DNA of 64,000 nt. Origin: Stegostoma tigrinum. Its lineage: Eukaryota. A program made the position numbers and the translations under genes. The stretch lies in NCBI RefSeq assembly GCF_030684315.1, contig NC_081374.1, positions 13,752,837 to 13,816,836 on the forward strand, in the 5' to 3' direction. This document shows, in pieces, positions 1 through 64,000 of this stretch. Each line of letters begins with the position of its first letter. Within the stretch, counting starts at the first letter, position 1. Below the pieces are notes generated by a model. It saw nothing but the letters and a program-made list of their open reading frames with translations. It did not search any database and was not told the DNA's origin.

Positions 1-1425
1 CCTTGTGGGCTTTGTGGTCTCTAAAGTGGATCGATCTCAAAGCCCAGATGAGATATCTTTCAGGCCATTGAGAGTGGCAACAGAGGAGCTATGAGCTGCT
101 AGGGGCCAGGAAGGTTGCTAAAGTGCCCAATTATTTAAAAATTGAGGAAAGGAGAGACCAAGAAATTACAGGCCAGTCAATCTGACCTTGGGAAATTGTT
201 GGAAAAATGTATTAGGGCTGGACTATAGATGCACTTTACGGGAGATAGATTTTTCTGGGATGGTCAACACAGTCCTGTTAAGGGAATGTCATGTTTGACA
301 AAGTTGATCCATTTTTTGGGGAGGTTAACAAGTAGTGTTGCCAGAGAAATGGTCAATGTAGGCTTTAACAAGGCTTTTAAGTATGACCTTCAGAAAATGA
401 GATGCCATGGCAAAATGGTATGTTGCTTCCAAATTTGCCAAAGAGGTAAGCAGCAAAAGATAACAGTCGTGGGATGTTTCTGACAGTGTGTTCCTGCAGG
501 GCTCAGTGCTGTGTCCTAGCTCTTTGGGATGTAGATTAATTGACTTAAATGTAGGGGGCATGGTCAAGAAGTTCATAGATGACATAAAAATTGATGCACC
601 AGTAAATATGCTGCAAGAGGATATCAACAGATTAGTCACATGGGCAGCACAGTGACCACTGGAATTCAACACAGAAAAGTGAGAGATAATGAATCTGGGG
701 AGGACTAACAAGGCAAGGCTTAAACTAGGAATGGTAGGGCCCTGGAAAGTTCTGAGGATTAAAGGGACCTTGGTGTGCATATCTACATTTCCCTGAAAAT
801 AGCATATTAGATAGAAAAGGTGGTTTAGAAGGCATGTTATTAGCTGAGGCTTAGAATATAAGAGTGAGGAGACTTTGCCCAAACTGTATAAAATGCCACT
901 TAGAACTCAAATGAAGTATTACATGTTGTTCTGATCAACACATTAAAGGAAGTCCAAAGTTTCACTAGAAAGGGTGCAGAGGAAATTTACCAGGATGCTG
1001 CCCAGGTTGGAGAAGTCTGAGCTATGAGAAAAGATTGGATAGGCTGAGGTTGTTTTCCTTGGAGCAGTGAAGCCCATTGGGAAACCTGTTAAAGCTGAAT
1101 GAAACAATGACGAGCGTAGTTAGCATGGAAAGGAAGGCACTTTTTCCATTAATAGAAGGGTCAATAACCAAAGGTATGGATTTCAAGTAGAAGGGTGAAG
1201 GCTAAGTGGAGAGTTAAGGAGAATTTGTGGGTAGTGGGGAGTCTGAAATTCATTTCTTGAAAGAGACATTGAGCTCAAAACTTTTGGAACATTGAAACAA
1301 TATTTAGCAATTCAGTTGCATTGCCAGAGATGTGAGCCAAAAGCTTGGAAATGTGATGAGTGTGGTTAGATCTTTGACAGTGAAGATATAATGGGCTGAA
1401 TTCCTTCTGTCCCGTTAATGTCTTT
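1..1425 (+). mobile_element. Degenerate CR1-type LINE, ORF2 RT region and 3' end
   Basis: Decayed CR1 motifs (LKVD.S..PDEI, NYRPV.LT, PQGSVL.P, F.DD.KI) with many frameshifts. Confidence 0.85.
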
Positions 1426-1639
1426 GGGTTGATAATTGAACATTATTGACATTTTAGTTGTGTCATTACGAGAAAACTTTTAAGGCAGTTGGATGAAATC
1501 CAGACTTATGATGTTCCGGTAAAAAGATCCTTGTCTCAAATTCAGTAAATGCTACACAATGGAGTCAGTGCAGAGTGGAGCCAGTCTTTCTGGCAGTCAG
1601 TCAGTCAGCCACATGGATCGTTACTACACGCCATTGAAA

Positions 1640-2208
1640 TGTTAAAGGGTGAATATTTGTTCTGCTGACATGCAAGAAATTAGGTGCTAAATTGTGCCGT
1701 ACAAAACGTGTAACCTTATTATACTCTACTCTCTGTAAATGTTGACCTAAGGCTAAAAAGATGAGGAACTGTCTAGAACAGAGATTGAGAATTGAGGAAC
1801 TATCTAACTGAGCAGCTGACCTTTGCTTCACTGTTGCTAGGCATATGACTATTGCTTCTCTGTTGTTGGGCGTATGACTATTGCTTCCCTGTTGTTGGGC
1901 ATATGACTATTGCTTCTCTGTTGTTGGGCATATGACTATTGCTTCACTTTTGCTAGGCAGATGATGATGGGGATATAAAAAAGTTGTATCTTGCATATAT
2001 GACTGACTGTGATGTAAAATCCTATATAAAGGGAAGACGGTTCCCTTATCAGGGGACAGCACTGTGCAATACACCACATATAGCATGGAATTTGTAGAGT
2101 GATCCTCATTTGTAAGCGCTTACTTAAATAAATGTTACTGCAAGTTGTCTGTCTGCTGCTGCCATACATTTGTTTCAAGTGTATATGTTAGGTGAAAAGA
2201 ACTCAACA
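1640..2208 (+). mobile_element. Candidate solo LTR
   Basis: Starts TGTT and ends AACA; internal TATATAAA (~2023) and AATAAA (~2127); contains a tandem repeat; no clean TSD. Confidence 0.45.
1823..1959. repeat. 29-bp tandem repeat, about 4.7 copies (CTGTTGTTGGGCATATGACTATTGCTTCT)
   Basis: Directly visible contiguous units with few substitutions. Confidence 0.9.
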
Positions 2209-2949
2209 GGACACCATGAGGTGTGATATCAATAAGCATGGGATCCAGGCTATGTGTAAGTCTGAAATCTTGTAACGACATAAATACTTAGTGCTACCAA
2301 TAAACTGCAAGATATATGATTCTCAAGAATTAATCTTTGTAATATATTTCTAGGATTAACATATAGAGAACACAAAGATCATATCACATTGGCAGCTGTG
2401 TTTGATCCACAAAAGCACATCATACTGTAATGCTTGACTTGTATGAGCCTGCAGTTACTGCTTTAAATCAAAAATACTTTCCTTGAAGACTTTTTGCCTG
2501 TAGTCACAATGGGTAGGAGAAAGCCATTGCGTGTTTGATTTGAATAAGCATTCAAGTATGTCAAAGATTATTAGTTTGGATGGTTTTAATTATCATCAAG
2601 AATGCTTACGCTATTGGCATGATGTCAGTGGGGCTGCACATGCGCAGATGGATCACGGTGGTCATGTTTAATAGCAGTGACCATTTTCTCTTTTAGAAAA
2701 ACTCTCTGATTTGAGAATTCTAAACAAAAGCTCATCAGTACTTCAAGCAAGTTATGACATTTGGTTTTGTAACATATACCTGGTAGACTCCTTGGTATTT
2801 ATTTTCTTATGTATGTTGGTCATATATATTAATGGCCAAAAGTATTTTTTCCTTTTAACTAAAAAGAATGTTTTATTTAATAATTGCTATTCCCATTTGG
2901 TAAATCATGACATCATCCAAATTCCAAAGAGCTGCTGGCAGTTTAAGTG

Positions 2950-3930
2950 AATTGGTAACAAAATGCTAGATAAACATAGAGAGTGGAAGTGTAAGGTTAC
3001 TTACAACGGAGGAAAGAATTTAAAAAGCAGATTTTTTTAAAAGAAATGAAACTTGGAAATGTTGTTCAGAGAAATTTGGATGCATCTGTAGATAAAACAC
3101 AGAAAGTTAGCATGCTGATGCAGTAGGCAACTAGGAAGGCAAAGGCATGCTGACAATGATTGCAAGACAATTGGAGTACAAAAGCAATTCTTGCCACAAT
3201 TGAACAAGACAATGATGTTTGACAAATGTGATCCATTTTGTGAGGAGATAACCAGTAGTGTTGCTAAGGGGACTGCATATGATGTCGTCAATGTGGGCTT
3301 TAACAAGGCTTTTGATTAGGACCTTCAGAAAATGAGAGGCCATGGCAAAGTGATCTGTTGGATCCAAATTTGGCTAAGAGGCAAGAAGCAGAAGATAATG
3401 GTAAAAGAACACTGCGAGCAGCGTTAGTCTCTATATTTAAGGAACAATATACGTGCAGTACAATAGAAGTTCACTAGGTTAGTCCCTCCATTGAGAGTGT
3501 TGCCCTGATATAGCTGAGTAAACTGGGCCTGTATTCTCTCTTGTGCTTAGGAAAAGAGTTGATCTCATTGGAACATGCAAGATTCTGAAGGCACTTGCAG
3601 GGAGATTATTTCCTCTGACTGGGAAATTTAAAACACAGGGGCACAGCCTCATGAGAAGTCGTCAATCATTTAGGGATAAGATCAGGAGAAATTTCTTCGC
3701 CTAGAGGTTTGTGAATCTTTGGAATTCTCTCATTCAGAAGGTTATGGCTGTTAAATATTCAGCTAAGTGTGCAATAGTCAGATTTGTAGTCTCTGTGGAA
3801 ATCCAGAGATATTGAGAGAGGACAAAAAAGTCGAATTGAAGCCCAAAATCAATCACAATCATATTGAAAGGAGCAGTAAAGATCATGAACTGTATGGTGT
3901 GCCTTTCCTGTGTTTTTCATTCTTGTGTTC
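2950..3930 (+). mobile_element. CR1 LINE 3' fragment with an embedded RT-segment copy at ~3220-3400
   Basis: CR1 C-terminal signature (RRNFF..R.VNLWNSL) and 3' UTR. Confidence 0.75.
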
Positions 3931-4049
3931 TCAAGGAAGGTGAAGACTACACTCTGCAGTCTAGCTATTCAAATACTAACAATCTTTCAGGTAATCAAGC
4001 TAGAGTCAGGATGATTTTGGAACTTCACATTGGCATCTTATATGTGAAA

Positions 4050-4403
4050 TGGTGGTGGTGTAGTGGTAATGTCACTGAATTAGCAATCCAGAATCCCAGG
4101 CCAATGTTCTGAGGACATAGGTTTGAAGCTAACCAAGGCAGGTGTGAAACTTGAATACAGAAGAAAATCTGCAACTCAATTGCAACTACTGTCAATTATC
4201 ATAAAGGCCCATCTGGTTCACTATTTTTTAGTTGGGAAGAAAGTCTGCTGTCCTTACCCATTCTGGGCTACATGTGATTCACAGAGGTCTCCAACTTACT
4301 CTGCAATGTGGTTGGCTCTTGACTGCCCTCTGGGCATTTAGAGATGAGCAATATGTGCTAGCCTCGCCAGTGATGCCCACAATCTGTGAATGAATAAAAG
4401 AAA
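4050..4403 (+). mobile_element. tRNA-derived SINE, family B (tail shared with a LINE 3' end)
   Basis: tRNA-like head TGGTGTAGTGGTAATG, body CCCATCTGGTTCACTA, tail GAATGAATAAAA; at least 7 copies in the window. Confidence 0.8.
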
Positions 4404-4569
4404 ACATCATGTCTGGACCCATCACCATCTTCTGAAAGACACTCTCTCTTTCTGTCTCTCTGTCTCACTTGTTATTCCTAATTACTTGGTACTGGTGTAT
4501 CACTGCCTGGCAGAGGTTATATAATTAGGTGGTGCCAGCGGACTATAGGACAGTTAATGAGCTTGTACT

Positions 4570-5650
4570 TTTCCAGAAAGGTGACAGATATAAACCAGGG
4601 AATTACAGCCCAGTGAGTCTCACATCAATGGTAGGGAAAGGATTGGAGAAAATTCTGAAGGATAGAATTAATCTTCACATGGAGGGGTGAGATCTGTTCA
4701 GGGATAGACAGCATGGCTTTGTCAGAAGGAGGTCATGCCTAACAAATTTGATTTTTGAAGAGGTGACCAGGTCTGTCAAAAAAGTTGGTGCAGTTGCCAT
4801 GGATTTCAGCAAAGACTTTGACAAAGCCCCACATGGCAGTGTGATAAAGAAGGTAAAAGCACATGGGATCCTGGATAACTTGGCAAGTTGACTTAGTATT
4901 AAGAGGCACCGTGGTGTAGAAGGCTGTTTGTGTGACTGGAGCCTGGTGTCTGGGGGTGCCCACAGAGATCAGTGCTGTGTCCTTCACTGTTCGTGTGTAC
5001 GATACAGAAGGAAGTGTTTGAGGGATGGATGATAGGGTCATTTGTAAATTACACAAAGATTTGGCTGGATGGTTGACTCTGTCCATGACCCACAGCCTGG
5101 GCCTGTTAATGGCTACTTTAGCCAGGCCCAGGAGCAGACCTTCGACAAGATGTTTCAAGCTGCCCAATTCCTTCCGGACCGGATGTGCAAGGGTTGGGAG
5201 CTTGGAGCTGAAATACAAACAAAAGAACAATAACACATTACTTAAATTGGCAAACAGGAGATGATTCCTTCCACAGCCTGTATTAAATGTAGTTCAAGGA
5301 TAAACGATTAGGCTTAGAGTCCGTGAACCACCTTAAGCTCTGATTGTGTGGGACTGCTGTACACGACAGCCCAGGTCCCCAGTGGAAAGTAGGAGGATTC
5401 CCAAATAGAAAGATCTCCATTGGGGATCCCCATCACTATCAAGGCCACCATTGATAAGTTTTGGAGCAAAGTGCATGTAAGGCAAGACACAAAGAGGATT
5501 CTTAAAGGGCATGACAGAGCAAGAGCTGACAGGATCCTTTCCTTCATGGGGGAGTCTAGGACCGAAAGACATAATCTCAGAATTAAGGGGTGCCAATTTA
5601 AGACTGACATGAGGAGGAATTTCTTCTTTCAGAGGGTTGTGAGACAACAG
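4570..5650 (+). mobile_element. CR1 LINE fragments
   Basis: PGNYSPVSLTS, QHGFVRRRSCLTN, DFSKDFDKAPH, and a C-terminal RGHNLRIKG.. RRNFF motif. Confidence 0.8.
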
Positions 5651-6639
5651 AAGAATGAACCAATGTATAGATTCAATCAACTCCACCAACGATACAAAAA
5701 CTATGAATTCTTCAAGGTTGACATAACTTCAGTTGTGTGCATAAGAACTGCACACAACTCCTGTGCAATCACCATGTGGTGTGTTATCCATGGAGTGCCC
5801 TTGTTATATCTGGATTAAGGTGGTACTGGTGCACATCTCATTATATTTCTCTATACAGGCTCATTCCCCAAACTATGTTAAAACATCATGGGCTTCATTT
5901 TAAGAGAGGTCTAGCTAGATTATCATCAACATATCTATGCTCATATTGCAAGAAGAAATTCTCAGACAATTGTGTTCTATTTACTGCCAGCTGTCATTTT
6001 GCGGGAGATTTTATTGAAAAAAGAGTCAGTATCTATCACATTCATGTTGCTTTCAATTGTAGAAAACTCCCCTTTAAGGATATATCCATAGCACTTTAAG
6101 AACTATCAGATCATGCAGTTTTGCAGCTTGTGGTTAAATCAGCTTCTATATCCAGCTCTGGGTGGAATGTTTCTCTCCCCGAACAAACATAGGGCAAGAA
6201 CAAAAACAGCAGATTCTCAACATCGATAAAAATTCAGCCACCTCTACAGGCTCTGCACACTCCACTTTGGAGCGGATGAACACTTACAACTTGCATGTTC
6301 CTGCCAGGTCACTTGGCACACGGGCATTGGCAAACATTATATGCACCTTTTCAGCATGCTGACGTAGACACTTATTACATTAAGCTTAATTTCTTAGTAA
6401 TCACCGGTTTTCATGCTTAATTAGAGACCAACAACGTCTGTGTTATTTTTTAAGCACATAAGGCTTTCAGCATTAGGAGCCAGGCTGTTACCTGTATAGC
6501 TTAGCTTGCTTTTTACAATAGGGTAGGCAGGCAGCTTGTGGTAATCACTGAAAAGTCAATGAATCACTTCGGCAGCAGCAGACACGCCACTGTATGGCAC
6601 TGTGCTAAGACAACATCAAAGCTGCAGCATTTGTTAGCA

Positions 6640-6897
6640 TCTTACATGCCAAACACCACCAGATGCAAATTCCCCTCCAAGCCACTCAGAATCCTGAGTT
6701 GGAAATGTATCATTGTTCCTTTACTGTCACTGGGTAAAGATCTTGGAATTCTTTCCCTAATGGCATTGTGGCTCAACCTGAAGCACACGGACTGCAGTGG
6801 TTCAAGAAGGCAGCTCGCTACCAACTTCTCAAGGGATGGGCAATAAACGCTGGCTCAGCCAACGACGCCCATACACCATGAGTAGATTAATAAAAAA
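6640..6897 (+). mobile_element. LINE 3' end, candidate partner of SINE family B
   Basis: ORF2 C-terminal remnant and 3' tail GGGATGGGCAATAAA..GCTGG..ACGCCCA, the same type of tail as family-B SINEs. Confidence 0.65.
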
Positions 6898-7673
6898 GAC
6901 ACTGCATGTGCATCAAGCAAATGGTGATTTTAAAGCACACACACAGTTCCGAGGAAGGGTCACTGGATCCAAAATGTTAACTTTTTTTTCCTTCACAGAT
7001 GCTGCCAGACCTGCTGGGCTTTTCCAACAACTTCTGTTTTTGTTCCTAACTTTCAGAATTTGCAGTTCTTTTGGTTTTTATTTGGTGTTATTAAAGCCTT
7101 CAGAATAGCGAAGGGGGCCTACAGTCAATCTGGAGGTTCAACCAGAGCCAGTGAAGGGGCTTGTCTGACACTTAGTCCTATGCGAGTCCAGAGTTCAGAG
7201 TTCTTGCAGTCTGTGAGCTGGGCCACAATAAGTCCTGAAAGTCGAGTGCAAACTGACTGCAGACAACAGCTAGGTCAGTGGGTTATTGTTGATACATCAG
7301 TCTATGGTCAGTTGGGACTGTCCTGCTAAGTCAGTCCAGTGGGATGGTTTGAAGAATGAGAACGAAAATGAGTTAGTTGTGGGATTTTGGTCAATTATTA
7401 TCTTATGCTTGTCAGGCTTATCATTCCTCTCATGTGGCATCTGAAGTAGTGCATAGCTGGGCTTTAGATATAATGTCAGAGGTGGTGAAACCAGATGGTC
7501 TCGGTAGTAATGAGGACATCCACCTTACGCGTCATGAGAGTCCCTCAGCAATGTGCCCTAACTCTCAATTGCATAGTTAATGAGAAGAAAAGCAGAAGAC
7601 TGCTTGAGTAATTCCCCTAGGCCATGACAGAGCAAATGGGATGAATTTCACTGCCCAACACACTTTAATTGCA

Positions 7674-7848
7674 GAGATAACAAAGCGTGGAGCTGGATGA
7701 ACACAGTAGGCCAAGAAGCATCTTAGGGTCTAGGCCCGAAATGTCAGCTTTTGTGCTCCTAAGATGCTGCTTGGCCTGCTGTGTTCATCCAGCCTCACAC
7801 TTTGTTATCTTGGATTCTCCAGCATCTGCAGTTCCCATTATCTCTGAT
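7674..7848. mobile_element. Short Penelope-derived inverted (hairpin) insertion
   Basis: 15-bp TSD CACACTTTAATTGCA (7659-7673 and 7849-7863); arms match the Penelope terminus at 23640-23760. Confidence 0.85.
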
Positions 7849-8655
7849 CACACTTTAATTGCAAGTAGGCAAATTCCACCCTCTATGTGAGACCTGGAGT
7901 CTCTATTTCAATGAAGGAATGCATCCTGAGTTAAGTTTAGTTTGCGATTATGTTTGGCATGGACTGTTTGGACCGAAGGGTCTGTTTCCATACTGTATGA
8001 CTCTTTGATTCTTTGATTCTATAACATCATCTCCAATCTGGTGGAATCATAAAATTGATCATCTACTCCACAGTTTTGGCTCTATTTTTTTTAACATGTG
8101 AATTTCAAAACTCAGGAGTTGTTCAATATGTTATTTCTTCCTGTTTCTAATGTAACATTTCAATGCTTAAGACAAGAGGCAAAGAAAGGATTGCGTATTA
8201 CGTTTCATTGATTAACTGAGCAAGGTAAAGAGCTCAAGAATTAAGTAATATGGAAATTTGTAGAAAGCACATTATAGTAGTGTCACAAAGCTCAAAATTG
8301 TTGTTGAGTGCTTTAAATAGCTTTAAAAATCTTCGAGATCACTACCTTAAAGCAATAAACATGTTGAAAGCATTTGTACAAAAACCCATCGACATCACCA
8401 GCAGGTTACGAAAACAGTTGATTGTGTAACATTTACCCAGTTGCTTTTCAGCTGCCTTAATGAACCACTGCAGTCCATTTAGTGTAGGAACACACACACT
8501 GCCATTAGGGAGGGAATACCAGGATTTTGACCCATCGACACTGGAGGAATGGCAATATATTTCCAAGTGAAGATAGAGAGTGGCTTGGGAGGAACTTGCA
8601 TGTGGTGGTGTTTCCATATATCTGCTGCCCTCATCCTTCTAAATGGCAGTGGTCA

Positions 8656-9008
8656 AGAATCATAGAATTCCTACAGTGTGGAAGAAAACCATTCAGCCCA
8701 TCAAGTCCACAGTGACCATATGAAAAGCATCCCACCCAAACACACCCACCTACTCTATCCCTGCATTTCTCATGAATAATCCACCTACCCTGCACATCCC
8801 TGGACTCTATAGGGCCTTTTTAACATGCCCAAACCATCTAATTGCACATCTTTGGACAGTGGAAGGAAGGCGGAACATCTGGGGAAACCCACACAGACAC
8901 AGGGAGAATGTACAAACACCTACAGACAGTTGCCTGAAGCTGGAATCAAATCCAGGCCCCTGGCACTGTGAGGCAGTAGTGCTAACTACTGAGCCAGCGT
9001 GCCGCCCT
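8656..9008 (-). mobile_element. HE1/V-SINE-type tRNA SINE
   Basis: Reverse-complement head TGGTTAGCACT..CCTCACAGTGCCAGGG and V-domain-type body. Confidence 0.85.
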
Positions 9009-9059
9009 AGTTTGGAGTTTGAAAGTCTCTGTGTAAGGAGATTTGGTGAATTTCTTCAA

Positions 9060-9400
9060 TGCACCTCAGTAGTTAGCACTGCTGCCTCACAGTGCCAGGG
9101 ACCTGGGTTCGATTCCAGCCTCAGGCGACTGTCTGTGTGGAGTTTGCACATTCTCCCCGTGTCTGCGTGGGTTTCCCCCTGGTGCTCTGGTTTCCTCCCA
9201 CAGTCCAAAGATGGGCAGGCTAGGTAGACTGGCCATGCTAAATTGCCCATAGTACCCAGGGACGTTTAGGTTATGTGGGTTAGACATGGGGAGTCAGGGG
9301 TAGGATGATGAGCCTGGGTGGGATGCTGTTCGGAGGGGCGGTGTGGACGCGTTGGGCTGAATGTCCTGTTTGTACACTGTAGGGATTCTATGATTCTGTG
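9060..9400 (+). mobile_element. HE1/V-SINE-type tRNA SINE
   Basis: GTTAGCACTGCTGCCTCACAGTGCCAGGGACCTGGGTTCGATTCC (A/B boxes), CTATGATT-type tail. Confidence 0.85.
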
Positions 9401-9748
9401 ATTGTACACACTGCTGCTGCTGAGCATCAGTGATAAAGGGGCTTCACTGAACCTGTATTAAGTATTGTTTACCATGTCACCACATAGATAATGTTCAGAT
9501 ACGTTTCACATAGCAGGTTATGTTATCCATGTAAAATTATCCATAGCATCACAGTTAAAAATGCTGGCATTATTGAGCATTGGTAATATTCCGCTTCATG
9601 TTGAAAGTTCTGCCAATACATTCCTATGGTGACATCAACCCTTCATAAACCTTGCTTGTTTGTTCTCTTTTTACCCCTTTTTATCAGCAATTTAAGCCAA
9701 TCTAGAATTTCCATCCCATTAAAGTTGCTATCCATCAGCATTTTGGAA

Positions 9749-9990
9749 TCAGAGGTAGTAGGAACTGCAGATGCTGGAGAATCTGAGATAACAAGGTGTA
9801 GAGCTGGATGAACACAGCAGGCCAAACAGTATCAGAGGAGCAGGGAGGCTGACGTTTTGGGCCTAGACCCTTCACAAGAACACTATCAGTGTTCACAAGA
9901 AGGATCTAGGCCCGAAACCCCAGCCTTCCTGCTCCTCTGATACTGCTTGGCCTGCTGTGTTCATCCAGCTCTACACCTTGTTATCTCAGC
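9749..9990. mobile_element. Penelope-derived hairpin insertion
   Basis: ~90-bp inverted arms around a short spacer; degenerate TCAGCAT.TT flanking duplication. Confidence 0.8.
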
Positions 9991-10924
9991 ATCTTTGACA
10001 TTGGTTTGGATGATATTATACAATACACGTCTCAAGTGAATATTTTGAAAAGTGGAAGTAACATTAAATTATCTTTCAGATGCTGGCCAACTATATATTA
10101 CAAACATGATGTAACATAATAAATTTAATTGCACATTATGTCTCAAACTATGTTGGAAGACTCAAGGGTATGTCCACTAAAGTACAACCTATTCTGGAAA
10201 TGGGATCCAGTGTATTGAATAAATGGGAGCTTTGGGAATTGTTTGGATTTTGCAACTGTGGCCAGATCTGGACTTCATCAGTCCTGGGTCCAAATTTCAA
10301 GAGAGCATACATTCCTCATGTCGTCTGCATATTCCTTGCAAATTCGCAAATTTTGGATTGAGCTACTGGGAGCTTACATCATTACGAGTATGAAATCATT
10401 TGAGGCTCCCTCTGCGTGAAAGGGACAAGAGATGGAAGAAGTTGGAGTATATATTTCATAATTCTACTTTTTTGTAGGAACTATTACAATGTAGAGATTC
10501 CAGAGAATAAGAAAATGCCACTGAGTGATGTTGGTAACATATTCACAGCTAGTCAGGCCTCACTGCAGAGGGTATTCGCCTTGAGCAGAAATATGTTAGT
10601 CTCTGGAGTGAATCACTGCTCTGGGAATACTTCAAAGCTGATTGTCAGAATCAAGAAAGAATGAAAGTGTAATGCAATCAAACAGTATGTTAAGACTGAG
10701 TAGTGATTTATTTATTTGTTATTTCCATATTCATTATTTTTGTTTATAATTCAGTGCAGAGCATTGAGCATTAGCCCCAGCAAAGTAGCCAATAGTATAT
10801 CTTGGTTTGTAAAGGTTCATCTATTCATTGGCGATATCACTGGACCAGCAATCGTGAGGCCCAGATTAACATTGCAGAGACATGTGCTCATGTCCACAAA
10901 AGTAGTAGATGTTTTTTCCTTTAA

Positions 10925-11172
10925 ACCTGGAATTGAAAACTAGTATTTGTAATGGTCACCATTAAACAATTATTGTTGATTATAAAAATGTGTCTGGTTC
11001 ACTAATGGCGTTCAGGGGATGGAATTTACCATCCTTACTGGATCTGACCTACATGTGACTCCAGATCTTTGGCAAAATAGTTGGTTCTTAACACTTCTCA
11101 AGGGCAATTATAGATGGACAACGAATGCTGGCTTTAGCAGTGATGCCTGCAGCCTAAGAGCAAACAAAAACA
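10925..11172 (+). mobile_element. SINE family B, 5'-truncated, just 3' of the gene 1 stop codon
   Basis: TCTGGTTCACTAATG...CTACATGTGACTCCAGA body. Confidence 0.75.
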
Positions 11173-11281
11173 ATTGCAGCTTGATGACAGCTGTTGCACT
11201 GAGAAATCATGCGATGGATTAACATCAACTCAAAATTACAAATTAGAATCTGGTTTCATTGACAATATAAATGTCAAAAAA

Positions 11282-21521
<10,240 letters not shown>

Positions 21522-21583
21522 CTTGGAGATGGGTTGGTTCAGAGATTCATCAGAATCTGAAGTGTTGAGTCTGAGCAGCAACA

Positions 21584-21589
21584 TTTATA
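21584..21589 (-). promoter_or_regulatory. TATA box of gene 1
   Basis: TATAAA about 63 nt upstream of the ATG, preceded by the AATGGAA motif shared with the other two paralogs. Confidence 0.75.
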
Positions 21590-21968
21590 CTCACTGTAAT
21601 CAAACCTTTCCATTATCACAAGGACTCAGACACAATTGTTTAAAATAAATATTAATGTTCTCTTGATTAGTTTATCTCAAACTTAATCTGTTTAAGTAAG
21701 GATACTTTTTTTTACTTAAGTGGCATTCAGTTGAGTATATTTGAATTAAAATGAAACATATTCATTGTTGTAACATTAAACATTACCTTTACGGCCAATA
21801 AAGCCATCAGAAATATATTAACAAATCAGACTGATAAGCAGTGTCATGAGACATACAAAATAATTAAGTCACAAATACATCAGAAACTAACTGTTTCACT
21901 GCTGGATAATAAAATGTGAGGCTGGATGAACGCAGCAGGCCCAGCAGCAGCTCAGGAGCACAAAAGCT

Positions 21969-21996
21969 GACGTTTCGGGCCTAGACCCTTCATCAG
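21969..21996 (-). ncRNA. Minimal hammerhead ribozyme core (Penelope type)
   Basis: CUGAUGA-A-GGGU(CUAG)GCCC-GAAA-CG-UC on the minus strand. Confidence 0.65.
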
Positions 21997-23636
21997 AGAG
22001 GGGGATGGGGTGAGGGTTCTGGAATAAATAGGGAGAGAGGCGGAGGCCGACCGAAGATGGAGAGAAAAGAAGATAGGTGAAGAGGAGAGTATAGGTGGGG
22101 AGGTGGGGAGGGGATAGGTCAGTCCAGGGAAGTCGGACAGGTCAAGGAGGTGGGATGAGGTTAGTAGGTAGGAGATGGAGGTGCGGCTTGGGGTGGGAGG
22201 AAGGGATGGGTGAGAGGAAGAACAGGTTAGGGAGGCAGAGACAGGCTGGACTGGTTTTGGGATGCAGTGGGTGGAGGGGAAGAGCTGGGCTGGTTGTGTG
22301 ATGCAGTGGGGGGAGGGGACGAATTGGGCTGGTTTTGGGATGCGGTGGGGGAAGGAGAGATTTTGAAGCTGGTGAAGTCTACATTGATACCATTGGGCTG
22401 CAGGGTTCCCAAGCGGAATATGAGTTGCTGTTCCTGCAACCTTCGGGTGGCATCATTGTGGCACTGCAGGAGGCCCATGATGGACATGTCATCTAAAGCA
22501 TGGGAGGGGGAGTTAAAATGGTTGGCGAATGGGAGGTGCAGTTCTTTGTTGCGAAACGAGCGGAGGTGTTCTGCAAAGCGGTCCCCAAGCCTCCGCTTGG
22601 TTTCCCCAATGTAGAGGAAGCCACACCGGGTACAATGGTTACAGTATACCACATTGGCAGATGTGCAGGTAAGCCTCTGCTTAATATGGAAGGTCATCTT
22701 GGGGCCTGGGATAGGGGTGAGGGAGGAGGTGTGGGCCAAGTGTAGCATTTCCTGCGGTTGCAGGGGAAGGTGCCGGGTGTGGTGGGGTTGGAGGGCAGTG
22801 TGGAGCGAACAAGGGAGTCACGGAGAGAGTGGCCTCTCCGGAAAGCAGACAAGGGTGGGGATGGAAAAATGTCTTGGGTGGTGTGGTCGGATTGTAGATG
22901 GTGGAAGTGTCGGAGGATGATGCGTTGTATCCGGAGGTTGGTGGAGTGGTGTGTGAGAACGAGGGGGATCCTCTTTGGGCGGTTGTGGCGGTGGCGGGGT
23001 GTGAGGGATGTGTTGCCTCTACATTGGGGAAACCAAGCAGAGGCTTGGGGACCGCTTTGCAGAACACCTCCGCTCGGTTCGCAATAAACAACTGCACCTC
23101 CCAGTCGCAAACCATTTCCACTCCCCCTCCCATTCTTTAGATGACATGTCCATCATGGGCCTCCTGCAGTGCCACAATGATGCCACCCGAAGGTTGCAGG
23201 AACAGCAACTCATATTCCGCTTGGGAACCCTGCAGCCCAATGGTATCAATGTGGACTTCACCAGCTTCAAAATCTCCCCTCCCCCCACCGCATCCCAAAA
23301 CCAGCCCAGTTCGTGCCCTCCCCCCACTGCAACACACAACCAGCCCAGCTCTTCCCCTCCACCCACTGCATCCCAAAACCAGTCCAGCCTGTCTCTGCCT
23401 CCCTAACCTGTTCTTCCTCTCACCCATCCCTTCCTCCCACCCCAAGCCGCACCTCCATTTCCTACCTACTAACCTCATCCCACCTCATTGACCTGTCCGT
23501 CTTCCCTGGACTGACCTATCCCCTCCCCACCTCCCCACCTATACTCTCCTCTCCACCTATCTTCTTTTCTCTCCATCTTCAGTCCGCCTCCCCCTCTCTC
23601 CCTATTTATTCCAGAACCCTCACCCCATCCCCCTCT

Positions 23637-23664
23637 CTGATGAAGGGTCTAGGCCCGAAACGTC
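23637..23664 (+). ncRNA. Minimal hammerhead ribozyme core (Penelope type)
   Basis: CTGATGAAGGGTCTAGGCCCGAAACGTC. Confidence 0.65.
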
Positions 23665-24544
23665 AGCTTTTGTGCTCCTGAGATGCTGCTGGGCCTGCTG
23701 TGTTCATCCAGCCTCACATTTTATTATCTTGGATTCTCCAGCATCTGCAGTTCCCATTATCACTGTTTCACTGCTGGATACAGCATTTAACTCTGTAGCT
23801 GCTGCAAAGACTGAAAGATCTCCACTGAATTTCTGCAAACTGCTAAAACTTCAACAACAGTAAGACCAATGATCATTGTCTTAGGAAATTCATATGAAGG
23901 CAAAAAGATGATTTGTGCATCTGAAACATATGAACTTTCAAGGGTAGATGTTCGTTTAGTGACAGATATTTCACTTCGATGATATTCTCTTTTCAAAAGC
24001 CCACATTGAACACTCGAGTCCATTATCCAGGCATACACACAAGTGTAGCATTGATGGAGTGCTGCATTACAAGTGCTATCTTTCAGGTGCCAGATTAAAC
24101 TGTTGAGCTTCTTTCTGCCTGTTAGTGAACGTTTTCAAAGAAGAGCACAAATTCTCCAAGTGTTTGATCCAACGTACACCTCTTCAATCTGTAGTGATTG
24201 TAACGAGATTAGCCAACTGCACTTCGTAGAATATGCGTTCCAATTAGCCCCAGTTAAAGAGCTCTGGCTGACATAAAAAGGTTGAGTGCAGAGATACTGC
24301 CATCCTGATGCCTGACTCAATATGAGGCAGCATTAAAGTCAAGGACTGTTCATGTATAAATGAAGGGTAACTTGGTATGGGGCTAGTGGTCTCTGTGGAG
24401 TTATTGCACAATCAAAACTACTAAATTAAATGAAGTGGTTATTGTCACAGCCATGATAGGATTACGCCAGTAATTCAGCCCCACTATTTCATAAGTTGTA
24501 ATTAATGTATAATTGACCATTTGAATTATGATGATATGGGCTGT

Positions 24545-24797
24545 TATGACTTGGTGACTGTAACCCTATTCTTGAGTCGAGAGGCCTGAGTTCAAGTCCT
24601 ACCTGCTCCGGAGGTGTGTAATAACATCACTGAACAGGATGATTAGAAAATATGTTGAATCACCATGATGGACATTTGTGGTAGATTTCCTATCTCTGAA
24701 CCAGGAGACCCAGGTTCAAGTTCCACCCACACCAGTGGTGTATAATAACACCTCTGAACAGGTTGATTAGAAAATATCTTGAATCACCATGATGGAT
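24545..24797 (+). repeat. Two tandem copies of a short tRNA-like SINE (family C)
   Basis: Two ~135-bp units with GTTCAAG B-box, each ending GATTAGAAAATAT.TTGAATCACCATGATGGA; related copies near 28160, 30990 and 43875 (-). Confidence 0.7.
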
Positions 24798-25859
24798 AGC
24801 TTCCCCAACTTCAACTGCTAGGTAGGATAAAAGAAACTCACATGAAGTTTCATCAAAAGCAATTATAGTATTTTAACAAACACATCCTTTAGCAAATGAA
24901 AAAATTGATTTTAACCACTAGTACGCAAACATAAACTATATCCCCTTTAAAACCAAACACAAACACACTTATTCATATATAGGACAGAGGAGATAGACAC
25001 CTCTGCAGAAATATCATGGGTGAAAAACTTTAGCATAAAACAATGAGTTCTGTTGGTCAAGAGTTCAAACCACAAGGAAAGAGGTGACTTTCTCATAGAT
25101 TTTTGACAATGGTACCATGCTGATGATGACTGAGTGACAGAGGTCCTCATAAGAGTAGCTGGTCAGTTGGACCTAGCTCTTTGCTCAACTTGAAAGTTCT
25201 TCCTTTCAGAATCTCTAAATTTTTATTTTTGTTTTTAGTCGTAGAGGGAGAGAAAAATAATTGTGTCTTTGCAGGCAGGCTTTCTGTAGGTTTGAATTCA
25301 AATGCCCCTTCTCAGGCTTATAGCAATCTACAACATAAAAATGCAAAAGCTATTGTGAGGCAACTTTTCAATGCTGAAGCACCAGCTTATCTCACAAAAG
25401 TATCAACATTATATTCTGAGACCCATAAGTGAACAGCACATACTTTTGACCAGCAAGTTTCTAAAACAAAAACACGCCTAGCACTTTCTGTGTAGCAATG
25501 CAGTACTTAAACTTTTGTTTTACGCAGTTTATCTTCAAGTAGTATATAAAGCATTTTTTTTCCTTTATTCATCTGATTTCTGTTCTTGGAGCTTTTTACT
25601 GTGCAAATTGCTATTCCTTAGGCCTACAACACAATTGTGTCTACACTGAAAAAGTAACTGATTTCAATCATAATGATTCCAACATATTCCTGCTTGTGTA
25701 ATGGAGAAAGAAAAAGTGAAAATTTCCACTCTTAATTTGTATTCCAGGTCTCTATCATAGGTCATAGTTATGTTCACTGGGTAAAGTCAAGGTGAGGCTC
25801 AGCTTTGAACAGCCACTGCTTTCAAGGTAAGAGCTCAAGTCAAGAATGGGCACTTTATT

Positions 25860-26310
25860 TTCTTTATTCATTCATGGGATGAGGGTGTTGCTGGCCAGGC
25901 AGTATTTATTACCCATCCCTAATTGCCCAGAGGGCAGATAAGAGTTGACCACATTGTTGTGCATCTGGAGTCACATGTCGGCTTGACCAGCTAAGGATAG
26001 CAGTGTCCTTCCCTACATGACATTAGTGAACCAGATGGGTTTTTCCAACAATCGACAATGGATTCACGGTCATCACTAGACTCTTAATTTCACATATTTA
26101 TTGAATTCAAATTCCACCATCTGCCGTGGTGGGATTCGAACCCGGGTTGGGTGGAGTGGGGAGGGTTGGGTGGTGGGGAGAGTGGTGTGGGTGGAGTGGG
26201 GCAGGATGGTGTGGAGTGGAGTGGAGTGAGGTTGGGCAGGGTGGGGGTGTATGGAGTGAAGTGGGTCTGGGTCTCTGGATTAACTGTCTTGGATTAACTT
26301 GGATGAATTC
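25860..26310 (-). mobile_element. SINE family B interrupted by a G-rich insertion (26148-26266)
   Basis: Colinear with 31683-32027 and 61040-61365 apart from the insertion. Confidence 0.82.
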
Positions 26311-27790
26311 ACCAGAAGACTCCTACAGTCCCATCTCTAGCAATGTTTCTCTCTCAACAGATGCTGCCAGGCTTGCTGAGCTTCTCCAGCACTCTTTGTT
26401 TTAATTCCAGTTGGTCATGTCTAGCTTAGCCAGCAGTACCAACATAAATGTTAGCAGAATGTGGGTCCTCATTTGTGAGGCTGACACAACCAAAGCAGGA
26501 TATTTTGTCTGACCTCTGTCCTATGCATTTTAAAATTAGACTGGCTTTGGGAAGTAAGGAGGTGAGTTAACCCATCGCGGCAATAATTGTCATGTCATCT
26601 TCTGTCACTGAAAATTACCTCATGTCATATATATTCACATATTTTTCCAGTTCACATATTTTTCAGTTTGTGATCTTCCATTCTTACTTACTCACTAACC
26701 GGAGGGAGCAATCATTTATTACACAACTTCTCAAGTCCATTTCAAAATGTTGAACCTTTTAACCTTTCCTTTGTTATTTGTATCTGCAGGATTTTCAGAT
26801 GGTGGAGTTTCCAGCCCCACCACAGAGAATGAGAGAGTGGGAACAAAACATCCACACCAATCACAGCAGCCCCTCCCTGGTAACCCCCTTGTGGAGCCTC
26901 CAGTGGCCAGAGACACACACCTCTGCTGCTCACTCAGAAATTGGTCGATTGATCGGCAGATTCCCAGCAGTGCCACCTGGAGCAGTGACTGTTGTACGAA
27001 CTACAAGTATGCCCACCAGCCTGAGCGCTAGAGCCCACTCGACGAAGTTAGTCCTGGGATCTCTGAGTGAATACAGAATGGGATCCTCCTTAAAAGTGGG
27101 TCGGGGTGGGCCGGTATGCGATGGGAAAGTCATCAGGGAATTTAAAAAGCTGAGCAACCAAACATGCACTACATCCAGCCCAGCAAACTTACTGGTTGGA
27201 TCCTGTAAAATGCTGCAAAATACCTTTTCATCCTCGATGTTATTGCACTGGTTTGAAATTATATCTTAGCAAGGTCTTCAAATACTTCTTCATAACGATA
27301 TTGTCAAAATTTTATTTCAACTATTGTCTAACTAACATTCTAAATTGTCATTCCTTGACTTTGCATTCAATACCTCCATATTTATAACACTCATAACCAT
27401 ATCTCACCCCATTACAGCATTTCAACTTGTGAAACAAAAACAGAAATTACTGGGAAAACTCAGAATGGTCTGCACAAGGATCGCTGTGCCTGAAACATTA
27501 ACTCTGCTTTCCCTATAGTGATACTGCTGGACATGCTGAGTTTTCCCAGGATTTTCTGATTTTTATTTTGATTTCAAGCATCCAAAGTTCTTTGATTCTT
27601 TTGATTTCCACTTGTGAGCTTGGTTTTGAAAATCTGGCTATCTGAAAACCTTCACTTTCTCTACTCCACTGAGAATTCACAATTAAGATTGTATCTCGTC
27701 TTTTTTTTCTCAGATTGTAATATTTTGCATTTATCGACATATCCCTTGTTTGTCAATGATGTGATCTCTAACCCACAATGATCATTAAGA

Positions 27791-27984
27791 ACAGAGATAA
27801 TGGGAACTGCAGATGCTAGAGAATCCAAGATAACAAAGCGTGAAGCTGGATGAACACAACAGGCCAAGCAGCATCTCAGGAGCACAAAAGCTGACATTTT
27901 GGGCCTAGACCCTCCATAAGGATCTAGGCCCGAAACATCAGCTTTTGTGCTCCTGAGATGCTGCTTGGCCTGCTGTGTTCATCC
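27791..27984. mobile_element. Penelope-derived hairpin insertion
   Basis: 13-bp TSD ATGATCATTAAGA (27778-27790 and 27985-27997); inverted arms. Confidence 0.87.
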
Positions 27985-28759
27985 ATGATCATTAAGATAT
28001 TTGGTTCTCAACTCCTGTCTCTTATGGTTTACCTGGCCCCTTTGTTTAGAATCATCAGTAAATTTTGATCACCTTCCTACACTAACTCAATCAAAGTCCA
28101 CCACATTAATTTATTTAAATAATTGAATTAAACCAATTAAGACTTTTGGAAATGCCAGGCACATTGGTAATATTCCTACCTCTGGGCCAAAAGGTAGATC
28201 CCACCCTGGAGATGTGTCATTAGTAGGTCCAGCTTCAATCTTACCTGTCCCAGATACGTATTACAATAAGTTGATTAAAAATATCTTAAAGCTAAACAAT
28301 TAATTACTTTAAACTGTGATTAATAGTTTCAAGTATATTCAGCCAACTGAGAATGCCTGATCAAAAACATATTTACTAAGTGCGGACGTTCAATTAATGA
28401 ATGCTTTGTTCGGTCCTCAAATAATAATCATTAATAAATACACCTTATTGACTCTCTATTTGATAAACTGCATGAACATGAGGCATGATCTTTATCATTA
28501 GCAAAGTTTTATAATGCTTTAATGTTTGTGAAACCAGCGAATTAAGACAACAATGGAGACAAATCTCGTTCTGGCAATAATGGTATTAACACTGTTATTT
28601 TTCTTATTTCTAGTTAATTTTCAATCATCAAATGAAAGAAGTTTACATGGCACGTTAGTTATATAGTATTTTCAATGTTCTTAGTACATCACAACATGTT
28701 TCACAGCCATTCATGTCCTTTTGAAATGTTTTGACTGTTGACATATAGCCACAGGCAAG

Positions 28760-29870
28760 GTCCCAGAGACTGGGGAATAGACAATATTGTTCCATTGTTT
28801 AAGAAGAGTAACAGGGATAATCCAGGAAATTATAAGCAAGTGAGCCTTACGTCAGTGTCAAGGAAATTATTGAGGAAGGTTCGTAGAGACAGGATTTACT
28901 CACATTTTTAAGAATAAGGGACTAATTAGGGATAGTCAGTGTGGCTTTAAGCAAGGAAGGTCTTGTCTCACAAATTTTGCAGAGTTTTTTTGAGGATGTA
29001 ATGAGATGATTGATGAGGGTAGAGTAGTAAGTGTTGTCTACATGGGCTTTACTAAAGCATTTGACAAGGACCCATGGTGGGTCCTGAAGGACAAGTTGCA
29101 TGGGTTCTATGGTGAGTTGGCAAGTTTGGATACAAAATTACCTTGGTTATAGAAGGCAGTGGGTAGTTGTGGAGGGGTGTGTTTCTGACTGAAACTCTGT
29201 GACCAATGATGATCCGCAAGGATCAGTGCTGGGAGCTTTGTTGTTTATATCGTATAAAAATGATTTAGATGAAAATGCAAGTAGTCTGATTAGTAAGCTT
29301 GCAAACAACATGAAAGTTGGTGGATTGTATAAAATGAGGAAGGCTATCAAAGGATACAACAAGATATAAATCAATTGTAAATGTGGGTGGAAAATAAAAG
29401 ATGGAATTTAATCTGGACAAGCATGAGGTAATGTATTTTGAGAGGTCAAACACAAGACGAAAGTGTACAGTAAACGGCGGACTTACGAGCAATTATATAC
29501 AGAAGGTTCATTGGGTGCAAGTCCATAGCTCCCTGTAGTTGGAAACTCAAATGGGTAAGGCAGTAAGGAAGACACATGGCATGGTTAACGTCACCAGTTA
29601 GGGCATTGAACTTAAAACTTGTCAAATCATGTTCCAGTTGTATAACATTTTAGTTAGCCCACATTTGGAGAATTGTACATTCTTCTGGTCACCACACTTC
29701 CGGAAGGATGTAGAAGCTTTGGAGAGGGTAGAAAAGAGGTTTACCAGAATGTTACCTGGGCTGGAATTTTTATTTGTAAGAAGAGTTGAACAAACATGGA
29801 TTGTTTTTGATGTAGTGCCAGAGGCTGAACAGCAACCTGACAGAAGGATATAAACGTATGAGAGGCATAA
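28760..29870 (+). mobile_element. CR1 LINE RT fragment
   Basis: PGNYK.VSLTS, PQGSVLG, LY..LV.PHLE.C..FWSPHFRKDVEALERV.KRFTRMLPGL. Confidence 0.88.
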
Positions 29871-31682
29871 ATCTCACACCCAAGTCCCGTGAGTGAATAC
29901 AAAAATGTTCAGTGTTTTCCTCATAAAGTTTCATTTTTTCTCTCCAAAACAGAGAGCTGAGATTTTACTTTCACTCAATCAGAAGAGTGTTGGCTGTATA
30001 GAGTTTTGGCTAAGCCCGTGGTCTGTGTTCAGTGTGAGGTCGCTCCATTCTGGATGATGTGACAACATTGGTGCTTTCCATGAGCCTGAGGCTGTGGAAC
30101 ATGCATTCGCCACTCTTTGTCTTATCATGCACATAGTCAAATTCCGCTTTACAAAGTGCAACTTACTTTAAAAGAAGTTGTTGCGTGGCCAGTTTTTTGT
30201 TAGCCAAATGCCTCCTGGTGCTAGCTTGTTTCACAAAAGTATCAAATGTAGCTTCGACCATGAATACCATGCTGCACACAACACAGACAGGGAGTGGAAT
30301 ATCAGACAGTGACATCAGAGGCCCTCGGTAGACTACTGTCAAGCATTGAGGAATCCAGTTAAATTAAGTCATTGCCATGCAGCAAGCAAGTTCTTAGCTA
30401 CCTTCATGGAAAAGATGGTGGCCGCCTATGGAGCTCCAAGTCTAGTAGAACACACATTGCTGCGGGTTATGTTCACAGGCTTTTATTTCATTGTTTTAGC
30501 CTTGGGAACACTGCATGCTTTTATCAGCTTTCTCACTTTGTCCCTTCACCAGTAAAAATCCAGGTCTATATGTCCCTCCTGGATCTTTACCTCTCACCAT
30601 TCAGACCAGCTGCACCATCACAATCCCTGGTCAACCCATCCACAAAGACTGTACGCTCCCTGATCCTGACCAACTAGCAACCCCATTAGCAGATCCAGCT
30701 CTCCACATTGGCTTTGACCAGACGTCCTACGCAAAATGCACCAGTCACATCCCTGCACCCGAACCCCCTACAGCATATGGCATGCTCTGGACACACTGTA
30801 ACACCTTCTATCCATTCTGGAAAGAAACTGCTGTGAGGTTCCTGGATAGACAGTGCCCCACCCCTGGATAGAGTGCTGTGTTTGCCTCATAAAGGCTCAA
30901 CGTTGTCAGCTGCCTGATGTGAGGAGACCCTCAGATTAGTCAGTTATCCCTCTCTAATGAAAGGGCGCACCTTTACATTTATATGGGTCATTCTACCTCT
31001 AGGTCAAAAGGCACAAGTTCAAGACCCTTCTCTAAAGGTGTATCATACCATGTCAGAACAAGTTAATATAGAAAATATAGATTAAAATTTATTTTCACAT
31101 TGTAAGAGACAAGTTAGTGAATTGTTTTAGGTAGCCAGTGGAGTTTACTGTCCAGCAGAAGCACACTGAGAATGAAAAGAAATGCCAACATTCATTGGCA
31201 TAGTTATTTCCATTAAAATGCCATCTAACATGTCATTGATTAGATCATTCACTGGAATGGGCAGTTTCACTGAACTCTTGAGTTGGGCTAGGTCTCCCAT
31301 TTATCTTTAAGTAGCTTCGAAAGTTGCTAGTCAAAATATCAACACTGTTGTCTTCCCACAGATATTGTCAGACCTGCTGAGTTTTTCCTGCATTCTCTGG
31401 TTTTAAATAGAACCCGTTGCAGGTGGATGTGAGTGTTTTTATGGCACAATTGCAAAGAATATCAGAGTTATTCCCATCTAATATTTATCCCTCAACCAAC
31501 ATTACAAAAATATAAATTATCTGGTTATTATCACACTTCTGTTTTGGGAGCTTACAAAGTGCAGATGGTTGCTGCATATCTTACATCACAACAGGAACTT
31601 CACTTTAAAAGGTACTTAATTGACTCAAAAACAGATTTTGAGCTAAGGGGTGCTATTAAAATTGCATTATATCTATTGCTTT

Positions 31683-32027
31683 TGTTTATCCATTCACAGG
31701 ATGAGGGCATCGCTGGCTAGGCCAGCATTTACTGCCCATCCTGAGAGTCAATCACATTGCTGTGGGTCTAGAGTGACGTGTCGGCCAGACCAGGTATGGA
31801 TGGCAGTTTTCTTTCTCTAATAGACGTTAGTGAACAAGATGGGCTTTTCCTGACAATCGACAATGATTTTATGATCATCATTAGACTCTTAATTCCAGAT
31901 TCCTTTTCGTTAATGAATTCAAATTCTACCATCTGCCGTGGTAGGATTTGAACTCAGGCACTCAGAACATTAGCTGGGTTTCTGGATTAACAGTCTAGCA
32001 ATAATACCACTAGACCATTGCGTCCCA
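31683..32027 (-). mobile_element. SINE family B, ~330 bp upstream of the gene 2 TATA box
   Basis: Full-length reverse copy. Confidence 0.82.
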
Positions 32028-32218
32028 TTCATTTAGCATACATACCTACATATTAAATAATAAGCTGCCACCTGTACCCTTTACTTTTGTAACCAGCTTA
32101 CAAGTTCAAACCACTAGAGCTAAATATTATCTTTTTTTACAAATATACATGCAGCTCTCTTATCAGACCTAAACCCTGATTCAATAAGCTTGACATTCAA
32201 GACGTTTGATTATCAAAG

Positions 32219-32230
32219 TATCAGCTGATA
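32219..32230. promoter_or_regulatory. Palindromic GATA/E-box/GATA element TATCAGCTGATA in the gene 2 promoter
   Basis: Perfect 12-bp palindrome; CAGCTG flanked by two opposed GATA cores; further WGATAR sites nearby. Confidence 0.4.
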
Positions 32231-32356
32231 ATAATTATGAACATGTCAACTCAATGTGTTCTTTCACAAGGACGTATTCATGATAATAATAAAATGTGAT
32301 ATAGCAGTTACGATTATTTGCCTATTTGAACAATGGAATGGGTTGATACAGAATAG

Positions 32357-32363
32357 TATAAAA
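32357..32363 (+). promoter_or_regulatory. TATA box of gene 2
   Basis: TATAAAA about 55 nt upstream of the ATG; AATGGAA motif upstream. Confidence 0.75.
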
Positions 32364-32415
32364 ACATCAAGAGCATTCAAAAGTCTCACTGAAGGCCTGA
32401 AAAGTACCAGACAAG

Positions 32416-47410
<14,995 letters not shown>

Positions 47411-48516
47411 TTTAATCATCCAGGATTGCATTTAAAGCCTATTCCAATCCCCTTCAAGCCCTTTCCTCATTCTTCAGCCATGATTGAAGCAATGAAACCA
47501 CATACTCACAAAAATTTAAGTAAAAGCCTAGGGAGTCTCTGGTCAAAGATTATGCAAATTCATCTGATTATATATGAGATACCGAAAGGCACATTTCTAA
47601 ACTACCAGCCAATAAGTTGCAACCTCTGCATCAAATTTGAATACAACCTTCAAATACTGAACGCTAAATCCAACAAAATGGCACAACAAATTATGATTTG
47701 ATTGGATCATCTGCATAGTCAACCTTGGATGATAAATTGCATCATAGACATACTCAGATTTTTATCCTCCTCTCTGACACTTACAATGCTAAATGAAGAG
47801 TTGCCTGCTCTAAGAATTAATTGCTCTGGACATTAGACAGTATGAACAAAGATCATTCCAGAGCCAAAAGCCAACTTTATTCCAGATGTTTGCTTTTGAA
47901 GAGAATTTAGGCTTATGGGTGGGAAGCATGTTCACAATGTTAGTCAAGCTCATTCATCCCTTTGGACGAAGCTATGTCAACCATTCCTGAATAGTAGGTG
48001 AATGATCTTTACACGAGCACATGCTTACACAGCTTTTGTAAATTGATGTTTGGTATTACTCATCATTATCAAACCTGTCTGCATTTTATGATTCATGAGT
48101 AGGAAACTCATTATGTCAATTTATTCCCAAGTTGTGAGTGTGATAATGATCTCCGATATGATTTTTAATAAGATCATGCAGCGAGATTTCATCTTGAGGT
48201 GCACACTGGATATTTCCTATCTCTTTATTAGCAAATGCAATAAACTTAGACGTATTGCAAACACTTTCCGTTGTTCCTGTTTTTTGTTCTCTCCAATGAT
48301 GGGCCATGGTGCACTTCTACTAAAAACACATTAGGCTCCATCTGAATAATCAAAAAGAGTAGGCTTCCCTCTCCCCACCATACCACAGCACGCAATGTTC
48401 ATCATATCAATGTAACCTGTAACTAATTGCTAACATGCAACAGTATATATCTACTTAACTGTAAAACTCTCCTATTTAGACCAGGAAATAGCTTTCCTCT
48501 ATCACACTGGATCAAC

Positions 48517-51500
48517 TAAAAGAACTCCATGAAGCCTGGTATCCCATCACCAAGTCACGTTTAATTTGCATTGCATAATGCATGACACTGACACAGAGCC
48601 AGCTCCCAGAGGGAGCAGCACCTCTGCACGCCTGTTTATATCTGTCAGCCAGGACTCCCTGATTGGACCAGGTTAACAGCCCCAATCAGGAACCTCATGC
48701 TATTTGAGATCCACCTGACTGACCTCGTTCCAATCATAACATCCCTCCCCCTCTAAGTCCTGGGATGTAGGTCAGTTTTATTACCTGTGGCTTCTACTGG
48801 GACATTTTCACACTGTGCCCGGTTCCTCTGATTCTGCTTGGATACTGGCGGCACGTACCAGACTGTAGCCCACCTCTTTCACCCAGAGCATCTTGACTGA
48901 AAATCATCTTCTTCAGGTGGTAACAGCATCACGGCTGCGGCATCTTCCATGTCCATCTAGTGCTCAGAGGTTTCTTCATAGCAAGGTAGATGGGGAGAAC
49001 CCACCAGTTCTGACAGCCTTGCCAGATGTTCTGAGGGGCAGGGTATATTTTGCTCCTGCCCTCCTTGAGATGTTGCAGCTTTCATTTGGCCCACATGCTT
49101 GTCAGGACTGCCTCTCCTACCCAAACTTTGCATGTCACGGGACCTGACCTTGCATTGACAATGACCCTCACCAATACAGGCCCATTCCCGTGGTTTCGAC
49201 AACGAACTTTGTCCCCTGAAACAGGCTGCCTCTCTCACTTAATGGAGTCTTGTGTCTGGTATTGGAATTCCTGATGCCATTTCACCTTCCCCCGACCCAA
49301 CCCCCAGATGCAGGAAGATCAGATTTAACCTGATGCAGAGTCTTCTCTCCATTAGCAACTCTGCTGCAGCTGCCCCTGTAGTTGTGCGAGGGGTGGTCCT
49401 ATGATCAAACAACAAACAGGACAGTTTGGGATTGAGTGCAGATGTAGGTGACATCTTTACGCCTGCCTTAAACATTTGGATCGCTCTTTCTGCCAGACCA
49501 TTGGATGATGGATAGGTATGGAGCTGTCCTTATATGCTGAATGCCATTCGACTTTAGGAAATACTCGAAATTCCTGCTGTTAAATGATGGCTCATTGTCT
49601 GTGACCAACACTTACAGGAGTCTATTGCAAAAGGTGCTCACATCTTTTCAATCATCATCCTCATGTTTATGTTTGTCCAATCAGTCTGAATGGGCATCCA
49701 CAATGACTAAAAACATACAACTCATGAAAAAGCCGGCAAATTCAATGTGTAACCGAGTCCAAGGTTAACCAGACATTCCCAAAAATGTGGGGGAGCTATA
49801 GGTGGTAATTTTTGTCCTGGTTGGCACTTGGGGCACTGCTCCACCAATGTGGCTGTATTGACATCCAGTACAGGCCACCAGACATAACCTCTCACCAGTA
49901 TCTTCATTTTAAAAACCCCTCCATGACCCTGGTGCAGTTCAACCTGGCAGTGATCTTTGCTCAGGTCAATCAATCTTGCTCCACATAATGATATGCCACT
50001 ACCTCGACTGTGACCAGGTCTCTTGGGGTTTCAGTTTGGTTGTGATGGGCCTTTTGTTTCCCCCATCTATACCAGCTGTTTAGTTTCGCCAGCACGGATC
50101 TTTTTGTATCCATTATCTGATGCTGCCAGTGGTGACCAGAAATGTGTCGAGAAAGTTTAAAACCAGAACAGAATCTTCCATTGCTGGCACCACCAATAGC
50201 TCAAGGCATCTGCACTTGCTACTTGGCCTCCCGGACAGCATTCCTACTTGTAATTGTATGCAGAATAAAAGCACCACTGAATTTAACCTGAAGTTATGGA
50301 CAACATAGCGTTGTCTTTTTTAAGAAGACCTAGCAGGGGCTTATGGTCCAGTATTATTACAAATTTACATCTGTGAAGGGAACTTTCTCACACCAAAGAT
50401 GCCCACCAAACCTTCCTTCTCTTTCCAGGTGTACATTCGTTCAGCATCAGCCAAAATCTGTGAAACAAACACTATTGGGCGTTCCTCTCGGCTGGGCCGC
50501 AGGTGAGCCAACAAGGAGGCGTTGCAGGTCAGCACTACAACTCGTTTGGGATCGTAGCGAACCAACACCTTAGACAATGACAGCAGCTTCTTCAGTTCTC
50601 CAGTGGCTACATTTTGGCTATGTGACTATTTCTAAGGCTGAACTTTTTCAATGGTAAAGGCGCCAGGATGGGAGCCAGGACACGGCGGACTTTTTTGTAA
50701 TAATTTACCAACCCAAGGAAAGACGTACATCCCAGTATAGATGTGGGGCTCGAGGCACCTTTGATCACTTTATCTTCCAACAGGTGTAATCCAGTCTTGT
50801 CAACTCTGTAGCCCGTGTAGGTCACTTAATTTGCCTGAAGCACACGTACGTCCTGCTGAGTTGTACACCGACATTGCAGAAATGTTTAAACGTGATGTCC
50901 AAGTTCTCTAAATGCTCTTTATTAGCCTTCCCAGTTATTAGCACGTCATCCAGATAAATGGTGATATAGGGTTGACCTTGTAAAATATTCTCCATCATTC
51001 ACTGAAAAATGGCACAGGCTGAGGAGAGCCCTGAAGGCAGTCTCGTACATTGCTACAAACCTTTCTGGATATTAATTGTAGCATACTTTTGGAATCCTTA
51101 TCTAATCGTAATTGCAATTACGTTTGGCTTATGTACCATTTTCGTGAAGGACAGGCCCTCACCTGCACCAGATTTGTGTACATGCCCTCTCTGCAAGGGA
51201 TTGGGTATTAATCCCACTGCAAAAACCAGTTCAGCACTTGTTTGAAATCTCCACAAAGACGAGCAAACCCATTGGACTTCACAATCGATAAAACTGATGC
51301 AGCCCATTCTGCAATTTGATAATTGCTTCGGTTTGATAATTCCTTTGCTTTCCTGCCTCCTGATTTCTGCTTCTACTTTTTCCCATAAGACGATTTGCGC
51401 TGGGTGGGCCTTGCAAAATCATGGAATTGCTTCGTCGTCAATACTGAAAGTGGCCTTGGCCCGCTTGATAGTTCCTACATCTCCCTTAAAAATTGTTCAG

Positions 51501-53015
51501 ATATTTAACGAGGACTTCACTCAGGCAGCCATTTACAAATTGAAAACTGTTGAACCATTCAAGTTGAATCTATCTTAATCAATTTCACCCCGACAAGCTT
51601 CGGCCCGAGCCATTCACTGGAATCAGTGGTAACTGAACCAGCTGCTTCTTGTAGAGACAAATTGAAGCTGTGCCTTTAATCTGTGAATTTTTCTCGGTAT
51701 ACTTCTGAGCCTGGCCAAGGTATTAGACAAACTTAATGGTTGGAGTCTACAGTCAGTCGTGTTAAAGCCAGGTTCTGCAATCATGGATAAAGCCACGCTG
51801 ATATCGACCTCCATTAGAACTGGGTGCCTACCTAACCAGATGCTTATTTTGATTGGTTCTAACGTGGATGTTGCTAAGCAATGTAACTGAAATGTAAATA
51901 GATTTTCCAGAGTGTGCACTTTCCCAGGTATTGGCCAATGAATTCTATTACTCCATTCAGGCCGAGTGGGATGCTTACTGTCACATGTCTGCTTAACGGT
52001 ACCAACTACAATGTCCTGCCACCCTGTAAACTCAACAAAATGCAAACGATTTGGCCGAAACTTGGCTTTGTTTGGAGTTTTGCTGTGAGCTGACCTAGAG
52101 TCTTTTGTTCAAGATATGTCCTGAGAGAGGCTATGCAATTGGCTTCATTCAAGTGGTGTTCCCGAAGTTCATTTGGCCTGGTGAGAGTACCCACTTCCAT
52201 TGGCATACTCCATAAGCCAGAAGCTCCACTCGCCGCATTTTCTAATGACAAAACCAGATGTATTCCCTGTTTCAAGTCCAGCTGGTCTTCAGCTATTCGG
52301 TACTTCTTCATGGTCACATCATTAATCCCACATTCCAGATGGTTTCTCAGCATTTTACTTAGGGTTAAACCAAAATCACATGCCTCTGCCAGTCATCTTA
52401 ACATTGTCAGAAATCCCAATAAGGATTCCCCTGGTTCTCAGACCACTGTGTAAAACTGACAGTGTCTCAAAAGTAGAAGAGGTTTGGGGTCGCAATGTTC
52501 CTTAGCTAAGTCTGTCAACTCTTAATCGGTTTTATTAGCTGGTGCCTCAGGGAAAGATAGGCTCCTAATAAGTGAAAAAGCTGCAGGCCCACTTGCTGTC
52601 AGGAGATCATCTGCCCTAATATAATTTGTCTGGCAAAAATAAACACATTCTTTCCCAGTCTTCAACTACGAATGAGTCAAGCCTCCCAGATAGCAGCATG
52701 ATGCCAGAAATGCTTAGCTCGATTCAAAGCCAATTGCTGCAAAAGCAAATCTCTTCAAAGGCATGTTTTTGTCTCATCGCCACCAAAATAACTCTATCGG
52801 CCAATATCCCATCTCCGAGTCACCTATTATTTACATACACATAGTGCACAGCACTGACGCAGCTAGCACAGAACTGGCTCCTAGCGAGCAGAACCCCTGA
52901 CTTTCCTCTTTATATCTATCAGCCTGGACTCCCTGATTGGACCGGGTGAACAGCCCCAATCAGGGGACTCATACTCAATGAGATCCATCTGGCTGATCTC
53001 ATTACAACCACCACA
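48517..53015 (-). mobile_element. Full-length but decayed Ty3/Gypsy LTR retrotransposon
   Basis: 5' LTR ~52784-53015, PBS TGGCGATGAG at 52773-52782, PPT 48742-48755, 3' LTR 48517-48741, near-TSD TCAAC/TCATC. Internal remnants: gag, protease (MEVDI), RT IYLDDV (~50943-50959), RNase H (LTCNAS..EKEGL), integrase HHCC (ELHQGHGG..VWWP..CPKCQ). Many stops and frameshifts. Confidence 0.9.
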
Positions 53016-53601
53016 TCATCCAGGCCCCATCGTTACTTGCAGTTAAACAGGATGGTGGCCGCAACTGCCATCATCAGCAACAGCTTCAACAAAGCAGTGA
53101 GCTGGTATTGCTGATACAACAGGCCTCATTCAGTCTCCAGAAGCTGCCGCCAGGGTGTTTTCACCAAAAGACACTTGATGCCAACATGTCTGACAAAAAC
53201 ATCAAATCCAGATTCTCTGAACGTTACATAAACTTGTTTAAGCGAGAGAAGAACAATACACATTCCACTTTAGACCTTTGACTTGAGAGAAATAAGCTCT
53301 GGCTCAAACTCTGCAAAACAGTAATGTCCACACTACGGTTTACTCCAGCTTATAGTCCAAATAAAACATTTGTAGTCTTTACAACTAAAATTTGCAAAAT
53401 TCCTGTCACTGCATCACCATCTCATTATATCAGGTGTTCCAGCTCCCAGTACAATATAATGGTGTGACTAAGACGCTGCCACCAATCCCTTCCGATGACA
53501 TTTGACTAAATTGCTTGTACCAAGTAATGAGGATAGCCACAGGCAGTCTTCATCAGAAGGTGAACATTAACAGTTTCTGACCTTTATACAACTAACAATA
53601 T

Positions 53602-54250
53602 ACAAATAACAACTGCACCTCACAGTCGCGAATCATTTTAACTCCCCCTCCCATTCCTCAGATGACATGTCCATCATGGGCCTCCTGCAGTGCCACAATG
53701 ATACCACCCGAAGGTTGCAAGAACAGCAACTCATATTCCGCTTGGGAACCCTGCACCTCAATGGTATCAATGTGGACTTCACCAGCTTCAAAATCTCTCC
53801 TTCCCCCACCGCATCCCAAAACCAGCCCAGTTTGTCCCCTCCCTCCACTGCATCACACAACCAGCCCAGCTCATCCCCTCCCCCCACTGCATCCCAAAAC
53901 CAGTCCAGCCTGTCTCTGCCTCCCTAACCTGTTCTTCCTCTCACCCATCCCTTCCTCCCACCTTAAGCTGACCTCCATTTCCTACCTACTAACCTCATCC
54001 CACCTCCTTGACCTGTCCGTCTTCCCTGGACTGACCTATCCCCTCCCTACCTCCCCACCTATACTCTCCTCTCCACCTATCTTCTTTTCTCTCCATCTTC
54101 GGTCTGCATCCCCCTCTCTCCCTATTTATTCCAGTTCCCTCACCCCATCCCCCTCTCTGATGAAGGGTCTAGGCCCGAAACGTCAGCTTTTGTGCTCCTG
54201 AGATGCTGCTTGGCCTGCTGTGTTCATTCAGCTTCACACTTCGTTATCAA
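53602..54250 (+). mobile_element. Penelope-like 3' fragment with hammerhead core at 54157-54184
   Basis: Near-identical to 23084-23728 (MSIMGLLQCHND.TRRLQEQQLIFRLGTL..NGINVDF). Confidence 0.9.
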
Positions 54251-55879
54251 GGTTTCTGACATACTCCTTTAAGGCATAGTTATAGTTTGTCTACATAGGC
54301 GATTGCCTTTTGTGAGACGTCAGGCTCAACCTGGAAATAAACACACATTACTAAGTTACATGGACTTAGCACGAGAACAACTCAAACTAAATGCACGAGA
54401 CAGACATCGAAGCACTTGTCATCTCTTCCCAAGAACAGCCTTTTATATCTTGATGGTTGGAGCTTATCTATGATGTCACTTAACCCTTTCAGGTATTAAC
54501 TGCACTATGCAACAATAATGATTACAATCAGAATGATATTCTGCAATGGTTTCACTGCAGGCTGGCAATTTTAGGGAGAACACTGCATGATCGAATAGGA
54601 TGCATTAGCTTGCTGCCAATGGATTCACATTCAGCTTGAGATGTGTCGAAGATTTCTTTCGGTACTCTATTCCTCGCCACCGTTGTTGTTCATCACTTCA
54701 ATCACCGCTTGTCATGCTCTGTCTGGCACATTCTGTAGCACATTCCTTCCATCATAAGCTATAACATCTGAAACAGAAACAGAAATTGCTGGTGAAGCTC
54801 AGCAAGTCTGGCATTCTATTCTGTTCTGATGAAAAACCAAAAGGTAAACTTTGCTTTCTTCTGACAAATGCTGCCAGACCTGTTGAGTTTCACCAGCAAT
54901 TTCTGTTTTTGTTTCAGATATTCAGTCTCCAACATTCTTTGTTTTATTGAAGCCAATAATGTGGCTTCTATTTCCTGCAGAAGCTGCTGAATCACCTCAC
55001 AACAACTGCAATATATCCTCCTGCTTGAAACCTTAATGACTTACTGAGGGCCTGTTTAATTCAGCCCTTACATTTGGGCAAGCTGCCAGGTATAAACATT
55101 AGTAAAATAAATTTTAAAAAGCACTGTTTCTTCGTGCTCTTCTTATCGTGATATGTTACCTTTTACATTGAGACTTGACTATTTATAAACATGAAGACGT
55201 TATGAAGTTAGAAGTTTTCTAAGTTTAGAATTTAGAAATATTAGAAGTGGATGCAAAGCTTTGAAAATGGATATCTCATGACCTTGGCAAATTCAGCTTG
55301 AGGCAGACCTGAAACTCAAGTCAATTCTGAGTTAAATACTGGCATTCATAGGCACATGGGAATGAACACATTTCCTTGCTTAAGGATGGATTATCAACAA
55401 TATAAATATAGCATTCTGATCGTCTCATCTTTCTGCTTCCTGTGGACAACAGACACACAAAACTATTCTGTATCAGGTGAATATGAAAAAATAGCAATCA
55501 GCTTTGTTGGGTGTTTTTAGAAAAATAATAGCAAAAGCTGCCCTGACAGAGAAACATCGTGACCAATACCTTCAGAAAAATCATCTATAAGTAATATTAA
55601 ATCAGCTGCTAGACAGTTATGCAGTGAAAGTAAAACAGCTATACCTTGAAAGTGGGAGGGTTCAGGCACTAACTTGTTCTGATTTCAAGTTCACCTGGGA
55701 AGTGATGTCCTGGCAATTCCATTGCATGAAGTTTCACAACTTACCGAAACGTTTCTGCTTTTGCACATACCTAAAGAATCAATGCATCGAAGGAGCTACA
55801 GGTCTGTTCAGAAAGAAACTGTAATAATTTCACATTATAATTATATTATCCTTCTGTTCACCTGTATTTAGTATTTTTG

Positions 55880-58515
55880 TGTGTGCTAGTATGCAGGAAA
55901 TGCTGTACCAGCACCATGTGCTAGTCCGAGTAGAAATGACAGCATATATCGAATGAATACGTGGCTGAAAAGGTGGCATCGGGGCAGGGTATCAGAATCC
56001 TGAGGCATTGGGGCCAGTTCTAGCGAAGGTGAGTCCAGTACAAATTGGACAGGTTACACCTGGGCAGGACTGGGAGCGATGTCCTGGAGGGAGTGTTTGC
56101 TGGAAAGGTTGGCCTTGATAGATTGGGGAGAGTTACTTAAAGGGATGACAGTGTATAGGCGATGGCAAACATTCAAGGAACACATGGAGGGAAGGGAACA
56201 ATTGTTTATTCCCGTCTGGCACAAAAGCAAAAATGAGTAAGATGGCCATTGCATGGCTTACAAAGGAAATTGGAGTTATTATCCAGTCTGAGGAAGGAGC
56301 ATATAGATTGGTCAAGAAAAATAATATGCCTGAGGATTGAGACCAGTTTAGAATCATCAAAGAAGCAGCAGGGAGTGATTTAAGGGGGGATAGCACAGAA
56401 AGCTTACAGGGAACATAAAGGTGGACACTAAGTGTAGTATAGATGCATAAAGAGAAGGAGGTTGGTGAAGACAATTGTAGATCCCCTGCAGACAGAAATG
56501 GGAGAATGTATAATAGCGGACAAAGAAATGGTTGAACAACTGAATACATATCTTGGCTCGTTGCAAAAGAGGGTATAAATTTATACCAGAAATGGTGGAG
56601 AATGCATGATTTAGTGAGAGGGAAGAAATGATGGTGATCAATATTAGAAGAGAAATGATGCTGCGATAATTCCCCAGGGCCTGATAATCTACATCACAGA
56701 GTAATTAAGGAAGTGGCTCTAGAAATAGACGATGCATTGGTGGTCATCTTCCAGGATTCTATGGACTCTGGAGCAGTCCCTGCAGTTTGGAGGGTGGCTA
56801 ACATCATTCCAACACTCAGCAAGGGAGGTGGAGAGATAACAGGGATTTATAGACCAGTCAGACAAACATTGGTAGTTGGGAAAGTTCTCAAATCCATTAT
56901 CAAAGATTTAATAGTGGAGCATTTAGTAAGCAGTGACAGAATCAGAGTCAGTATGGATTTATGAAGGGGAAATCATGCTTGACAAATTTATCGGGATTCT
57001 ATGAAGACATAAATAGTAGAGTTGACAAGGTGAACCAGTCGATGCTGTATGTTTGGAATATCAGAAAGCATTTGACAAAGCCCTGCATAAGAAATTATGT
57101 GCAAGATGAAAGCGCATGGGATTGGGGAAGTGTATTGAGATGCTTGGCAGAGGAAACAAAGAGCATGAATTAATGAGTCCTTTTCAATTTGGCAGGCAGT
57201 AACTAGTAAGGTGCCACAGGGATCAGTGCTGGGACCCCAAATATTCATAATATATATTCAGAATTTGGATGAGGGAACTAAATGTAACATCTCAAAGTTT
57301 CCAGATGATACAAAGTTGGGTGGGAAGGTGAACTGTGACAAGGATGCAGAGATCCTTCAGCATGATCTGGACAGATTGGGTGAGAGGACAAATCAATGGC
57401 AGATGCAGTATAATTTGGATAAATGTGAGGTTATTCACCCTGGAAGCAAAAACAAGAATGCAGCTGACTGCCTGAACGGCTGTAAATTGGGAGAGGGGAG
57501 TACGCTGTGGAACCTGGGGATCAGTGTGCACCATTTGCTGAAAGTATGCATGCAGGTGCAGCAGGCAGTAGGACGACACGTGGTATGTTAGCCCTCACTG
57601 CGAGAGGTTTTGAGTACAGGAGCAGGGCCATGTTGTTGCAGTTGTACAGGGCCTCGGCGAGGCCGCACCTAGAATATTGTGTGTAGTTTTAGTCTCTTTT
57701 CTGAGGAAGGATGCTGCTGCATTCAAGGGAGTGCATCAAAGGATTACCAGGCTGATTCCTGGAACGGTGGGTCTGACTTATGAAGAGAGATTGACAAGTT
57801 AGAATTGTTTTTGCCGGAGTTCAGATGAATGAGGGGGTTCTCATAGAGACTTACAAAATTCTAACAGGGCTGTACAGGGTGTTCAAGATAATGGGTGTGA
57901 CCAGAGCCAGGGGTCGTAATCTGAGGATTCGCATAGACCGTTTAATCAATCACAGAATCCTGACAGTGTGGAAACAGGCTCTTCAGCCCATCAAGACCAC
58001 ACTGACCCACAGAGCATTCCACCCAGACCCATCCCCCTGTAACCCACCTAATCTACACACCCCTGAACACTGTGGGCAATTTTAGCATGGCCAATCCACC
58101 TAACTGTACATCTTTGGACTGTGGGAGGAAGCCAGAGCACCCAGAGGAAAGCCACACACACAGACAGGGAGAACTTGCAAACTCCGCACAGACAGTCACC
58201 CAAGGGTGGAATCGAACCTCGGTCCCTGGTGCTAGCAGTGCTAACCGCTGAGCCACAATGGTGCCCACAGTGTAGATGAGGAGACTTTTCATTTACCCAG
58301 AGTGGTGAAACTGTGGAATTCATTTAATACCAAAATGTTGAATGTGTTCAAGAGACAGCTTGATATAGCACTTGGGGCGAAAGGGATCGAAGATTATGCA
58401 GAGAAAGCAGGATAGGCAATTGAGTTGGACAATGGGCTATGATTGTGATGAATGGTGGAGCAGTTTCGAAGGGTCTAATGGCCTCTTTCTGTTCCTATCT
58501 TCTATGTTTCTATTC
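55880..58515 (+). mobile_element. Internally deleted CR1 LINE (ORF1 esterase end, ORF2 RT, 3' UTR)
   Basis: ORF1 ..MNTWL..W...YKLD.LHLGRTG; RT VPQGSVLGP..F.IYI..LDEG, FPDDTKLGG, CEVIH.G. Confidence 0.88.
57945..58268 (-). mobile_element. HE1/V-SINE-type SINE nested in the CR1
   Basis: Homologous to 8656-9008; CR1 sequence resumes after it. Confidence 0.85.
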
Positions 58516-60027
58516 TACCTCAGGGGGAGGTGGGTGGTATTAAATATTCATCCTTATTTTTAAATTCACAAACACTTTCTAAAATGTAGCAAATGATAAT
58601 CTGAAGGCAGGGATTGTAATTGTATGACCAAATCCTGGAAACCAAGTGAATGCATCAGAATCTGTAATCTAAACTCAATTGCACATAATTAATTTTTATC
58701 TCCAGATTTTACATCTCCATATGAGGCTGTGAGGCATGATCTCTGCAATGTTTGAGGATAAATTCACAAATAGAAATTGGGTGAATTTGGAACCTGTCTC
58801 TTGATTAATATAAGGATTATTCCATGTGCCAAGTCTTGGTTAACATCTTTTACAATGATTTGCAAACAGCTTCGCAATGCTCCCACACACCTATTCCATT
58901 TTCTGCAGCAATGCCATCTATTTTCTGTGTACTCTCCATCTGTCCTTCCACCACTGGGGCATCAAAGCATATCCATTATAGCACAATGTGTTAATGGTCA
59001 AGCTCACCAGATGCATCCTGGATGAATACTTCACTCACGGTTACTCAAAGGGCGGTTTTTTCTGCAGATTTGAAGTTCAGGATGTAAGGAGAATTGGTGT
59101 TGAAGGACTGGCCGAGGGGGCCATCACAAGGATCCCAGCTTGGTGATGTGTGAAAGCACATCCTGGTGATAAGTGGTGCATCTACACGCCACTTTATCAA
59201 GATACAAAGATGGAAAGGTCGCAGGTAACTGACCACAGAATTATGAATATCGAGGCACACATACAAACTTTGTTTCATCAATGACTGAGCTGCAAAAAGA
59301 TTGATGTTGGTTGCCAACAATACGGCCCAGGTTTGAGACCAATAATGAAGGGAGATGCCAGCCATTGGTACCAAGAATGCTGCCCACCTGATACTGATCT
59401 AGTCAGCCCAATGGAATTGGCTTTCCCTAAAACTAAATCAGATTCATTGGGTGCCAGTTGAAGGGATTTTGCAGAATCCAGGAGTAGTGAAATTACCAAG
59501 CAGGCTGAGCACCGAAGAATTCTCACTGACAGAAAACCAGGAAGTGAAATGATTGTCCTTCAGTTTTTCATCATTTTACTGGGAGTGGGGTGAAACATTG
59601 GCACAAACACCTAGGATTAATGCAGAAACTGGAATATTATAAATGAAGTGTAGAAGTATTTAAAAGCTTTTTTTTTACAGATTGGAAGGAAAAATGAGTC
59701 CTGGCCGCGGCAGTCTGTTTGTTGAAAGTGCTCCTACAGTGCTGTTCACAAGTGACTTCCAAGATTTTGCTGTAGCAATGAAGAAGGACTGGCAGCACAT
59801 GTCACTATCAATGTGGTGTGCCTTGGGTTGTGGAGGAGGTCAGGGTGATGGAGGGATGGGATCTTTGTGCAGATCACTGATTTCTCTTTCATCAGCTTTC
59901 CTTGTTTCTCTAGTTGGTGGAGGTTGCCAGTTTGCAAGGTGCAAGATACCTTGAAGTGACCTTGTTGAGTTGCTGCAATGTGTAAAACTGGTGTAGTGCA
60001 CTGGAAATCAAGCCCTGCCATTCCTGG

Positions 60028-60245
60028 GATAGTAGGAACTGCAGATAACTGGAGAATCTGAGATCGCAAGGTATGGAGCTGGGTGAGCACAGCAGGCCAA
60101 GCAACATCAGACGAACAGGAAGCCTGACGATTTGGGCCTAGACCTTTCTTCAGAAAAGCTGCGATGAAGAAGGGTCTAGGCCCGAAACGTCAGCCTTCCT
60201 GCTCCTCTGATGCTGCTTGGCCTGCTGTGTTCACTCAGCTCCACA
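60028..60245. mobile_element. Penelope-derived hairpin insertion
   Basis: Inverted arms with degenerate hammerhead cores on both strands; imperfect 15-bp flanking duplication CCCTGCCATTCCTGG/CCCTGCTATCCCTGG. Confidence 0.82.
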
Positions 60246-61039
60246 CCCTGCTATCCCTGGAGTGATTTCAAAAAGTATAGCCTTTCTCTTCAATCTCTCA
60301 AAATTCCCCAGTGTACCTGTTTATTTAGACCCAGGTTGGCAGAAAACATGGGCAAGGTTTCTCTACTTAACAAGGATTACTATAAATTACAAAGAAATAG
60401 ATTTTAGTTTTGCAGTTAGACAATTATGGATTGTTGATGTGTAACTCTATTAGCTAAAGTTCTAACTCTTTGTGAATCTCTTATGTACACATGCAGATAA
60501 CCACAGAAAGACAGAAAAAACATTGGTGTTATGGGTGGAGGAGAAAGCTGGGAAAGCAGTTCAATGGCCCCTGCCCATAGCATTCACTGAAATTATGCCT
60601 TTGACTTACTACTCCTCGATCTCTTCTCCAACAGCTTTTATTTGCTTGTAGGAGGCACAGAGCGGCTGGTTCAGAGCTTATGCATTCTCCAACTTATTGG
60701 ATAAAAGCAATAGCTTACAGCAACTGATGAGAGCAAATATATTGACTGCCTTCAGGCCATCGGTGATTTTTTAACTGTGAAGTGAAGGATGCCATCTTCC
60801 TTTCTTGAGGCCTGACAGCTTTTGGCTATCTTGTTCATGCTCCTGAACTGTTAGTGGGTAGAAGGACTTTGTTACTGATAACTGGTCACTATCCCACAGA
60901 CTGATCAGCTACTTGTTGCCATCCAAATCTCATTTTATACACGCTCCCCAGACCCAGTTCATCTGCAACTAAACCCCCTCCATTTGTTCAACAAACAACA
61001 ATGTAAACAGCACTTTCAATAAGTGTTGGGTTTTTTTTC

Positions 61040-61365
61040 CTTTATTCATTCACAGAACGAGGGTGTTGCTGGTCAGGCAGCACTTATTGCCCAGAGGGCA
61101 GTTAAGAGTCAACCACATTGCTGTAGACCAGACCAGGTAAGGATGGCAGTTTCCTTCTCGAAAGGACATTCGTAAACCAGATGGGTTTTTTCCTCCAACA
61201 ATCAACAATAGGTTCACAGTCATAAATAGATTCTTAATCCCAGATATTTATTGATTTCAAATTCCACCATCTGCCAAAGTGGGATTCGAACCCGGGTCCG
61301 GAGAATGATACCTTGGTCTCTGGACTAATAGTCCAGCAATAATACAAGTAGGCCATAACCGCCCC
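61040..61365 (-). mobile_element. SINE family B
   Basis: Homologous to 31683-32027. Confidence 0.8.
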
Positions 61366-62168
61366 CACCCTTTTAAAAAGTACAGCAACCCCCTTCTACA
61401 ATCATTATTTTTTAAAGCTAATCCTTTTCACATTTCAGTTCACATTCACAAATACAGAAAAAACAAGATACACTCTTAATAAGAGCAACTTGTAGAAAGC
61501 CCACAGCATGACCATGGAGCCCTGGTCGTAAAACAAGTTGCTGCAATGGTTATTGGCTCATCCATTTATTATATTTTAATTTTCCAAAATTCATCATTTA
61601 TTCCTAATGATGTTAACAAAATATGCTAGCTTTAGTATTTTTGGCCCATGCATAACACAAAAGAAGATGTGAAACCAGTTATGGCCCAATTCAATGCCTC
61701 AGTCATCAAATTTTATACAGCTACTTACTGCAGCTTTTAAATTCCTTCTTCATGTTTTCTGGGTGGCAGCAACGTAATAAGAAGCTTGGGCCAAGTGTCT
61801 GTTCATTTAGTGCATGCCAAAGCGGTCAACCAACCATTTGAAAATAACCTCAAAGTCATCCAGATATTATTGAATTGTTTATCAGGTGCTGAGACCATAT
61901 GCTCAAATGGAAACATCCCAAGTAATACCCCAAATCATATTCCATGGCTTTGTAAACAAAGTTTGATTTCTTTATCATTTGTAATTGCATCAATACTTAT
62001 TGCTGATACTTAATAATGCGATAAATTGTGATTCTGAAGTTTGGTGTTACTTAAATTGCAAGCCATATCTGTTTTTCCAACAAGGTCACCATGTTTGATA
62101 TTGACTGTTCATAATCGCCTGATCTGTGATCCAAATCTACGGACAATGGAAAGATGGATTGCGATCAC

Positions 62169-62175
62169 TATAAAA
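62169..62175 (+). promoter_or_regulatory. TATA box of gene 3
   Basis: TATAAAA about 80 nt upstream of the ATG, preceded by CAATGGAAAG. Confidence 0.72.
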
Positions 62176-62254
62176 GCAGCAACAAATAGAATCCATTCAC
62201 AGGCCCATCTAACATTATCCTTTCGCTGTCATTTGACAACAACAAAGAACGAAG

Positions 62255-63367
62255 ATGAAGTGGCTGCTCTTTGCATTTGCTTGCCTTCAGGTCTCTGAGT
62301 GCATTGTCAGGTAAGGCCCGGTGATCATAGTCTTGTTTACAAAGGTAGGTTATGTTTTGACCGTGCTTCCTCACAGAGGAAAGGCGCAATATCACCGAAA
62401 TGTCTTCACTTCACTTTGAATGTTTTAGTTCTGACTCTTTCTTCTTCCGTTACGAACATTGGAAATGGAGAAATTCGGAGTATGCCTTGTGCCTTTTCTA
62501 TCCATCAATGAGATAGAGTTTGATACATATCCCTTCATGCCTTTAAAAAATAGACAATCAATCTCAAATTTAAAATTTACAGCTTATATGTAGCGTCAAT
62601 TATCATGACTGAATAGAGCTTAGACTACCACTAATCTTTGCATATAGAAGTGTTTCCTAATTTCTTTCCTGAAACGTTTTAATCTTATTTTAGACCAGTC
62701 ATCAGTCCTAGACTCCCCACAGAGCAGAATTTGTTTCTGACTACCTGTTCCCTTAGTAGCTTAAAAATTTCAATCAAATCACTCCTTAATCTTAGAAATT
62801 CCAAGCAATTTAACCTTACGGGGGCAGCATGGTGGATTACTGGTTAGAACTGCTGCTTCACAGTGCCTGGGCTCAATTCCAACCACAGGTGGCTGCCTGT
62901 GTGGAGTTTGCATGTTCTCCTCTGGTCTGCGAAGGTTTCCACCAAGTACTCTGATTTCCTCCCACAATCCAAAAATGTGTACATTAGGTGGATTGGCCAT
63001 GCTAAATTGTCTGCCACGTCCAGGAAATTGCAGGCTAATTGGATTAGCCATGGAAAAGGTAAGTTTAAGGGGATAGGGTCAGGGGTCTGGGTGGGATGCT
63101 GTTTGGACAGCTGGTGCAGACCCAGCTGTAGTAGAATTATTTCACTTAATTTTGATGGAAATATTTGTCAGCAATTTGATCCAAATTCTCTCCTATCCTT
63201 GCAGAGTGAAACTATTTAAGGGTAAGTCAGTCCGTGATATCTTGGAAGAACGTGGTCTACTCAAGGGCTTTTTAAAAGAACATGGACGCAATCTGTATTC
63301 GAAATACCTCAGACCATCCCAGGTGGACACATCAGCTGCGACAGAATCACTCATAAACAGCCTGGAT
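62255..63367 (+). CDS. Pepsinogen-like gene 3, partial (exons 1-2; continues beyond the window)
   Basis: Exon 1 62255-62310 (56 nt, MKWLLFAFACLQVSECIVR, AG|gtaagg). Exon 2 63205-63367 (163 nt, VKLFKGKSVRDILEERGLLKGFLKEHGRNLYSKYLRPSQVDTSAATESLINSLD, GAT|gtaagt). Confidence 0.9.
62819..63125 (+). mobile_element. HE1/V-SINE-type SINE in gene 3 intron 1
   Basis: GGCAGCATGGTGG..TGGTTAG head, GTGTGGAGTTTGCATGTTCTCC body. Confidence 0.8.
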
Positions 63368-63539
63368 GTAAGTAACCACCATGCTTTTAAAGGAAAGCAG
63401 CAAACAGAGTAGAATTGAGACAGTAACATGCTCCAATTGATTTTATTACATATTTCTCCTTCTTAACTGTACCATATGTATCTGAAATCCAAATCTTGGC
63501 ATCGTTCATGCTGCAATGGATATACTGTAGGACTATACG

Positions 63540-63852
63540 AAGTAAGTGCAGCATTGTCGGAGACGCTGTCTTTTTGGGGAGGGTTAACTCAGGTTATGTC
63601 TGCCCTCTTAGGTGAACAAAACAAATTCCAAAGAATTTTCCAAAGCAGCACAGGGTACTTCTCTTTAGTGCCCTTGCCAACAATTCGCCCTCAATCAACA
63701 TCACTAAATAAAACTATTTGTTCCCTCGCTGCCATGTGTTTGGAGCATATTGTTAGAAAATTGGCTGTCAGGTGTTTCCCAAAATTCAAAAGAGTGCTTT
63801 ATCAGCTGGTAAATGCTTCGCGATGTCCTACAGTTGTGAAAGTTATGACATA
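63540..63852 (+). mobile_element. Deu-domain SINE (SacSINE1/AmnSINE1-like)
   Basis: AGTGCAGCATTGTCGGAGACGCTGTCTTT..TCTGCCCTCTTAGGTG..AATTGGCTG..GTGAAA. Confidence 0.7.
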
Positions 63853-64000
63853 AATTCACAATCATTCGATTTTTCTCATCACCAAAATCGCAGGAAAGGT
63901 ATTTCATTCTATTCAGAATTGTTAATATTACTTTCACAGTTTCACGTTTACAAATGAGACTGACAAGAGCCATTCAGCATTTCTGCACATTATTATAAGC

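What the first reader, a model, noticed from the sequence alone, without database searches (positions are those of the whole stretch)
21890..23780. A 1.85-kb Penelope palindrome with a hammerhead core on both strands, about 320 bp upstream of the gene 1 TATA box
Seen: arms 21905-22617 and 23016-23728 (~713 bp each, scattered mismatches) are reverse complements around a 398-bp spacer. A 19-bp TSD shows a single insertion event. Each arm carries the GIY-YIG C-terminus and the motif CUGAUGA-A-GGGU(CUAG)GCCC-GAAA-CG-UC (21969-21996 on -, 23637-23664 on +). Known: Penelope-like elements encode minimal hammerhead ribozymes with a palindromic helix III (here ACGU) thought to act as dimers. Inference: transcription in either direction would give a long dsRNA hairpin with a potential self-cleavage site. 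The insertion also displaces upstream regulatory DNA of gene 1 and could affect its expression. Helix I pairing is only about 2 bp, so activity is unproven.
Basis: partly seen in the sequence, partly recalled or inferred. Interest (0 to 1): 0.7.

Follow-up and report, generated by a model that had tools for sequence, protein, structure and literature searches.

The report
Ordinary head-to-head Penelope retrotransposon insertion
This 1.85-kb hairpin-shaped insert beside a pepsinogen-like gene is the usual insertion form of a very common Penelope-type jumping gene and its own ribozyme motif is likely blocked here, but across the genome about 3% of the family's copies start exactly at the predicted ribozyme cut, which likely records self-cleavage in germ cells.

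Summary
In detail: 713-nt arms (24 mismatches), a 19-bp target duplication, and a hammerhead core in each arm, 320 bp from the TATA box of a pepsinogen-like gene. It is two 5'-truncated copies of an endonuclease-bearing Penelope-like element joined head to head. The 'spacer' is more element, and only one arm carries the 33-nt tail. This layout is published for Penelope elements and is this family's norm: 58 of 58 duplication-flanked pairs had one tailed and one tailless arm, with roughly 150,000 pairs extrapolated genome-wide. Self-cleavage at this locus is unlikely, because a read-through RNA pairs the core with its perfect antisense copy. The strongly conserved proximal promoter is untouched. 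The family is more interesting than the locus. Copies whose halves meet at the predicted cut number 727, against 39 and 24 at control palindromes. One-sided 5' ends peak there too (463; neighbouring positions 61-235). This likely records cleavage in vivo, which the papers read call unresolved; polymerase stalling at a hairpin is the rival. The scan noted this before, in this genome (e1-8622537, e1-9964995) and others.

The parts
21890..21908 (.). left copy of the 19-bp target-site duplication; its last 4 nt also match the element (microhomology)
21909..23015 (-). copy A: 1107-bp 5'-truncated Penelope-like element without the tail
22618..23015 (-). the 'spacer': part of copy A with no partner; RT-endonuclease linker, CX4CX2C motif region (frame broken in this copy), first half of GIY-YIG
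22371..22688 (-). GIY-YIG endonuclease domain in copy A (Pfam GIY-YIG E 0.017, below the curated cut-off); 92-94% identical to 149 other listed genomic copies
21969..21996 (-). minimal type I hammerhead core of copy A; predicted cut between 21969 and 21968
23016..23761 (+). copy B: 746-bp 5'-truncated copy, starts inside GIY-YIG and ends with the tail
23637..23664 (+). minimal type I hammerhead core of copy B; predicted cut between 23664 and 23665
23729..23761 (+). 33-nt tail, present on this arm only; equals the first bases of the next unit of the element (full-length copy L051, tandem junctions L083 and L075)
23762..23780 (.). right copy of the target-site duplication; its first 4 nt match the element's continuation after the tail in L083
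21584..21589 (-). TATA box of gene 1, conserved in three paralogues
21466..21521 (-). first coding exon of gene 1, a pepsinogen-like A1 aspartic protease (A1 propeptide E 1.6e-10 and Asp E 8e-16 in later exons), one of at least nine such genes within 264 kb

Best explanation
This is a dead, 5'-truncated insertion of an endonuclease-bearing Penelope-like retrotransposon, two copies joined head to head inside one target duplication, likely made when both strands of one staggered cut primed reverse transcription on element RNA, one at the tailless start site and one 33 nt further on at the end of the tail. The two cDNAs (1107 and 746 nt) likely stopped early and were joined at their inner ends. 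Both arms run through an intact hammerhead core, so both were copied from RNA that was uncut at that site. At this locus the ribozyme is predicted to be inert and the insertion is probably neutral for gene 1. At family level, a minority (about 3%) of arms begin at the predicted cut, likely because part of the template RNA had self-cleaved. Shown: the anatomy, the tail rule, duplication lengths and the positions of 5' ends. Inferred: two-strand priming, the joining step, cleavage in vivo and neutrality.
For: Anatomy. Family rule: 86 head-to-head pairs called, 58 with a duplication (control 3 of 300); 58 of 58 had one tailed and one tailless arm; duplication mode 14 bp, 48 of 58 at 13-16 bp; 80 of 147 ends in 864 kb of unselected DNA were paired. 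Primer-template microhomology averages 1.5 nt (52 tailless ends) and 1.8 nt (54 tailed ends) against 0.4-0.5 in controls; it is 4+4 nt at this locus. Partner arms agree at 444 of 510 subfamily-marker cells (87%) against 55% for non-partners; here 21 of 23. Biochemistry in print: an anole Penelope protein cuts and extends both strands and starts at two sites that delimit the tail (PMC11167929). Layout in print: PMC8557442, PMC3846280. Blocked core. Promoter conservation. Cut-site ends.
Against: The 19-bp duplication is at the long end (2 of 58). The arms differ at 24 of 713 sites, two of them family markers, and share no rare allele, so two related RNAs or later conversion cannot be excluded. 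Microhomology is absent at 18 of 52 and 13 of 54 ends, and calling the longest duplication inflates it somewhat. 67 of 147 unselected ends were not paired by my caller. The anole study found priming at non-homologous sites and that cleavage was not needed in vitro. Clade placement rests on a motif, not a tree. No RNA data were available.
Confidence: 0.88

Rival explanations
1. Family-level rival to in vivo cleavage: the pile of 5' ends near the cut site comes from reverse transcriptase stalling at the foot of the inactive hairpin (core positions 1-6 paired with 25-30), plus easy joining at the self-complementary AGCT. The ribozyme need never cut.
For: The monomer folds into that hairpin with frequency 0.81. 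An AGCT-centred junction is the same sequence as a blunt join of two ends at position 31. Position 34 (232) and position 30 (235) are also well above positions 24 and 28. In the listing of asymmetric junctions few start cleanly at the cut. Earlier notes on other genomes prefer this reading.
Against: One-sided ends, which need no palindrome, peak at position 29 (463), not at the hairpin foot (position 31: 126), and drop 5-fold one base upstream (position 28: 87). 24 of 30 inspected position-29 hits were clean ends, several of them solo inserts with their own duplication. Two control 4-base palindromes give 39 and 24 against 727.
Confidence: 0.35
2. One reading: this locus is transcribed into a self-cleaving hairpin RNA, or otherwise tunes the neighbouring pepsinogen-like gene (silencing by double-stranded RNA, or an outward promoter in arm A pointing at the gene).
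For: The insert is 320 bp from the TATA box. Weak promoter homology to paralogues runs up to and about 40 bp past the insertion point. Many short copies begin at about the start of the hammerhead, which may mark a transcription start, and Drosophila Penelope has an internal promoter (PMC2377424 abstract).
Against: The core is fully paired to its antisense copy in both transcription directions. The highly conserved 200 bp of promoter is intact and none of the three close paralogues needs such an insert. About 170 element ends per Mb make an insertion near a promoter unremarkable.
Confidence: 0.08
3. The palindrome arose by fold-back (self-primed) copying of one cDNA or antisense template, as proposed for rotifer Penelope elements, rather than by priming on both target strands.
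For: PMC3846280 interprets palindromic inverted junctions as self-priming. Partner arms usually share subfamily markers.
Against: Fold-back should give equal outer ends, yet 58 of 58 pairs end at two different fixed sites. The centre here is not palindromic and has no microhomology. Both outer junctions show primer-type microhomology.
Confidence: 0.1
4. Assembly artefact.
For: No contig from four public runs was shown bridging the central junction; the tool warns that such a hole proves nothing.
Against: The arms differ at 24 sites, there is an exact duplication, and the tail sits on one side as the family rule demands. Contigs from all four runs (2 samples) match the left flank and 18-20 nt of the element without a difference, short of the 31 nt the tool asks for formal bridging.
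Confidence: 0.03

Closest known systems
Endonuclease-bearing Penelope-like element insertions with an inverted 5'-truncated copy and one-sided 30-40-bp tail (Craig et al. 2021, PMC8557442; Adineta Pen2a, PMC3846280)
   Same: Head-to-head inverted copy, tail at one end only, target duplication, C-terminal GIY-YIG, hammerhead in the terminal repeat.
   Different: Duplications are longer here (mode 14 bp, against 8-10 bp in the Adineta examples read). The one-tail rule holds in 58 of 58 cases and the copy number is very high.
Neptune/Nematis-type PLEs (CX2-5CxxC motif before GIY-YIG; PMC8557442)
   Same: CX4CX2C lies directly upstream of GIY-YIG in five long-ORF copies.
   Different: No tree was built, so Neptune versus Nematis is not decided.
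Poseidon element of Anolis carolinensis (PAc; Frangieh et al. 2024, PMC11167929)
   Same: Two reverse-transcription start sites delimiting the tail; both DNA strands cut and extended; hammerhead upstream of the start sites.
   Different: Different clade. PAc primes at non-homologous sites, whereas short microhomology is enriched here. That study found no RNA-seq reads beginning or ending at the cut, whereas genomic 5' ends pile up at it here.
Minimal type I hammerheads of metazoan PLEs (Cervera and de la Pena 2014, PMC4209133)
   Same: Conserved core, extra base after A9, G10.1-C11.1 pair, palindromic positions 15.2-16.2; pairs of motifs on opposite strands 100-700 bp apart were already noted.
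   Different: Helix I is only 2 bp (as in D. virilis; typical is 4-5) and helix II 4-5 bp; activity untested for this family.
Non-LTR retrozymes derived from PLEs (bioRxiv 10.64898/2026.07.22.740005)
   Same: Short tandem hammerhead-bearing derivatives of this same family exist in the genome (L075, L083).
   Different: The focal insert is inverted, not tandem, and carries coding sequence.

Membership tests
Endonuclease-bearing Penelope-like element | single ORF with RT and C-terminal GIY-YIG | tested here: met
   Copy L051 has a 976-aa open stretch with RVT_1 (E 2.5e-5) then GIY-YIG (E 0.0045), both below curated cut-offs; the focal arms are about 94% identical to it
Endonuclease-bearing Penelope-like element | direct or inverted pseudo-LTR arrangement with 5' truncation | tested here: met
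Endonuclease-bearing Penelope-like element | 30-40-bp tail at one end | tested here: met
   33 nt on arm B only; 58 of 58 pairs
Endonuclease-bearing Penelope-like element | target-site duplication | tested here: met
   19 bp exact; family mode 14
Neptune/Nematis clades | CX2-5CxxC motif upstream of GIY-YIG | tested here: met
   CX4CX2C in L051-L055; frame broken at this spot in arm A
Neptune clade | RT phylogeny | not tested
   no reference RT set was fetched
Minimal type I hammerhead ribozyme | conserved core CUGANGA / GAAA / UH with helix II | tested here: met
   column counts over 211 copies show the core positions near-invariant apart from CpG decay and the free N7 (copies were selected for matching this region, so this is not a test of selection)
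Minimal type I hammerhead ribozyme | palindromic helix III allowing a dimer | tested here: met
   ACGU at core positions 24-27
Minimal type I hammerhead ribozyme | stable helix I and a favoured active fold | tested here: not met
   helix I is 2 bp; active-like fold -3.6 vs inactive fold -11.4 kcal/mol; the free dimer prediction is also not the active form
Minimal type I hammerhead ribozyme | self-cleavage | not testable with these tools
   indirect only: excess of genomic 5' ends at the predicted bond
Rfam hammerhead families | covariance-model match | tested here: not met
   no hammerhead hit at E <= 10

The most novel reading that the evidence does not exclude
The genome holds a fossil record of Penelope hammerhead activity in germ cells: thousands of copies were reverse-transcribed from RNA cut exactly at the ribozyme's scissile bond, and when a cDNA ran off that end its self-complementary AGCT joined the partner cDNA, giving at least 727 palindromes centred on the cut. 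Together with the strict one-tail rule this lets both the ribozyme's in vivo role and two-strand priming be read from sequence alone.
Probability: 0.55. Interest if true: 0.65.

Novelty: new member of a known kind. Interest (0 to 1): 0.42.

Why it matters
The locus itself matters little: it is one of an estimated 150,000 such hairpins. The family matters as a large natural data set for two open points. One is how the tail and inverted copy of Penelope insertions arise; the strict one-tail rule and microhomology fit priming on both strands. The other is whether minimal Penelope hammerheads cut in living cells, which a 2020 review calls 'still a mystery' (PMC7761336) and which the 2024 anole study could not see in RNA-seq. 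The peak of 5' ends gives an exact bond to test.

Tried and rejected
Rfam scan: no hammerhead model matched. DNA similarity search of the own genome returned nothing because common words are skipped; uninformative. Idea that the two arms come from two unrelated source elements brought together by a ribozyme dimer: not supported, since partners are closer than random copies (median 2.4% vs 3.9%, 29 of 32 long pairs, 3 dropped as too short) and share markers (six loci dropped: three short, three old or highly diverged). Search for a paralogous empty site: the three close paralogues lack the insert but are too diverged there to give the pre-insertion sequence. Expression: no RNA holder listed, so no evidence either way. 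Central junction in public contigs: no bridging piece shown, inconclusive because contig building drops such links. Asymmetric-junction listing (100 of 4160 rows): no sharp peak at the cut, and several apparent starts at position 26 are internal deletions between two GTC repeats. The large pile of apparent 5' ends at position 0 is partly an alignment edge for older subfamilies and was not used as evidence. Two papers were not held (Lunse 2017, Arkhipova 2017). Symmetric junction counts for older subfamilies and for the CTAG and upstream GGCC palindromes were not obtained genome-wide; the listing shows about 3 CTAG-centred or near and 1 GGCC-centred junction, and about 4 centred on helix II, against 23 AGCT-centred in the same 73 Mb of contig C1 (patterns of unequal stringency).

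Full report
1. Observation. The arms differ by 24 substitutions. Hammerhead-type cores start at 23637 (+) and 21996 (-). TATAAA at 21589 on the minus strand is 320 bp from the element edge. Gene 1 is a pepsinogen-like A1 aspartic protease, one of at least nine related genes in 264 kb.

2. Anatomy. The insert (21909-23761, 1853 bp) is two truncated copies with their 3' ends pointing outward. Copy A (minus, 1107 bp) includes the 'spacer', which encodes the linker, a CX4CX2C region and the first half of GIY-YIG. Copy B (plus, 746 bp) starts inside GIY-YIG and ends with 33 nt that A lacks. A full-length genomic copy (L051) begins with most of this tail and ends at the tailless site, and real tandem junctions (L083, L075) show the tail is the start of the next unit. 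Its long ORF has RT then GIY-YIG (weak scores, below cut-off). Both outer junctions of the focal insert share 4 nt with the element RNA.

3. How common. A protein search gave 221,599 first-look candidates, of which 150 were scored. Four further small inverted inserts lie in the same window. In 864 kb of unselected DNA plus 40 loci picked for the endonuclease I called 86 head-to-head pairs. 58 had a target duplication (random control 3 of 300), and all 58 had one tailed and one tailless arm; duplication lengths were 9-19 bp, mode 14. In unselected DNA 80 of 147 ends were paired, which extrapolates to about 540,000 ends and 150,000 pairs (an extrapolation from 0.03% of the genome). The focal insert is therefore typical, apart from a long duplication.

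4. Mechanism. Microhomology between target end and template averages 1.5 nt (52 of 58 tailless ends scored) and 1.8 nt (54 of 58 tailed ends) against 0.4-0.5 in two controls, but is zero in about a quarter to a third of cases, and the longest-repeat rule inflates it somewhat. Partner arms agree at 87% of subfamily-marker cells against 55% for non-partners (26 pairs; focal 21 of 23) and are closer than random copies, 2.4% vs 3.9% (29 pairs). This fits one event from one source family, or later conversion between arms. In vitro, an anole Penelope protein cuts and extends both strands and starts at two sites bounding the tail (PMC11167929). I infer that each target strand primed at one of the two sites and that the cDNAs were joined at their inner ends.

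5. The ribozyme at this locus. Both arms read through the core, so their templates were uncut there. The isolated motif prefers a fold in which core positions 1-6 pair with 25-30 (-11.4 kcal/mol, frequency 0.81; active-like fold -3.6). In a read-through RNA from either side the antisense arm comes first, and all 30 core positions pair with it. Self-cleavage from this locus is unlikely.

6. The gene. Identity of the joined empty site to three paralogous promoters is 0.88-0.96 in the first 100 bp, 0.70-0.80 in the next 100, 0.42-0.66 up to the insertion and 0.14-0.48 beyond. The insert lies at the outer edge of weak homology. No RNA run was listed, so an expression effect is untested.

7. Family 5' ends and the cut site. 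Numbering from the C of CUGAUGA, the predicted cut is between 28 and 29. Exact genome-wide counts of symmetric junctions are 727 centred on AGCT (29-32), 39 on ACGT (24-27; that pattern holds a CpG) and 24 on a downstream GGCC. Fifteen AGCT cases inspected span several subfamilies with different outer ends and duplications, so they are recurrent events. One-sided ends were counted with three upstream positions restricted to exclude intact copies (about 1 in 8 junctions pass): position 24, 61; 28, 87; 29, 463; 30, 235; 31, 126; 34, 232. By eye, 24 of 30 position-29 hits were clean ends (2 intact, 2 internal deletions, 2 doubtful); false hits were 3, 2, 2, 2 and 0 of 20 for positions 24, 28, 30, 31 and 34. 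The filters differ in letters, so these counts are comparable only roughly. In 1.7 Mb of local sequence 11 of 312 unflagged arms (323 scored) began at 29 against a mean of 1.1 at neighbouring positions; these are about 7 independent events plus one false call, so the printed P value is overstated. The peak is at the bond predicted beforehand, but a polymerase stall at the hairpin foot (positions 30-31) is close by and positions 30 and 34 are also raised. I put in vivo cleavage at about 0.55.

8. What is known. The inverted copy with one-sided tail is described in PMC8557442 (passages seen) and PMC3846280 (passages). Minimal hammerheads in PLEs, including pairs on opposite strands 100-700 bp apart and low in vitro activity, are in PMC4209133 (parts 1-2 of 4: results and discussion). 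PMC11167929 (parts 1-2 of 4) reports protein-assisted cleavage, no need for it in vitro and no RNA-seq ends at the cut. PMC7761336 (passages) calls the in vivo role a mystery. I saw part 1 of 5 and passages of bioRxiv 10.64898/2026.07.22.740005 and the abstract of PMC2377424. Lunse 2017 was seen as a title only. Five searches showed no paper reporting genomic PLE copies that start at the hammerhead cut; subscription papers are not covered and supplements (notably Fig. S2 of PMC11167929) were not opened. Earlier notes of this scan, consulted after my analysis, reached the same reading in this genome and mixed readings in others; they are not independent support.

9. Verdict. The feature is real and ordinary: a new member of a known kind. 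Interest 0.42, carried by the family-level record of 5' ends rather than by this locus.

Noticed in passing
window 7673-7863, 9761-9986, 27778-27997, 60028-60245: Four small head-to-head inserts of the same superfamily whose arms meet in or near the hammerhead; two have clear duplications (15 and 13 bp).
   Followed up: yes
window 53608-54257: Solo, tailless 650-bp copy of the same family, about 94% identical to the focal arms.
   Followed up: partly
G000:C25 13.67-13.90 Mb (window and 100 kb each side): Cluster of at least nine pepsinogen-like genes in both orientations, four with about 83-87% identical 5' regions; parts of the region are duplicated in inverted orientation.
   Followed up: partly
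L075:7700-8500, L083:4200-5200, L131:500-1300: Short tandem, non-coding derivatives joining the element's first 130-175 nt to its hammerhead-bearing end (units of about 315-430 bp): retrozyme-like, and themselves inserted head to head.
   Followed up: no
L051:1887-5583: Full-length copy with the tail at its 5' end instead of its 3' end, flanked by a 14-bp duplication; its ORF has a Thr/Pro/Ala-rich repeat before the RT.
   Followed up: partly
L195, L177, L180, L189 (centre of each locus): Solo inserts running from the predicted ribozyme cut to the end of the tail, with apparent short flanking duplications.
   Followed up: partly
listing, contig C1: Several junctions lack the whole helix II hairpin through a deletion between two GTC repeats.
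   Followed up: no
window 20013-20390: G-rich, purine-skewed low-complexity repeat array inside gene 1.
   Followed up: no
family alignment: Subfamily marker haplotypes look mosaic along the element, suggesting template switching or conversion between copies.
   Followed up: no
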